The notes below the pieces were generated by a model that was not told where the DNA came from, ran no database searches, and saw only the letters and a list, made by a program, of their open reading frames with translations. A stretch of 64,000 nucleotides of DNA from Alphaproteobacteria bacterium (GTDB lineage Bacteria; Pseudomonadota; Alphaproteobacteria; GCA-2731375), in the NCBI GenBank assembly GCA_965225945.1, contig CBDDBZ010000027.1, positions 64,001 through 128,000 of the forward strand, written 5' to 3'. Below, in pieces: positions 1-64,000 of this stretch. The first letter of the stretch is position 1. Each line of letters begins with the position of its first letter. A program made the translations under genes and the position numbers.

Positions 1-433
1 CCGCCAGCACCACGTACTCGTGGCTCCAGTCGAACTGATAGGCCTCGCCCGGCGAGAACACCAACGGCACATAGGTCTGCGCCGTCGATGCCGAGCGGCG
101 CCACCGCCACGCCTTGGCGTAGCGCCGCACCGCGTCGTAGCCGCCGCCATAGCCCAGACCCTCGAGGGCTTCGGAGATCCGTAGCAGCGTCAGCCGCTCC
201 CGCTTCGACTTGGTCTCGTTGGCCTCCAGCATCCGCTCCAGCTCGGCCGTCCACGGCCCCAGCTTCGGCATCGGCTGGACCCGCCGGTCGTAGGTGAACG
301 CCGTCGCCTGCGAACGGATCACCTTGCGCACCGTGTTGCCCGAGACCTTCACGTCCCGCACGATCTCCTTGATCGGCTTCCCCTTGACGAAATACTCCCG
401 CCGGATCCGCGCTATCGTCTCCACGACCAACAT
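1..433 (-). CDS. istA: IS21-family transposase IstA, N-terminal part (runs off the left edge)
   Basis: Manual minus-strand translation from ATG 433: MLVVETIARIRREYFVKGKPIKEIVRDVKVSGNTVRKVIR...GYGGGYDAVRRY...FSPGEAYQFDW. This is the typical IstA HTH followed by the PGE-x-x-Q-F-D-W motif. Not in the ORF track. Confidence 0.9.
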   Translation of the reverse strand, partial: MLVVETIARIRREYFVKGKPIKEIVRDVKVSGNTVRKVIRSQATAFTYDRRVQPMPKLGPWTAELERMLEANETKSKRERLTLLRISEALEGLGYGGGYDAVRRYAKAWRWRRSASTAQTYVPLVFSPGEAYQFDWSHEYVVLA

Positions 434-548
434 CCCCCACCACCTCGTCCGCCCAAAAACGAGGTGACTTGGACTAGCCAGGCTCAGGGGGTCAAATTTG
501 GACGCCGATCACCCCTCAACAGGGGTCAACTTTGCACGCCGTTCCACA
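1..548 (-). mobile_element. IS21-family element, end containing the istA start
   Basis: Two related repeats GGGGTCAAATTTGGACGCCG (~488-508) and GGGGTCAACTTTGCACGCCG (~522-541), ending in ...TTCCACA at 548 (TGT terminus on the minus strand), as is typical of IS21 multi-repeat ends. Confidence 0.8.
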
Positions 549-652
549 GGGGGCAATCCGGCATCCGGATCAACAGGCAATGGAGACTATGTTTCGAATG
601 GCCAGACGACGCGCGGGGGCCCTCCCAGGTCGAGATAACGGATACCCATTGA
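549..652 (+). pseudogene. higB: HigB (RelE/ParE-type) toxin, C-terminal fragment cut by IS21
   Basis: GQSGIRINRQWRLCFEW...VEITDTH* resembles the HigB C-terminus (GQxSIRINxQWRxCFxW...VEIxDYH). It begins exactly at the IS21 end and lies directly upstream of higA. Confidence 0.8.
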
Positions 653-669
653 AGGAAAGGACGAAGACA

Positions 670-1002
670 ATGTTGAAACGTGCCGTCCATCCGGGCGAAA
701 TCTTGAAAGACGAGCTGGCCGAAATCGGGGTGTCACCCACGGAGCTGGCCCGACAAATCGGCGTGCCCGCGAACCGCATGAGCCAGATCATCAACGCCAA
801 GCGCTCGATCACGGGCGACACGGCGCTCAGACTGGCCCACTGGTTCGAGATCGATCCCGAGTTCTGGATGAACCTACAGGCTCGCTTCGATCTTGTCGCG
901 GCCGACAGAGCGGCGGGAGATGCGATCAAGTTATTGCCGACCTCTCGGGCCCGCCGGGAAGGCCTCGATGTCCCCGACGCGGTCCGGGCCGCGACCCTAT
1001 GA
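670..1002 (+). CDS. higA: HigA-family addiction module antitoxin (HTH_XRE)
   Basis: MLKRAVHPGEILKDEL...ELARQIGVPANRMSQIINAKRSITGDTALRLAHWF...PEFWMNLQ; purine-rich RBS upstream of ATG 670. Confidence 0.93.
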   Translation: MLKRAVHPGEILKDELAEIGVSPTELARQIGVPANRMSQIINAKRSITGDTALRLAHWFEIDPEFWMNLQARFDLVAADRAAGDAIKLLPTSRARREGLDVPDAVRAATL

Positions 1003-1030
1003 GCGAGATCACCCTTCCCCCTCGGGCCAG

Positions 1031-1086
1031 GAAAAGGGGTCAGAAAAGGGGTCATTCTGCTTTTTGGTCCGTTCCGCTGAATAAAG
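1031..1086. repeat. Hairpin repeat copy A, left part (interrupted by stacked IS insertions)
   Basis: GAAAAGGGGTCA-GAAAAGGGGTCATTCTGCTTTTTGGTCCGTTCCGCTGAATAAAG. Its missing right arm TACAATGACGCCTTTTT resumes at 5474-5490. Confidence 0.9.
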
Positions 1087-2669
1087 GTAACTGCCCAGGT
1101 ACATGGTGGCCTTTTAGGCGGCGTGGAGACGCTCGATCAGGGTTTCGGGATTTTCCATGAGCGCCTGGATGATGTTCCAGCCCTGTTTTCTGGCGGTCGA
1201 GATGAAGCCGCGGACGGTGGCAAAGTCTTCGGCGCCTTTCTGGCTACGGAAGCCGCCGGAGATTTTCTGCTTGACCTTCATCATGCGCCCGTCCTGCTCG
1301 GCCTGATTGTTGGTGAACGGCACGGCGAAATTGATGAGGAAGCGCAGCGCGTCTTCCTTGTGTGTCTGAAGGCGCCGGAGAAGGTTGTGCCCGGTGCGGC
1401 GCGGCTTGCTTCCCCGGCGCTTGGCCTTGCTCGATCTGGGCGCAAGAGGAGGTTGTGCCTCGTGAAAGGCGATGCCCTCGGCCGTGATCGCGTCGTAACA
1501 CCCTCGGAAGCGCTCGACGAGGCCTGGTTTCAGCGCCACGCCCCGCTCCCGGGCGAGATTTACCGCGTGGCAGGCGCGGCGCAATAGTCTCTGCATCTTG
1601 CGTGCCCAGCCCTCCTTCTCGATCTCGATCAGGGCTTGCAACTCGCGCAGGTGATGGGCGTTGCACAGCGCGTGCCGTACGCCCTCCATCGTAAAGTACG
1701 GCTTCCAGTGGTCATGGACGACGATGCCGCCGACTCCGCCGAGCAGGCTGCCGCGTCGCTCCGAGACCCGATAGAAGGTCAACCGCGCGGTCGAGGCGAC
1801 GTGCAACCATTGGGTCCGCCCGGCGATCCGCAAGCCGGTCTCGTCCATGTGCTTGACCGGCGCCGATTTCACCAGTTCGCGGATCACATCGACGACGCCT
1901 TGGACGGACTCGGCGCTGTTCCCGCCCCTCCGCGCGAGGCTCGCCGGAGACAGTTCCGCCCCGAACAGATCCTTCATCAATTCAGCCAGGCGGTCCTCGG
2001 GCAGGAGTTGGTAGTGCGACAGGTAGACCACCATGGCTCCGATCCGAGCGCCGTATTGAACCGGGCCGGTGATGGCGACGGGAAAAGAAGCCCGAGTGTA
2101 CGTGCCGCAATGCCCGCAACGGCAGCGATGCGCCCGATGCTCCGTGACCACCAGGGGCCGGGGCTCGGGTAGATCGAAAACCTGGCGGGCCCCATGGCCG
2201 GTAGCCATATCCGGCGTCAATCCCGAACCACACCACTGGCACGTCTCGGGATAATGGTCGACGGTGGCGTCGGGATCGGCGACTTGGCGCAGGGTCTCGC
2301 CCTTGTGGCCCTTTTGCCCGCCCGGCTTGCGGGCCGATTTCTTACGGAGGCTCCTGGTGCGCTTCTTTTTACCCGCCGGTGGCTTGTTCAATCCATCGCT
2401 CGACGGTGGCTTGCCGCTGTTCGTGCTGTTCAGGCCAAGCCGGCGCTCGAGTTCACCAAGCCGGAGTTCGAACTCGGCGAGCCGCGACCCTTGGGCCAGC
2501 ACCACATCGATCAGCTCGTCTTTCGACAAAAAGGCAAGAACATCCCTATCCATCGAATCCTTAGAATCCTGTCAAACGAAATCTAGGCCGTCAGCGCCCC
2601 AAACCCACAAAATCTGCCCCCAGAGACCCAATCCGCAGCCTCATCGAAATCAGCTACCTGGGCAGTTAC
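1087..2669 (-). mobile_element. IS66-family element, single-ORF (ISBst12-like) organisation
   Basis: Inverted ends GTAACTGCCCAGGTA / TACCTGGGCAGTTAC; 8-bp direct repeat GAATAAAG at 1079-1086 and 2670-2677. Confidence 0.93.
1114..2553 (-). CDS. IS66-family transposase (TnpC-like)
   Basis: NSTNSGKPPSSD, GGQKGHKG, CxxC zinc ribbons, HMDETG, LCNAHHLREL, PFTNNQAEQDGR motifs. Confidence 0.95.
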   Translation of the reverse strand: MDRDVLAFLSKDELIDVVLAQGSRLAEFELRLGELERRLGLNSTNSGKPPSSDGLNKPPAGKKKRTRSLRKKSARKPGGQKGHKGETLRQVADPDATVDHYPETCQWCGSGLTPDMATGHGARQVFDLPEPRPLVVTEHRAHRCRCGHCGTYTRASFPVAITGPVQYGARIGAMVVYLSHYQLLPEDRLAELMKDLFGAELSPASLARRGGNSAESVQGVVDVIRELVKSAPVKHMDETGLRIAGRTQWLHVASTARLTFYRVSERRGSLLGGVGGIVVHDHWKPYFTMEGVRHALCNAHHLRELQALIEIEKEGWARKMQRLLRRACHAVNLARERGVALKPGLVERFRGCYDAITAEGIAFHEAQPPLAPRSSKAKRRGSKPRRTGHNLLRRLQTHKEDALRFLINFAVPFTNNQAEQDGRMMKVKQKISGGFRSQKGAEDFATVRGFISTARKQGWNIIQALMENPETLIERLHAA

Positions 2670-2677
2670 GAATAAAG

Positions 2678-2921
2678 GTAGGCTCAATTCGTGAATTGTA
2701 TGCGTCACCTTGTTACGACGGCGGCGAGGCAGGCTCGGTCATTGGCGCCGGGGGCGAGGCCGACGAGGTGGAACCAGCTCAGGTAGTTGTCCATAGCGGG
2801 TGGCGATGCCGCGGCGGGGACGCAGGAACCCAACCGGCTGTGGCGGCTGTTCACCGTCTGCACATGCAGATCGCCCCGAACCCGAAAGTGCTTCGTGGCT
2901 CACCCCGAGCGCGGCGGCGCA
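2678..2921 (-). pseudogene. Degenerate IS1595-family transposase C-terminus and element end
   Basis: Minus strand reads, across frameshifts, ALGVSHEAL...RVRGDLHVQTVNSRHSRL...FLRPRRGIATRY/DNYLSWFHL, resembling the IS1595 HxQTVN...GIATxYLxNYL motif. Confidence 0.65.
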
Positions 2922-3008
2922 CTAGGCCGTCAGCGCCCCAAACCCACAAAATCTGCCCCCAGAGACCCAATCCGCAGCCTCATCGAAATCAGCTACCTGG
3001 GCAGTTAC
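2922..3008. repeat. 87-bp exact duplicate of the IS66 end (copy of 2583-2669)
   Basis: CTAGGCCGTCAGCGCCCC...CAGCTACCTGGGCAGTTAC occurs at both positions. Confidence 0.92.
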
Positions 3009-3183
3009 GACGTCGCGCCGAGGCCTTCATAAAGGTAACTACCCAGGTACCCCGCTCCTGACCGCGAGAGGATGATGTAGGTGGTCGCCGGGGCCGGGTT
3101 TCCGCCGCCGCGTCGTTGATCGTCTCTTGACTCCATAGAATCGGGCGTCTATGGGTTGCGCTCTCGTGTGACGGGAGCGGCGC

Positions 3184-3849
3184 GTGGAATATTTTGGGTC
3201 GAAGGCGACGAGCGGTCTGTGCCAGGCGCTGATTGCGCTGATGCCGCCGCACAGCGTTTACATCGAGAGCCACCTGGGGGGCGGTGCGCTGATGAAGCGC
3301 AAGCCAACGGGCGTGCGCTCGATCGGCATCGACCGCGATGCGCAGGCGCTCGAGGCCTTTGCCTGTGACTACCCGGTCGAGTTGGTGCATGGCTGTGCCC
3401 ATGCCTTTTTGGCCTCGTTCCCGTTTCTGGGCCCGGAGCTGGTCTACAGCGATCCCCCCTATCTGCACGCGACCCGCCGTTCGGCACGGCGCTATCGCTT
3501 CGACTACGAGGAGGTCGACCATGTCGCGCTCCTGGACCTGCTCAAGGATCTGCCCTGCCAGGTGATGGTCTCGGGCCATCCCTCGGCGCTCTATGACGAG
3601 ATGCTGGCGGGCTGGCGCAGTCTGGCGCTGCAGGTGACGACCCAGGCCCAGGTGCGGACCGAGGTCGTGTGGTTCAACTTCGCGCCCGACCGGGTGCATT
3701 GGGCGAGCTACGCAGGCCGGAACTTCACCGACCGCCAGCGCATCAAGCGTAAGGCGGCCAACTGGGGCCGGCGTTACAAGGCCTTGCCGGCGGGCGAACG
3801 CCTCGCGGTGCTGGCCGCCATGATGGCCGTCGATGCCGAGGACCCGTGA
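3184..3849 (+). CDS. DNA amino-methyltransferase, probably N6-adenine (Dam/D12-like, phage type)
   Basis: YFGSK (motif X), YIESHLGGG (motif I-like SAM binding), IGIDRD, VYSDPPY (motif IV), VMVSG. GTG start with GGAG RBS. Confidence 0.88.
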   Translation: MEYFGSKATSGLCQALIALMPPHSVYIESHLGGGALMKRKPTGVRSIGIDRDAQALEAFACDYPVELVHGCAHAFLASFPFLGPELVYSDPPYLHATRRSARRYRFDYEEVDHVALLDLLKDLPCQVMVSGHPSALYDEMLAGWRSLALQVTTQAQVRTEVVWFNFAPDRVHWASYAGRNFTDRQRIKRKAANWGRRYKALPAGERLAVLAAMMAVDAEDP

Positions 3850-5384
3850 CGCTGTCGCGCTGGCACGAGGACCTCGCCGCCCATGACGAGGCCTTCGCGT
3901 GCCTGCAAGATCTTCTTGACCCCTCATCCTTCGCAATCACAGTCGTCAAGGCCTTCCGGGAATGGGGCCAGGGGCTGTTGCGCCTGGCCACGGCGCTCGT
4001 CCGGGAGAATGCCGCGCTCGAGCGGGAGAACGCGACCCTGCGGGACCGCATCGCCGAGCTCGAGCGGAGCGCGGCGCTTGACAGCACCACCAGCAGCAAG
4101 CCGCCCGCCAGCGACGGCCTGCGCAAGAAGAGCGGAACCCAGAGGCGCACCCGAAGCCAGCGCGGCAAGTCCGGCAGGCCAAGCGGCGGCCAGCCGGGCC
4201 ACAAGGGAACGACGCTGGCGCGGACCGAGAGCCCGGACCATGTTGTGGATCATGACCCCTCCGCCTGTTCGGGCTGCGGCGCACCGCTGTCGGACGCCGA
4301 CCGTCACCGCGCGCCCGTCTGTCGACAGGTCTTCGATGTGCCCGAGCCACGCCCCCTGGAGGTCACCGAACACCGCGCCCATCGCTGCCTCTGCGGCGCC
4401 TGCGCCACCGTGACAGGAGCCGTCTTCCCGGACGGCGTGACCGCCCCGGTCCAGTACGGGCCACGCATCACCGCCTGGGTGAGCTACCTGCTGTACGCCC
4501 AGTTCGTTCCCGAGAAGCGCTTGGCCGAACTCATGAGCGACCTCTTCGCAGTGTCCATCTCCACAGCCACGATCACCGCCATGGGCCGGCGAATCGCCAG
4601 GCGCTTCGAGCCCTTCCTCGCCCATGTCGCAGACGTGATCCGCACAGCGGTCCCGGTCAAGCACCTCGACGAAACCGGCCTGCGGATCGCCGCCCGTACC
4701 CGCTGGCTCCACGTGCTGTGCACCCCATTCCTGACCGTCCTGCGCATCGGCGCGGGACGCGGCGATGTCGAAAAGGACCTCGAAGGCATCCTCATCCATG
4801 ACGATTACGCCGCCTACTTCACCCTCAAGGGCGTGCGCCACGGCGCCTGCAACGCCCATCACCTGCGCGAACTCCAGGCCCTGATCGACATCGAGAAGGA
4901 AGACTGGGCAAAGAGCATGCACCGCCTCCTTGAGCGCGCACACAGGGCTACCCGCTTCTCCCGTGAGAACGGCCGCGACGTGCCCGCCTCCCTGGTGGCC
5001 CGGATCTCGCGGGCCTGGGCCCGCATCCTCGACCACGCCATCGCCTTCCACGAGGCGCAGCCGCCGCTCCGGACCGGCAAGCGCGGACGAAAGAAACGCC
5101 GCATCGGTCATAACCTCGCGCTCCGCCTCCGCAAGCACAAGGAGGGATGCCTGCGATTCCTCACCGACCCGCGCACGCCGTTTACGAACAATGAGGCCGA
5201 ACGTGACCTCCGAATGGCCAAGCTGCGCCAGAAGATCTCCGGTGGCTTCCGCTCCGAGAGGGGTGCCTACAACTTCGCCAGAATGCGTGCCGTCATCGCC
5301 ACCGCCCGAAAGCAAGGCTGGAACGTCCTCCAGACCCTGGTGCATCCCGATCCGATGCAACTAATCCCCCAACTGCGCCTCTGA
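3846..5384 (+). CDS. IS66-family transposase (TnpC-like)
   Basis: DSTTSSKPPASD, GGQPGHKG, CSGC/CLCGAC, HLDETG, ACNAHHLREL, PFTNNEAERDLR. The start overlaps the MTase stop (GTGA); exact start uncertain. Confidence 0.93.
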   Translation: MTLSRWHEDLAAHDEAFACLQDLLDPSSFAITVVKAFREWGQGLLRLATALVRENAALERENATLRDRIAELERSAALDSTTSSKPPASDGLRKKSGTQRRTRSQRGKSGRPSGGQPGHKGTTLARTESPDHVVDHDPSACSGCGAPLSDADRHRAPVCRQVFDVPEPRPLEVTEHRAHRCLCGACATVTGAVFPDGVTAPVQYGPRITAWVSYLLYAQFVPEKRLAELMSDLFAVSISTATITAMGRRIARRFEPFLAHVADVIRTAVPVKHLDETGLRIAARTRWLHVLCTPFLTVLRIGAGRGDVEKDLEGILIHDDYAAYFTLKGVRHGACNAHHLRELQALIDIEKEDWAKSMHRLLERAHRATRFSRENGRDVPASLVARISRAWARILDHAIAFHEAQPPLRTGKRGRKKRRIGHNLALRLRKHKEGCLRFLTDPRTPFTNNEAERDLRMAKLRQKISGGFRSERGAYNFARMRAVIATARKQGWNVLQTLVHPDPMQLIPQLRL

Positions 5385-5473
5385 GAACACCGGCACCGCT
5401 ACCAGCCCGGACCCCCACGATCCCTCACATACAAACGCTCGGGCCAATCAGACCTGGGTAGTTACGAATAAAG

Positions 5474-5490
5474 TACAATGACGCCTTTTT
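5474..5490. repeat. Hairpin repeat copy A, right arm
   Basis: TACAATGACGCCTTTTT follows the GAATAAAG duplication and completes the repeat seen intact at 6473 and 8057. Confidence 0.85.
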
Positions 5491-5505
5491 CTATTCTTCG
5501 GAGAC

Positions 5506-6275
5506 TTGGCCATGACGGCCCCATTCTATAGCCCCAACCGTCGAGTCGCACGCGCAAAGAAAGACTTGGCCAAACTCGACAGGCGTATAAGGAATTTCTT
5601 CAAGAAACAGCCATACTCCCGTGTCGTTGAGCCTGACCCTGAGAGCGCTCACCAACTCCACAAGATCAAGTTGACCAAGCCCCTGCCCGAAGGGTTCACA
5701 GACCTCACCAATGACATCATCGAAGGCCTTAGATCGGCACTCGACCAAGCCACCTACTCGGTGGCTGTCGCGTGCAGTGCGACCCAACTTGACCGCGTCC
5801 ATTTTTCCATCTTCGACACTTCCGCTGATTTTGAGAACGCTCTCAGCGGAAATTGCAAAGATCTCCCTGCGGACATCCTCGCGCTCCTTCGCGCGTTCCA
5901 ACCGTACAAGAGTGGGAACGACATAATTTAGGCACTCAACCGGATTCGCCGACAGAGCTTCCATCGGCTGCTGGTGCCCGTTGGCAAAGGCTCCGGCCAT
6001 GTGGACATACACCGTATGACAATAAGCGCTACCGGCGAAGAGCAAATTCCTGCTCTCCAGTGGGACGGCGAAAAAATGAGATCATATTTCTTCGCGCCAA
6101 CACCGATACGAAAGTTGACTACAATATCCAATTCACCTTCACCATAGCATTTGGCGAAGTCGAAGGAGTTTCGGGCGAACCAATCTTGGGATTTCTCAAC
6201 GCTGCGTCTAGCGAAGTCGAGCGCATCGTCTTGGCTATCGAAGCGGAGGCGCACCGTATCGGTTTGATCCGCTAA
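5506..6275 (+). pseudogene. Hypothetical protein (AT-richer than host), broken by an in-frame TAG and a frameshift
   Basis: ORF 5506-5931 continues in frame after TAG (...GNDII*ALNRIRRQSFHRLLVPV...), then shifts at the A-run near 6070-6078 into KNEIIFLR...EAEAHRIGLIR*. Confidence 0.65.
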
Positions 6276-6472
6276 ATCCTGAACGCCAATCTGTCGGGCC
6301 ACTTATATCACACTGCTTTGTCAAGGTGAACATCGCCGAAATTCGGTCCCCCGAAATCCTGGGTTTAGAATCGAAATCTCAGACCCGCACTCAAACATTC
6401 TGATCGTATTTGAAGACGGCAAAGTTTGAATCGGCGTCGACATAGTCGTAACGCACGAACAGGGGAAAAGGG

Positions 6473-6559
6473 AAAAGGGGTCATTCTGCTTTTTGGCCCG
6501 TTCCGCCGAATAAAGTACAATGACCCCTTTTAGTTAGGTAAAGTACAATGACCCCTTTT
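6473..6559. repeat. Hairpin repeat copy B plus a partial duplicate of its right arm
   Basis: AAAAGGGGTCATTCTGCTTTTTGGCCCGTTCCGCCGAATAAAGTACAATGACCCCTTTT (6473-6531), then TAAAGTACAATGACCCCTTTT (6539-6559). Confidence 0.93.
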
Positions 6560-6579
6560 AGGCAGTTGAGCAAGGTTGA

Positions 6580-6868
6580 GGGGTCAGGTCTTGCATCTTG
6601 CATTGGCCTGTCGTGGCTGGCGCGGCGTTCCGCGGCGGCCTCCGCGAGGTGGCGCCGAGTTCGGAAGTGCCGCTGACGGGCGCCGCGCCCGATACTCTCG
6701 ACGCCGCGCGCGAGCGCGATCGCGCGGAATGGTTGGCGCGGGCCTATCGCGACCAAGGCTGCACCATGCGCTGGATTGCCGACGCGGCGGGCCTGGACTA
6801 TTCCTCCGGCAACAGGATCATCAAGGCATGGGAAGCACGAGCCAATGCAAGATGCAAGATTTGATCCC
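6580..6868. mobile_element. Miniature element with 28-bp inverted repeats enclosing an HTH fragment (possible RAYT/TnpA-REP remnant)
   Basis: GGGGTCAGGTCTTGCATCTTGCATTGGC (6580-6607) versus GCCAATGCAAGATGCAAGATTTGATCCC (6841-6868). The inner frame RAYRDQGCTMRWIADAAGLDYSSGNRIIK...CKI* is HTH-like and stops within the right repeat. Confidence 0.65.
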
Positions 6869-6974
6869 AGGCCCGCATTTTGACTCCGCCGTTGACAGTG
6901 GTGTTGGAATCGCAGCGGGTGGACATCCTGCTGGTCTATCCGCTGTAGCCCCCGCACCACGAGGAAGCCTCGCC

Positions 6975-7433
6975 ATGCCCGAGCTGAAATCCGTGTTCCT
7001 GCTGTCGATCAAGGTCGGCGTCGACCGGTTGCACGACATCGGCCAGGTGCCGCTGGGCGGGCGGCACATCGACATGCTGGGCGCCGGCAGCTTCGAGGGC
7101 CCCCGGCTCAGGGGCACGGTGCTGGCCGGCGGCATGGACCAGAAGACCTTCCGCGCCGACGGTGCGATGACCCCGAACGTTCGGATCATCCTCGAGACCG
7201 ACGACGGCGCGCTGATCTACGTCCACTACACCGGCATCCGTTATGGCACGCCTGAGGTGATGGCGCGGATCGCCGCCGGCGAGGTGGTCGATGCGTCCGA
7301 ATACTATCTCCGCAACACGCCCTATTTCGAGACCGCATCGGCGACCTACGACTGGCTGAACCGCATCGTCGCGGTCGGCGTCGGCCGCCGCATGCCCGAT
7401 CACGCGATCTACGACGTCTTCCAAATCCTCTAG
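6975..7433 (+). CDS. DUF3237-family protein
   Basis: GSFEGPRLRGTVLAGGMD...ETDDGALIYV...YYLRNTPYFETA...YDWLNRIVAVGVG; GAGG RBS before ATG 6975. Confidence 0.88.
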   Translation: MPELKSVFLLSIKVGVDRLHDIGQVPLGGRHIDMLGAGSFEGPRLRGTVLAGGMDQKTFRADGAMTPNVRIILETDDGALIYVHYTGIRYGTPEVMARIAAGEVVDASEYYLRNTPYFETASATYDWLNRIVAVGVGRRMPDHAIYDVFQIL

Positions 7434-7696
7434 CGCCCGGCGGGCCAGCGCGCCTCCGCGCTATCGCATGTCCAGTTCGATCGCATCGACGCAGCAAAGC
7501 CGGCGCCCATTGCCACCTCGCAGAGGACCGCCTTCGAGCTGCTGAAGTGCAGACCGACGACGTCGAACTCGTGCTGGTCCGTCGGCAGCCGCACGTTGTA
7601 GTCGACGACGTCACAGGCCAGCACCTCCTTCAGGTACGCGCCCGCGACCAGCTCGCCCAGTTCCAATGCCATCGCTTCCATTTCCCGTGAAATCAT
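7430..7696 (-). pseudogene. Truncated PD-(D/E)XK nuclease-like protein
   Basis: GELVAGAYLK...VDYNVR...EFDVVGL...VLCEV has an E...D...CEV restriction-endonuclease-like pattern and then degenerates. Confidence 0.45.
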
Positions 7697-7736
7697 CCGT
7701 CGACGATCCTAGCAGCGCCAAGTACGGTGACGCACC

Positions 7737-7937
7737 ATGATGGACTATCACGCTTTCTGGCAGGCCCTGGTCGTCACCTTTGGCATCGTTCCGCTAGTCG
7801 TCGGTGCCGGCCTCGGCGCCATCTGGGGCTGGCACGACGGGCGGCGGGGAACCGGGCTGATCCTCCCGACGGCCATCGGCGGCGCGGCGCTCGGTCTTGG
7901 CGTCTTTGCCGGTGCGATCCTGTTCCTGCGGGCGTAG
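7737..7937 (+). CDS. Small two-TM membrane protein
   Basis: 66 aa with two long hydrophobic Gly-rich segments. Confidence 0.6.
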   Translation: MMDYHAFWQALVVTFGIVPLVVGAGLGAIWGWHDGRRGTGLILPTAIGGAALGLGVFAGAILFLRA

Positions 7938-8056
7938 AATTTCGCCGGTCAGCCTTGTCGCGGTACCGGCCGCGCCTGGTACGTCGGCTATCGGGGGTAG
8001 ACTCCCCGTCAGCCTGAGCGCCCGGTCACGCCCGAGGCTAGCCAGTCGGGAAAAGG

Positions 8057-8116
8057 AAAAGGGGTCATTCTGCTTTTTGGTCTGTTCCGCCGAATAAAGT
8101 ACAATGACCCCTTTTT
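8057..8116. repeat. Hairpin repeat copy C
   Basis: AAAAGGGGTCATTCTGCTTTTTGGTCTGTTCCGCCGAATAAAGTACAATGACCCCTTTTT, preceded by GGGAAAAGG. Confidence 0.93.
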
Positions 8117-8174
8117 AAGGAAGTCCGCTCGCTGCTCGGCTGAGGCGGCCGATCGGGCCATGGGCCGGACGACC

Positions 8175-8204
8175 GACGGGCGGGGTCGCCCCCACCCGCC
8201 CGTC
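8175..8204 (-). terminator. GC-rich hairpin downstream of the cyclase-family gene
   Basis: GACGGGCGGG...CCCGCCCGTC stem about 30 bp past the stop codon; no clear U-tract. Confidence 0.4.
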
Positions 8205-8233
8205 TACGCACGAAGAGTTGACGCGTCGGCCGC

Positions 8234-9325
8234 TTACCAGATCGCCACCGGCGACCCGATGGAGCCCGTGGCGCCGGCGATCGGCACCGGCGTATAGACG
8301 TAGAGGAACAAGTAGACACCGGCATCGGCCAGGGCCTTCAGCTTCAGGTTCTCCTGATTGACGATGCCGTGGCGGGTCTGCAGGTGGTTGTGGACGCAGA
8401 AGACGCAGCCGGGGGCCACTTCATTGGGTGTGTCCTTGCCCGCCACCGGATCCGTCGCCGGCCAAGTATCGCCGCCGGTGACGCCCGCCTTCACCTCCTC
8501 GGCGATCCAGCGCGCCACGTCGAAGCCGATTCCCGGAGCGCCGTTGTTGAACTTGGCGTTGTCCTTGATCCAGTACTTCTCCCAGCCGTAGCGGAAGATG
8601 ATGGCGTCGCCCTCCATGAACTCGAAGTTCTCCATGCCTTGGCGCTTCAAGGCCTTCTTGACGTCGGCCATGGTCGCGACCTGGCCCGCTTCCATCGACT
8701 CGACGCCGCGCGCGCCCGCGAAGTCGATCAGGATGGCGCGGGCGACGATCGGGTGCAGCTTCTCGGTGCCGAGCTTCCTGAGCCCGTAGGCACTGCCCAT
8801 CTCGGCCGCGGTGAAGCCGTTGTACCAGCGCATGTTGTCGAGGTCGCCCGGCCCGCCGATCGCCACGCCGATATGACCGAGGCCGTCGAACTGCGTCCCG
8901 ACCTGGCCGATCTCGGTCGCCAGGAACTCGTCGTTGTACATCAGCTTGGAGGCGCCGAACGGACCGCCCGTGGGCGTCCCCGGAATTCGCAGGCTGAACT
9001 TGCGCTTGCCGAAGAGCGGCATGTCATCGGTATAGTCGTGACCGATTTTCATGGACTTGCCCTGCTTGACCACCGACATGGCGCGCAGCACCACCGCCGG
9101 CTTCGTGTACCAGTTGGTCGAGCCGGCCTCGTCGCCCGCGCCCCAGAGCGTGTTCGGCCACCATTTGGAGCCGAGCGGCGTCGCCATCGCACTGCCGTCG
9201 ACCCAGGGCTGGCCGGCGCAGGCCTTCCAGTTCTTGTCGCTGCATTCCGCCGCGAGCGCGCTACCGCCCGTGGCCAGGGCAAAACTCATGAGGCTCGCAG
9301 CCGCGAGCATGATTCGAGATTTCAC
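8234..9325 (-). CDS. Secreted cyclase-family (kynurenine formamidase-like) metal hydrolase
   Basis: Signal peptide; GQVGTQFDGLGH motif; VHNHL...GIVNQENL; GATGSIGSPVAI C-terminus. Confidence 0.88.
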   Translation of the reverse strand: MKSRIMLAAASLMSFALATGGSALAAECSDKNWKACAGQPWVDGSAMATPLGSKWWPNTLWGAGDEAGSTNWYTKPAVVLRAMSVVKQGKSMKIGHDYTDDMPLFGKRKFSLRIPGTPTGGPFGASKLMYNDEFLATEIGQVGTQFDGLGHIGVAIGGPGDLDNMRWYNGFTAAEMGSAYGLRKLGTEKLHPIVARAILIDFAGARGVESMEAGQVATMADVKKALKRQGMENFEFMEGDAIIFRYGWEKYWIKDNAKFNNGAPGIGFDVARWIAEEVKAGVTGGDTWPATDPVAGKDTPNEVAPGCVFCVHNHLQTRHGIVNQENLKLKALADAGVYLFLYVYTPVPIAGATGSIGSPVAIW

Positions 9326-9454
9326 TGGTTTCCTCCCTCATGTCAGTGATCGGGCCGGTCATACGGCCCACGACAGAAAGCATATCCGAAATACGATAGG
9401 TCTCAGATCCGCAGCCCCGGGCGGCCCGGCAATTGGCTTCGAGGCCGAAGCGTT

Positions 9455-10447
9455 CTAAAGCGTGCGGACGCGGACCTCCGCGTCGTCGTCCGCGACGAGG
9501 CGATTGCGCAGCGGGCGCCCGAAGAGATCCGCCTCGATCTCGAAGACGTCGCCCACGCGGGTCTCGACGCCGTCCGCCGTACTGATCGCCGAAGCGCCGA
9601 AGAAGTGCACATGGACGTCGCCGGGCCGGCGGAAGTTGGCGTATTTGAAGTGGTGATGCTCCAGGTTCGCGAGGCTGTGGGACATGTTCGCCTCGCCCGA
9701 GAAAAATGGCTTCTCCCAGACGACCTCGTTGCCGCGCCGGATCCGGACCGTGCCGCGAACGTCGTCCGGCAGCTCGCCGATCAGCAACTCGGGGCCGTAG
9801 GCGCACTGGCGCAGCTTCGAATGCGCCAGGTAGAGATAGTTTTGCCGCTCCATCACGTGATCGGTGAATTCGTTGCCGAGGGCATAGCCGACACGACGGG
9901 GCGTGCCGTCCGGCGCGATGACGTAGAGACCGGCGATCTCGGCCTCGTCGCCCCCGTCGAGCGCGAAGGACGGCAGCGCCAAGCCCGCTTCCGGCGCCAC
10001 CACGCAAGTGCCGTCGCCCTTGTAGAACCACTCCGGCTGCACGCCGCTCGTCCCCGGCGCGGGCTTGCCGCCTTCCAGCCCCGACTTGAACAACTTCATC
10101 GAGTCGGTGAGCGTCTCTTCCGCCTCGCTCAGCCTCGCGTGCATCTTATCGCGCGCATCGGCGCTGCCGAGGTGCGTCAGGCCGGTGCCGGTGACGATGC
10201 AGTGCGCGGGATCGGGATGATCGATCGGCGGCAGAATGCGTCCCTCGGAAATCACCTGGTCGAGATGCTCGCTCTCGCCCGTGAGGCGGGAGGTCACGAG
10301 CTGCGTGAGCGGCGCGGCGCTCTCCAACGCCAAACCCACCAGCTCGTAGACCGTCTCGACGCCGCCCAGGATCTCCACCGGCCCGCCCTCGCCGACCATG
10401 GCGACGCGGCGTGCCCCCTCGGGGTCGCGAAATTGAACCAGTCGCAT
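9455..10447 (-). CDS. AraD1/GguC-type fumarylacetoacetate hydrolase-family protein
   Basis: GTGLTHLGSA, QPEWFYKGDG, NYLYLAHSKLR, NLEHHHFKY, GDVHVHFFG. Confidence 0.9.
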   Translation of the reverse strand: MRLVQFRDPEGARRVAMVGEGGPVEILGGVETVYELVGLALESAAPLTQLVTSRLTGESEHLDQVISEGRILPPIDHPDPAHCIVTGTGLTHLGSADARDKMHARLSEAEETLTDSMKLFKSGLEGGKPAPGTSGVQPEWFYKGDGTCVVAPEAGLALPSFALDGGDEAEIAGLYVIAPDGTPRRVGYALGNEFTDHVMERQNYLYLAHSKLRQCAYGPELLIGELPDDVRGTVRIRRGNEVVWEKPFFSGEANMSHSLANLEHHHFKYANFRRPGDVHVHFFGASAISTADGVETRVGDVFEIEADLFGRPLRNRLVADDDAEVRVRTL

Positions 10448-10474
10448 CCTCGTTCTCCCTCGAACGGTAAGCCT

Positions 10475-11602
10475 TCAGGTCGGCTTCGCCGAGGGATAGG
10501 CGTCGATCCCCAGGTCGTCGCGAAGCTGGACCGATTGCTCGGCCTTGTAGGTCTCCAGCGGTATTCCGGTGGCATCCGCGATCCGCACCACCGCGTTGAA
10601 GATCGCCACCACACCGGCCGCGTCGATCGCCGCCTCGGCGCCGAGTTCCGCGACGATCCGCGCCCGCGCCTCGGCCAGCCTACCACCGCCCTCGAAGAAG
10701 GCGTCGGCGAAGTCGATCAGCGCCTCGGCACTACCCACCCGGCTCTCCGCCAGACCCTCGCCCAGGATGTTGGCGAGCTCCGGCACCGCGCCACCGTGTT
10801 CGCCGCTCGCACGGAGCAGCACCGCATGGCTGGTGGCTCAGTAGAAGCACTGGTTGATCACCGAGACGCGGGCCGCCAGCAGCTCGATCTGGGCGTGCGT
10901 CAGATCGCGATACTCGCGGCCGAAGTCGCGCAAGCCCGCGTCGGGCAGGTAGTGGATCGCGTCGAGATCGAAGAAGCCCTGGACCTCCGCCGGCACCAGG
11001 CTCAACGCGCGGTGAATATTGGCCCCGCCGAGACCTGCATAGAGCTCGCTCTCCGCCTCGCCGACAGCCTCCGGCGCCACCGTCGGCACCCAGGCGAGAT
11101 CGCTCATCGCACCCGCCGGTCGCACGCGCGACGGCGTGCCGGGGCCCGGTTGCGGGAGGGCATGGGGCGGCAGGTCGAGCGCCTCGGCGAAACTGTCGAC
11201 GGCGATCAGCGTCGCGACGATGCCGACCGTCTCGACGAATTCGCCGTCCGAGACGCCCTCGGACAAGATCCCTTCCAACCAGCCTCGGGTAAGACGGCTC
11301 GCGTCGGTCGATACCCGATGGATCACGTCCACCAAGGGGAGCGGCAGATCACCCAGGCATTCGTGCGCGCCCGATTCCGCCGTCGGCGACACTGCCGCCT
11401 TGCGCCGGCGGCAGAGGCCGCAGGCACGGGCCTGGCGCGCTTCGGCGGCGATCGCCACGCGCGCGGCTCCATCCCACCAGGTACCGGGGGCGGCCAGCCG
11501 CGCCCAGGCGCGTTCGTGCGCCGCGACGATTTCGTCGCGAACGACGAGGGGCGAGGCTTCATAGGAGATTTCGTCGGCCACCGGCGCCAGCTCCGATTTC
11601 AA
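10475..11602 (-). CDS. AhpD/alkylhydroperoxidase-related selenoprotein (in-frame UGA at 10838-10840 read as Sec)
   Basis: ...QIELLAARVSVINQ-CFY-TGA-ATSHAVLLRASG continues in frame into ORF 10475-10822. This gives CxxU-xxx-H, matching AhpD CxxCxxxH, and a hairpin follows the UGA. Confidence 0.85.
10790..10837 (-). promoter_or_regulatory. Putative bacterial SECIS element
   Basis: On the minus strand after UGA: basal GCCACC/GGTGGC pairing and apical stem GCTGCTC-[CGTGC]-GAGCGGC, with the loop about 24 nt from UGA and G at loop position 2. Confidence 0.65.
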
Positions 11603-11733
11603 CTACCTCGCCCACGTTAATGGGCCGAACCCGGCGCTTCAACGGCCTTGCGCCTGCCGCCACCCTCGGGTGATCTTGGCGCGCGGGGCGCTACGTGCCA
11701 CAGTCACTTGGATTCGCGGGAGGAAGATCGAGC

Positions 11734-12345
11734 GTGCCCGATATTGGTGGTCTTCGCGGCTTCGTGGGCGAAATGACGCGACTGGTGGAACGCGTCGAGG
11801 ACGAGGCCGGGGTGCTGGAAGCGGCGGGCGGGCTGCTGCGCGATTTGGTCGCCCGCGACGACTGGCTGCCCGACGCCTTCGCCACGCCGGATCCCGACGT
11901 TTACCAGCAGTATCTGTTGCATTGCGACCCGCTGGAGCGCTTCTCGGTGGTGAGCTTCGTCTGGGGTCCCGGCCAGGGCACGCCGGTGCACGATCACATG
12001 GTCTGGGGACTGATCGGCATGCTGCGGGGCGAGGAGGCCTGCCGCGATTTCGCCGTGCCGGCGGGAGAGGCCGATATGGAGATCACCTCCGAGAGCCGAC
12101 TCCACCCCGGCGACGTCGCGGCCGTGTCGCCCCGGATCGGCGATATCCATCAGGTCTTCAACGGCCTGTCGGAGGCGCCCTCGATCAGCATTCACGTTTA
12201 CGGCGCCAACATCGGCGCGGTGAACCGGCATATCTACGATGCCGCCACCGGCCGGACCCGGCCCTTCGTCTCCGGCTACGTCAACGAGACCACCCCCAAC
12301 CTCTGGGATCGCTCGGTGGAAGTCCGCAAAGCCACGGCGGGGTAA
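11734..12345 (+). CDS. Cysteine dioxygenase-family cupin
   Basis: YQQYLLHCDPLERFSVVSFVWGPGQGTPVHDHMVWG...GDIHQV...SISIHVYG; GGAGG RBS before GTG 11734. Confidence 0.9.
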   Translation: MPDIGGLRGFVGEMTRLVERVEDEAGVLEAAGGLLRDLVARDDWLPDAFATPDPDVYQQYLLHCDPLERFSVVSFVWGPGQGTPVHDHMVWGLIGMLRGEEACRDFAVPAGEADMEITSESRLHPGDVAAVSPRIGDIHQVFNGLSEAPSISIHVYGANIGAVNRHIYDAATGRTRPFVSGYVNETTPNLWDRSVEVRKATAG

Positions 12346-12388
12346 ACGGTCATTGAGCCATTACACTGATTTCCGGCATAATACGGTC

Positions 12389-12616
12389 ATGGCAGAGGCA
12401 ACAAATCGACCTTTGACTCCCGATGAAGCTACCGAGGTGGCGTCTGCGGAGCCGAGTGCCGATGTACAGGCATGGCAAGATGCCAAGGTACGCGCCGCCA
12501 TAAAGGCCGCCGCTGCCGGGAAATTCGCCGATAACAAGGACCTGCGCCGGGTGATCCGGAAATACGTCCCGGATGGATGCAATCCGCTGGACGGAAAACG
12601 CACTTCAGGACCTTGA
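12389..12616 (+). CDS. Putative antitoxin of a RelE/ParE pair
   Basis: Short ORF (AWQDAKVRAAIKAAAAGKFA) immediately upstream of and overlapping the toxin. Confidence 0.65.
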   Translation: MAEATNRPLTPDEATEVASAEPSADVQAWQDAKVRAAIKAAAAGKFADNKDLRRVIRKYVPDGCNPLDGKRTSGP

Positions 12617-12857
12617 AGACATCGGCGCATTTATCGCTCGAGACAATCCACAGGCCGCGACGAACACCGTTCGTCGAATAGTCGAGGCCGTGTCCGGTCT
12701 GAGCTTCTTTCCCCGTATCGGACGCCCGGGGCGCAACGACGATACCCGGGAATTGATCATCGGCGGCACCCCCTACATCGCCGTATATCGTCTGCGAGAG
12801 CACATCGAAATCCTGTCGATCTACCACGGCGCTCGGATGTGGCCCGAAACACTCTGA
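12573..12857 (+). CDS. RelE/ParE-family type II toxin
   Basis: IRWTENALQDLEDIGAFIARDNPQAA...FPRIGRPG...TRELI...PYIAVYR...IEILSIYHGAR. Confidence 0.92.
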   Translation: MDAIRWTENALQDLEDIGAFIARDNPQAATNTVRRIVEAVSGLSFFPRIGRPGRNDDTRELIIGGTPYIAVYRLREHIEILSIYHGARMWPETL

Positions 12858-12936
12858 TCGAAGTCTTTTGGCTGTCGCGGTCTCGCCACGGCGCGAAGGA
12901 ATGCGGAACGGGAGTCGCCTGTTAGGGCGGTTGGAA

Positions 12937-15234
12937 TTACTTCGTCTCGGCAAAGGAGACGCCGTCCCAGTCCTCACCCGGCGGGTTCGCCTCGTGGAGT
13001 TCGATGCGCTCGTCATAGAGGTCGTAAAGCATGGCGAGGTCGGGCGCGAGCTCGCGGCAACTGGCGATCCATTGCCGGGCCCGGCCCCATTGCCGCGCCC
13101 GATAGGCGGTGAGCATGCGGGTCTGCGCCGCGGCGAGGGCACGGAACGCCTCGCTCTCCGCCATCGCCTTGTCGCCCATCAGGCTGAACACCCGGGTGGC
13201 TTCGCTGCGGCCCTTGACGGCGATCAGGTCGAGCTCCAGGGCGGCAAACTCGGGCACCACCGCCCGGGTGTCCTCGCCGATGATGATCCGCGCGCCATAG
13301 GTCTTCGACAGACCTTCCAAGCGAGAGGCCAGGTTCACCGAATCGCCCAGCACCGAATAGTCGAAACGCTGGTCCGAGCCCATGTTGCCGACGATGCACT
13401 CGCCGGTGTTGATGCCGATGCCGATGTCGAGCGGCTTCGCCTCGCGCCCCGCCGCCGCCACCTCCGCCACCAGCTTCTGGTTCAGCGCCGCGAGTTCGGC
13501 CTCCATGCCGAAGGCCGCCTGGCAGGCGTGGCGGGCATGCTCCGGATCGACCAAGGGGGCGTTCCAGAAGGCCATGATGCAATCGCCCATGAATTTGTCG
13601 ACGGTGCCGCTGCGAGCCTGAATGGTCTCGGTCATCGGCGTCAGGAAACTGTTGATCAGTTTCACCAGCCCCCCGGGGTCGTCGCGGAACTCTTCCGAAA
13701 TCGAGGTGAAGCCGCGCACGTCGCTGAAGAGGAACGTCATCTCCTTGTGTTCGCCGCCCAGCTTCAGGAGATCCGGCTGGTCGGCGAGCTTGTTCACCAG
13801 ATCCCTCGACAGATATTGCCCCATCGCACCCTCGATGAAGACCCGCTGTTTCTCCTCCGAGACGTGGCTGGCATAGACCAGATAGGTGTAGACGACGATG
13901 GCCATGGCCACGGGATAGGAAGGATCGAGCAACAGCAACTCGCTCCGCAGGAGGTAGAGCGCGCCGACGATCAAGCCGCCCGCCACGGTCAACAACGCCA
14001 CCAAGGTCAGGCGCGCGCCCACGACGCCGAGGGCCAGGATCAGCAACAGGCCCACGAGCGTCGTCGCCAGCAGCTCGATCGCGACGGCGACCTGAGGTCG
14101 CACGAGAAGGGTCTTGCGGATCGCGTTCTCGATCAGATGCGCATGGATCTCGACTCCGGGGACACTCGCCTCCAGGGACGTCGAGCGAATGTCCTGGAGG
14201 CCCTGGGCCGTGGCGCCGACCAAGACCATTCGACCCGCGATGCTTTCAGGCGCCACCCGATCGGCCAGGATGTCGCTGATCGAGAGATAACGGCTCTCGT
14301 TTTTGCGCAGTGCGTTCAGCCACATCCGGCCCTTTCGGTCGACCGGAATCTGGACGCCTTGAAGCACCACGGAGGTCGGTCCGGCGTCATTGGACTTGAT
14401 GGCGATCCCGGATTGGCCGGTCGCGACGCGCAACATCTCGATGCTGAGCGCGGGCACGATGGCGTCGTGGCCCGCCAGATAAACGGCCGGCACCCGGCGC
14501 ACGATGCTGTCGTGATCCACTTCCGGAATCAGCACGCCGATCCCCTTGGCCGATTTGCCGAGCTCCGGAAGATTCTCGATCAACTCGCCGATATAGCGGA
14601 TCTTCGGTCGCGGATTCGGCCCGATCGTGGCAATGGCCAGTTTCTCCAGAACCTTGTTCTCTCCGTCCCCGACAGCGCCGCCGATTTCCGCGAATAGCCC
14701 CAACACCACCGGCTGGCGGGAAATGACCCGGGCAAAGACGCTGTCGTTCGAGGGCAATTTGCGCAGCTCTTCGACCGCCTTCTTTCCGAGCCCGGGCGTG
14801 CGTTCGGCCAGGTAGCCCGGCGAGGTGCGATCCGGTTCGGCGAACACGACGTCGAAGCCGATCGCGATCGCGCCCATGCGACGCAGCTTGACGATCAATT
14901 GTGCCAAGGTCCTTCGGGACCACGGCCATTGACCGAGTTCAGCCAGGCTCTTTTCGTCGATCGCGGCGACCATCACCAATGGGGGCTTGGTGTTCGCCGG
15001 CAGCATCTGTTGCATCAGATCGAAGGTCTTGTGCCGCAGGACTTCGATCGGAGCCGGATCGGCAACTCTGATGGCGACGAAGAGGACGACCAGTATCGCC
15101 GCCACCCCTCGGCCCTTGCCCCAGACGGCGCCCCAGACCGCGCGTCCGGCCGCCTCGATCCGCTCGCGCCAAGGCCCCGGGATCGCGCCCTCCATCGCGA
15201 CGTCGGCCGGTGTCGAGGCTATTTCGCCGTGCAT
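12937..15234 (-). CDS. CHASE2-domain class III adenylate/guanylate cyclase
   Basis: IDEKSLAELGQWPWSR and PGVEIHA (CHASE2); three TM segments; FSDVRGFT, DKFMGDCIMAFWNAP, GDSVNLASRLE. Confidence 0.95.
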   Translation of the reverse strand: MHGEIASTPADVAMEGAIPGPWRERIEAAGRAVWGAVWGKGRGVAAILVVLFVAIRVADPAPIEVLRHKTFDLMQQMLPANTKPPLVMVAAIDEKSLAELGQWPWSRRTLAQLIVKLRRMGAIAIGFDVVFAEPDRTSPGYLAERTPGLGKKAVEELRKLPSNDSVFARVISRQPVVLGLFAEIGGAVGDGENKVLEKLAIATIGPNPRPKIRYIGELIENLPELGKSAKGIGVLIPEVDHDSIVRRVPAVYLAGHDAIVPALSIEMLRVATGQSGIAIKSNDAGPTSVVLQGVQIPVDRKGRMWLNALRKNESRYLSISDILADRVAPESIAGRMVLVGATAQGLQDIRSTSLEASVPGVEIHAHLIENAIRKTLLVRPQVAVAIELLATTLVGLLLILALGVVGARLTLVALLTVAGGLIVGALYLLRSELLLLDPSYPVAMAIVVYTYLVYASHVSEEKQRVFIEGAMGQYLSRDLVNKLADQPDLLKLGGEHKEMTFLFSDVRGFTSISEEFRDDPGGLVKLINSFLTPMTETIQARSGTVDKFMGDCIMAFWNAPLVDPEHARHACQAAFGMEAELAALNQKLVAEVAAAGREAKPLDIGIGINTGECIVGNMGSDQRFDYSVLGDSVNLASRLEGLSKTYGARIIIGEDTRAVVPEFAALELDLIAVKGRSEATRVFSLMGDKAMAESEAFRALAAAQTRMLTAYRARQWGRARQWIASCRELAPDLAMLYDLYDERIELHEANPPGEDWDGVSFAETK

Positions 15235-15238
15235 GGTC

Positions 15239-16528
15239 TCACCGCTCGCGGAACGACTCGTGCCTCAGCTTCAGCACGGGCCTCAACAGATATTCTATGA
15301 CGGTCTTGCTTCCGGTGTGAATGTCGATGCTCGCCTGCATGCCCGGGACGATGGGGAGCGAACCCTCCTCCTCGCCCAGATAGGCCTTCTCCGTTTCGGC
15401 GACGACGCGAAAATAGGGCTGCCCGTTGGCGTCGGAATTGGCGTCCGCCGCGATATGCGCGACCACCCCCTCCAGGCCGCCATAGCGGACGAAGTCGTAG
15501 GACGTCACCTTGACCACGACCCGCTGGCCTTCCTCGACATAGCCGCGATCGATCGGATTGAGGCGCGCCACGATCACCAGCTTCTCGTGGGTCGGCACGA
15601 TTTCCATGATCGGCTCGCCCGGCCGCACCACGCCGCCGATGGTGTGATAGCGGAGGTTCTTGACGATGCCATCGATCGGACTGGTGATTTGGGTGCGGTC
15701 GGCCTGCTCCGTCGCCTTGATCATCAGCTCGCGGATGCGGGCGATCTCGCCCTCGACCTCGCGAATTTCGTCGCTCGCCTGGCGCTTGAACTTGCGGTCG
15801 ATCTCGCGCTCCCGCTCACGCGCCTCGGCGAGTGCCGCCCGTGCCCTCGGGATGGTAGCGTCGAGCGCCTCCAGCTTCTTCCCCAAGGCCTCGACCTCGC
15901 GGGTGAGCTGGACGTGCTCCATGCGCGAGGTCAGGCCCTTCTCCAGAAGCACTTGCGACATCTGAAAGCGTTCGCGGGAATAGCCGAGATCCACGGTCAC
16001 GGCTTGGCGATGGGTCCCTAGCTCGCGGATGTCGAGCTGGCGCTGAAGAATCCTCTCTTTCAGGACGGCGAGCGCGCTCTGCTGCTCGCGTCGCCCGGAT
16101 TCGAACTGCTCACGCTCACGCCGCAGCAGATTAGGCCGGCGCGCCCTCTCTTCCGCCGGAAACTCGGGTTCGGTGCCGCTGACCTCGCCATCGAGCCGGG
16201 CCCGCGCCAGGACCAAGCCGTCGAGCCGGACCTGCAATTCCTCCCGGTTGATCTGGTTGGGCGACAGGTTGAGCCGGACCAGGGGCTGACCGACCGTCAC
16301 CTTGTCGCCATCGGCCACTTCGATCGCCGCGACGATGCCGCCCTCGAGGTGTTGGATGACCTTGATCTGCCCCCTGGGCACGACCTCGCCGTCGGCGATC
16401 GCCACTTCCTCCAGCTGGGTGAAGTGCGCCCAGCCGACGGCGCAGACGATCAAAGTGATGACGATCCAGGCGGCCCAGCGCCAGGTCGGCAGGGGATGCT
16501 TTCGGACCATGCCGTCGAGTTCGCTCAT
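15239..16528 (-). CDS. HlyD-family type I secretion membrane fusion protein
   Basis: IKVIQHLEGGIV, long coiled coil, ITSPIDGIV, YDFVRYGGLEG, PGMQASIDIHTG...EYLLRP. Confidence 0.95.
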   Translation of the reverse strand: MSELDGMVRKHPLPTWRWAAWIVITLIVCAVGWAHFTQLEEVAIADGEVVPRGQIKVIQHLEGGIVAAIEVADGDKVTVGQPLVRLNLSPNQINREELQVRLDGLVLARARLDGEVSGTEPEFPAEERARRPNLLRREREQFESGRREQQSALAVLKERILQRQLDIRELGTHRQAVTVDLGYSRERFQMSQVLLEKGLTSRMEHVQLTREVEALGKKLEALDATIPRARAALAEAREREREIDRKFKRQASDEIREVEGEIARIRELMIKATEQADRTQITSPIDGIVKNLRYHTIGGVVRPGEPIMEIVPTHEKLVIVARLNPIDRGYVEEGQRVVVKVTSYDFVRYGGLEGVVAHIAADANSDANGQPYFRVVAETEKAYLGEEEGSLPIVPGMQASIDIHTGSKTVIEYLLRPVLKLRHESFRER

Positions 16529-18247
16529 GCGCCCGTGTTCAGGCGGACGGGGCCGCCCTCTCCTCCCACCAGTTCCGGCACCACCTCATGCGGCGCGCCG
16601 ACGCGGGCGATGCGCCCGCGATCCAGCACCACGACCATGCGACAGGCGGCGAGCAGGCTCGGGCTGTGGGTGACGACCACGACCATGTGATCGCCCGCCA
16701 GCGCGCTCAAGGCCTGGGTCAACTCCTGCTCCCCCTGATGGTCGAGATTGCTCGACGGCTCGTCCATCAGCACCACGGGCGGATCCTTGAGCAGCGCCCG
16801 CGCGATCGCGATCCGCTGCCGGAACCCGCCGGGGAGCCGCATGCCGCCCTCGCCCACGTCGCAGCCATAGCCCTCGGCCAGATCGATGACGCGGCGGTGC
16901 AGACCCACCAGTTCCGAGACGCGGAGCACGTCGGCGTCCGAGGCTTGCGGCGCGCCGGCGATCAAATTGTCCCGGATCGTGCCGCCGAACAGCACGCATT
17001 CCTGCGGCACATAGCCGATCCAACCGGCGATCTCCGGACGCGAGAACTGCGCGATGTCGGCGCCGTCCAGCAGCACCCACCCCTTATCGGGCGGGTAGAG
17101 ACTCTGCATCACCTTCAGTAGCGTGGTTTTTCCGCTGCCGTTGGCGCCGACGATGCCCAGCATGCCCGGCGGCTTGATCTGCGCTCGCAGCCCTTCCAGT
17201 GCCGGCGTCTCGCTGCCCGGATAGGTAAAGCCGACGTTTTCCAGCGTCAGCTCGCCCCGGGGCCGCTCCATCTCGATCCTGGCCCGGGTCGCCGGCCAGC
17301 GCGAACACCTCGCCCAGCCGCTCGATCGCCTGGCGATAGATCGCATAGCCGCGCCAGGAGGAGACGAGCTGGTTGAAGGGAGCGGCGATCCGCCCGATCA
17401 GGATATTGGCGGCGATCAGGGAGCCGATGGTCAACTGCTGGTCGATGATCGCGATCGCGCCGAAGGTGGTGACGGCGACGGTGGTGCCGACGGTGGTCAC
17501 GGCGGCGATGTTGACGTAGCTGTCGGTGTGGCTGCCGCGCTGCAGCGATCGTTCGATGGTACTGGCGTGATGGTGCTCCCACCGGGGCCGCAGCCAGTCA
17601 TCGAGGGCGAGTGCCTTTACCGTCGCGCGCCCCGCCACGACCTCGCCGATCAACCGCTCGCGGGCGAAGGCGGCCTGGCGCTCCTCGCCACTCGTGCGAT
17701 TCAGCACCTGACCGGAGCGGACCGCCAGCAGCAGGAAGATGGGCAGCGCCGCCACCATCACCCAGGCCACCGGCTCGGCGATGATGAAGACCAGCAATAT
17801 GAACAGGGCGGCGAAGGGAAGGTCGATCACCAACACCGCGGAAGAGCCGGAGAGCGTGTTGCGCACCACCTCCAGATCGCGGAACAGCGCCTGCCAGAAG
17901 GTGCTCGGCCGCCGCTCCAACTCGGCGAGCGGCAGGGTCACGAGCTTATCGAACAGCCGGCGGCCGATCACCGCGTCGATGTGGAGCGCCGCCTTCTGCA
18001 GCATGCGCGCGCGCGATTGGCGCAGGACCAGATCGAAGGCCAGCACGATGATCATGCCGACGACGAGGCCCTTCAGCGTGCTGAGGCCGGCATAGAAGAC
18101 GACGCGGTCATAGACCTGCAGCACGAAGATCGGCGTCGCCAAGGCGAAGCAGTTGACGAAGAAGGACATGATCGCGACTTCGCGATAGACGGGACGAACC
18201 GGCTTCAATATGGCGCGCAACCAGCGCCGGTCAGCCGCCTTGGTCAT
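16525..18247 (-). pseudogene. Type I secretion ABC transporter (permease plus ATPase), frameshifted near 17280-17295
   Basis: The TM half (FVLQVYDRVV) is in one frame and the NBD (GANGSGKTT, LPGGFRQR, LMDEPSSNLD) in another. Confidence 0.85.
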
Positions 18248-18478
18248 GCGGGAAGCACTCCTGTCGACCCTCTCGCCGCATTCGCGCCGCCCGCGCAAAC
18301 GATCCGGACGTCCGACGGCATGATGTTATCGCCGTTGCGTCCCCTTCCCGTCAAGCCAGGGAAGGGCTGAATGTTCTCGTTATGTCCGCATCGAATGTGT
18401 AGGCTGATCCCATCGAAGCGATGGACGCACAGCCTCGCGGTACACGGCCGACGACGGACTTGGCGGTATTTTGCCTAG

Positions 18479-19556
18479 CGTCCCTATCTGGTTAAAGCAG
18501 GATGGGCTCCGAATGTTCTTGATATGTTCTCCATAGAGGTGTAGGCTGATCGCATCGGCTGGAGCTTTTGGAGGACTATTCGATGAGCGGGATATTGGAG
18601 TTCCTCGAACGCCATGGATCGGAGGCGGACTGCATCGAGGCGCTGGCTCGGCTGCGCTGGCCGCAAGGCTACGTCTGCGCGCGTTGCGGCGAGAGGCGGA
18701 ACTACCAATTGAAGACGCGGCCGCGGGTCTTCGAATGCGCCGGTTGCGGCCATCAGGAATCGGTGACCGCGGGCACGGTCTTCCACCGCACCCGCACACC
18801 GTTGCGCAAATGGTTCCTGGCGGCGTGGTGGATGGGGCGCGACAAGCGCGGGGTCTCGGCGCTGTTTCTGTCGCGAGAGTTGAGCCTGCGCTACGACACC
18901 GCCTGGCTGATGGCCCACAAGCTGCGCCATGCCCTGACGGAGCGCCCGGAGTTCCCGCTGGAGGGCTTGGTCGAGGTCGACGAGAGCTATTACGGCGGGC
19001 GGGGCAAGCCGGAGAGCCGGGGGCGCGGGCTTTCCAACCCGAACAAGAGCCTGTTGGTGATGGCGGTCGAGAAGTGGCCGGTCGGGTCGGGCAAGGGCAT
19101 CAAGGGGAGCGGCTTCGCCGCCGGCGCCGCGCGGCTCGCCATCCTGCCCGAGGCCACCGCCCGTGAGTTGGGCGACTTCGTGCGCGCCTCGGTGAAGCCG
19201 GGAAGCCGCCTCGACAGCGACGCTTTCAAGAGTTACGCCAAGCTTGGCGATACTTATCGCCACCAGCCCGTCGTTCAAGGCCAAGGCAAGAACGCCGAGC
19301 AGCTCATGCCGGTCGTCCATGTCCTGTTTTCCAACGTGAAGACGTGGCTCAACGGAACCTACCACGGGGTGAGCGCCAAGCATTTGCCGCGCTACGTCCG
19401 GGAATGGAACTACCGCTTCAACCGGCGCAAACGCATCTTCGACCTTGCCGATTTCGTGTTGCACCGCGCCATGACCCGACCGACCATCACCTAAAGGGAA
19501 CTGGTCGACGGTATACAATCGCAGGGAGCGCTGCCTGCCTTAACCGGATAGGGACG
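18479..19556 (+). mobile_element. IS1595-family element
   Basis: IRs CGTCCCTATCTGGTTAAAGCAGG / CCTGCCTTAACCGGATAGGGACG; 8-bp target duplication TTGCCTAG (18471-18478, 19557-19564). Confidence 0.93.
18583..19494 (+). CDS. IS1595-family transposase (slightly premature stop)
   Basis: RWPQGYVCARC...CAGC zinc ribbon, VEVDESY, TYHGVSAKHLPRYVREWNYRFNRR. It ends TIT*RELV where TITYxEL is typical. Confidence 0.92.
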   Translation: MSGILEFLERHGSEADCIEALARLRWPQGYVCARCGERRNYQLKTRPRVFECAGCGHQESVTAGTVFHRTRTPLRKWFLAAWWMGRDKRGVSALFLSRELSLRYDTAWLMAHKLRHALTERPEFPLEGLVEVDESYYGGRGKPESRGRGLSNPNKSLLVMAVEKWPVGSGKGIKGSGFAAGAARLAILPEATARELGDFVRASVKPGSRLDSDAFKSYAKLGDTYRHQPVVQGQGKNAEQLMPVVHVLFSNVKTWLNGTYHGVSAKHLPRYVREWNYRFNRRKRIFDLADFVLHRAMTRPTIT

Positions 19557-19565
19557 TTGCCTAGT

Positions 19566-22004
19566 ATGACGCTTTCGACGGCGACCAGGAGCGATACGAC
19601 CCTACCGGCCCCGATCCGAGACTGGTTCCGGGGCCGGGGATGACGGCCGCGCGCGCACCAACTGCAAGTCCTCGACGCGGTGGCACGGAGCCGGCACGTC
19701 CTGCTGCAGGCGCCGACCGGAGGGGGCAAGACCCTGGCCGGCTTCATCGCCGCTCTGGTCCGGCTGGCCGACGCCCCGGCCGACCGCCCGGCCGAGCTCA
19801 CCACGCTCTACATCTCGCCGTTGAAGGCGCTCGCCGTCGACGTCCAGCGCAACCTGCGAGCGCCGGTGGAGGAAGCCGGCCTGGCGGTCCGGATCGAGAC
19901 CCGCACCGGCGATACCCCGCAGAACCGCCGGCGCCGCCAACGCGCCCGCCCGCCCGACATCCTGCTGACGACGCCGGAGCAGTTGGCGCTGCTCCTCAGC
20001 TATCGCGATTGCGCTGCCCTGCTCGGCCGGCTCCAGCACGTGGTGATCGACGAGTTGCACGCGCTGGCCGGCGGCAAGCGGGGAGAGTTGTTGGCCCTGG
20101 GCCTGGCCCGGCTGGCGCGTCTGGCGCCCGGCGCGCGGCGCATCGGCCTCTCGGCCACCGTGGCGGACCCGGACGCGCTCGCCCGCTGGCTCGGCCTGGG
20201 CGAGCCGATCGAGCGGATCGACGCCGGTCCCGGCCCCCGCCCGGAGATCCGCGTGCTCGCCTCCGAGGCGCACGTGCCCTGGTCCGGTCACATGGCGCGC
20301 TTCACCTTTCCCGAGGTCTACGCGGCGATCCGCGAGGCCGGCACGACGCTGGTCTTCGTCAACACCCGGGCCCAGGCCGAGGTGGCGTTCCAGGAACTCT
20401 GGCGCCTGAACGACGACAATCTCGAGATCGCGCTGCACCACGGCTCACTCGCGGTCGAGCGGCGGCGCAAGGTCGAGGCGGCGATGATCCGGGGTGCGCT
20501 CCGCGCCGTGGTCTGCACCTCGACGCTGGACCTCGGCATCGACTGGGGCGACGTCGACTTGGTAATCCAGATCGGCGCGCCCAAGGGGTTGAGCCGCCTC
20601 ACGCAGCGGGTTGGGCGCGCCAATCACCGCCTGGAGACGCCGTCCAGGGCGCTGCTGGTGCCGGCCAACCGCTTCGAGGTGCTGGAGTGTCGCGCCGCCG
20701 CGGACGCGGTGGCGGAAGGCGAGCTGGACGGCGAGCCGATGCGCGCGGGCGGACTCGACGTGCTGGCACAACATATTCTCGGCCTGGCCTGCGCCGCGCC
20801 GTTCGAGGCCGACGAGCTTTATGGCGAGGTCCGCCGCGCCGCACCCTATGCCGGGCTCTCCCGCGCCGACTTCGACGCGGTATTGGATTTCGTGGCTACC
20901 GGGGGCTATGCGCTTCGCCGCTACGAACGCTACCACCGCCTCGCCCAAGACGAGACCGGCCGTTTCACCGCCGCTGACGCTCGGGTCGCCCGGCAGTACC
21001 GCCTCAACGTCGGCACCATCGTAAGTGCGCCGATGATCAAGGTCCGCCTCGGGCGCGGCCGCGTGCTGGGCGAAGTGGAGGAATGGTTCGTCGAGCAGCT
21101 CCGCCCCGGCGACACCTTCGTCTTCGCGGGCGAGATCCTGCGTTTCGAAAGCTTGCGCGAGATGGTGGCGATCGTCACCCGGGCGAAAGGTGCGGAGGCG
21201 AGCGTGCCGGCCTACTACGGCGGCAAGTTCCCGCTCTCGACCTTCCTCGCCGCCCGGGTGCGCGAGATGCTGGCCGACCCCGCCCGCCAGCGCCAGTTGC
21301 CGGCGCCGGTGCGCGAATGGCTCGGCCTCCAGCGCCGGCGCTCTGAGTTGCCGGCGGCCGACGATCTCCTGGTCGAGAGCTTTCCCCGCGCCGGCAAGCA
21401 CTATCTCGTCGCCTATCCCTTCGAGGGGCGGCTCGCGCATCAGACCCTCGGCATGCTGCTGACCCGGCGGATGGAGCGGGCCGGCTTGCGCCCCCTCGGC
21501 TTCGTCGCCAGCGAATACGCGCTTGCCGTCTGGAGCCTGGAGGCGCCCCACGGTCTCAGCCATCTCTTCGCCGAGGACATGCTGGGCGACGACCTGGAGG
21601 AATGGCTGCTGGAATCGGCGCTGATGAAGCGGAGCTTCCGCGACGTCGCCGTGATCGCCGGGCTGATCGAGCGCCGCCACCCGGGGGCGGAAAAATCCGG
21701 CCGCCAAGTGACCTTCTCCTCCGACTTGATCTACGACGTCTTGAACCGCTACCAGCCGGACCACGTGCTGCTGCGCGCGACCCGGGCCGACGCCGCGAGC
21801 GGCCTGCTGGACGTCCGCCGGTTGGGCGAGATGCTGCGCCGGATCCAGGGGCGCATCCGCCACCGCCGGCTCGACCGGGTCTCGCCCTTGGCCGTGCCGC
21901 TGATGCTGGAGATCGGCGCCGAGCCGGTTTGGGGCGAGGCGATGGAAACCCTGCTGGGCGAGGCCGCCGAGGCGCTGATCGAGGAGGCGATGCGGCTGGT
22001 TTGA
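19566..22004 (+). pseudogene. Lhr-like ligase-associated DEXH helicase with an in-frame TGA at 19641-19643
   Basis: MTLST...DWFRGRG*RPRAHQLQVL...APTGGGKT, IDELH, QRVGRANH. The stop sits where family members have Trp; restart at GTG 19680 is possible. Confidence 0.85.
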
Positions 22005-22175
22005 TAGCAAGTTGCGATCGGTTGGTTTCATCGCGACCCGGCAGGCGTGACCACGCGGGCCAGCTTGGCCGGGCAAAAACCCGCGCGGCGCTTGAAAGAG
22101 CGGGTCGTTAAACCCGGGCGCGGCGGCCGCCCCCCGGTTTCGACCTCCGAGGGGCGGAGGCTCCACGCAAGAGGG

Positions 22176-23261
22176 TCAAAAGCCGACGGCGACCTGGTAG
22201 AGCCCCTCCACGGTCAGGGCCATGCGCCGGTAGTCCAGGGTCTCCGGCCTGTCCGTCGGGCGGTGGTAATTCGGGTTCCGGAAGAAGGCGGTATCGGTCA
22301 CCATCACGGCTGGATAGCCGAACTGCCAGAAGCTCCATTGGTCCGAGAAGTCGACCCCGGGCAGGAAGCTGGGCGCGTTGATCGAATAGACCGGCAGCTC
22401 CGTCGTCGCCGTCATCAGCGCCTTCACGCGCGCCACGGCCGACCGTTCGAAGGCGAGACCGACGACGCCGATGAAGTTCCCTGTGTCGGGATAGATCCAG
22501 GTCAGCAGGACGTGCGGAAAGCTCTGGGATCCGGGCTGGTCCGAGAAGAAGCCGATCATCTCGATGCTGACCATGAGCTTCAGCGCCGCCCCCTCCTCGT
22601 GCAGGCTCTCGGCGTAGACGTAGCTGCCCATCTCTCCCGTATGGAAATAGGGTGGCTCCTCGAGCGTGAAGGCGACCAGATCGACCCGATGCGTCAGACT
22701 TGGCTTTGCCCTGCCGATCATGCGGGCAAGCTCGAGGAGGCCCGCCACGCCGCTGGCATTGTCGTCCGCGCCTGGATTGGCATCGCCGCTGACATCGTAA
22801 TGCGCGCCGATCACCACGCGCGGCGCAGTCTCCGGACCAAAGGTGCAGATGACGTTCTTGTAGGCCACATGGTCGAGGATGAAGCGCTGTTCCCGAAGGT
22901 CACAGCCGGTCGTGGCGAAGGCCTCGCCGACATAGGTCGCGACCTTATCGAGACCCTCGGCGTTCTGTCCGTTTCGAGGCGGCGTCAGACCGGCGAAAAA
23001 GCGGACGTCCGCTTCCAGCCTGGTCGCGTCGGCCTTCTGCGAAACCTCCGGGGACTCCGGCGACGGTACGGGGTTCCGCAGGAACCAGAAGAGCCCGAGG
23101 TAGAGCCCCGCCGCCAGAAGGGCGACGAGCAACACTAAACGAGCGGCCCAGTGATCCAAGGCTGGCGCATTCGCATGGAGAGCAAGGCTTTTGAACCGGG
23201 ATTGCCCGGATAGCACCTCAAGCTGGCCGAAAACGGTAGCAGATTCGGCAGTCGTAGGCAA
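22176..23261 (-). CDS. M28-family metallopeptidase with an N-terminal membrane anchor
   Basis: IGAHYD, PGADDNASG, TLEEPP, SIEMIG, FSDQW, NPNYH; start uncertain. Confidence 0.88.
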   Translation of the reverse strand: MPTTAESATVFGQLEVLSGQSRFKSLALHANAPALDHWAARLVLLVALLAAGLYLGLFWFLRNPVPSPESPEVSQKADATRLEADVRFFAGLTPPRNGQNAEGLDKVATYVGEAFATTGCDLREQRFILDHVAYKNVICTFGPETAPRVVIGAHYDVSGDANPGADDNASGVAGLLELARMIGRAKPSLTHRVDLVAFTLEEPPYFHTGEMGSYVYAESLHEEGAALKLMVSIEMIGFFSDQPGSQSFPHVLLTWIYPDTGNFIGVVGLAFERSAVARVKALMTATTELPVYSINAPSFLPGVDFSDQWSFWQFGYPAVMVTDTAFFRNPNYHRPTDRPETLDYRRMALTVEGLYQVAVGF

Positions 23262-23481
23262 TTCAGGTCTTGATTCACAATTCGCAAGGTATTCTCAACC
23301 CGAACTGGTTTGAGAATCCACTAAGCGCTGCCCTCATTAGTATCTGAGGCTGGGCGCCCGATTGACAGATCTTGGCTAGAGGCGGTGGCTACCGGAAGGT
23401 CCGACATCGCATTCTTGAGTCGGACCCGATTTCCTTGGACACAGAATTGGCTTAATCGAAGTGTCCAAGGAGGACCGGAAC

Positions 23482-23892
23482 ATGACCGACAATTTTGAGA
23501 ACAAAGTTGCTGTTGATGGGCCTGTGGTAAACGAGGGCGAGCTTGGCTCGTCCACGTTTTCCCCGGGCCAGGTTTCGCCGGCAGGCCCGCTGGGACTTGG
23601 CCAGCGGTGGACGGTGACGCGCAAGCGTGAGGTTGCCCTGCGGCTTTTGCGTGGCGAGCCGGTGGAACTTTTGTCGCGGCAGTTGGGCGTGGAGATTTTC
23701 CGGCTCGAGCAGTGGCGTGAGAAGGCGATCGCCGGGATCGATGCCTCGCTCAAGGAACGCAAGGGCGATCCGGTAAAGGCGGAACTGGACATCGCCATGA
23801 AGCGGATCGGGGAGTTGATCATGCAGGTGGAACTGCTGGAGGCCAAGACGGAGACGTCCGGCCCTTTGGGGCGGCGGAGGTCGCGGCGATGA
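23482..23892 (+). CDS. IS OrfA (HTH DNA-binding protein)
   Basis: RWTVTRKREVALRLLRGEPVELLSRQLGV plus coiled coil; AAGGAGG RBS before ATG 23482. Confidence 0.85.
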   Translation: MTDNFENKVAVDGPVVNEGELGSSTFSPGQVSPAGPLGLGQRWTVTRKREVALRLLRGEPVELLSRQLGVEIFRLEQWREKAIAGIDASLKERKGDPVKAELDIAMKRIGELIMQVELLEAKTETSGPLGRRRSRR

Positions 23893-24800
23893 GTGCCGCC
23901 ACCTCTCCCGGCACGGGTTTGGCCTACGGCCTCCAGCGGGTCTGTGCGGCCTGGGGTTTTGCCCGTTCCTCGTTCTACGCCATGAAATCCCGGCAGCAGG
24001 CCACCGCTGAGCGCCCACCAGCAAAGCGCCGGGGACCGAAGCCCTCGATCTCGGACGAGGCTCTGCTGGTGGCCATCGAGGCCGACCTGGAGGCATCCCC
24101 CTGGGAGGGCGAGGGACACCGCAAGGTCTGGGCTCGGCTTCGGGTCTGTCGTGGCATCCGTGTTTCCCGCAAGCGGGTGCTCCGGGTGATGCGCGAGAAC
24201 AACCTGCTCTCGCCCCATCGCTGCCGCCGCCGTGGCGGAAATCCCCATGTCGGTGAGATCATCACCCATGCCCCCAACCTCATGTGGGGCACGGACGGCG
24301 TTCGGGTGTTCACGGTGGACGACGGCTGGGGCTGGATATTCACCGCCATCGAGCATTGGAACGCCGAGTGCGTCGGCTGGCATGTGTGCAAGCGAGGCGA
24401 CCGCTTCGCCGCCCTTCAGCCGATCTCCATGGGGCTTGCGAGGCTGTATGCCTCGACCTCCGCCGGTGCGGCGCGGGGGCTGGCCTTGCGGATGGATCAC
24501 GGCTCCCAGTATCTGTCGGACCACTTCACCAACCAGATCAAGTTCTGGGGCATCCAGCCGTCCTACGCCTTCGTCGAACAGCCCCAGACCAACGGCGTCG
24601 CCGAGAGGTTCAATCGCACGCTCAAGGAACAGATCATCCATGGCCGCATCTACCGCAACATCGCGGAGCTGCGGAACGCCGTCCGCGGGTTCGTCGAACA
24701 GTACAATGCCCAGTGGATCGTGGAGAAGAACGGCTACCTGAGCCCCGCTCAAGCTCGTCAGGCGTGGCACACCGCGATGTCACTCAGGCCCGCCGCATGA
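23889..24800 (+). CDS. IS OrfB, rve-type integrase core transposase
   Basis: WGTD...DHGSQY...NGVAERFNRTLKE; ATGA overlap with orfA. Confidence 0.92.
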   Translation: MSAATSPGTGLAYGLQRVCAAWGFARSSFYAMKSRQQATAERPPAKRRGPKPSISDEALLVAIEADLEASPWEGEGHRKVWARLRVCRGIRVSRKRVLRVMRENNLLSPHRCRRRGGNPHVGEIITHAPNLMWGTDGVRVFTVDDGWGWIFTAIEHWNAECVGWHVCKRGDRFAALQPISMGLARLYASTSAGAARGLALRMDHGSQYLSDHFTNQIKFWGIQPSYAFVEQPQTNGVAERFNRTLKEQIIHGRIYRNIAELRNAVRGFVEQYNAQWIVEKNGYLSPAQARQAWHTAMSLRPAA

Positions 24801-24925
24801 GACAAACTTGTGTCCAAGGAACCGGGTGCGATACACGACATCGCATTCTCGCGGTCGCGGTGGTTCGCCCGGAAAGTTAGCTCCCGCGGAACCGGAAGAC
24901 CCAGTTCCTTCCCGCCAAGTGCCGC

Positions 24926-26326
24926 CTATGCCGCGAGCAGGTTCCGGGCCGTCGCCTGCGCGGTGGCGGCTTCGGCTTCGGCGCCGAGCCGGCCGAGGAC
25001 ATCGCCGTAGGTCCGCCAGGACGGGCCGCTGGTCGGCTGCGCCGCGACTCGCTCGGCGAGAAGGGCGCGGGCGAAGCGGTCCTGGCCGTCCCGAATCGCG
25101 GAATCGATCAACATGCGCACCCAGCAATCGCGCTGCACCCAGCTTCCACCGAGGAACCACATATGATAGCGGGTCTCGCGCATGAGCTCGACCACCCGAC
25201 CATGGTTCCCCTCGGCATAGGCCAGGATCGCCTCGGCCACGGGCACGCCCGCCTCGCGGTAGACCGCCGCCACGGTGTTGTCGCCGTCGCCGCCATGGGC
25301 TTGCGCGAAGTCCCGCATCGATTGCAATAGAGCCTCTGCTTCCACCGTCCGGCCACCCATGGCCAGCGCCATCATGAAATGCACGTCGTTGAAGGCCCTC
25401 AGGCGGTCGTCCAGACGGCCGGCGCAAACCTCGGCCACGCCGTCCCACCGCTTGCCGACATCGAGGCCGAGCATGGCGAGACGCATCAGCATGGAGGAGG
25501 CATTGCCGATATCGGTATTGTCCTCCGAGGGCTCGGTCCAGAACTGCCGGTCGAAGGCGGCCAGCACATCGCCGTAACGCTCGGTTTCCAGATAGTGCAG
25601 CGCGCGATGCCACCAGATGTGATGGGCGAAGATGCCACGCGCGCGCCAAGCCGCCTCGTGCTCGTCGACCCACCGGATGCCGTCCTCGCGCCGGCCGGTC
25701 ATTTCCAGCGCATGGACCACGGCATGACCCGCCCAAATATCATCTTCGTTGATGGCGACGGCACGCCGGCCCGCCGGCTCGGCCTCGCCATAGCGCCCAT
25801 TCTCCTCGAGCGCGAAGGCATGACAGCCGAGGACATAGCCGAAGCCCGGAACATCGGCCGACCATCGCGGCATGATCCGGCTCGCGGAATCCCGCATGCG
25901 GGCCAAATCGCCGACGTAGAAATGCAGAAAATGCACCAGGCGGAAGGCCAGGATATCGTGGGGATGGTCGATCAGGATCTCTTCCCAGATGGCGTTGGCT
26001 CGCCGCAGGTGTCCCTGCGACCAGGCGGCGAGCGCTCTCACATGGGCCTGTTCGCGCGCGGTCGCCGTGCCGGCTTGCGCCCGCGCGGCGGCCAGACTCT
26101 GTTCCGCGCGCTGCAGCAGATGCGCCTGTGCCGGCAGGCGAAACAGATAGCCGCGCAGGACATGGCCCATCACCATATCGCCGTCGGCATCGCCGAGTTG
26201 CTTCAGCAACTGACCGGTATCGCGGCTTTGAGCCAGATAGGCCTCGATCGTCGCATCGAAGGCGTCGACCGCCTCCTGGCTCGCGGCCGTCATCTCCAGG
26301 CCCCGCTCGTCGCGAAACATCGCCAT
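24926..26326 (-). CDS. Tetratricopeptide repeat protein 38-like
   Basis: WEEILIDHPHDILA, AFALEENG, DIWAGHAVVH, HIWWHRAL, FNDVH, GGSWVQRD. Confidence 0.85.
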   Translation of the reverse strand: MAMFRDERGLEMTAASQEAVDAFDATIEAYLAQSRDTGQLLKQLGDADGDMVMGHVLRGYLFRLPAQAHLLQRAEQSLAAARAQAGTATAREQAHVRALAAWSQGHLRRANAIWEEILIDHPHDILAFRLVHFLHFYVGDLARMRDSASRIMPRWSADVPGFGYVLGCHAFALEENGRYGEAEPAGRRAVAINEDDIWAGHAVVHALEMTGRREDGIRWVDEHEAAWRARGIFAHHIWWHRALHYLETERYGDVLAAFDRQFWTEPSEDNTDIGNASSMLMRLAMLGLDVGKRWDGVAEVCAGRLDDRLRAFNDVHFMMALAMGGRTVEAEALLQSMRDFAQAHGGDGDNTVAAVYREAGVPVAEAILAYAEGNHGRVVELMRETRYHMWFLGGSWVQRDCWVRMLIDSAIRDGQDRFARALLAERVAAQPTSGPSWRTYGDVLGRLGAEAEAATAQATARNLLAA

Positions 26327-26353
26327 GTCTCCTTGCTAGACCAATGCCGCGTC

Positions 26354-27220
26354 TCAGCCGGCTTCGGGAACCGGCACTCGGGCCGGCGGCACCGCTAGGC
26401 CCGGGACGTCGACGCGGGTCCGGAAGACCGCGCCGGCCCGGTCGTGATCGAGGCCACGCCAGCCGGTGGCGACATAGAGATCGCGCAAGTTCTCGCCGCC
26501 GAAGCAGACGCTGGTCACCATCGGGACCGGCACCTCGATCTGCCGGCGAAGGCTTCCGTCGGGCTCGAACACGTCGACGCGGCTGCCATGCGCCACCGCG
26601 ACCCAGAGCGAGCCGTCCTCGGCCAGCGCGAGACCATCGGGGATGCCGTCCTCGACAGGAGCGAAGACCTGGCGCGGGCCGACGGTCCCGTCGCTCTCCC
26701 GCGCGCAGGCCCAGACGGCGTGGGTCGGCGAATCGGCGTGATAGAGCCGCCCGCCGTCGGGTGAGATGGCGATGCCGTTGGTCAACTGGATCCCGTCCTG
26801 AAGTGTGTGGAGGGAGCCGTCGAGATCGATCATGTGCAGATGCGCCGTCGGCAGGTCCGCGTCGCCGGTCCGCTCGAGCGGCGCATGGGCCAGCGAGCCG
26901 ACATAGACCCGCCCCTCGGCGTCGGTGCCGAGATCGTTGAAGCCGACGATGCCGTCCGCCACCTCTTGGCCCATGAGCACGCGGGTGCCCGCGGCCTCGA
27001 ACAGCTTCACCGCGACGTTCCGCCCGGAGATCACCATGCCGCCGGCGACGTGGAGCGCCATGCCGCCGATGCCGCGGCGATGCGGGAAGACTTCGCTGGC
27101 CTCGCCCGCCGGCGACAGCGCGTAGACCCCGCCGTGGATGACGTCGGAATAGATCAGCCCCCGCGCCGGATCCCAGACCGGACCCTCGATCAGGCCGTAT
27201 CCTTCGCCCAACTTCTCCAT
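26354..27220 (-). CDS. SMP-30/gluconolactonase/LRE-family protein
   Basis: EGPVWD, FND, TNGIAISPDG, PDGLAL, TSVCFGG. Confidence 0.92.
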   Translation of the reverse strand: MEKLGEGYGLIEGPVWDPARGLIYSDVIHGGVYALSPAGEASEVFPHRRGIGGMALHVAGGMVISGRNVAVKLFEAAGTRVLMGQEVADGIVGFNDLGTDAEGRVYVGSLAHAPLERTGDADLPTAHLHMIDLDGSLHTLQDGIQLTNGIAISPDGGRLYHADSPTHAVWACARESDGTVGPRQVFAPVEDGIPDGLALAEDGSLWVAVAHGSRVDVFEPDGSLRRQIEVPVPMVTSVCFGGENLRDLYVATGWRGLDHDRAGAVFRTRVDVPGLAVPPARVPVPEAG

Positions 27221-27224
27221 GACA

Positions 27225-28433
27225 CTACTCGGCGGCCTTGGCGACGAGCGTCCTGTGGGTCTCGGCGAAATGGCGGATCGCCGCGTCGACGCCGCCGCTC
27301 TCGTGGGGAATGCCGGTCACCGCCAGCGCCGTCGCGACCGTGGCGAGCGCGCCCAGGACCATCGCCTCGTTCAGATAGCCGAGATGGCCGATGCGAAACG
27401 CCCGGCCGCCGAGATCGCCCAGGCCGGCACCGAGCGAAAGGTCCAGTTCGTCCCGGCAGGCGAGGCGGATGACATCGGCGTCGTAGGCCTCGGCGACGCG
27501 GATCGTGGTCACCGAATCGCAGCGATCGGCCGGCGCAAGCGCGTTGAACTCCAGCGCGCCGGCCCGCGACCAGACCTCGATCGCCTTGCGCACGCCCTCG
27601 GCCAGGCGGCCATGGCGCGCCACGGCATTGTCCAAGCCTTCCTCGAACAGCATGTCCAACGCCTCGCGCAGGCCGTAGAGCAGGTGGATCGGCGAGGTGC
27701 CGCAGAACTTGCGGTAATATTCGGGCCCCGAGCGGCGGGTCCAATCCCAATAGAGCCGCGGCAGGTCCGCGCCCTGGTGCGCTTCCCAGGCCCGCTCGCT
27801 GGCGGCGACGAAGCCGAGGCCGGGCGGCTGCATCAGCCCTTTCTGCGAGGCGGCGACGGCGACGTCGACGCCCATCGCGTCCATGTCGAAGGGTGCCGCG
27901 GCGAGCGAGGCGACCACGTCCACCATCAGCAGCGCCGGATGGCCGGCCGCGTCGATCGCCCGGCGCACGGCGGCGACGTCGCTGGTGATCGCCGTCGCGG
28001 TGTCGGTCTGCACCATCAGGACGGCCTTGATCTCGTGGCCCGAGTCGGAGCGCAGGCGATCCTCGATCACGTTCGGGTCCAGCGCGTTGCGCCAGTCGCC
28101 GGAGACCACGTCGACGTCGACGCCGAAGACACTCGCCATCTCCGCCCAGTTGCGCGAGAAATGCCCGACCTCGGGCGCCAGCACCTTGTCGCCGGCCGAG
28201 AGCACGTTGACCAGCGCCGCTTCCCAGGCACCGTGGCCGTTCGAAAGGTAAATGAAGATCCGGCCGTCGGTGTGGAAGACTCGTGCGAGATCCTCGAAGC
28301 AGGTCTGGATCATCGCCAGATAGTCGGGGTCGGACAGGTCCACCGCCGGGCGTATCATGGCGGCGACCACGCGGTCGGGGACGTTGGTGGGGCCGGGCGT
28401 ATGCAAGAGGTTTCGGCCGGTTTTGATCGACAT
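27225..28433 (-). CDS. Class V PLP aminotransferase (serine-glyoxylate aminotransferase-like)
   Basis: HTPGPTNVP, GHGAWEAALVN, VDVVASL, ASQKGLMQPPG, FRIGHLG. Confidence 0.92.
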   Translation of the reverse strand: MSIKTGRNLLHTPGPTNVPDRVVAAMIRPAVDLSDPDYLAMIQTCFEDLARVFHTDGRIFIYLSNGHGAWEAALVNVLSAGDKVLAPEVGHFSRNWAEMASVFGVDVDVVSGDWRNALDPNVIEDRLRSDSGHEIKAVLMVQTDTATAITSDVAAVRRAIDAAGHPALLMVDVVASLAAAPFDMDAMGVDVAVAASQKGLMQPPGLGFVAASERAWEAHQGADLPRLYWDWTRRSGPEYYRKFCGTSPIHLLYGLREALDMLFEEGLDNAVARHGRLAEGVRKAIEVWSRAGALEFNALAPADRCDSVTTIRVAEAYDADVIRLACRDELDLSLGAGLGDLGGRAFRIGHLGYLNEAMVLGALATVATALAVTGIPHESGGVDAAIRHFAETHRTLVAKAAE

Positions 28434-28657
28434 CTGGGCGTATTCCTGATCGGGCTGTGACGAGGCGGCAAGGAACCATGTTTCCTGCCGCGACTCAATG
28501 GCTCGACCGCTGGATAGGCGGGGATTGTGGCGAAAATCGCGCCCTCGCGGGGCAACCGGCCGGCCGGAGCGCCCCGGAGCACGATTGCGGCGAGCCGGGC
28601 CAGCCGTCACTATGGGCCCGCCGGGGAATATCGGGCAGTCAGGGAGAGCATCGAGGC

Positions 28658-29296
28658 GTGGACGCGAGGCTTTACCCCTATGCGCCGGAGCTGAGGGCGC
28701 GCATCGCCGGCAATCTCGCGGCCTTCACGCGGCGGGGTCGCGACGGGACGGGGCTGCGCCGCGCCGCCGTCGCCGTGGCCGTCGTCGAGGCCGAGGACGA
28801 CAGGCAAGAGGCGGCCTTCGTGCTGACCCGCAGGGTTGCCGGTCTCTCCTCCCACGCCGGCCAATGGGCCCTTCCGGGCGGGCGGATCGACGGGGCTGAG
28901 AGCGTCGAGGCGGCCGCACTTCGCGAACTCGACGAGGAAGTCGGCCTCCGCCTCGGGCCCGAGGCGGTGCTCGGCGTGCTGGACGACTACCCCACGCGCT
29001 CCGGCTATCTGATCACGCCCGTGGTGCTCTGGGCCGGACCCGGCGCCCGGCTCGCGGCCAACCCGAGCGAGGTCGCCAGCATCCACCTGGTCCCGCTGGC
29101 CGAACTCGACCGTCCGGATTCGCCCGAGTTCTACCCCAGCGAGGAGAGCGGGCGCTGGATCATCAAGATCTACATCGGCGAGGACGACGTACATGCGCCG
29201 ACGGCGGCGCTGGTGCATCAGTTCCACGAGGTGGCGGTGCACGGGCGGGCGACCCGGGTGCACGAGCTCGACCAACCGGTCTGGGCCTGGCGCTGA
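28658..29296 (+). CDS. Nudix hydrolase (CoA pyrophosphatase type)
   Basis: HAGQWALPGGRID...AALRELDEEVG Nudix box. Confidence 0.9.
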   Translation: MDARLYPYAPELRARIAGNLAAFTRRGRDGTGLRRAAVAVAVVEAEDDRQEAAFVLTRRVAGLSSHAGQWALPGGRIDGAESVEAAALRELDEEVGLRLGPEAVLGVLDDYPTRSGYLITPVVLWAGPGARLAANPSEVASIHLVPLAELDRPDSPEFYPSEESGRWIIKIYIGEDDVHAPTAALVHQFHEVAVHGRATRVHELDQPVWAWR

Positions 29297-29332
29297 GCGG
29301 GCGGCTCGAAAGTCCCCGAACCCGCGCGCGCC

Positions 29333-30307
29333 TCAGTCCCGCCTCATGCGCCATCGCCACGCGGTTTCGATGACGTCCGCGATATCCAGGTGACGCGGGC
29401 GCCATCCCAAGTCGCTTCGAGCCCTGGTGGCATCCGCCAACAGGATGTCGGGATCGCCCGGCCGGCGCGCGCCTTGTTGGACCGTGATCTCGCGTCCCGT
29501 GACCCGCCGGGCGGTTTCGATCACCTCCAGGATGGATACCCCTTCGCCGGTACCGAGATTGAAGACAATTTGCCCGTCCCTACCTTCTATTTCCTTCAAC
29601 GCGAGGACGTGCGCCTCCGCCAGGTCGCCGACGTGGATGTAGTCGCGGATGCAGGTGCCGTCGGCGGTGTCGTAGTCGTCGCCGAAAACAGTGATGTCGG
29701 GGCGATCCCCGGCGGCGGCATCGAGAACCAGTGGGATCAGATGGGTCTCGGGATCGTGAGCCTCGCCGATCTCTCCCTCCGGGTCGGCGCCGGCGGCGTT
29801 GAAGTAACGCAGCGCCACGCTGCTCAGCCCATGGGCGAGGCCATAGTCCGCCAAGATACGCTCGATCATCGCCTTGGAAGCGCCGTAGGGGTTGATCGGG
29901 TTCAGCGCCGCGGCCTCGGAAATCGGCACGCTCTCCGGCACGCCGTAAACCGCACAGCTGCTCGAAAACACCATGCGATCGACGCCGTGCGCGCGCATGG
30001 CGTCGAGCAAGCTCAGCGTTCCGACGACGTTGTTTCGGTAGTATTTCGCCGGATCGCCAACCGAATCAGCCACATTGGCGAAGGCCGCGAAATGCATCAC
30101 GGCCTCCGGGCGGTATCTGGTGATGACCTCTTCGAGTCTCGCCGAATCGAGCATGTCGCCGATTTCGAGCGGGCCCCATTTCACCGCCCAATCATGGCCA
30201 TGAACGAGGCTGTCATAGGTCACGGGCGTATAGCCGGCCCGGGCCAGTGTCTTGCAGGCGTGCGACCCCACGTAGCCGGCGCCCCCGGTGACCAGAACGG
30301 TCCCCAT
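29333..30307 (-). CDS. galE: UDP-glucose 4-epimerase
   Basis: VTGGAGYVGSH, FSSSCAVYG, PYGASK, LRYFNAAGA, DGTCIRDYIHV. Confidence 0.95.
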   Translation of the reverse strand: MGTVLVTGGAGYVGSHACKTLARAGYTPVTYDSLVHGHDWAVKWGPLEIGDMLDSARLEEVITRYRPEAVMHFAAFANVADSVGDPAKYYRNNVVGTLSLLDAMRAHGVDRMVFSSSCAVYGVPESVPISEAAALNPINPYGASKAMIERILADYGLAHGLSSVALRYFNAAGADPEGEIGEAHDPETHLIPLVLDAAAGDRPDITVFGDDYDTADGTCIRDYIHVGDLAEAHVLALKEIEGRDGQIVFNLGTGEGVSILEVIETARRVTGREITVQQGARRPGDPDILLADATRARSDLGWRPRHLDIADVIETAWRWRMRRD

Positions 30308-30313
30308 CGCCGA

Positions 30314-30845
30314 TCAACCGAGCGCGGCCGTGGGCGCGAGCGATCGCGGCAGCCCCCGCCAGGCATCGAGCGCCGCCAATCGGGCGAAGCGGTGTTCGAG
30401 CATCGACGCCGCGTTCCGACCCAGCCTGTCGCGCAATTCCGGAGCGCCGGCCAGCGCAACGGCGACTTCGCGATAGCGATCCTGCAACCAGTTGACCAAC
30501 ACGACGGAACCTCGGCATGCGAACATCACCGCGATCGACCGTAACGGTGGATCCGTCTTCGCGATCACGACGTCTCCCGGCCTCGCCAAGCGACGCGGTG
30601 CCACGGCGGGCGAGACGAAAGAGGAGAAATAGTCTATCGCCCCGCCGAGGAGGTTTCCACGGCCGAAGCGAGTTGTCGCGACATGACGAACCTCGACCCC
30701 GCCGGAAACCTCCGCGCCGGTAGGGGCCGGGCCGGATCGTCATGGATCTGACCGCTGGTAACTACAAAATTGGGAAGTCCCTCGCCCGCCGGATGGAAGG
30801 CCAGATCCGAAAGCATCTGGCTGCTCGCCGAATGATCGCGATGCA
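30314..30845 (-). pseudogene. Decayed, internally deleted family-4 glycosyltransferase
   Basis: Fragments MLSDLAFH..., GDVVIAKTDPP, VNWLQD..EVA joined directly to a C-terminal-like LRDRLGRNA...RF. Confidence 0.6.
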
Positions 30846-31079
30846 GGTAGCGGGTGACGAATATGAACCGCGTCGCCGACGGCTCGCTCGATGCTACCGC
30901 GCCATTTGGAATGGGCGGGTCAGGGTCGCGACGATCGATCGGAGAGGCCCACTCGGCCGCGAGCGGCTCGCCACATTAATAGTCTAAATCAAATTGCCGC
31001 GGAACTTCGCAATCACTTGAAATTTGAAGTAACGAGTCGGCGAGTTGAATGCGAATGGTTAACGGCTTATGGTCTATTC

Positions 31080-31834
31080 CTTGCCTATCCGGTTATCACC
31101 CACACCCACTATATGTAGTGTGCACCCATTTTCCTGAGTAAAGCTCGGTGCAGGTCGAAGCGGAGATATCTCCGGCGATGCCGAGCAGGGACTCGGACGG
31201 CATTGTAGCGCCTTTCAGGCGACACTTTAGCGTGGTGGAAATCCTAATCATTGAGTCGGATTTGGCAAAACGCCACGTTGCATAAAGGACCGTCACTTCA
31301 TTGAAATTTATCTGAAATCGGAGGTGAACGACACCGATGGAATATTCCAGGAAATCAGAGCTTCATTGAATTGTAGGATTCGAGTGCCGGATTATTCACA
31401 AATAGCTCTGTGAACTGGTTTTCAAGTTCGCTCAATACGTCATATGAAGTAAACGGATTGAGGATCACGTTCTTGCGTGTCGCTTCGTCTTCGCTGCGAC
31501 TCAAAACGCGCAGGAGACTAACAGGCGCGGACGGGTTCTTCGCAACGATTCGTGCCAGCGCGTCGCTTTCTTCGACTAGTGCCGTCAATCGCTCAGACGA
31601 TGTCGTTTCATCAGCAGCTTCCCGTCTGGCCGTGGGTTTCTTCGTTTTTCCCTTGGTCGCCACCGTTCCGTCCCCCGATGTTAAGTACGTGACGTGAATT
31701 AAACTCCGGTTCGGTTTTCAGAACAATCAAGAATTAGCCGGATCGCCTCCTCAATGCGCCTGCGCCGGCCCTTGCCTGCAGTCCAAGGAGACACACTACA
31801 TATAGTGGGTGTGGGTGATAACCGGATAGGCAAG
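31080..31834 (-). mobile_element. 755-bp non-autonomous element with cargo gene, copy 1
   Basis: 43-bp perfect IRs CTTGCCTATCCGGTTATCACCCACACCCACTATATGTAGTGTG; 8-bp target duplication GTCTATTC (31072-31079, 31835-31842). Confidence 0.95.
31355..31663 (-). CDS. Leucine-rich-repeat-variant/HEAT-like small protein (cargo, copy 1)
   Basis: Repeating VAKNPSAP..LL..LS / VILNPFTS..VL..L / FVNNPAL units; GGGGA RBS. Confidence 0.7.
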   Translation of the reverse strand: MATKGKTKKPTARREAADETTSSERLTALVEESDALARIVAKNPSAPVSLLRVLSRSEDEATRKNVILNPFTSYDVLSELENQFTELFVNNPALESYNSMKL

Positions 31835-32017
31835 GTCTATTCAAGACTTAATTCGATCCGACGCTTGAACGTCGTGGCATCGGGGCGTCGGCGCCACTTT
31901 TGGTGGGAACCGGTTGAGGCCCGAAACATGTCTTGCGAAGTCGCTCCGAACCGCGCTGATGAACAACCGGCCGAGCCGGTACCGCGCCGTCTGCGCCGGT
32001 GGGCCGTAAACATCCAG

Positions 32018-33433
32018 GGTCAAGTCCGGATTCTGCTGGGAATTTTCTCCGGGGTTGCCTCCGTCGAGGCCTGTTCTGGTAGTTCCAGCTGGGCTTGGTA
32101 TTCCTGATCGAGTTCCTTCCTGACGGCGTCCATCTGGCGCCGCTCGAAGACGGTGACCTTGACTGCTTTCCATCGCTCGGCGGCGCGGCTCATGGCACCG
32201 AACATGAGCTTCAGTACCGCCTTTTCGCCGAAGGCGTTGGGGATGATCTTCAAGCGCCGGCGCTCCTCCCCGAACAATCTCTCCAGCAGGTTGGTGGTGC
32301 GGATCGCCCGGCGGTGATTGACCGGCATGCGCAGGTGCGCGATGCAGGCCTCGAAATCATCCAGGAAACAGGCCACCGCCGAGGGCAGCTCGCGCTCCCA
32401 GTCACGCACCACGCCCTCGGCCAGATCGCGGGCGATGGCGCGCGAGGGGGCCTGGTAGGCCGCTTGGGCGCGGGCCTTGAACTCCGGCCAGAGATCCTCG
32501 GGCACCTTCGCCGCCAAGTTCCTCATCCGGTGCGCGAGGCAGCGTTGGCGCGCGCTCCTGGGAAAACAAATCTCGATCGCCTTGATAATGCCAGGCGCGC
32601 CGTCGGAGGCGATCAGGAGAGGATCGCCCAGGCCTCGGCTGCGCATGTCCTGGAAGAACGCGGAGACGGTCTCGTTGTCCTCCTTCGAGCCCGCCATCAG
32701 ATGCAGGAGAACCTTCTTGCCCTCGAGCGTGAAGCCCCAGGCCGCCAGCACCGGCTCTCGCCTCTGCCCGGCCCGCAGCCGCTCGGCGATGCCGTCGACG
32801 AAGAGGTAGGCGATCTCGAACTCGCTAAGGTCGCGCTTGGCGAAGCCGAGGTAGTCCGCCCAGAGCCGCTCCCCCATCTCCGAGACCGCCGTGCGCGACA
32901 GCAGCAAGCGCCCACTTTCTTCCCTGAAGGCATCTTCGATGTCGCGCACCGAGAGACCGCGCGCCAGCATCTCCACGGCTAAATCCTCCAGGCCCTCGGA
33001 ATGACCCTTCAGCTGCGCTCGCAGATCCGAACGGAACGGTTCGTCCGTCCCGGCGACCTGCGGCGCCGCATACCTGATCCGCCCCTCGGCCGTCTTCAGA
33101 TGACCTTCGCGCGAACCGTTCCGGTAACCTCGGCCAGGCTCGGAACCGTGCTCGTAATAGTCCCGGCCCAGGGCGTCGCGCACCTCGGCCTCCAAGCCTT
33201 CCTCGATGATCAACCGCGTCGCCAACCGCACCAATTCACTCTTCGCGTCGACCACGCGGGCGCGCCCTTCGATCAGGTCGTTCAAGGCTTCACGCGTGCG
33301 CTCGCTTCCGGGTAGTCTCTTCGTCATGGAGGTGCCTCCTGTGCTGGGCTGGCGCGCAGCCATGCCCGGGTGGGAATCGACACCTCGAAGGATGCACCTC
33401 CTACCAAATTCCCAGCAAGTCTAGGACTTCACC
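32018..33433 (-). mobile_element. IS256-family element
   Basis: IRs GGTCAAGTCCGGATTCTGCTGGGAATTT / AAATTCCCAGCAAGTCTAGGACTTCACC; direct repeat CATCCAG (32011-32017, 33434-33440). Confidence 0.9.
32020..33327 (-). CDS. IS256-family (Mutator) transposase
   Basis: GYRNG, YLFVDG, ASDGAPG, QRCLAHRMRN, IRTTNLLERLFGE; GGAGG RBS. Confidence 0.95.
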   Translation of the reverse strand: MTKRLPGSERTREALNDLIEGRARVVDAKSELVRLATRLIIEEGLEAEVRDALGRDYYEHGSEPGRGYRNGSREGHLKTAEGRIRYAAPQVAGTDEPFRSDLRAQLKGHSEGLEDLAVEMLARGLSVRDIEDAFREESGRLLLSRTAVSEMGERLWADYLGFAKRDLSEFEIAYLFVDGIAERLRAGQRREPVLAAWGFTLEGKKVLLHLMAGSKEDNETVSAFFQDMRSRGLGDPLLIASDGAPGIIKAIEICFPRSARQRCLAHRMRNLAAKVPEDLWPEFKARAQAAYQAPSRAIARDLAEGVVRDWERELPSAVACFLDDFEACIAHLRMPVNHRRAIRTTNLLERLFGEERRRLKIIPNAFGEKAVLKLMFGAMSRAAERWKAVKVTVFERRQMDAVRKELDQEYQAQLELPEQASTEATPEKIPSRIRT

Positions 33434-34037
33434 CATCCAGGCCGTCGTATGGATCGAGGACGAGCCGAGGACATGCACCGTCATCGACATTTCGCCGGGC
33501 GGGGCGCGGATCGAAACGGGGACCGCCGCTCAGGCCGCGGTCGGCGCGACGGTTGCGCTCGGTCTCGAGGATTTCCCCTCGATTCCCGCCGAAGTCCGCT
33601 ATGCGGGGGGCGGCGCGCTGGGCCTGATGTTCCTTCACGATGGCGAGGCGGAAGCGGTGCTCGGCCGCTATCTGGTCTCGCGCGGCCCAGACCGCGCGGA
33701 ACCGAGGAAGCCGGTCGGCATCGAAGCGACCCTGATCCCGCTTCGGGAGCGGACGGCGTGCACCTTGTTGAACGTCTCTCGGCTGGGCGCCAAACTCGCC
33801 ATCGGCGAGGCGGCCCATCTGTCCGTCGGCGACGAGGTCATGGTGTCGATCCCGGATTACGGCGATGTGGCGGCAACGGTCAGGAGAGTGAGCGAGGAGG
33901 ACGTCGGTCTGATGTTCCGAAAAGCCCTGACCGGCGTTCTGCCCGGCTAGAGCATCGTCCAAGCTTAGCCGCATTTTCGCTGTTTCGAGAATGTGAAGAA
34001 GTACACGTGACGCGTAGTGAAGGACTTTTTCATATAA

Positions 34038-34063
34038 GAGAGGCGGCCCGAGGGCCGCCTCTC
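34038..34063. terminator. Perfect GC-rich hairpin between convergent genes
   Basis: GAGAGGCGGCC-CGAG-GGCCGCCTCTC. Confidence 0.55.
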
Positions 34064-34282
34064 CGTGTATGGGCCGTGCCGGCCCTGTGACGTGATCGTC
34101 TGCGTCAGCGCTCGCGGTAGAGGTTGCTCCCTTGCCCGCGAACGGTGCCAGAGCCTAGGGTCACGGCACGCATATCACTCGACATTGGATCACCTCCTTT
34201 CCCTTGTTGCATCATCGCGCGAGAGTATGCCCGGGTGCGGGCGAGAATGAAAGCCCCGACCGAGTTGATTTCGAGGCCTCGA

Positions 34283-35122
34283 TTACGGCAGTCCGGCGCC
34301 GGCCACGTCGACCTCGACCGCCTCGATTCGCCCCTGGCGCGCCTCGGCGGCGGCGGGCCCGCTCGCCCTGTTGGTGCAGATATAGAGCGTGCGGCGCGCC
34401 TCGCCCCCCAGCATGCAAGCGTAGGAGCCACGCTCGCCGGTATCGATCCGGTGCGTGACCTCGCCCCCCTGGCGGACGCGAAAGGTTTCATTGCCGCGAG
34501 GATCGGCGACCCAAATGGCGCCGTCGGCGTCGAGGCAGATGCCGTCGGGGTGATTGTCGCCGAGATCGGCCCAGAGCCGCTGGTTCGAAAGTCCGCCTTC
34601 GGCGCCGATATCCCAGGCGGTGAGGCAGCGGCCAAACGTCTCGGCCACGACCAGGGTGGCACCATCGGGCGTGATCACCGAGCCGTTGGGGAACGCCAAT
34701 CCCTCCGCCGCGATCCCGATCGCGCCGTCGGGGTCGACGCGGGCGAGATCGGCCGGCCGCTCCGCTTCGCCGCCGTGGCGGTCGTAGCCGAAATTACCGA
34801 CATAGGCGCGACCGCCCCGGGCCACCACCATGTCGTTGCAGGGCCCGCCGGCTAGCCCTGAGAGGTCGCCATGGGTCGCCAGGCCGCCCCGCCCTAGGCG
34901 CAGCACGCGTCGATCGAGCATGGCGACGATCAAGAGGTCTCCATCGGGGAGCCAGCCGAGCCCCGAGGGCTGATCCGGGACCTCGACGATGGTCTCGGTC
35001 CGGCCGTCCGGCGTCATGGCGATGACGCGATGGGAGTAAAAATCCGAGAACCAGAGGCGACCCTCGCGCCACCTCGGTGCCTCGGGAAAGGTCAAGCCAT
35101 CGATAACCACGCGAGGCTCCAT
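34283..35122 (-). CDS. SMP-30/gluconolactonase-family protein
   Basis: FPEAPRW, CNDMVV, FPNGSVITPDG, PDGICLD, ACMLGG. Confidence 0.92.
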   Translation of the reverse strand: MEPRVVIDGLTFPEAPRWREGRLWFSDFYSHRVIAMTPDGRTETIVEVPDQPSGLGWLPDGDLLIVAMLDRRVLRLGRGGLATHGDLSGLAGGPCNDMVVARGGRAYVGNFGYDRHGGEAERPADLARVDPDGAIGIAAEGLAFPNGSVITPDGATLVVAETFGRCLTAWDIGAEGGLSNQRLWADLGDNHPDGICLDADGAIWVADPRGNETFRVRQGGEVTHRIDTGERGSYACMLGGEARRTLYICTNRASGPAAAEARQGRIEAVEVDVAGAGLP

Positions 35123-35149
35123 GACATCCCTCCCCTCTCGGCTCGGGCC

Positions 35150-36319
35150 TCAGCCCCGATTGCCACCGTAGGCCTGGGTGAATAGGCGTCCCGCCGCGAT
35201 ACGGTCGTGCGAGAGGGCCGCGAAGTCGTCGTCGATTCGGCCGTCGAGGATCCAGCCGGCGAGCGCGCGCCCGGCCGCGGGCCCGAGCTTGAAGCCGTGC
35301 CCGCTGCCGCCCGAGCCGTCGACATAGCCCCGGATTTCCTCGCGCGGGCCATAGAACGGGTACCAGTCCGGCGTCACGTCGTAGAGCGCGGCGTAGGCGC
35401 CGATCAGCCGCATGCCGGCGAAGGCGGGAAACCGCGCCTCTGTCCGCGACTGCACCTCGCGGATGAAATCATCGTCCGCGGTCATCTTATAATTACACGG
35501 ATCGACGTCCTGGTAGTCCTTCGGGAAACCACGCCCGATGACGAAGCGCCGCTCTCCCATCGGGCGAAGATAGATCGCGTCGACCGCGTTGGAAACGGCG
35601 CAGGTGGGGTGGGGGCGATCCTCGCGCAGCTCCCAGATCGTGTCCTGTTCCCGCACCGCGCGAAGCGGCAGCGAGAGGCCCGCGCCTTCCGCCAACGAGC
35701 GGGCCCAAGGGCCGGCGGCGTTGACCACCGTAGCGCAGCGGATTTCCTCGTCGTCGGTCTCGACGCCGACGATTTTCCCGCCCTCTCGCAGGAGGCGACG
35801 GACCGGTTGTTTTTGCCGGTAGGTACCGCCCGCCGCCCGGAAGCCCTCGACCAGGGCCTCGGTCGTGCGCACCGGATCGGCATATCCGCCGTCGACCTCG
35901 AAGACGACGCGGTCGATCCCGTCCGTGGCGATTTCGGGCAGATACCTCGCGATCTCTTCCGTCCCGAGGAACCGCGTGTCGATGCCCACCTCGCGCTGCA
36001 TGGCGATGTTGGCCTCGGCCGCCCGGGCGAGCTCCGCCGGCAGCAGGAAACACCAGCCGCTCGCCACGTAGCCGCCGTCGGAGCCCAGGGTTTCGGGCAT
36101 GTCGCGGAAGATCTCGATGCTTTCCTTGGTCAGGCGGCTCAGCACGGGCGTGGAATAATGCTGGCGGATGATCGCGGCACTTCTGCCGGTCCCGCCCGCC
36201 GCCGGCGCCTCGCGCTCCACCAGAAGGACGGAGAGGCCACCCCGCTTCATCAGGTGAAAGGCCGTGGAGGCGCCGGTGATCCCGGCGCCGACGACCACGG
36301 CATCGAAGCGCTCGCTCAT
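35150..36319 (-). CDS. FAD-dependent oxidoreductase (DAO/sarcosine oxidase beta-like)
   Basis: VVGAGITG, VVNAAGPW, YDVTPD, GSGHGFKLGPA. Confidence 0.92.
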   Translation of the reverse strand: MSERFDAVVVGAGITGASTAFHLMKRGGLSVLLVEREAPAAGGTGRSAAIIRQHYSTPVLSRLTKESIEIFRDMPETLGSDGGYVASGWCFLLPAELARAAEANIAMQREVGIDTRFLGTEEIARYLPEIATDGIDRVVFEVDGGYADPVRTTEALVEGFRAAGGTYRQKQPVRRLLREGGKIVGVETDDEEIRCATVVNAAGPWARSLAEGAGLSLPLRAVREQDTIWELREDRPHPTCAVSNAVDAIYLRPMGERRFVIGRGFPKDYQDVDPCNYKMTADDDFIREVQSRTEARFPAFAGMRLIGAYAALYDVTPDWYPFYGPREEIRGYVDGSGGSGHGFKLGPAAGRALAGWILDGRIDDDFAALSHDRIAAGRLFTQAYGGNRG

Positions 36320-36325
36320 GCCGTG

Positions 36326-38002
36326 TCAAGCCTCGACGGCACTGGGGCCGTATTCCCGGGCGAGATATTCGTCGGAAAACTTGCCGCTCTCGCGATCCTC
36401 CCGAATGCGTTCGGCCGGGCGGGCGTCGGGGGGGCCATAGCCGCCGGCGCCCGGCGTCTCGATCCAGACGACGGCGCTGTCCGGCACCTCGAGCGAGGAC
36501 GGCTTGTTGGCCAAGCGCTCTCGCCGTCCGTCGTCGTGCACGATTTCGATGCGACCCGTGCCCCCCGGGCGGCCACCGAACAGGCCCCACGGCGCATGGA
36601 CGGAGCGCTCGGCCTGACCGGAGAAGGTAAGCACGTGATCGATGCCCCGATAGACCCGTCTCAAGCCGAGGCCGCCTCGCTGTTCGCCGGCGCCGCCGGA
36701 ATCCTCGATCAGTTCGTACGCCTCGACCAGCAGGGGATATTCGTTCTCCAGCGCCTCGATCGGCAGGTTCGAGGTATTGGTGATGTGCACCTGGATGCCG
36801 TCGCTGCCGTCCCGGTAGGCGCGGCCGCCGGCGCCGCCACCGATCGTCTCGAGGTAGACGTAGTAGCGTCCCCCGGCACCGGTGCCGGAGAAGGTGGCGC
36901 AGCCGTTGGCGCCGTTGCCGGCGGCGATGATGCGCTCCGGCAGCGCGTCGGCCAGCGCGCCGAAGATGGCGTCGACGATACGCTGCGCGGTCTGCGCGCG
37001 GGCCGCCGTCGCGGCGGGAAAAGCGGCGTTGACGACGCTCGCCTCCGGCGCGGTGATGGTGACCGGTTCCAGCATGCCGTGATTGGTCGGCCCGTCGGGG
37101 TCGACCAGTACCTTCAGGGCGTAGAGCACCGAGGCCTGGAGCCCGGCGTAAGAATTGTTCATGTTGCCCTGGACCTGCGGGCCGGAACCCGCGAAATCGA
37201 AGGTGATCTCGTCGTCCAACTTGGTGATCGTCACCTCGATGGGGATGTCGCGGGCGGCCAGCCCATCGTCGTCGAGATAGTCGCGGAAGTGATAGGTGCC
37301 GTCGGGAAGCTCGGCTATGCCCGCGCGCATGCGCCGGGCCACGGCCTCGATGATCTTGCCCGCCCCCTCGACGACATCGCCCACCGACCAGCGGCGGAAG
37401 AACTCGTCCAGGCGTCGGAGCCCGAGACGGTTGGCGGCGATCTGCGCCATGTAGTCGCCGCGCCGCTCCTCGGGCACACGCACGTTCAGCAGGATCATGG
37501 CGAGGATGTCGTCGACGATCTCGCCGTCTTGCACGATGCGGACCGGCGGGATGCGCAGTCCCTCCTGGAAGATCTCCGTCATGCCGCCGGCCATCGAGCC
37601 CGGCGCCATGCCGCCGATGTCGGCATGGTGGGCGATGTTGGAGACGAAGAGCACCAGCTCGCCCTGGTGGAATACCGGCGCCAGGATGGCGACATCCGGC
37701 AGATGCGAGCCGCGCCCGACGAAGGGGTCGTTGGAGGCGAACATGTCACCGGGGCGCAAGCCGTCGCGACCGTGCACCTCCAACACCACCTCGGCCAGGC
37801 CGAGCATGGAGGCGAGATGCAGCGGCAGGCTGTCGCCCTGCGCCACGACGTGGCCCTCGGCGTCGAAGATCACCGTGGAATGGTCGTGGCGTTCCTTGAT
37901 GTTGGTGGAGTAGGCGCTCTTCATCAGCGCCGCATACATCTCGTCGCAGATGCCGCCCAGGTTGTTGCGCAGCAGTTCGACCTCGATCGCGTTCAGGGCC
38001 AT
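36326..38002 (-). CDS. Hydantoinase B / 5-oxoprolinase subunit
   Basis: SAYSTNIKERHD, NDPFVGRGSHLPD, HHADIGG, ETIGGG, TPGAGGYG. Confidence 0.93.
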   Translation of the reverse strand: MALNAIEVELLRNNLGGICDEMYAALMKSAYSTNIKERHDHSTVIFDAEGHVVAQGDSLPLHLASMLGLAEVVLEVHGRDGLRPGDMFASNDPFVGRGSHLPDVAILAPVFHQGELVLFVSNIAHHADIGGMAPGSMAGGMTEIFQEGLRIPPVRIVQDGEIVDDILAMILLNVRVPEERRGDYMAQIAANRLGLRRLDEFFRRWSVGDVVEGAGKIIEAVARRMRAGIAELPDGTYHFRDYLDDDGLAARDIPIEVTITKLDDEITFDFAGSGPQVQGNMNNSYAGLQASVLYALKVLVDPDGPTNHGMLEPVTITAPEASVVNAAFPAATAARAQTAQRIVDAIFGALADALPERIIAAGNGANGCATFSGTGAGGRYYVYLETIGGGAGGRAYRDGSDGIQVHITNTSNLPIEALENEYPLLVEAYELIEDSGGAGEQRGGLGLRRVYRGIDHVLTFSGQAERSVHAPWGLFGGRPGGTGRIEIVHDDGRRERLANKPSSLEVPDSAVVWIETPGAGGYGPPDARPAERIREDRESGKFSDEYLAREYGPSAVEA

Positions 38003-38127
38003 TCACCATTCCCTCCGTTGTCGCGGACGGATCTTAGGCCCCTCGGCCGGCCACGTCACGGCTCGGATGATGGCTGCCAGGCGGAGATTGGCGCTCACAT
38101 TCTCCGCAATCCATACAATGATTGTTC

Positions 38128-38882
38128 CTTGCCTATCCGGTTATCACCCACACCCACTATATGTAGTGTGTCTCCTTGGACTGCAGGCAAGGGCCGGCGC
38201 AGGCGCATTGAGGAGGCGATCCGGCTAATTCTTGATTGTTCTGAAAACCGAACCGGAGTTTAATTCACGTCACGTACTTAACATCGGGGGACGGAACGGT
38301 GGCGACCAAGGGAAAAACGAAGAAACCCACGGCCAGACGGGAAGCTGCTGATGAAACGACATCGTCTGAGCGATTGACGGCACTAGTCGAAGAAAGCGAC
38401 GCGCTGGCACGAATCGTTGCGAAGAACCCGTCCGCGCCTGTTAGTCTCCTGCGCGTTTTGAGTCGCAGCGAAGACGAAGCGACACGCAAGAACGTGATCC
38501 TCAATCCGTTTACTTCATATGACGTATTGAGCGAACTTGAAAACCAGTTCACAGAGCTATTTGTGAATAATCCGGCACTCGAATCCTACAATTCAATGAA
38601 GCTCTGATTTCCTGGAATATTCCATCGGTGTCGTTCACCTCCGATTTCAGATAAATTTCAATGAAGTGACGGTCCTTTATGCAACGTGGCGTTTTGCCAA
38701 ATCCGACTCAATGATTAGGATTTCCACCACGCTAAAGTGTCGCCTAAAAGGCGCTACAATGCCGTCCGAGTCCCTGCTCGGCATCGCCGGAGATATCTCC
38801 GCTTCGACCTGCACCGAGCTTTACTCAGGAAAATGGGTGCACACTACATATAGTGGGTGTGGGTGATAACCGGATAGGCAAG
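38128..38882 (+). mobile_element. 755-bp non-autonomous element with cargo gene, copy 2 (inverted relative to copy 1)
   Basis: Same 43-bp IRs; its own 8-bp target duplication GATTGTTC (38120-38127, 38883-38890); near-identical to copy 1 (one substitution noticed). Confidence 0.95.
38299..38607 (+). CDS. Leucine-rich-repeat-variant/HEAT-like small protein (cargo, copy 2)
   Basis: Identical translation to 31355-31663. Confidence 0.7.
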   Translation: MATKGKTKKPTARREAADETTSSERLTALVEESDALARIVAKNPSAPVSLLRVLSRSEDEATRKNVILNPFTSYDVLSELENQFTELFVNNPALESYNSMKL

Positions 38883-38897
38883 GATTGTTCTTGCGTG

Positions 38898-38940
38898 TGC
38901 GGAGAATGCATCCTAAATTCTCCGCATAAAAGGCGGAGAA
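38898..38940. promoter_or_regulatory. TTCTCCGC/GCGGAGAA inverted repeats upstream of fic (putative operator)
   Basis: TGCGGAGAATG (38898-38908) pairs with CATTCTCCGCA (38098-38108) across the inserted element; a second palindrome TTCTCCGC-N7-GCGGAGAA lies at 38918-38940. Confidence 0.5.
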
Positions 38941-38946
38941 AAACAC

Positions 38947-40047
38947 ATGTACATTTGGCAATTGCCAGACTGGCCTCGGTTCCACTGGGACCGGGAGGGG
39001 ATGGGGATGGTTCTGGCGGAAGCCCGCCACGAACAAGGTCGGCTCATGGGCCGAATGGAAGCGCTCGGCTTTCGGCTGCGCGAAGAAGCACAGCTCGAGA
39101 CGCTGACCCAGGACGTGGTGAAGTCGAGCGAGATCGAGGGTGAAATGCTCGACCCGGACCAGGTGCGCTCATCCATCGCACGACGTCTCGGCATGGACAT
39201 CGGCGGCCTGAGACCGGCCGATCGGGACGTGGAAGGCATCGTCGACATGATGCTGGACGCAACGCACGCGTACCAAAAACCGCTGAGCGGTGAGAGACTA
39301 TTTGCCTGGCACGCCTCGTTGTTCCCGACCGGGTACAGCGGAATGGCCAAAATCCGAGTTGGCGCATGGCGGGACGACAGCAGCGGTCCCATGCAGGTCG
39401 TTTCCGGCCCTCATGGCAAGGAACGCGTCCACTACGTCGCACCCCCCGAAGACCGGCTGGACCGTGAGGTCTCGGTTTTTCTGGATTGGTTCAATGACGA
39501 ACACGGCATCGACCCCGTCCTGAAGGCTGGCCTCGCTCACTTATGGTTCGTGACCCTCCACCCTTTCGACGACGGCAATGGCCGTATCGCGAGGGCGATT
39601 GCCGACATGGCACTGGCGCGCTCCGAACGGAGCGCTCAGCGCTTCTACAGCATGTCGGCGCAAATAAGAATCGAACGGAACGCTTATTACAAGACGCTCG
39701 AAATGAGCCAAAAAGGGACCATGGATGTGACGGATTGGCAGGAATGGTTTCTGGGCTGCCTCATGCGAGCCATTGCCGGCGCGGAGGACATGTTGGCCTC
39801 GGTTTTGTTCAAAGCACGCTTCTGGAATCGGTTCGCCACCGAAGCGCTGAACGAGCGTCAGGTCAAAGTTCTCAACCGGCTGCTTGACGAGTTCGAGGGC
39901 AAGCTCACATCTTCGAAATGGGCAAAACTCGCCAAATGTTCCCAGGATACGGCCTATCGTGACATTCTCGATTTGATCGGGCGGGGCGTGCTCAAAAAGA
40001 ACCCCGGAGGCGGCCGCGCCACCAGCTATGACCTTGCCGACATCTGA
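38947..40047 (+). CDS. Fic-family protein (DUF4172 N-terminus, C-terminal HTH)
   Basis: MYIWQLPDWPRF, SSEIEGE, HPFDDGNGRIAR. Confidence 0.95.
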   Translation: MYIWQLPDWPRFHWDREGMGMVLAEARHEQGRLMGRMEALGFRLREEAQLETLTQDVVKSSEIEGEMLDPDQVRSSIARRLGMDIGGLRPADRDVEGIVDMMLDATHAYQKPLSGERLFAWHASLFPTGYSGMAKIRVGAWRDDSSGPMQVVSGPHGKERVHYVAPPEDRLDREVSVFLDWFNDEHGIDPVLKAGLAHLWFVTLHPFDDGNGRIARAIADMALARSERSAQRFYSMSAQIRIERNAYYKTLEMSQKGTMDVTDWQEWFLGCLMRAIAGAEDMLASVLFKARFWNRFATEALNERQVKVLNRLLDEFEGKLTSSKWAKLAKCSQDTAYRDILDLIGRGVLKKNPGGGRATSYDLADI

Positions 40048-40121
40048 TGGCTGCCTTGTCCCGGCTCGAGGATGGGACTAGAGACGACGAGATCGCCACG
40101 CCGGCCTAGGGACGCATCGCG

Positions 40122-41744
40122 ATGAACATGGCCTTCGAAACCGACCTCGACAGGAACCGCGCCAACTATCAGGCCCTGAGCCCGCTCGGCTTCCTCGACC
40201 GCGCCGCCGCCGTCCATCCCGAGCGTCCGGCGATCGTCCACGGTGCTCTCAGGCGAAGCTGGGCCGAGGTGGCGCGCCGTTGCCGACGCCTGGCCTCGGC
40301 GTTGGCCCAAAGCGGCGTCGCGCCCGGCGATACCGTCGCCCTGCTGGCGCCCAACGTGCCGGCGATGTACGAGGCGCATTACGGCGTGCCGATGACCGGC
40401 GCGGTGATCAACACCATCAATTACCGGCTCGACGCCGCCGCGATTCGCTTCATCCTCGAACACGGCGAGGCCAAGGTGCTGATCACCGATACGGAGTTCG
40501 CCGAGGTCGCGGCCCGGGCGCTGGAAGGGCTGACCAAGAAGCCGCTGGTGATCGACATCGCCGATTCCCTCGGCCCGGGCGGCGAGGCCCTCGGCGAGAT
40601 CGAGTACGAGGACTTCATCGCCGAGGGCGAAGCGGATTACCAGGGGCCCGCGATCCTCGACGAGTGGAACGCCATCTCGCTCAACTACACCTCGGGCACC
40701 ACGGGCAATCCGAAGGGCGTGGTCTACAGCCACCGAAGCACCTATCTGAACGCCGTCTGCAACGCCGTTTCCTGGAGCATGGGGCGCCATCCGATCTACC
40801 TCTGGACCCTGCCGATGTTCCACTGCAACGGCTGGTGCTTCCCCTGGACCATCGCCATGCTGGCCGGCACCAACGTCTGCCTGCGCCGCGTCGAGGCGGG
40901 CTCGATCTTCGGGGCCTTCGCGGAACACGGCGTGACCCACCTCTGTGGCGCGCCGATCGTGATGCAGATGATCACCGATGCCCCGGCGGCGGAGCGGAGC
41001 GGCTTTTCTCAAGCGGTCTCGATGATGACCGCCGCCGCGCCGCCACCGGCGAGCGTGCTCGCGCGGATGGCGCGCGAGGGGATCGAGGTGACCCACGTCT
41101 ACGGCTTGACCGAGACCTGTGGCCCCTCGGTGGTCTGCGAATGGCACCCCGAGTGGAGCGACCGCGAGATCGAGAGCCAGGCCCGTCTGAAGGCCCGCCA
41201 GGGCGTCGCTTATCACCTGCTACACGGCTTGATGGTCGCCGACCCGAAGACGCTGGAGCCGGTCCCGCGCGACGGCGAGACGATGGGCGAGGTCTTCATG
41301 CGCGGCAACATCGTGATGAAGGGCTACCTGAAGAACCCGGATGCCAGCCGAGAGGCCTTCGAGGGCGGCTGGTTCCACTCCGGCGATCTCGGCGTCTGGC
41401 ACACCGACGGCTATATCGAGCTGAAGGACCGCTCCAAGGACATCATCATTTCGGGCGGCGAGAACATCTCCTCGATCGAGGTCGAGGACGCGCTCTACCG
41501 GCACCCCGCCGTGGCCGCCGTCGCGGTGGTCGCCCGGCCGGACGAGACATGGGGCGAGATCCCCTGCGCCTTCGTCGAGTTGAAGCCCGGCCAGAGCGCC
41601 GGCGAGGACGAGATCATCGCCTTCGCCCGCGACAACCTGGCCCGCTTCAAGTGCCCGCGCGCGGTCGTCTTCGGCGAGCTGCCCAAGACCCCGACCGGCA
41701 AGATCCAGAAATACGTGCTGCGCGATCGGGCCCGCGAGGCCTAG
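40122..41744 (+). CDS. Acyl-CoA synthetase (AMP-forming)
   Basis: YTSGTTGNPKG, YGLTE, WFHSGD, DRSKDIIISGGENISS, PKTPTGKIQK. Confidence 0.95.
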   Translation: MNMAFETDLDRNRANYQALSPLGFLDRAAAVHPERPAIVHGALRRSWAEVARRCRRLASALAQSGVAPGDTVALLAPNVPAMYEAHYGVPMTGAVINTINYRLDAAAIRFILEHGEAKVLITDTEFAEVAARALEGLTKKPLVIDIADSLGPGGEALGEIEYEDFIAEGEADYQGPAILDEWNAISLNYTSGTTGNPKGVVYSHRSTYLNAVCNAVSWSMGRHPIYLWTLPMFHCNGWCFPWTIAMLAGTNVCLRRVEAGSIFGAFAEHGVTHLCGAPIVMQMITDAPAAERSGFSQAVSMMTAAAPPPASVLARMAREGIEVTHVYGLTETCGPSVVCEWHPEWSDREIESQARLKARQGVAYHLLHGLMVADPKTLEPVPRDGETMGEVFMRGNIVMKGYLKNPDASREAFEGGWFHSGDLGVWHTDGYIELKDRSKDIIISGGENISSIEVEDALYRHPAVAAVAVVARPDETWGEIPCAFVELKPGQSAGEDEIIAFARDNLARFKCPRAVVFGELPKTPTGKIQKYVLRDRAREA

Positions 41745-41764
41745 GGCCGAGCGAGCCGACGGCG

Positions 41765-43372
41765 ATGGCCGAGGCGTACGACTACATCATCGTCGGCGCC
41801 GGCGCCGCCGGCTGCGTCCTCGCCGACCGCCTCACGGGCGACCCCAAGAACCGCGTGCTGGTACTGGAAGCCGGCGGGAACGACGGCAACCTCTGGATCC
41901 GCGTGCCCGCCGGCGTAACCCGGACGCTGAGCAATCCCGCCGTCAACTGGTGCTATGAAACGGCGAACGAGGCGCAACTGAACGGCCGCCGCCTGTTCTA
42001 TCCGCAGGGCAAGACCCTCGGCGGTTCCTCCTCCATCAATGGCCACCTCTATGTCCGGGGCCAGCCCGGCGACTACGACCATTGGGCGCGGCTCGGCAAT
42101 CGGGGCTGGAGCTACCAGGACGTGCTGCCCCATTTCATGCGGGCGGAGACACGGGCAGGTGGCGATCCGGCGACTCGCGGCGACGACGGTCCGCTGCAAA
42201 TCCAGGATCAGCGCGACACCCATCCGCTGGTCCACGCCTTCGTCGAGGCCGCGGTGGCGAGCGGCCTGCCGCGCAACCCGGATTACAATTCCGGCAGCCA
42301 GGAAGGCGCCGGCTTCTATCAGCAGATGATACGCGAGGGCCGGCGCTGGAGCGCGGCCGACGCCTATCTGAAGCCGGCGTTGCGGCGGCCCAATCTGCGC
42401 CTCGTCACCCGCGCGCTCGCCGAACGGGTGGTGTTGAACGGCAGCCGAGCCGTCGGCGTCGTCTATTGCCGCCACGGCCGGGAAATCGAGGCCCGAGCCG
42501 GCCGCGAGGTGATCCTCTGCGGCGGCGCGATCAACTCACCGCAGCTTCTCCAGCTCTCCGGCATCGGGCCGGGCGACGTGCTGCGCGCCGCCGGGGTCGA
42601 GGTGGCGCATGAGCTCGCCGGCGTCGGCCACAATCTCCGCGACCACTACATCGCCCGGGTGCAGGCACGGGTCCAGGGGATCGCCACGGTCAACGAGCTA
42701 GCGCGCGGCCCGGCGCTGCTGGGCCAGATCCTGCGCTACGCCGTCGCGCGTCGCGGGATCCTGTGGATGAGCCCTGGTCAGGGCCATGCCTTCGCGCGCT
42801 CGCGCGCCGAGCTCGACCGTCCCGACCTGCAGCTCATCTTCGCGCCTGCCTCCCATGGCGATCCGCGTCTCGGCGCGGCCAAGTTGGAGCGCGAGCCCGG
42901 CATGACCTGCGGCGCGCTGCAACTGCGCCCGGAGAGCCAGGGCGTCTGCGAGATCCTCTCCGCCGATCCGACGCAGCCGCCGGTCATTCGTCCCAACTAT
43001 CTGGCGGAGGAAGGCGATCGGCGGGTTCTGGTGGCGGGCCTCGCAATTGCGCGCCGGATCACCCGAACGCCCCCGCTCGCGCACTATGTGGCCAGCGAGG
43101 TCTTGCCGGGCGACGAGGTCGAATGCGACGACGCGTGGCTCGACTTCGCCCGCGCCACCGGCGCTAGCCTCCATCATCCGATCGGGACCTGCCGAATGGG
43201 CCCCGATCCGCTCGCCGTCGTCGACGCGCGCTTGCGCGTGCACGGCCTGGCGGGTCTTCGCGTGATAGACGCCTCGGTCATGCCCACCATGCCCTCCGGC
43301 AACACCTACGCCCCCACCAACATGATCGCGGAGAAGGGCGCCTCGATGCTGTTGGACGACCGCGCGATCTGA
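41765..43372 (+). CDS. GMC oxidoreductase (choline dehydrogenase-like)
   Basis: YDYIIVGAGAAG, GKTLGGSSSING, GAINSPQLLQLSGIG, HPIGTCRMG, GNT; true start ATG 41765. Confidence 0.95.
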   Translation: MAEAYDYIIVGAGAAGCVLADRLTGDPKNRVLVLEAGGNDGNLWIRVPAGVTRTLSNPAVNWCYETANEAQLNGRRLFYPQGKTLGGSSSINGHLYVRGQPGDYDHWARLGNRGWSYQDVLPHFMRAETRAGGDPATRGDDGPLQIQDQRDTHPLVHAFVEAAVASGLPRNPDYNSGSQEGAGFYQQMIREGRRWSAADAYLKPALRRPNLRLVTRALAERVVLNGSRAVGVVYCRHGREIEARAGREVILCGGAINSPQLLQLSGIGPGDVLRAAGVEVAHELAGVGHNLRDHYIARVQARVQGIATVNELARGPALLGQILRYAVARRGILWMSPGQGHAFARSRAELDRPDLQLIFAPASHGDPRLGAAKLEREPGMTCGALQLRPESQGVCEILSADPTQPPVIRPNYLAEEGDRRVLVAGLAIARRITRTPPLAHYVASEVLPGDEVECDDAWLDFARATGASLHHPIGTCRMGPDPLAVVDARLRVHGLAGLRVIDASVMPTMPSGNTYAPTNMIAEKGASMLLDDRAI

Positions 43373-43482
43373 CCCGATGCTCCGGCCATGGCGTTGATCG
43401 GTAAAATTTCGTTCCCACGCGAATTGGAAGCCGTCGCCCTGGTTTCGAGGCGCGCGGACGACATGCCCACGACAGCCGCGCT

Positions 43483-43655
43483 ATGGCGTCGCGGGTGAAC
43501 GCGAGCTATACAGGCAAGGCGCTGCTCGCGACGGAGTTTCGAGATGAGCATGGTCACGTCCCCGGAAGTTGGTGCGAAACCTGGAGGCCAAGGACGCGGC
43601 GGAAGGCATCGCGGCCTTCCTCGAAAAACGGGCGCGCGAATGGCACGCCTCCTAG
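43483..43655 (+). pseudogene. Enoyl-CoA hydratase C-terminal remnant
   Basis: Frame ending KDAAEGIAAFLEKRAREWHAS*, a crotonase C-terminal signature, with no intact upstream part. Confidence 0.6.
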
Positions 43656-43674
43656 CGAAACGAGGGAAGCCGAG

Positions 43675-44190
43675 ATGAGCGCGAGCGAGGCCACCGACGT
43701 GGCGGAACCGAAACGACTGGAGTATCCCGAAGCGCTGATCCGCGAGGTTCTCCGCCAGACCAAGACCATCGCCATGGTGGGGGCGTCGGCGAATTGGATC
43801 CGGCCCAGCTTCTACGCCATGAAATACCTGCAGAAGAAGGGCTATCGGATCATCCCCGTGAACCCGCGCGAGGCCGGCAACGAGATCCTGGGAGAACTCG
43901 CTTATGCCAGCCTGGCCGAGATCCCGGTCAAGGTGGACATGGTGCAGTGTTTTCGCGGCTCCGAGGCGGTCCCGGGGATCGTCGAGGATGCCAAGGCGAT
44001 TTCGCCCAAGGTGCTCTGGATGCAGCTCGGCGTGCGCCACGACGGCGCCGCTGGAATCGCGGAAGCCGCCGGCATGACGGTGATCATGGATCGCTGCCCG
44101 AAGATCGAGTACGGCCGTCTCGGCGGCGATATCGGCTGGCTCGGCGTCAACACCGGTGTCGTCAGCAGCCGGCGCTTCAGGCGCATTTAG
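43675..44190 (+). CDS. CoA-binding protein (YccU-like)
   Basis: TIAMVGAS...RPS..AMKYL...GYRIIPVNP, WMQLG, MDRCPKIE. Confidence 0.92.
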   Translation: MSASEATDVAEPKRLEYPEALIREVLRQTKTIAMVGASANWIRPSFYAMKYLQKKGYRIIPVNPREAGNEILGELAYASLAEIPVKVDMVQCFRGSEAVPGIVEDAKAISPKVLWMQLGVRHDGAAGIAEAAGMTVIMDRCPKIEYGRLGGDIGWLGVNTGVVSSRRFRRI

Positions 44191-44193
44191 CCC

Positions 44194-45471
44194 ATGAGCG
44201 AACACGGTTTCGAAACCCTGGCAATTCACGCCGGCGCCGCGCCGGAGCCGACCACCGGCGCGCGGGTCACGCCGATCTATCAAACCGCCTCCTACGTCTT
44301 CGAGGACGTCGACGAGGCCGCCGCGCTGTTCAATTTGCAAACCTTCGGCAACATCTATTCGCGCCTCACCAACCCGACCGTATCGGTGCTGGAGGAGCGG
44401 GTGGCGACGCTCGAGGGCGGCACCGCCGGGCTCGCCGTGGCCTCCGGTCACGCGGCGCAGTTGATCGTCTTTCACACGCTGCTGTCGAGCGGCGACGAGT
44501 TCCTGGCCGCCAGCCAATTGTACGGCGGCTCGATCACTCAGTTCTCGACCTCGTTCAAGCGGATGGGATGGACCTGCCATTTCGTCGATGCCGAGGATCC
44601 GGAGAACTTCGCCCGCGCCATGACGCCGAAGGTGAAGGCAATCTTCATCGAGAGCCTGGCCAACCCGGGCGGCGTCGTGGTCGATATCGAGGCGGTCGCC
44701 AAGGTGGCGAAGGCGGCGCACGTCCCGCTCATCGTCGACAACACGCTGGCGACGCCCTATCTCTGCCGGCCGTTCGAATGGGGCGCCGACATCGTGGTGC
44801 ACTCGTTGACGAAGTTCCTCGGCGGCCACGGCAACTCCATCGGCGGACTGATCGTCGACGGCGGCAGCTTCGATTGGGCGGGCGAAGGGGGCAAATACCC
44901 CGCGCTGACCGAGCCCTCGCCCGGCTATCACGGCATCCGCTTCCACGAGACCTTCGGCGACTTCGGCTTCGCGATCGCCTGTCGCGCCGTCGGGCTGAGG
45001 GATCTCGGACCCTCGCTCTCGCCGTTCAACGCCTTTCTGATCCTGACGGGTATCGAGACCTTGCCGCTCAGGATGGAGCGGCATTGCGGGAACGCATTGG
45101 AGGTGGCCCGGTTCCTCGCCGCCCATCCCCGCGTCGAGAGGATCTCCTATGCCGGTCTCGAGAGCGATCCGCACTATGAGCTGGCGCAAAAATACATGGC
45201 CAAGGGCGCCGGCGCGGTCTTCACCATCGGCCTCCAGGGCGGTTTCGAGGCCGGTGTGAAATTGGTCGAGAGCGTCGAATTATTTTCCCACCTCGCCAAC
45301 GTCGGCGATGCCAAGAGCCTGATCCTGCACCCGGCCTCGACGGTGCATCGACAATTGTCGCCCGAACAACTGGTCGCGGCCGGCGCCGGGCCGGAAGTGG
45401 TCCGATTGTCGATCGGGATCGAGACGGTCGAGGATCTGATCCGCGACCTCGACCGCGCGCTGGCGACGTGA
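44194..45471 (+). CDS. metY: O-acetylhomoserine aminocarboxypropyltransferase
   Basis: PIYQTASY, GNIYSRLTNPT, VHSLTKFLGGHG, SHLANVGDAKSL. Confidence 0.92.
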   Translation: MSEHGFETLAIHAGAAPEPTTGARVTPIYQTASYVFEDVDEAAALFNLQTFGNIYSRLTNPTVSVLEERVATLEGGTAGLAVASGHAAQLIVFHTLLSSGDEFLAASQLYGGSITQFSTSFKRMGWTCHFVDAEDPENFARAMTPKVKAIFIESLANPGGVVVDIEAVAKVAKAAHVPLIVDNTLATPYLCRPFEWGADIVVHSLTKFLGGHGNSIGGLIVDGGSFDWAGEGGKYPALTEPSPGYHGIRFHETFGDFGFAIACRAVGLRDLGPSLSPFNAFLILTGIETLPLRMERHCGNALEVARFLAAHPRVERISYAGLESDPHYELAQKYMAKGAGAVFTIGLQGGFEAGVKLVESVELFSHLANVGDAKSLILHPASTVHRQLSPEQLVAAGAGPEVVRLSIGIETVEDLIRDLDRALAT

Positions 45472-46184
45472 CGCTGTTAAATTAGTTCACATTAATATCA
45501 TAATTACCGCATGTTCCGTGGCATAGCCTTTGTCTGCGATGGTCCGAGGCGATGCAGGCACTGGCGCGGGTGAGGGAGCGTTTTGCGGAATTTTCCATGT
45601 AGGTGAACGAATTTAGTGCTATGGGAACGGAATTCACAAAAAGTGAACGTTACATCTCATGGAAAGAAATAGTGAACGATTTTCACGCTCAGTGAGCGTT
45701 CTTCGGCAACATCGCTTGCCGGAACCGGCGACGCTCGCCGGATATGCGAGGCCGCAGGCGTAATTCCATTACCAGTGTGTCGCCCGGACGATCCCATTTC
45801 CGCCAACCCATATTGCGCGCATCTCTGGGGTGAGAAAATCGATCATTTATTAATAGTACTGCAAATACGGTATATTGGATATAAAATAGAAAAATCGAAG
45901 AATTTGCAGAACGAAATCCCACCGGCCGCACGCGGCTCAAGAAAGCCAATTCATTTCAATGCTTTGATCGATGTCTTCATATTCTGAATTTGAGATATAC
46001 TGCCGGCGACTCGTCATTTTCGCCCGCGAAGGGCCCGGATCGGGCGTCACCTTGTCATGTCGCGGGGCTCGAATGCCGCGCCGGTTCGCCGAAATCCGGG
46101 ATCAAACGGCCATGGCCGAGACGGCTTGATCCCAGCCGCTCGTGGCAAGAGTTCGGCCGGCGCCGACCTCCGTCGCGGCGAAGC

Positions 46185-48632
46185 TCACTCGGCGGCGGCG
46201 GTCTCCTGGGCGCGCGCCATGCGTTCGTAGCGGGCGACGCGCCCGCGAACGAGCGGCGTGTTCACGACCTCCGAGAGCGGCGGCGCGGCGAAGGAGGCTC
46301 TCGTCCGCGTCGCCGGCGGACGGCCATACTCGGTCGTGCGCTGCACCGCCACGCGCCCCAACTCACCGATCAGGCGCTCCATCCGCTCGGGCGGCATTTC
46401 CTGGCCGAACGTGGCGCCGGCCGCCCGCGTTATGCTCTCGTTCATCAGCGTGCCACCGAGATCGTTGGCGCCGGCGTCGAGGCAGGCGGCCACGCCGATC
46501 GGTCCCATCTTCACCCAGGAGGTCTGGATGTTGGTGATATGGGGGTGCAGCGCCAGGCGGGCGACGGCGTGCATCAACACCGCCTCGCGGAACGTCGGCC
46601 CCTTGCGCGCGCGACCCTTCAGGTAGATCGGCGCCTCCATGTGAACGAAGGGCAGCGGCACGAACTCGGTGAAGCCGCCGGTCTCCCTTTGCAAGGCACG
46701 CAGGCGCAAAAGATGGCGCGCCCAATGCACCGGCCGCTCGACATGGCCGTACATGATCGTCGCCGTGGTGCGATAGCCGAGGCCATGCGCCAGGCGCATT
46801 ACCTCCAACCACTGATCCGTCGTGACCTTGTCCGGACAGATGATCGCACGAACCTCGTCGTCCAGGATCTCCGCCGCCGTGCCGGGAAGCGTGCCCAACC
46901 CCGCCGCCTTCAGGCGCGCGAGAAAGGCCTCGATGCCCAGACCGAGGGTCTCGGCGCCCTGCCGGACCTCGAGCGGGGTGAAGGCATGCACGTGCATGTC
47001 GGGCGTCACCGCCTTCACCGCCGCCACGACCTCGAGATAGGTCTCGCCGGTATAGTCGGGGTGGATGCCGCCCTGCATGCAGACTTCGCTCGCCCCACGC
47101 TCCCAGGCCTCGCGGGCGCGGCGTTGGATCTCTTCCAACGACAGGTCGTAGGGCCGGCCGCGCAAATTCTCGGAGAGCTTGCCCTTGGAGAAGGCGCAGA
47201 ACTGGCAGCGGAAATAGCAAACGTTGGTGTAGTTGATGTTGCGATTGACGACGTAGGTGACGACGTCGCCGTTTACCTCGCGGCGCAGCGCGTCGGCGGC
47301 CCGGGTCACCTCGCCAACCTCGGCGCCGCGTGCCTGAAAGAGCCGCGTGACCTCCCGCTCGCTCAAATCCTCGCCGTCGCGCGCGCGCTGCAGCAGGCCC
47401 GCGAGATGGTCGTTCGGGCGCGCCAGGGCCGGAGCCTCGAGCGGCTCGGGCTCGGATTCGGCGCCCGGCGACCAGTCGTCGGCACGGGCCAGCCCGTCGG
47501 AATCCGCCAGGGCGAGAACGCGGCCGCGCAGATCGGGCGCGAGCCAGCGTTCGGCCTCGTCGAGATAGTCCGGATAGATCGCCAATCGGGGCGCCAAGAC
47601 CTTGTCGGCGGCGGCCGTCTCGCGCTCCAGCGCGGCGAGATGCGGCCAGGGCGCCTCGGGATTGACGTGATCCGGCGTCACCGGCGAGACGCCGCCCCAG
47701 TCGTTGATGCCGGCATCCAACAGCCGGTCGAGGCCGCCGGGGCTGAGATTGGGCGGCGCCTGGAGGCTCATCCGGGGCCCGAGGATCAGGCGCGCGACGG
47801 CGATGGTCCAGGCGAGATCCTCCAACGTCGGCTCCGCCGCCCCAGCCATGCGGGTGCCTGCCTTGGCGCGAAAATTCTGGATGATGATTTCTTGAATGTG
47901 CCCGTGCCGGCGATGCGCGGCACGCAGTGCCAGCAGGGCCTCGATCCGCTCCCGCCGGGTTTCGCCGATGCCGATCAGGATGCCGCTGGTGAAGGGCACG
48001 CCGGCGATGCCGGCCGCCTCGATCACGGCGAGACGGACCTCGGGGTCCTTGTCGGGGGAGCCGTGGTGCGCCAGGCCCTTGGCCATCAGGCGCGCCGAGG
48101 CGCTTTCCAGCATCATCCCCTGGCTGACCGAAACCGCCTTCAAGCGCCGCGCCGCCGCCTCGTCGACGATGCCGGGGTTGAGGTGCGGCAGCAGCGAGGT
48201 CTCCTCCAGCACCAGCCGGGCCGCTTCCGCCAGATAGTCGAGCGTCGTCTCGTGGCCGAGCGCCGCCAGCTCCTCCCGCGCGACGCGGTAGCGGAGCTCG
48301 GGCTTGTCGCCGAGGGTGAACAGCGCCTCATGGCACCCCGCGGCCTCGCCGGCCCGGGCGATCGCCAGGATCTCGTCGTGCGTCAGATACGCGCGCTGGC
48401 CGGGCTTCGGTGGATGGGCGAAGGTGCAGTAGTGACAGACGTCGCGGCAAAGCTGGGTCAGGGGAATGAAGACCTTGCGGGAATAGGTGACGACGCGGCC
48501 GAAGCCCAGGTCGCGCCAATCGCGGGCGACACGGAAGAGCGTGTCGGTATCCCTCGCCTCGGCGAGCGCCAGGGCCGCATCGCCTGAGAGAGGCTCGCGT
48601 GCCCGCCCGACCAGGTCGCGCAAATCACCCAT
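46185..48632 (-). CDS. fbiC: FO synthase, bifunctional CofG-CofH fusion
   Basis: Two radical-SAM motifs CRDVCHYC and CYFRCQFC; DWGGVSPVTPDHVNPE; LPGTAAEILDD; GTLMNESI. Confidence 0.95.
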   Translation of the reverse strand: MGDLRDLVGRAREPLSGDAALALAEARDTDTLFRVARDWRDLGFGRVVTYSRKVFIPLTQLCRDVCHYCTFAHPPKPGQRAYLTHDEILAIARAGEAAGCHEALFTLGDKPELRYRVAREELAALGHETTLDYLAEAARLVLEETSLLPHLNPGIVDEAAARRLKAVSVSQGMMLESASARLMAKGLAHHGSPDKDPEVRLAVIEAAGIAGVPFTSGILIGIGETRRERIEALLALRAAHRRHGHIQEIIIQNFRAKAGTRMAGAAEPTLEDLAWTIAVARLILGPRMSLQAPPNLSPGGLDRLLDAGINDWGGVSPVTPDHVNPEAPWPHLAALERETAAADKVLAPRLAIYPDYLDEAERWLAPDLRGRVLALADSDGLARADDWSPGAESEPEPLEAPALARPNDHLAGLLQRARDGEDLSEREVTRLFQARGAEVGEVTRAADALRREVNGDVVTYVVNRNINYTNVCYFRCQFCAFSKGKLSENLRGRPYDLSLEEIQRRAREAWERGASEVCMQGGIHPDYTGETYLEVVAAVKAVTPDMHVHAFTPLEVRQGAETLGLGIEAFLARLKAAGLGTLPGTAAEILDDEVRAIICPDKVTTDQWLEVMRLAHGLGYRTTATIMYGHVERPVHWARHLLRLRALQRETGGFTEFVPLPFVHMEAPIYLKGRARKGPTFREAVLMHAVARLALHPHITNIQTSWVKMGPIGVAACLDAGANDLGGTLMNESITRAAGATFGQEMPPERMERLIGELGRVAVQRTTEYGRPPATRTRASFAAPPLSEVVNTPLVRGRVARYERMARAQETAAAE

Positions 48633-48634
48633 GG

Positions 48635-49327
48635 TCAGTCGCCGCCCGCCGCTGCCGTCTCGCGCGGCGCAGCCGCGCTCGCGAGCAGCCGTTCGACGAT
48701 GCCGCTCTCGGCGAGATAGCGCTGAGTCCGGGTCGCGCCCGCTCGCCGGGCCAGCTCGATCAGATCCTCGGGCGTGTCGATATCGAGGCCGATGCCGGGA
48801 AGACGCAGCACCCGGGGATCGAGCCCACGCGCGCGCGCCGAGGCGAGATGGGGCCGGAAGCTATTCTCGCCGAAGCGAAGCGCCATCACCTCGGGCGGCG
48901 AGCAGAGCACGCAGTTGGAGCCCAATTCGTCACGGCTGGGGACGATGGTGAAGGCGGGCGCCGGGCCGTGCGCCGCCAACACGGTCTCGATCTCCCCCGC
49001 GCTCAGGAGGGGCAGGTCGCCCGGCACCTGCAACAGGCCCTCGGCCCCTTCCGCCGCCAATACGCTGGCCGCCCGCGCGACGGCGGCGCTGTGGCCGCGA
49101 TTTTCCGGCTCGCCTATCACCCGGATCTCGAAGTGTCGCGCCAACGCCTCCGCCTCCCCGTCGCGGGTAACCAGCACGACGCCGGCGAGCCCGCGCGCGG
49201 CCCGAAGCGCGCTCAAGACGTCACGCAGCATCGCGCGATAGAGCTCGCGCCGCTCGTCCAGCGCCAGAGCGCGCGCGAGACGCTGTTTCACGCCGCCCAT
49301 GTCCTTAACGGGGACAACCGCCCACAT
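48635..49327 (-). CDS. cofC: 2-phospho-L-lactate/PEP guanylyltransferase
   Basis: WAVVPVK...KQRL, GDLPL, FGENSF..H, LDIDTPEDL. Confidence 0.92.
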   Translation of the reverse strand: MWAVVPVKDMGGVKQRLARALALDERRELYRAMLRDVLSALRAARGLAGVVLVTRDGEAEALARHFEIRVIGEPENRGHSAAVARAASVLAAEGAEGLLQVPGDLPLLSAGEIETVLAAHGPAPAFTIVPSRDELGSNCVLCSPPEVMALRFGENSFRPHLASARARGLDPRVLRLPGIGLDIDTPEDLIELARRAGATRTQRYLAESGIVERLLASAAAPRETAAAGGD

Positions 49328-49400
49328 GCCGCCTCCCCCGACCATCGGGCCACCGAAACCACCCGTGGAACCTAGAAACGAACGGGTACCGGGTCAAACC

Positions 49401-50366
49401 TTAATCCACACCATCGCGCGCCCGAGAGGCGAGCCAGAGCACGACCTCGGCGAGAGCTACCTTGTCGGCCTCGCTCGCCATGACGGTTTCGGCCACCGCC
49501 ACCCTCAGGCCACGGGCGCGAAGCCGGTCCCGGGCGCCCTGGTCCGCCCGGTCGATCACCAGCCCGTCCAGCAGGTCGCCATAGTGATCGGCGATGCCCT
49601 CGACCGAGACGGGCCGCGACAATTCCCGCATCATCTTGGCGGTCGGACCCTTGATCGCCTTGCCACCGACGATCGGCGAGACCGCGATCACCGGCGCCGG
49701 CGCCGCTATCAAGCGGGCCCGCATTCCGGGGATCGCCAGGATCGGATCGATGCTGATGTAGGGGTTCGAAGGGCAGACGACGATGGCTATGAGGCCATCG
49801 CTCTCCAAGGCCTCCACCACCGCGTCCACCGGCCGCGCCGTATCCGCGCCCTCGAAGCTGAAGCCGACGACCGTGGGCGCCGATCGCTCGGCGACGAAAT
49901 AGCGCTGAAACGCCATCGGTCCCCCCGCTGTTTCGACGATGGTGCGAAGGGAATCGTCCGTGGCGGGCGTCACGTGCGCCGCGATCCCGAGGCGGCGAGC
50001 AACGTCATGGGCAATTCTGCTCAGAGGCTCCCCGGCCGCCAGGCGCCGGGTCCGCTCCACGTGCAGCGCCAAGTCCTTGTCCCCCAGTTGGAACCAGGTC
50101 TCACCGCCGAGCTCCGCCAAGGCGGCCATGAAACTCCATGTCTCGCCGGCCCTTCCCCAGCCCTTCTCGGGATCGGCCAGGCCGGCGAGCGTGTAGGTCA
50201 ACGTGTCGAGGTCCGGACAGATGGTGAGGCCCAGATGCTCGAAATCGTCGCCCGGATTGGCGACGATCATCAGCCCCTCGGGCGCCATCGCACCGGCGAG
50301 CCCGAGCGCGAGCTTGGCGCCGCCGATCCCGCCGGAGAGGGCCAGAACCCGGACGCCATTGCTCAT
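49401..50366 (-). CDS. cofD: 2-phospho-L-lactate transferase
   Basis: LSGGIGGAKL, DDFEHLGLTICPDLDT, WFQLGDKD, PSNPYISIDPIL. Confidence 0.95.
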   Translation of the reverse strand: MSNGVRVLALSGGIGGAKLALGLAGAMAPEGLMIVANPGDDFEHLGLTICPDLDTLTYTLAGLADPEKGWGRAGETWSFMAALAELGGETWFQLGDKDLALHVERTRRLAAGEPLSRIAHDVARRLGIAAHVTPATDDSLRTIVETAGGPMAFQRYFVAERSAPTVVGFSFEGADTARPVDAVVEALESDGLIAIVVCPSNPYISIDPILAIPGMRARLIAAPAPVIAVSPIVGGKAIKGPTAKMMRELSRPVSVEGIADHYGDLLDGLVIDRADQGARDRLRARGLRVAVAETVMASEADKVALAEVVLWLASRARDGVD

Positions 50367-51127
50367 CGGAACATGTCGTGCTCGAGCGGCCGGATCAGAT
50401 CGCCCGCCCGGCCCTCGGGCGCGGGCGAGACGAGGCCGCGAACCAACACCACGGGCCGGCCCTGCGCGGCCTGCCCTTGCAGCAGCGAGGCGGCGGAGGC
50501 GACCTCGTCGGCGAGCCCGCTCTGAGTCACCAGCAGGGGCCGATCGAACAGATCGGGCGTGCCGCGCTCGTCGACCACGGCCGGCAAGCCGGCGACACCG
50601 ATCGCGACACCGACGATGCCGACGCGCCAAGCCCGCCCGACGCTGTCGGAGATCACGACCCCGACCTTGGCGCCGGTGCGCGCGCCCAATTCGTCGCGAA
50701 GCCGCGCGGCGCTGGCGTCGGGATCGAGGGGCAAGAGCAACACCAGCTCCTTGCCGCCGTCGGCGGCGATATTGGAGGCATCGATCCCGGCGTTCGCCAG
50801 CACCATGCCGAGGCGATGGCGGACGATGATCAGGCCCGGGCGGTGACGCAGGACATCGCTCGATTCCGAGAGGATCAGCTCCACCAGGCGCGGATCCTTC
50901 TCAGCCGCTTTCGCCAGCTCGATGGCGCGGGCGGTGGGTGTCACCTGGTCCAGGCGCGCGAGCCTCCCCTCCGCCTTGGAGACGATCTTCTGCGCCACCA
51001 CCACGATGTCGCCGTCCGCCAACGCGAGGCCGGCGCTTGACGTCGCCGCGACGATCAGCGCCGCCAGATCGTCGCCCGCCTCGACCAACGGGATGCCGTC
51101 GAGGGGCAACAGCTCGATCCGGTCCAT
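50363..51127 (-). CDS. cofE: F420-0:L-glutamate ligase
   Basis: QKIVSKAEG, ANAGIDASN, LPLDPDASA, SDSVGRAWR. Confidence 0.95.
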   Translation of the reverse strand: MDRIELLPLDGIPLVEAGDDLAALIVAATSSAGLALADGDIVVVAQKIVSKAEGRLARLDQVTPTARAIELAKAAEKDPRLVELILSESSDVLRHRPGLIIVRHRLGMVLANAGIDASNIAADGGKELVLLLPLDPDASAARLRDELGARTGAKVGVVISDSVGRAWRVGIVGVAIGVAGLPAVVDERGTPDLFDRPLLVTQSGLADEVASAASLLQGQAAQGRPVVLVRGLVSPAPEGRAGDLIRPLEHDMFR

Positions 51128-51145
51128 CGCCACGCCTCCCACGCC

Positions 51146-51838
51146 TCAGCCCTTGCCCGCGTCCGGATCCTTGCTCGGCGTGCCGGTGATGCGGATGCCG
51201 GCGCCCTCGATGCCATAGCGGGAATTGAGGAAGATCAGGATCGAGGTGAACGCCTCGGCCACGGCGGCGTTGTCCAAGGACCCGACATGCCAGCCTCTGA
51301 GCCCCGCGGCCTCCACCAGGCCCAGCACGGTTCGGCGCGCGTCCGCGTCGTCGCTGGCCACCAGGACGTCGCAGTCGATCTCGTGATCGGGGTCGGCGAG
51401 ATGATCGGCGGCGATGCTCTGGAAGGCGGAAACCACGCGGACGTTCTCGCCCAGCAGGTTCTGCGCCGCGCGAGCGGCGGAGCCCTCGGGCGGCAGTTGC
51501 ACCCGCATCACCCGGGGCGGCACCAGTGGCACCGTCACGTCGATCAGGATCTTGCCCTGCACCGCGTCGCGGACCGATCGAAGCGTCGGTTGCTGATGCG
51601 CGAAGGGCACCGTCAGCGCCACGATGTCGGCGGCGGCGGCGGCGGCCGGATTCTCCAGGCCCCGGAGACGGGCCGCCGGCGCCCGGTCGGAGAACCGCCG
51701 AACCGCATCGGCCGCCTTCTCCGCCGTGCGGGAGCCGATGATCACGTCGTGGCCGGCGCGGGCCCAGCGAATGGCCAGGCCCTCGCCCAGGTTGCCGGTG
51801 CCGCCGAGGACGGCCAGGATGGGCTTCGTCTCGCTCAT
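51146..51838 (-). CDS. npdG: F420-dependent NADP oxidoreductase
   Basis: LGGTGNLGEGLA, IGSR, DVTVPL, VVSAFQ, AGIRITG. Confidence 0.92.
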   Translation of the reverse strand: MSETKPILAVLGGTGNLGEGLAIRWARAGHDVIIGSRTAEKAADAVRRFSDRAPAARLRGLENPAAAAAADIVALTVPFAHQQPTLRSVRDAVQGKILIDVTVPLVPPRVMRVQLPPEGSAARAAQNLLGENVRVVSAFQSIAADHLADPDHEIDCDVLVASDDADARRTVLGLVEAAGLRGWHVGSLDNAAVAEAFTSILIFLNSRYGIEGAGIRITGTPSKDPDAGKG

Positions 51839-51865
51839 GCTCGCTCGGCTCCTCGTGCTCGGGCT

Positions 51866-52117
51866 TCAGGCCGCGTGGGCCCGGAAGGGCGTCGAAATCG
51901 GCTTCAGGGCCCGCACCAATTCGCGCTGCACGCCGATATCGGTGCCGGCGGCGAGCTCCACCCGCTCCGTCGCCAGCGCCGCGATGGGGAGCGGCAGGAA
52001 CGGGTCGTAGGCCAGCTCGTTGGTGACCACGCCGTCGTAACCCGCCGCCTCGGCGCGCTGGGCGGCCGGCCCCACGACGCGCCAGTCGCGCATCGGAAGG
52101 GTGGTGACCAGGCGCAT
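51866..52117 (-). pseudogene. LLM-class (F420-dependent) oxidoreductase, internally deleted
   Basis: AQRAEAAGYDG...DPFLPL..AALATERVEL N-terminus fused to a short tail; only 83 aa. Confidence 0.7.
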
Positions 52118-52205
52118 GGGCTATACTCCTCGGGCGAGGCGGCGATACCATCGGAAAGCCGCGCGCGGGCACGCGGGCGCGGGCGCCGGCACCATAAGGG
52201 GCAGC

Positions 52206-52496
52206 ATGGGCGAAGGTCAAAGCCAGGAAGACGTCAGGCGTCTGCTGACAGGCGCGCTCGGTGCCTGGCGGCTCGAGGGCACTGTCGAGGCTGCGGAATC
52301 GGGCCACTTTCACGTGCGACGGGGGGACATCCGGGTGACGGTCGAGCGGGGCGAGGAGCCGGGCTGGATGGTCGAGGTTGGAGGCCGCATGACCCGCCAC
52401 GCCGGCATTCCGGGTATGCTACGAACTGTCCATGCGGCCCTCGACCCGGAATACCGCCCGACCCGCTTCCGAATCGCCCCGGCGCCCCGGGGGTGA
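52206..52496 (+). CDS. Hypothetical protein
   Basis: Plausible 96-aa ORF with AAGGGG RBS; no recognised motif. Confidence 0.45.
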   Translation: MGEGQSQEDVRRLLTGALGAWRLEGTVEAAESGHFHVRRGDIRVTVERGEEPGWMVEVGGRMTRHAGIPGMLRTVHAALDPEYRPTRFRIAPAPRG

Positions 52497-52700
52497 GGCT
52501 GTCGCCATCGGCCGCCGATGCCGTCCGCCAGCCCCGCGCTTGTGAACATGGTGTCTGAAAATAATGGGACATGGCGCGAATGAGTTGGCGTCGTCATCTT
52601 CGAGAGCGCCTGCGGAGCTCCATTCGGGGTCGGCTTCGTAAAGGCAGAGAGGACAACTCTCTCTCAATTACGTCCTGCCCCCAGAATTGTTCTAGAATTA

Positions 52701-53948
52701 TCATGCCGATTCTCGGCTGGCCGACGCCCCTCGATCAACGAGTGCCTCGTACTCAGCCTGACGTCGGATGAAGCTGTCAAGGAGTGGAACGGCAAAGGAG
52801 TATCTTCCGTGCCGATTTTTGAAAACAAGGCCTCGGTCCATAAGGGCACTTAGCATTTGATTGGCATGAGGACCGCGAAATGGTCGATCTAAATATAGTC
52901 TTGAATACTTGATAATTTCCTGGACTGTAAACTCTTCGTTCGCGTTGTCGAGGCTGGCGATAACGCACAGAAGCTCCCGTTGTCGGTCAGTCGGCCGAGA
53001 CCATCGGCCAGCAAAAAAATCTTCATCCAACTTTCGTATTACGTCTTCAAAAAAAACCTCGGCTTCTTCGTTTTCAACCCAAATATCAAATATTTCCTTG
53101 CAAATGAACTGAATGAAATATGGATAGCCACCAGAGATTTTGCATACCTCTTCAATAGAAGGCTCATCGAACCCTACGGGGCAATGCGTAACTTCGAGAG
53201 GTCGCTTCACCGCTTCCCGGCAAGCGCTGGAATCCAGTCGATCCAGAAAGATAGTGTGGAACATTCTCTCCGCATAAGTGCGCGCATCCACGAGTTTTTG
53301 GAACAACATCGGCAATCCCGCGAGCACTAACATAAAGCGCACGCCTTGCTTTTGAAGCGACATGAAAACATCAAGCAAAATAGAAAGCGGGAACTGATCC
53401 TTCGCGGATTGATCGGATAAGTTTTGCGCCTCGTCATAAGCAAATATGATACCTCTCTTATTCGAATCCTTCATATTGAACCAAACGAACTTTAGAACGG
53501 ATTTTAGTTTGTCCTCAATAAGACCAGGAGTCGAATCAAATACGTACTGAAGCATGTGAAATGTCATCGTCTGAGGCAGCTCTTTTTCGGGTGCGCCAAA
53601 GCCCATCTCTTGTACGGTAATCGTAGCGTACTGTATGGTTGATGAGATTATTGCAAGATCCGTCATTAGACGGGTTGCAATGTTTGCTTCGCTAATCGTC
53701 GCGGACTCCGAAATTTCACTGCCAACCCAATACCAGCCTGCCTGTCGTGCCTCGGGCCGGAGGTCGTCCAGCAAAACAGTCTTGCCGACGCCACGCAGTC
53801 CCGTGAGAATGATATTTTCGAGTATCACGTTCTGGTTGAGTAAATTTCGAAATTCCCGACGCGCCTCGCTACGCCCCGCAAGAAACGGCGGTGGATGCCC
53901 AGCGCCCGGTCGGTATGGGTTCTCGAAACGTGCTATCGTGGAATTCAT
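52701..53948 (-). CDS. AAA_16/STAND-like P-loop ATPase with C-terminal winged helix (AT-rich, foreign)
   Basis: NPYRPGAG..PP.LAGR, GLRGVGKT, FAYDEAQ, SGGYPYFIQ. Confidence 0.85.
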   Translation of the reverse strand: MNSTIARFENPYRPGAGHPPPFLAGRSEARREFRNLLNQNVILENIILTGLRGVGKTVLLDDLRPEARQAGWYWVGSEISESATISEANIATRLMTDLAIISSTIQYATITVQEMGFGAPEKELPQTMTFHMLQYVFDSTPGLIEDKLKSVLKFVWFNMKDSNKRGIIFAYDEAQNLSDQSAKDQFPLSILLDVFMSLQKQGVRFMLVLAGLPMLFQKLVDARTYAERMFHTIFLDRLDSSACREAVKRPLEVTHCPVGFDEPSIEEVCKISGGYPYFIQFICKEIFDIWVENEEAEVFFEDVIRKLDEDFFAGRWSRPTDRQRELLCVIASLDNANEEFTVQEIIKYSRLYLDRPFRGPHANQMLSALMDRGLVFKNRHGRYSFAVPLLDSFIRRQAEYEALVDRGASASRESA

Positions 53949-53991
53949 GGTGCCTTCGCCTTGAGTGTGAATTTACCCTTCAACCACAATA

Positions 53992-55129
53992 TACTCGCCT
54001 CACCCCAGAACCCGAAAATCCTTGTGCGAGATGATTCGGAAATTGTCGGTGATGGTGTCGCGCCACGTCGTCCACTCTCGTGGCAGTCGTCGGCGGAAGA
54101 AATCGTCGATGGCTTCGGTGAAGAGGGCGAAGCTGGCGTAGAAGCTGTTGTGGGTCACCTCGCGATGCATGACGCCCCATAATCGCTCGATGGCGTTGAG
54201 GTGGGGAGCGTAGGACGGTTGGAAGATGAGCTTGATGCGGCAACCCGGTCTCTCCAGCCATTGTCGGACCAGGCGGGCGTGGTGATAGCGGGCATTGTCG
54301 GCGAAGACATAGATCCGCGACTTGCCGGGATTGGTGGCCTCCAGCATCTCGAACAGCGCGATCGTCGAGGCGGCGTTGATCCTCTCGGCCTGGACCAAGG
54401 GGCAGTGGAAGTTTTCCAGGTTGAGCGCGCCGTGGAGATTGATGCGCTGGCGCCCCGAGGTCCGGCGTAACGCCACTTTGTCGCCCTTCTTGACCCAGCC
54501 ATGGACTGGGCGGGACTGGAATTCCGGGTGCACCGCATCGGTGAAGTAGACCACCTCGTCGGCGGCCAAGCCGTTGAGCAACTTATCATAGGCCTCGATA
54601 AAGGCGGCCTGCTCGGCCTCATCGGCCTGAGCCGGCAGGCTTTTCGGGCGCTTGTATTCGAAGCCCAGGCGATGCATCACCTTGATGCAGCCCGAATGGC
54701 TGTAGATCACTCCGTAGGTCGCCTTGATATGGGCCGCCACCTCGCCGGTATCGCGGTAAAGCCGTTGGCTCAGATGGGCCGAAAGCTCCGCCTCTTGCTC
54801 CCGGCTCAGATGGCCCGACCGGCCATGCCAGTCGAACAGCGTCATTTCATCCAGGCCGCCCGCACGGTAGCGCTTCAGCCACGTCCGCACCGTGTCGTCG
54901 TCGAGGTAGAGCACCTTCGCCACCTCGACGCAGCTCAAGCCGTCATCCAAGAGCAGAACGGCGTTCGCGCGGCGCGCCACCCCGTGGGTCTCGCTCGGAT
55001 GCCCCATCACCGCCTCCAGGGCCGCGCGTTCCTCGATGCTCAGAAATCCACCGCGAATCATGACCGCGAGAAGAATCGATCCGCAGCCGGATTGCCAGAA
55101 CTTTTTCGGGTCTGCGGGGAGTCGGGGTA
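53992..55129 (-). mobile_element. IS630-family element
   Basis: Imperfect IRs TACTCGCCTCACCCCAGAACCCGAAAA / TTTTCGGGTCTGCGGGGAGTCGGGGTA, flanked by TA dinucleotides. Confidence 0.88.
54000..55061 (-). CDS. IS630-family transposase
   Basis: HTH, FTDAVHP, DNARYH, YAPHLNAIERLW. Confidence 0.95.
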   Translation of the reverse strand: MIRGGFLSIEERAALEAVMGHPSETHGVARRANAVLLLDDGLSCVEVAKVLYLDDDTVRTWLKRYRAGGLDEMTLFDWHGRSGHLSREQEAELSAHLSQRLYRDTGEVAAHIKATYGVIYSHSGCIKVMHRLGFEYKRPKSLPAQADEAEQAAFIEAYDKLLNGLAADEVVYFTDAVHPEFQSRPVHGWVKKGDKVALRRTSGRQRINLHGALNLENFHCPLVQAERINAASTIALFEMLEATNPGKSRIYVFADNARYHHARLVRQWLERPGCRIKLIFQPSYAPHLNAIERLWGVMHREVTHNSFYASFALFTEAIDDFFRRRLPREWTTWRDTITDNFRIISHKDFRVLG

Positions 55130-55357
55130 TATAAGTTAGTATTCACAATAATCAATGAATTTAGTTCATCGCCATACCAGTATGCACTTTGGACGTCTTC
55201 GCCCCTGCGCGATAGACCACCGTCCAGCCTGTCGAGCCTCGGAATCATCGAATCGATTCCCGGCCCGCGCCTGGCTCCGGAATGAAGCGACCGGAGCTCG
55301 GGGGACCCGCTTCCGCGTCCGTCCCGGCGCCGGCCGTTCCCGAGGCGTGAGCCCCAC

Positions 55358-56107
55358 TCAGAGCGACGGCCATAGGCCACCGGAGACATAGAGGAATTGC
55401 CCGGTGATGTGGCCCGCCTCGTCGGACGAGAGGAACAGCGCGGCGTTGGCGATATCGGCCGGCCGACCCAGTTTGCGCAAGGGCGTCGCCTCGATCCATT
55501 GCTCGAGCCGACCGGGCGCCTGGCGTTCCAACACCGAGGTTTGGATCAATCCCGGCATGATGGCGTTGACCCGGATCTCCGGCGCCAGCGCCAGGGCGGC
55601 GGAGCGGGTGAAGGCCGCCACCGCCGCCTTGCCGGCGGCATAGTCGGCCTGCATCGGACCGCCGGCGTAGACCACGGAGGAGATATTGACGATGCTGCCG
55701 ACCCCTTGGGCACGCATACGATCGGTGCAGAACTGGGTCAGCGCCAGCGTGCCATGCATGTTGAGCCGCATGGTGGAATCCCACCGCGCCTGGTCGATCT
55801 CGCCGAGCGGCAGCTCCAACGCCCCCTTCATGCCGCCGACGATGTTGACCAGGAGGTCGACCCGGCCAGCTCGCTCTATCGCCAGATCGTAAAGCGCTCG
55901 CGCCTCGTCCCGCTCGCAGACGTCGCCCCGCAATGCCACCACGTCGCCGCCGGCCGCACGGATCGCCTGCTCGGAGCCGGCGAGACGCCCGCCCGAAATA
56001 TCGTTGATGACGACCTTGGCACCCTCAGCGGCGAAGCGGCTCGCCACCGCCGCGCCCATCGGCCCGCCGGCCGCGGTGATGATCGCGATTTTGTCCCCAA
56101 GTCGCAT
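55358..56107 (-). CDS. SDR-family oxidoreductase
   Basis: Rossmann N-terminus, IVNISS, YAAGK, IRVNAIMPG, ITGQ. Confidence 0.92.
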   Translation of the reverse strand: MRLGDKIAIITAAGGPMGAAVASRFAAEGAKVVINDISGGRLAGSEQAIRAAGGDVVALRGDVCERDEARALYDLAIERAGRVDLLVNIVGGMKGALELPLGEIDQARWDSTMRLNMHGTLALTQFCTDRMRAQGVGSIVNISSVVYAGGPMQADYAAGKAAVAAFTRSAALALAPEIRVNAIMPGLIQTSVLERQAPGRLEQWIEATPLRKLGRPADIANAALFLSSDEAGHITGQFLYVSGGLWPSL

Positions 56108-56173
56108 GCCGCCCCCGCGCCGATCAATTTCGGCGCGAGAATAGCTGAACAGTCGGGCGAGCGGACCGCCGCC

Positions 56174-57565
56174 TTATTCGGCCGCCGCCTGGCCCTCGCG
56201 GGTTAGGGCGTCGTTGACCTCGTCGAGCGCGGTGGCCAGCTTGTCGAAGATCTCGTCGATCTCGCTCTCGGTGATGATCAGCGGCGGGCAGAGCGCCATG
56301 CGATCCCCCATCCCGCGCGTGATCAAGCCGTGCTCCTGGGCGACGTTCTGCACCCGCTCGCCGATCTTGAGGCTCGCGTCGAACGGCTCGCGCTTGGCCT
56401 TGTCGCGCATCAATTCCATCCCGCAAACGAGGCCGACGCCCCTGGCGTCACCGACCAGCGGATGTGCCCCCAGCGCGTCCATCCGCGCCAGGAAATGCGG
56501 GCTGACGCGCTTCACCTGGCCCACGATGTCGATCTCGTCGTAGATCTTCAGCGTCTCCAGCGCCACCGCCGTCGCCACCGGGTGGGCGGAATAGGTGTAG
56601 CCGTGGCCGAAGACGCCCTGCTCGCCGCTCTGGCTGGCGATCGCCTCGAAGATCTCGTCATTGATCAGCAGCGCCGAGATCGGCATGTAGGAGGCCGAGA
56701 GCGCCTTGGCGCAGGTCAGCAGATCCGGCTTCAGGTCGTAGGTCTGGCTGCCCCAGTAGTTGCCCGTCCGGCCGAAGCCGCAGATCACCTCGTCGGCGAC
56801 GAAGAGGATGTCGTATTTCTTCAACACCGCCTGGATCTTCTCGAAATAGGTCGCGGGCGGCGTCAGCGCGCCGCCACCGCCCTGCACCGGCTCGGCGAAG
56901 AAGGCGGCGCAGGTCTCCGGCCCCTCGTCGAGGATGAGCTGCTCCAGGTTCGCCGCCATGCGGGTGGCGAAGTCTTCCTCGCTCTCGCCCTCCTCGTGGA
57001 AGCGGTAGAAGTGCGGGTGGTCGGTGTGCTTGAAGCGATCGAAGGGGAGGTCGAACTTGGCATGCATGAGCGGCTGGCCCGAGAGGCTGACCGCCGCCGC
57101 CGTGGTCCCGTGATAGCCGCGCACCCGGCCGATGATCTTCTTCTTCTCCGCTTTCCCGATGGCGTTGAAATAATACCAGATGGTCTTGATCGCGGTGTCG
57201 ATCGCCTCCGAGCCCGAGCACTGGAACATCACCTTCGACATCGGCACCGGCGCGAGGCCGACCAGCTTCTCCGCCAAGTCGATGCTCGTCGGATGGCCCC
57301 GGCTATAGAAGGTGTGGCCATAGGGCAGCGTTTTCATTTGCTCGTAGGCGACGTCGGCGAGCCGGCGGTTGGAGAAGCCGAGCGAGGCGCACCAGAGTCC
57401 CGCCATGGCCTCGATGTATTTGCGGCCCGCGTCGTCCCAAACGTAGACGCCCTCTCCCTTGGTCAAGATCAGCGGTCCCTCGCTCTGATGGAGACGCATG
57501 TTGGTCTGGGGGTGGACGTGAAAGGCGATGTCCCGCGCCTGCATCGAATTCGGCATCACGTTCAT
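56174..57565 (-). CDS. Class III PLP aminotransferase (omega-transaminase)
   Basis: AGLWC, SGSEA, GYHG, AEPVQG, DEVICGFGRTG, CAKALS, HGYTYSAHP. Confidence 0.95.
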   Translation of the reverse strand: MNVMPNSMQARDIAFHVHPQTNMRLHQSEGPLILTKGEGVYVWDDAGRKYIEAMAGLWCASLGFSNRRLADVAYEQMKTLPYGHTFYSRGHPTSIDLAEKLVGLAPVPMSKVMFQCSGSEAIDTAIKTIWYYFNAIGKAEKKKIIGRVRGYHGTTAAAVSLSGQPLMHAKFDLPFDRFKHTDHPHFYRFHEEGESEEDFATRMAANLEQLILDEGPETCAAFFAEPVQGGGGALTPPATYFEKIQAVLKKYDILFVADEVICGFGRTGNYWGSQTYDLKPDLLTCAKALSASYMPISALLINDEIFEAIASQSGEQGVFGHGYTYSAHPVATAVALETLKIYDEIDIVGQVKRVSPHFLARMDALGAHPLVGDARGVGLVCGMELMRDKAKREPFDASLKIGERVQNVAQEHGLITRGMGDRMALCPPLIITESEIDEIFDKLATALDEVNDALTREGQAAAE

Positions 57566-57639
57566 GGGTCTTTCCTCCTATGGCGTGGAACCGAGTAGAG
57601 GTTCCGCCGCCGGGCCTGTCAATCGATAAGGTGCGTCCC

Positions 57640-58911
57640 CAGGGCCCTGAACTCGGGTTAACGCTCATTTACGGCTTGTTCGGATCGTGATTCCCTGAAT
57701 CGCCACTGATTCGGAGGAACCGCGATGGAACTGCAAGTATCGGAGTTTGGTGAGAAGTCCCGCCTTCGGGCGCTGCTGGATCACTTCGGGAAGATCGAGG
57801 ACCCGCGAGAGCCCTGGCGGGTAGCGCATCCGTTGCCGGAAGTGCTGTTGCTGGTGGTCTGCGGAACGGTTGCCGATTGCGACGACTACGAGGGCATCGC
57901 CGCCTGGGGGGAAGCGCATCTCGCCTTCCTGCGCCGCTTCCTACCCTATTACCACGGGGTTCCGGGTGGGCGCTGGCTGACGTTGCTGATGAACCGGATC
58001 GATCCCGGGACGTTCTCGGCCTGCTTCACCGCCTGGGTCCGCGAGACCTGGCCCGAGCGGCCCGACTTGGTCGCCATCGACGGCAAGACCTCGAGGCGCA
58101 GCCATGACCGCGGCGCCGGCAAGGCGGCGCTGCATCTGGTCTCGGCCTTCGCCACCACCGGCCGGCTGGTGCTCGGCCAGGAGGCGGTGGAGGACAAGTC
58201 GAGCGAGACCACCGCCATCCCCGTGCTGCTCCAGCGGCTCGCCGCCGACGGCGGCCTGAAGGGCGCCCTCGTCTCCATCGACGCGATCGCCTGCAACGCC
58301 ACCATCGCCACCGCCATCAGGGACGCGGGCGCCGACTACCTGCTGGCGGTCAAGGCCAACCAGCCGACGCTGAGGGCCGAGATCGAGGAACTCTTCGCCA
58401 CCGCGCGCGGCGATACCCTGGAGAGCTTCAGCGATGTCGACAAGGGCCATGGCCGCATCGAGCAGCGGACCGTGACCGTCGCCCGCGAGGTCGATCGGCT
58501 CGACGGCGAGCACCGCATCCGCGGAGAACTCCGCTCCCCCGGCGTGGCCGCGATCCTCAGCGCCCACTCGAGGGTCGAGATGCGGGACCGCTGCCGCTTC
58601 GACACCCGATACTACATCTCCTCCTCAGCCCTTCGCGCGAAGGCCGCCGCGAGGGCCGTGCGCGGCCACTGGGGCATCGAAAACCGGCTCCCCTCGTGCT
58701 CGACGTCACCTTCAAGGAAGACCAGTCCCGCCTACGAAAAGGACATGGAGCCAAAAACATGGCCGTCGTCAGACACTTCGCCATCAACCTCGTCCGCCAG
58801 AAACAGGACGAGAAAAGCCTCAAGCTGCGGCGAAAACTCGCGGGATGGGATGTCGACTACCTCGCTTCAATGCTCGGGGTCGAGCCGCGTTAACCTGGAT
58901 TCGTTGCCCTG
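57640..58911 (+). mobile_element. ISAs1-family element
   Basis: Ends CAGGGCCCTGAACTCGGGTTAACGC / GCGTTAACCTGGATTCGTTGCCCTG; no target duplication seen. Confidence 0.82.
57725..58893 (+). pseudogene. ISAs1 transposase, frameshift near 58690
   Basis: IEDPR, AIDGKT, IDAIAC, VKANQP, HGRIE, HWGIENRL; VLDVTFKED continues in another frame. Confidence 0.88.
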
Positions 58912-59048
58912 GAGCCCCAGCGGCGCGGCGAGTGGGAGCAACATGGTGTTCCTCCTCATCACTCGCGATGGCGAGGCTTATCCGGCGCCGCGCGCCAGCG
59001 TATCATCGGTAGCGATTCGGTGAACCAAAGGTGCGACGGCGGAAGACC

Positions 59049-60329
59049 ATGGGGCCGACGGTACGCGATGCTTGGCGCGCCCTCTGGCCTTCGCTGGGCT
59101 TGCTGGCGCTCGCCGCCGGGGTTGCGCTCGGCGCGGCGGGCGAGCTGTTCGCCGTGCCCGCGATCCCGACCTTCCTGCCCCTCGCCATCGCCGCTGGCGC
59201 CGCGCTGCTCGCCATTTGGCTCGGCCGTTTCAACGTCGTCCTGACGCTCGCCGCCGTTGCCGCGGCGTTCGTCGCGCTCGACGCCAACCTGCCGGCCGCG
59301 CCCGGAGCCGACGCCCATGGCCGCATCCTCTATCCCGCGCTGGCGCTCCTCCTGCCACTGGATATCGCGCTCTTCGCCGTCGCGCGGGAGCGCGGCATCC
59401 TGACGCCCCGGGGTCTCGCCAAGGCGGGATTTCTGATCCTTCAGATCGTGGGGGTCGCGGGCTTGGTCTGGGCCGCCACGCCCGAGCTCGAGGCGGCGGC
59501 CGACGCCTGGCTCCACGCCCGCCCGCTGCCGCGCGAGGCCGACCTGTGGACCCATCTGCCGCAGCCGGCCCTGCTGGTCTATCTGCTTGCCTCGATCGTA
59601 TTGCTCGCGCTGCTTGCCTCGATCGTATTGCTCGCGCGGCTGTGGCGAAGCGGCTCGCCGCTCGATGCGGGCGCGCTCTCGGGCCTGGTGGCCACGGCAT
59701 GGGCCCTCCACGCGGTTGCCGATCCCCTCCTGCGCGACCTGCTGGCGACGACGGCGCTCGCCGCCCTCGCCCTCGGCCTCGTCCAGGAGAGCCATCGCTT
59801 GGCCTTCGTCGACGAATTGACCGGCCTTCCCGGCCGCCGCGCCCTGGAGGCGGCGCTCGCCAAGGCCGGCCGGCGCTACGCCGTGGCGATGGTCGACATC
59901 GACCACTTCAAGCGCTTCAACGACAGGCACGGCCACGACGTCGGCGACCAGGTGCTGCGCCTGGTGGCGAGCCGGTTGGCCGGCGTCGGCGGCGGTGGGC
60001 GGGCCTATCGCTACGGTGGCGAGGAGTTCACGATCCTCTTTCCCGGCCGCTCGGCGGAGAGCTGCGTCGGCCTCCTGGAGCGGTGCCGCGAGGCGGTGGC
60101 GGCGGCCGAGTTCCGCACGCGCGGCAAGGGCCGGCCGGCGAAGCCGCCCAAGGCGGGCCGGCCGAGGCGCAAGGCCGACGGCGCGCGGCTCTCGGTCACC
60201 GTCTCCATGGGCCTCGCCGAGCGGGGCGCCGACGGCGGACACGTGGAGGCGGTGCTGAAGGCCGCGGACCAGGCCCTCTACCGGGCGAAGCAGGCCGGGC
60301 GCGACCGTCTGGCCCGCGCCAGAGCTTGA
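59049..60329 (+). CDS. Membrane-bound diguanylate cyclase
   Basis: Multiple TM segments; DELTGLPGRR, DIDHFKRFND.HGH..GD, RYGGEEF. Confidence 0.93.
   Translation: MGPTVRDAWRALWPSLGLLALAAGVALGAAGELFAVPAIPTFLPLAIAAGAALLAIWLGRFNVVLTLAAVAAAFVALDANLPAAPGADAHGRILYPALALLLPLDIALFAVARERGILTPRGLAKAGFLILQIVGVAGLVWAATPELEAAADAWLHARPLPREADLWTHLPQPALLVYLLASIVLLALLASIVLLARLWRSGSPLDAGALSGLVATAWALHAVADPLLRDLLATTALAALALGLVQESHRLAFVDELTGLPGRRALEAALAKAGRRYAVAMVDIDHFKRFNDRHGHDVGDQVLRLVASRLAGVGGGGRAYRYGGEEFTILFPGRSAESCVGLLERCREAVAAAEFRTRGKGRPAKPPKAGRPRRKADGARLSVTVSMGLAERGADGGHVEAVLKAADQALYRAKQAGRDRLARARA
59583..59636 (+). repeat. Exact 27-bp in-frame tandem duplication
   Basis: CTGCTTGCCTCGATCGTATTGCTCGCG x2 (LLASIVLLA x2). 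Confidence 0.92.
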
Positions 60330-60404
60330 TCGAATGGCCATTCGAATGGCGTTCGTGTTACCAAGGTCCACACGCGGCGGCGGGCGATGAAAGGGGAGGA
60401 ATCG

Positions 60405-61190
60405 ATGGCGGTATTGGGCGAAATTGCGGACCTCGGTGTCGAAATCGAGGACAATATCGCGATGGTGGAGATCAAGCGGCCGCCCTTCAACTACTTCGAC
60501 ATGGCGCTGATCCGCGGCCTCGCCGACGCCTTCGAGGCGCTGGACCAGCGGGACGACTGCCGCGCCATCGTGCTCTGCGCCGAGGGCAAGGCGTTCTGCG
60601 CCGGCGCCAACTTCGGCGACGGCTCGCGCGATAGGGCCAAGGCCGATCGCCAGCCGGATCATCTCTATATCGAGGCGGTGCGGCTGTTCCGCTGCAAGCT
60701 GCCGGTGGTGGGCGCGATCCAGGGGGCCTCGGTCGGCGGCGGGCTCGGCCTGGCGCTGGTGCCCGACTTCCGCGTCGCCTGTCCGGAAGCACGCTTCTCC
60801 GCCAACTTCACCCGGCTCGGCTTCCATCCGGGCTTCGGCCTGACGGCGACGCTGCCGCGCGTCATCGGCCCGACCAAGGCGGCGATGATGTTTTACACCA
60901 GCCGCCGCATCAAGGGCGAGGAGGCCTACCAAATGGGCCTCGCCGACATGCTGGTCGCCCGAGACGAGCTGCGCGGATGCGCGATCGAGCTGGCCCGCGA
61001 GATCACCCATTGCTCGCCCTTGGGCGTCGCCGAGACCCGCGCGACCATGCGCCAGGGCTTGGCCGACGCGGTCGAGGCGGCGACCGACCACGAGCTGGAG
61101 ATCCAGAACCGCCTGCGCGAGACCGACGATTTCGCCGAGGGCATCGCTGCGATGGCGGCCCGGCGGATCCCCAACTTCCAGGGCCGCTGA
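60405..61190 (+). CDS. Enoyl-CoA hydratase/isomerase
   Basis: AFCAGA, VGGGLGLAL, GFHPGFG, DFAEGI. Confidence 0.93.
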   Translation: MAVLGEIADLGVEIEDNIAMVEIKRPPFNYFDMALIRGLADAFEALDQRDDCRAIVLCAEGKAFCAGANFGDGSRDRAKADRQPDHLYIEAVRLFRCKLPVVGAIQGASVGGGLGLALVPDFRVACPEARFSANFTRLGFHPGFGLTATLPRVIGPTKAAMMFYTSRRIKGEEAYQMGLADMLVARDELRGCAIELAREITHCSPLGVAETRATMRQGLADAVEAATDHELEIQNRLRETDDFAEGIAAMAARRIPNFQGR

Positions 61191-61203
61191 GCGCGCCGCC
61201 GCC

Positions 61204-62259
61204 ATGAGCGAGATGCGCGAGATCATCCTCGACACCACGGCTCGGATCTTCACCGACCTGGGGGCGCCCCAGGAGATCATCCTCGCCGGCGACGACGGCT
61301 GGAAGGCGCCGCTCTGGTCGGCGCTGGAGGAAGCGGGCCTCACCCGCGCCTGGCTTCCGGAGGAGGACGGCGGCGCCGGCCTTTCGGTCACCGACAGCTT
61401 CGCCATCCTGCGCGTCGCCGGCCGCTTCGCCGTCGCTGTCCCGCTCGCCGAAACGCTGCTGGCCGCGCGTCTACTGTCGGCCTCCGGTTTGGCGGTGCCG
61501 CTGGGCGCGATCGCCCTGGTCGCGCCCGAGGGGGGCGCGCCGCCGCGGCTAACTAACGCCACACTCGACGGCGAGGCCGATGGCGTCGCCTTCGCCCGGG
61601 AGGCCGAGCATTTGGCGCTCTTCGGGAATGGCGAGGAGGGTCCGATGGTCGCCCTCGTCGCGGCCGCCGATTGCACAATTCGCGCGGCCGACGGGATCGC
61701 CGGCGAAGCATCGGACGCCGTCGCCTTCGATGGCCTACCCGTGCTGGCGAGCGCGCCGGCGGGAATGACGGAAGAGGCAATGCGTCGCCTGGGCGCGGTG
61801 GTCCGGGCGACGCAGATGGCCGGCGCGCTCGAGGGGTTGCTGGAGATCTCCGTCGGCTACGCCCAGGAACGGGTGGCCTTCGGCCGGCCGATCGGCAAAT
61901 TCCAGGCGGTGCAACACCTCCTCGCCCGCCTGGCCGAGGAGACGGCGGCGGCCGTCGCGGCGGTGAGCTCGGCGGCGCTCGCGCTGGAGACCCTGCCCCT
62001 CGACGGCGAGGCCGTCTTCATCGAGGCGGCGACGGCCAAGATCCGCGCCGGCGAGGCGGCCCGCGAGGGCGCGATGATCGCCCATCAGGTGCACGGCGCC
62101 ATCGGCTTCACCGCCGAATATCCGCTGCACCGTTTCGTCCAACGGCTGTGGAGTTGGCGCGACGACTTCGGCCAGGAAGCGCAATGGGCGCTGCGGCTCG
62201 GCCGCCGCGCCGCCGCCCACGGGTCGCGTGGCTTCTGGCCCGCCATCACCGCCGCCTGA
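61204..62259 (+). CDS. Acyl-CoA dehydrogenase-family subunit
   Basis: YAQERVAFGRPIGKFQAVQH, HQVHGAIGFT. Confidence 0.92.
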   Translation: MSEMREIILDTTARIFTDLGAPQEIILAGDDGWKAPLWSALEEAGLTRAWLPEEDGGAGLSVTDSFAILRVAGRFAVAVPLAETLLAARLLSASGLAVPLGAIALVAPEGGAPPRLTNATLDGEADGVAFAREAEHLALFGNGEEGPMVALVAAADCTIRAADGIAGEASDAVAFDGLPVLASAPAGMTEEAMRRLGAVVRATQMAGALEGLLEISVGYAQERVAFGRPIGKFQAVQHLLARLAEETAAAVAAVSSAALALETLPLDGEAVFIEAATAKIRAGEAAREGAMIAHQVHGAIGFTAEYPLHRFVQRLWSWRDDFGQEAQWALRLGRRAAAHGSRGFWPAITAA

Positions 62260-62271
62260 GGGGACCGAGAG

Positions 62272-63417
62272 ATGTCGTATTCGATCGAGTTCGATCCGAT
62301 CCGCCTGCCGCCGGAGGCCGAATCGCTCAGGGGCGAGGTGCGTGATTTCCTGGACCGGGAACGCGACCAGGGCACGCTCGGCGCCGACGAGGGCTTCGAT
62401 CGCGAGTTCTCCAAGCGCGTCGGCGCCAAGGGCTGGATCGGCATCACCTGGCCCAAGGAATACGGCGGACAGGACCGAAGCCACCTGGAGCGTTACGTGA
62501 TCAACGAGGAATTCCTGGTCTCCGGCGCGCCCACCCGAGCCCACTTCACCGCCGACCGGCAAAGCGGCCTGGTGCTGATCAAATACGCCAACGAAGCGAT
62601 CAAGCAGGACATCCTGCCCCGGATCACGGCCGGCGAAATGACCTTCTGTATCGGCATGAGCGAGCCGGATTCGGGCTCCGATCTGTTCGCCGCGAAGACC
62701 GCGGCGGTGCGCACCAACGAGGGCTGGCGGATCAACGGCCGCAAGCTCTGGACCTCGAACGCGCACCGCTCGGACTATATGATCGGGCTCTTCCGCACCT
62801 CGCCCGCGACACCCGAGAACCGGCGCCATGGCCTGACCCAGTTCCTGGTCGACCTGAGCTTGCCGGGCATCACCTTGCGCCCCGTCCTGCATCCGAACGG
62901 CAACCACGAATTCAACGAGGTCACCTTCGACGACCTGGTGATCCCGCACGATCACCTCCTCGGCGAGGTCGACATGGCCTGGAAGCAGGCGACCAGCGAG
63001 CTCGCCTACGAGCGCTCGGGCCCGGAGCGGTTTCTCGAGACCTTCTCCGTCCTGCTCGAGCTGATCGACGTGCTGGGAACGGACCCCGAGCCGCGCGCGG
63101 CGGAGGGGCTCGGCCGCCTCGTCGCTCAGCTCTTCACCATGCGGCGGATGTCGATCTCCGTCGCCGGCATGCTGCACGCCGGCAAGGAGCCGGTGCTGGA
63201 AGCCTCGATCGTCAAGGACCTGGGCACGGTCTGGGAGCAGAAGCTGCCCGACGTCTGCCGCGATCTCGCGGCCTTCGCTGAAGCCGACCCGCTGGCCTGG
63301 GTCCGCTTCCAGGAGGTGCTGATCCGCAACCAGATCATCGCGCCCAAGTTGACGATTCAAGGCGGCACGACGGAGATCCTGCGCGGCATCGTCGCCCGGG
63401 GCCTCGGCCTCCGCTGA
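62272..63417 (+). CDS. Acyl-CoA dehydrogenase
   Basis: IGMSEPDSGSDL, INGRKLWTS, FNEVTFD, TIQGGTTEILR. Confidence 0.94.
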   Translation: MSYSIEFDPIRLPPEAESLRGEVRDFLDRERDQGTLGADEGFDREFSKRVGAKGWIGITWPKEYGGQDRSHLERYVINEEFLVSGAPTRAHFTADRQSGLVLIKYANEAIKQDILPRITAGEMTFCIGMSEPDSGSDLFAAKTAAVRTNEGWRINGRKLWTSNAHRSDYMIGLFRTSPATPENRRHGLTQFLVDLSLPGITLRPVLHPNGNHEFNEVTFDDLVIPHDHLLGEVDMAWKQATSELAYERSGPERFLETFSVLLELIDVLGTDPEPRAAEGLGRLVAQLFTMRRMSISVAGMLHAGKEPVLEASIVKDLGTVWEQKLPDVCRDLAAFAEADPLAWVRFQEVLIRNQIIAPKLTIQGGTTEILRGIVARGLGLR

Positions 63418-63433
63418 GCGGCGGGGCCCGGGA

Positions 63434-64000
63434 ATGGAGGCGACGGAGGAGGCGAGCCGGGCCGTGCCCGATCTCCGGCCGCTGTTCTGGCCCAAGAGCG
63501 TGGCGGTGATCGGCGCCTCGGAAAAGGCCGAGGGCCTGCGCAGCCGGATCATGGAGGTGATGCGGCTGCACGACTTCGCCGGCGCCATCTATCCGGTGAG
63601 CCGCGGCGAGGCCGAAGTCTTCGGCCTCCGCGCCTATCCAACCATCGCCGAGGTGCCGGGGCCGGTCGACCTGGCCATCATCATCATCCCCGCGCCGCAC
63701 GTGCCCAAGACCCTGGCGGAATGCGGCGAAGCGGGCGTGCGCGCGGTACAGATCATCACCTCCGGCTTCGCGGAGGAAGTGGGCGGCGCCGGCGCGGACA
63801 TGCAGCGTGAGATCCGCGCCATCGCACAAGCCCACGCCATGGTCGTCGTCGGGCCAAATTCGGAAGGCTTCGCCAACACCCGCTCGAAGCTCTGCCCCAC
63901 CTTCTCGCCGGCGGTGGAGGTCGAGGACGGCGAAACACTGCTGCCACCGGAGGCGACGGACGGCCTGATCGGCGTCGTCGCCCAGAGCGGCGGCATCGGT
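63434..64000 (+). CDS. Acetate/acyl-CoA ligase (ADP-forming) family, N-terminal part (runs off the right edge)
   Basis: Manual translation: LFWPKSVAVIGAS...PVDLAII...ITSGFAE...VVGPNSEG...GVVAQSGGI. Confidence 0.88.
   Translation, partial: MEATEEASRAVPDLRPLFWPKSVAVIGASEKAEGLRSRIMEVMRLHDFAGAIYPVSRGEAEVFGLRAYPTIAEVPGPVDLAIIIIPAPHVPKTLAECGEAGVRAVQIITSGFAEEVGGAGADMQREIRAIAQAHAMVVVGPNSEGFANTRSKLCPTFSPAVEVEDGETLLPPEATDGLIGVVAQSGGIG

Follow-up and report, generated by a model that had tools for sequence, protein, structure and literature searches.

A Upf31-family gene with a promoter-embedded palindrome at the head of an IS66-family insertion sequence: a candidate portable control module for transposase expression

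In this study, we analyzed a 64,000-nucleotide stretch of an alphaproteobacterial genome (assembly GCA_965225945.1, contig CBDDBZ010000027.1, positions 64,001 to 128,000; hereafter the window), which contains an intact IS66-family insertion sequence (IS) on the plus strand at 3035-5465 (2431 bp), delimited by its ends and open reading frames (ORFs) and found in 16 genomic copies. The left terminal inverted repeat, GTAACTACCCAGGT (3035-3048, plus strand), has an identical start in every genomic copy, and the right one, ACCTGGGTAGTTAC (5452-5465, plus strand), is its exact reverse complement. The ends enclose two genes only, both on the plus strand: a GTG-initiated gene for a 221-aa protein of the Upf31 family (3184-3849), lying wholly within the IS ends, and a gene for a 512-aa DDE transposase of the IS66 family, TnpC type (3846-5384; PF03050, E 3.9e-41; NF033517, 290.7 bits with a cut-off of 180), whose GTG start (3846-3848) overlaps the TGA stop of the upstream gene (3847-3849) in the sequence GTGA. 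The original prediction of an ORF with YFGSK, ESHLGGG and DPPY motifs inside the inverted ends and in GTGA overlap with the transposase was confirmed by the ends and ORFs. The DDE transposase, 14-nt ends and 8-bp target duplication of the element are those of the IS66 family, whose canonical form has three genes, including the accessory tnpA and tnpB. Both accessory genes are absent here, and the element thus groups with IS66 forms lacking both, like a sibling IS at 1087-2669; we take this subgroup to be the ISBst12 group. The element resembles that group in its IS66 DDE transposase, ends beginning with GTAA and 8-bp duplications, and differs from it in having a cassette ahead of the transposase, the sibling being the plain form. 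The sibling (1583 bp, minus strand) has perfect 15-nt ends, GTAACTGCCCAGGTA, and an 8-bp duplication, GAATAAAG; its sole gene, on the minus strand, encodes a 479-aa transposase and, as previously stated, no methylase gene accompanies it. Sixteen full genomic copies of the sibling with 8-bp duplications were found, and its DNA is approximately 66% identical to the transposase part of the window element.

In the genome (6.27 Mb, 39 contigs), the 16 copies of the 2431-bp unit share at least 99.88% identity; 14 are uninterrupted, one is split by other DNA and one aligns from base 5 only. The 8-bp flanks of the 14 uninterrupted copies were identical at 8/8 positions in nine, 7/8 in two, 6/8 in the window copy and at most 2/8 in two, and the outer flanks of the split copy were identical at 8/8. 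Perfect 8-bp target duplications were present in 10 of the 16 copies, two of these 10 having flanks in common. The flanks of the window copy (TCATAAAG at 3027-3034 and GAATAAAG at 5466-5473) agree at just 6/8 positions, and this copy thus lies in a rearranged IS nest. All 16 genome matches to the 221-aa protein were 100% identical, free of stops and located inside the 2431-bp copies, and contigs from four of four public runs broke exactly at 3035 and 5465 into differing flanks. The window element is an active, mobile IS66-family insertion sequence. It was also contained in eight RNA-library runs; contigs from these runs extend past the IS ends into the flanks, no transcript start can be read from them, and they may thus reflect DNA carry-over or read-through and are no proof of transcription.

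The 221-aa protein consists of a Dam-like SAM-methyltransferase core (aa 1-167), with the motifs MEYFGSK, ESHLGGGA and YSDPPY, and a basic two-helix C-terminal domain (aa 181-219), whose helices were placed at 181-199 and 203-219 in a structure model. The protein matched no Pfam family, including the D12-class family PF02086, with an E-value of at most 0.01; TIGR00571 scored 24.2 bits, below its cut-off of 114.85, and PHROGs assigned the protein to DNA methyltransferase (phrog_56, E 1.1e-19). A profile of the family matched DpnM at E 5.5e-9 and Dam at 1.8e-5, the SAM motif ESHLGGGA and catalytic DPPY aligning with their counterparts in both enzymes. Profile positions 3-59 correspond to DpnM 17-71 and positions 80-157 to DpnM 184-266; DpnM residues 72-183 have no counterpart, and the target-recognition domain of Dam (~110 aa), for which the original prediction had seen little room, is missing. 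The best structural matches were Dam enzymes (Z ~16-17.3; rmsd 2.4 for the top match), with 149 aligned residues spread over Dam residues 8-270. The fold and motif order (X-I-...-IV) are those of the Dam family (D12 class, alpha group; E. coli Dam, T4 Dam and DpnM), whereas the lack of a recognition domain, the additional two-helix tail and the scores below curated cut-offs set the protein apart. Among 40 diverse members, D90, P91 and P92 are invariant, and Y93, E28, G32 and G34, as well as W194 and the RIKRKA stretch, are kept in at least 90%. DPPY is retained in 118 of 119 close homologs and 112 of 119 distant homologs (at least 190 aa). With dN/dS of 0.18-0.29 across seven pairs, the gene is under purifying selection.

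With regard to distribution, the gene is not specific to IS66: a cassette of ~750 bp, comprising a promoter-like TTGACT-17-TATGGG, a palindrome and the gene, heads IS66, ISAs1 and IS701 elements. Among the best 80 genomic loci, the gene was found upstream of transposases of several kinds, on the same strand. The IS66 partners form two deep clades, a near one (34 loci in 12 assemblies) and a far one (21 loci in 15 assemblies), and further partners are of ISAs1 type (13 loci in two assemblies) and IS701 type (six loci in three assemblies). The 4-nt overlap between gene and transposase recurs by ORF calling in 15 of the 34 near-clade loci. Ends and duplications are specific to each type of carrier, and the gene is internal every time: the ISAs1-type carrier (2143 bp) has 17-bp ends and 9-bp duplications in six of the six copies listed, the IS701-type carrier (~2781 bp) a CTNAG duplication and the far IS66 carrier (2253 bp) 8-bp duplications. 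At the DNA level, the window element resembles the IS701-type carrier only at element positions 77-833 (83-85%), that is, promoter and gene. In a tree of 48 distinct proteins, IS701-linked genes were nested within the near IS66 clade (support 99), and ISAs1-linked genes grouped with some far IS66 genes (support 98). Carriers belong to Proteobacteria, Chloroflexota, Tectimicrobiota, Kiritimatiellota and others, mostly uncultured marine or sponge-associated bacteria. Two further candidate families were rejected: the IS630 partner in L056, which has only the cassette and an IS66-like left end in common with L055, and the DDE_Tnp_1 partner in L087, which shares a longer IS66-type frame with L082, L090 and L095; both partners were read as secondary insertions. 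Similarly, an ISSp1 (IS1380-like) gene next to a Sphingobium plasmid homolog is an independent insertion, missing from the sister plasmid. In the plasmid backbone, homologs have SprT-like and zincin-type genes as neighbors, and a homolog precedes an Ogg-type DNA glycosylase in five metagenome loci and one Citrobacter plasmid. A search of the published literature found no Dam- or Upf31-like gene described within IS66, ISAs1 or IS701 elements.

ISfinder includes methyltransferase passenger genes, and the extra gene could be plain cargo, selfish or useful to the host, with the palindrome serving its own expression only. Transporter ISs, which have passenger genes inside their inverted repeats that move with the IS, are an accepted class according to the passages on them in PMC9330008, and the window element, with an extra gene inside its ends that is intact in 16/16 copies, belongs there; homologs on plasmids and beside non-transposase genes would also agree with mere cargo. 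However, position, strand and the tight or overlapping transposase junction recur in independent IS families, the GTGA overlap means that the cassette promoter necessarily drives the transposase, and the gene stays intact and under purifying selection even though a transposase can do without it, as in the sibling. Plain cargo therefore seems an improbable account. In contrast with an ordinary transporter IS, the extra gene and its cis site recur in at least three IS families within the transposase operon, and the gene thus looks like a functional module. The original description of a transporter-type IS with an integral methylase-like gene translationally coupled to the transposase thus held in the 16 copies and in the recurring order at other loci, which also rule out a one-off capture.

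The promoter-like element of the window copy (3127-3155, plus strand) consists of TTGACT (3127-3132), a 17-nt spacer and TATGGG (3150-3155), and the same layout precedes the gene in every carrier type. A consensus promoter scan of positions 3000-5500 called no site, the second hexamer TATGGG matching at just 3/6 positions. On comparative grounds the layout would be a promoter, its activity being inferred from the 68-bp piece upstream of upf31 that the promoter assays in PMC11997246 describe as a promoter. A candidate palindromic operator of 22 bp, CCATAG-N10-CTATGG (3133-3154, plus strand), occupies the spacer and extends into the -10 hexamer. This sequence occurs 16 times in the genome, always inside IS copies and nowhere else, the expectation from base composition being ~7. 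The pattern TTGAC-N-CAT[AC]G-N10-C[TG]ATG matched at 10/10 half-site positions in 48 of the 73 assessable genomic loci and at 9/10 in 16 more; among metagenomic loci, 34 of 68 matched at 10/10. The half-sites covary across the family (CATAG/CTATG, CGTAG/CTACG, CATCG/CGATG and TATCG/CGATA) and stay symmetric, with a central T:A pair that is invariant in all four variants; the central adenine of the right half-site is position 2 of the -10 hexamer. The full palindrome is present once per element in the window element and in four of four further element types, and it precedes the gene in four of the six plasmid homologs, upf31 among them, and is absent from two. It is the sole cis element common to all carriers. 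Column 181 of the protein, where the C-terminal helix begins, alone separates 70 CATAG loci (F181) from five CGTAG loci (H181), although these five may share ancestry. A leader hairpin of nine pairs (3159-3179, plus strand; -14.8 kcal/mol, z -1.4) includes a GGGAG Shine-Dalgarno-like stretch in its pairing; hairpins in other carriers differ in sequence (z -2.6, -3.5 and -1.5), and the case for a functional feature appears weak.

By sequence, the closest studied relative of the protein is Upf31 of IncP-1beta plasmids; identity to upf31.0 of several IncP-1 plasmids is 46% over aa 1-194. Upf31 (upf31.0) is known from IncP-1beta plasmids such as pBP136 and pAKD31 (Elg et al., Mol Biol Evol 2025, PMC11997246). 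The passages of PMC11997246 on its activity report that DNA methylation was undetected by DpnI/MboI digests and by SMRT sequencing, the latter with cells carrying an expression vector, that full-length Upf31 lowers its own promoter from 4.76 to 0.09 XylE units (~50-fold), and that no strong repression is seen without the C-terminal domain. Its tail carries W198 and a basic patch, in which the authors see a KorB-binding surface rather than a DNA reader (PMC11997246). The two proteins agree in size, in their DPPY-containing Dam-like core and in a C-terminal domain that has a basic patch and a conserved tryptophan, and the upf31 promoter has the same layout as the window element, a 5-N10-5 palindrome between -35 and -10 hexamers. 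On the other hand, upf31 is a plasmid backbone gene in the KorA/KorB circuit with the half-site CATCG, whereas the gene in the window is the first gene of an IS, with the half-site CATAG, no KorB and a translationally coupled transposase downstream. With no Pfam match, the low TIGR00571 score and a relative that is methylation-negative in the assays of PMC11997246, the designation of the gene as the element's own DNA adenine methyltransferase is unproven. The intact catalytic motifs, the missing recognition domain and the PHROGs class might point to an orphan adenine methyltransferase of relaxed specificity that methylates the host genome at large, for restriction protection or methylome rewriting, as would the SprT-like and zincin-type neighbors of plasmid homologs and the glycosylase pairing, which recalls modification plus attack. 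We consider this very unlikely: the SMRT data described for Upf31 would have clearly revealed adenine methylation without sequence specificity, a chromosome-resident IS has no benefit from restriction protection, and the conserved, covarying palindrome and the fixed place before the transposases of three families would be left unexplained. The roles in restriction protection and host methylome rewriting proposed earlier thus found no support, the sole common cis element being a palindrome confined to the 16 IS copies.

Based on these observations, we lean towards the view that the cassette is a portable control module that regulates itself and sets how strongly the transposase is expressed. 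The left end would carry a sigma-70-like promoter, a 22-bp palindrome over the -10 hexamer and the 221-aa Upf31-family protein; since the GTGA overlap leaves no spacer in front of the transposase gene, this gene would be transcribed from the cassette promoter. The protein would bind the palindrome via its basic C-terminal helices, probably as a dimer, and occupancy of the palindrome would shut off the cassette operon and hence transposase synthesis. Acting in trans on every copy, it would cause copy-number-dependent repression, and a naive recipient cell without the repressor would experience a burst of expression. Of the self-regulation suggested in the original prediction, control of the promoter is favored by the evidence, and control of the ends is unlikely since the ends of the IS families are unrelated; specifically, control via methylated ends was rejected because the ends of IS66, ISAs1 and IS701 carriers are unalike and no full operator is found at any end. 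A main function in direct and specific binding to the transposase was also judged unlikely, the partners being of unrelated families. Several observations count against a control module, namely the two of six plasmid homologs lacking the palindrome, the KorB-binding surface that the authors of PMC11997246 propose for the Upf31 tail, and the consensus scanner calling no promoter in the window. In addition, the half-sites are 15 bp apart (centre to centre) and thus lie on different helix faces, an unusual arrangement for a simple dimeric repressor. A pure repressor would have no need of DPPY, yet DPPY and the SAM motif hardly vary, suggesting that some chemistry is probably part of the function; the conserved pocket may serve operator methylation or SAM sensing.

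This pocket brings in a more tentative possibility, an operator-specific switch in which the protein is an active N6-adenine methyltransferase targeting its own operators only, and promoter activity depends on methylation instead of occupancy. The invariant D90, P91 and P92, the other core residues kept in at least 90% of the 40 members, the retention of DPPY in close and distant homologs and the Dam enzymes as top structural matches (Z 17.3) would all fit an enzyme, as would the invariant central T:A pair and the location of the right-half adenine in the -10 hexamer. Moreover, 4.6 Mb of DNA should contain just ~4 instances of a 10-base bipartite site, and the SMRT analysis of Upf31 could have missed such a site. 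However, methylation by Upf31 went undetected by the two methods described in PMC11997246, and the Dam recognition domain is absent. In the epigenetic form of this switch, which we hold to be rather doubtful, the C-terminal helix would read the 22-bp operator only and the central adenines of the half-sites would be methylated, so that full methylation would silence a copy, and copies that have just been replicated or are new to the cell would be active. Whatever the form, methylation by the protein, if any, is probably confined to the operator.

Adenine methylation overlapping a transposase promoter restricts expression to just after replication, according to the account of Dam-type control in PMC9296519. 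The operator switch, unlikely as it may be, would similarly tie transposase expression to replication, as host Dam does with IS10; this would be the IS10/Dam logic without a host methylase and would explain adoption by unrelated transposase families. Host Dam control of the promoters or ends of IS10, IS50 and IS903 relies on a host methylase and a GATC site, whereas the window element brings along both the site and its putative writer or repressor. In mode of action, the control module that we favor would also resemble the C proteins of restriction-modification systems and IS-encoded repressors such as InsA of IS1, where the product of a small leading gene occupies a palindrome within the promoter of that gene and keeps down the expression of a potentially harmful enzyme encoded downstream. 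The likeness ends there, the folds being unrelated (helix-turn-helix in C proteins and InsA, a Dam-like Rossmann core here).

The restraint of ISs is usually ascribed to cis-acting transposases and host factors. Here, a small, exchangeable promoter-operator-regulator cassette appears to have been adopted by at least three unrelated IS families. If our preferred reading of a control module is true, it would constitute a brake on transposition that acts in trans, senses copy number and passes from element to element, and it would provide a natural function for the puzzling Upf31 family, whose members carry the annotation 'DNA adenine methylase' everywhere even though the sole one tested is methylation-negative. 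In that case, regulators may lie behind thousands of metagenome genes annotated as 'orphan methylase' (the protein family comprises 5554 clusters at 50% identity). Finally, the recognition code can be tested directly by way of the F181/H181 contrast and the covarying operator half-sites.

The element at 3035-5465 of the window contains two genes, both on the plus strand, between ends that read GTAACTACCCAGGT and its exact reverse complement. The first gene (3184-3849, plus strand) encodes a protein of 221 aa reading MEYFGSK..ESHLGGGA..YSDPPY, and the second (3846-5384, plus strand) an IS66 transposase of 512 aa (PF03050, E 3.9e-41; NF033517, 290.7 bits, cut-off 180), with its GTG start codon overlapping the first gene's TGA. 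Mapping of ORFs and ends thus agreed with the original prediction that a methylase-like gene lies wholly within IS66 inverted ends, its stop overlapping the transposase start, and that a sibling IS at 1087-2669 has almost the same ends without such a gene. The sole gene of this sibling, which is flanked by the 8-bp duplication GAATAAAG, is the transposase.

The window element moves as a unit. A search for further copies of the methylase-like gene plus transposase at other sites revealed 16 copies in the source genome (6.27 Mb, 39 contigs) with at least 99.88% identity, of which 14 were uninterrupted, one was split by other DNA and one aligned only from base 5; all 16 genome matches to the first-gene protein were identical, stop-free and within IS copies. 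Most had matching 8-bp flanks: among the 14 uninterrupted copies, nine pairs were identical, two agreed at 7/8 positions, the window copy at 6/8, and two were unmatched. The split copy (genome contig C38:239517-243982) has approximately 2 kb of other DNA near its right end and a perfect 8-bp duplication as outer flanks, as if this DNA had inserted into the element. Contigs from four public runs, three of them RNA libraries (each of a different study) and the fourth probably DNA, break exactly at 3035 and 5465 and continue into differing flanks, and the element was present in 20 runs from eight studies, including sponge metagenomes.

The imperfect flanks of the window copy result from its position within an IS nest. 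Sibling and window element (1087-5465) together interrupt, at the central GAATAAAG, one REP-like palindromic repeat of the pattern AAAAGGGGTCATT...GAATAAAG...AATGACCCCTTTT, whose left half lies at 1035-1086 and right half at 5466-5490. Whole copies occur at 6464-6531 and 8048-8115, and the genome gave 41 blastn-short matches, 11 of them at least 60 nt long. The right end of the sibling (2583-2669) is duplicated exactly at 2922-3008 (87 nt inside an 89-nt exact repeat, 2922-3010 vs 2583-2671); this duplicate, between the two elements and adjoining 244 bp of unrelated DNA (2678-2921), is a rearrangement scar. From translation alone, we take a frame at 2-433 (minus strand) to resemble the N-terminus of an IS21-type transposase, and a 156-aa frame at 532-1002 (plus strand) presumably resembles a HigA-type helix-turn-helix antitoxin.

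Identification of the first gene as a DNA adenine methyltransferase stood in part: Dam-like motifs and a Dam-like core are present, but the protein matched no Pfam family and scored 24 bits with TIGR00571 (dam; cut-off 115). The family is large, with 3793 of 4372 candidate clusters (90% identity) matching, as well as 5554 representatives at 50% identity (E ≤1e-3; 521 at ≤1e-30). Among 40 diverse members, G5, H23, D90, P91, P92, H113 and S130 were invariant, and K7, E28, G32, G34, Y93 and W194 were conserved in at least 90%. DPPY was retained in 118 of 119 close and 112 of 119 distant homologs (length at least 190 aa), and dN/dS against seven relatives was 0.18-0.29. The family profile matched DpnM (E 5.5e-9) and E. 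coli Dam (1.8e-5), each in two pieces, and skipped DpnM residues 72-183, which form the DpnM recognition domain. The closest structural matches to the AlphaFold model (pLDDT 91.3) were Dam, T4 Dam and DpnM (Z 16.4-17.3, about 150 residues), which cover model residues 1-167 only; Dam has nothing equivalent to the two C-terminal helices (181-199 and 203-219). One cluster representative, P0127, is a chimera of the Dam-like N-terminal two thirds and an IS66 transposase C-terminal motif, which probably arose via a deletion inside an element. No description of the first gene within insertion sequences was found in the published literature, ISfinder, TnCentral and REBASE being outside this search.

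The first gene is not specific to IS66. The next same-strand gene was classed at the 80 best loci out of 154 genomic relatives (70-100% identity), by Pfam and afterwards by tblastn with the Pfam-classed representatives. At most loci it belonged to one of two deep IS66 clades: the near clade at 34 (12 assemblies) and the far clade, whose transposase shares about 28% identity with that of the window element, at 21 (15 assemblies). ISAs1-type (DDE_Tnp_1_assoc + DDE_Tnp_1) partners followed 13 loci (2 assemblies) and IS701-type (DDE_5) partners six (3 assemblies). An IS630, a DDE_Tnp_1 and a truncated partner were each seen at one locus in one assembly; the first two, considered as further partner families, were read instead as secondary insertions. 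Three loci had no partner by tblastn, one of which (L095) has a DDE_5 ORF by Pfam. Using multi-copy genomes to set exact boundaries, we found ISAs1-type elements of 2143 bp (ends CAGCAGTTCTCATTTTG, 9-bp duplications in 6/6 copies printed), IS701-type elements of about 2781 bp (ends CTCGACTTTGTACATTT, 5-bp CTNAG duplication) and far-clade IS66 elements of 2253 bp (8-bp duplications), always with the homolog as the leftmost gene. Homologs therefore head ISAs1-type and IS701-type elements as well as IS66 elements.

In metagenomes (80 loci, 69 downstream frames scanned), the 62 loci with a testable frame had IS66 in 38, DDE_Tnp_1, DDE_5 and DUF4277 in one each, and an Ogg-type DNA glycosylase in five. 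This helix-hairpin-helix enzyme replaces the transposase at L122, L184, L187, L189, L190 and the Citrobacter plasmid locus L110, and would be a second kind of DNA-acting enzyme behind the putative regulator. Other plasmid homologs (L111-L113; Sphingobium, Burkholderia; 49% identity) have SprT-like and zincin-like metallopeptidase genes as neighbours in a conserved block of the backbone, and the family-type palindrome is absent in front of them.

DNA similarity between the window and IS701-type elements (83-85%) was confined to element positions 77-833, a stretch that begins 73 nt upstream of the start codon and extends 18 nt beyond the stop. The unit that travels between element types is a cassette of gene and upstream region. 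A quick tree was built from 48 distinct proteins after removal of identical and short rows and of those with stops; in it, IS701-linked genes were nested in the near IS66 clade (support 99), and ISAs1-linked genes clustered with part of the far IS66 genes (support 98).

Upstream of the gene, the layout is common to all carrier types: TTGAC(A/T) is followed by two palindromic half-sites of 5-6 bp with 10 bp between them, and the right one is overlapped by a second hexamer. The corresponding window sequences, on the plus strand, are TTGACT (3127-3132), CCATAG-N10-CTATGG (3133-3154) and TATGGG (3150-3155); 17 nt separate the hexamers. Scored at ten positions against CAT[AC]G, the 73 assessable genomic loci reached 10 in 48, 9 in 16, 8 in six and 7 in three, and the 68 metagenomic loci 10 in 34, 9 in 11, 8 in 14, 7 in seven and 6 in two; the score-8 group contains the symmetric CGTAG/CTACG variant. 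Half-sites covary (CATAG/CTATG, CGTAG/CTACG, CATCG/CGATG in upf31 and its clade, TATCG/CGATA), as expected for the symmetric site of a protein. The palindrome was present in four of six plasmid homologs and absent in two. CATAG-N9-12-CTATG occurs 16 times in the source genome (about 7 expected from base composition), once per IS copy and never outside them; four further element types also have exactly one full site each, none at an element end. Leader hairpins of differing sequence, located between promoter and start codon (window 3159-3179; L073 3965-3987; L044 3960-3998; L067 3955-3992; Z-scores -1.4 to -3.5), which pair a Shine-Dalgarno-like stretch in the window and L044, are a possible second control layer.

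Of the 75 loci whose palindrome is a perfect one of CATAG or CGTAG type, 70 CATAG loci (F181) were distinguished from five CGTAG loci (H181) by one alignment column and no other, which falls where the first C-terminal helix begins. This hints that residue 181 may be part of a palindrome-reading head, with few loci and possible shared ancestry. The five share 76-92% identity among themselves and 76-80% with the closest CATAG loci. T182 is replaced by R in the three CATCG loci, which diverge at many further columns.

The closest studied relative is Upf31 of IncP-1beta plasmids (upf31.0; 46% identity across aa 1-194). Upf31 is predicted to be Dam-like, methylation was undetected by DpnI/MboI digests and SMRT in a methylase-free strain, a 68-bp upstream piece acts as promoter, and full-length Upf31 represses its own promoter from 4.76 to 0.09 XylE units; a form without the C-terminal domain (W198, basic patch; predicted to bind KorB) gave no strong repression (Elg et al., 2025; PMC11997246). 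Among the readings considered, the genome-wide methylase of relaxed specificity in the original prediction fits the evidence worst and appears very improbable. The boldest reading that the data allow, specific methylation by the protein of its own operator, is doubtful but less so: the central T:A is the sole internal pair invariant across all half-site variants, the central adenine of the right half-site forms the second base of the -10 hexamer, and the 10-base bipartite site is calculated to occur about four times per E. coli genome, so that the SMRT result would be compatible with it.

The best-supported mechanism, a portable autoregulated control module, seems reasonably probable from the Upf31 experiment and our comparative evidence, although a consensus scanner called no cassette promoter and the near-invariant DPPY argues for chemistry as well. 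Expression of the first gene, and of the transposase via the GTGA overlap, would depend on the putative promoter; the protein, presumably a dimer, would bind back on the palindrome overlapping the -10 hexamer and switch the operon off. Repression in trans of all copies would thus provide a copy-number brake, which would be missing in a naive recipient.
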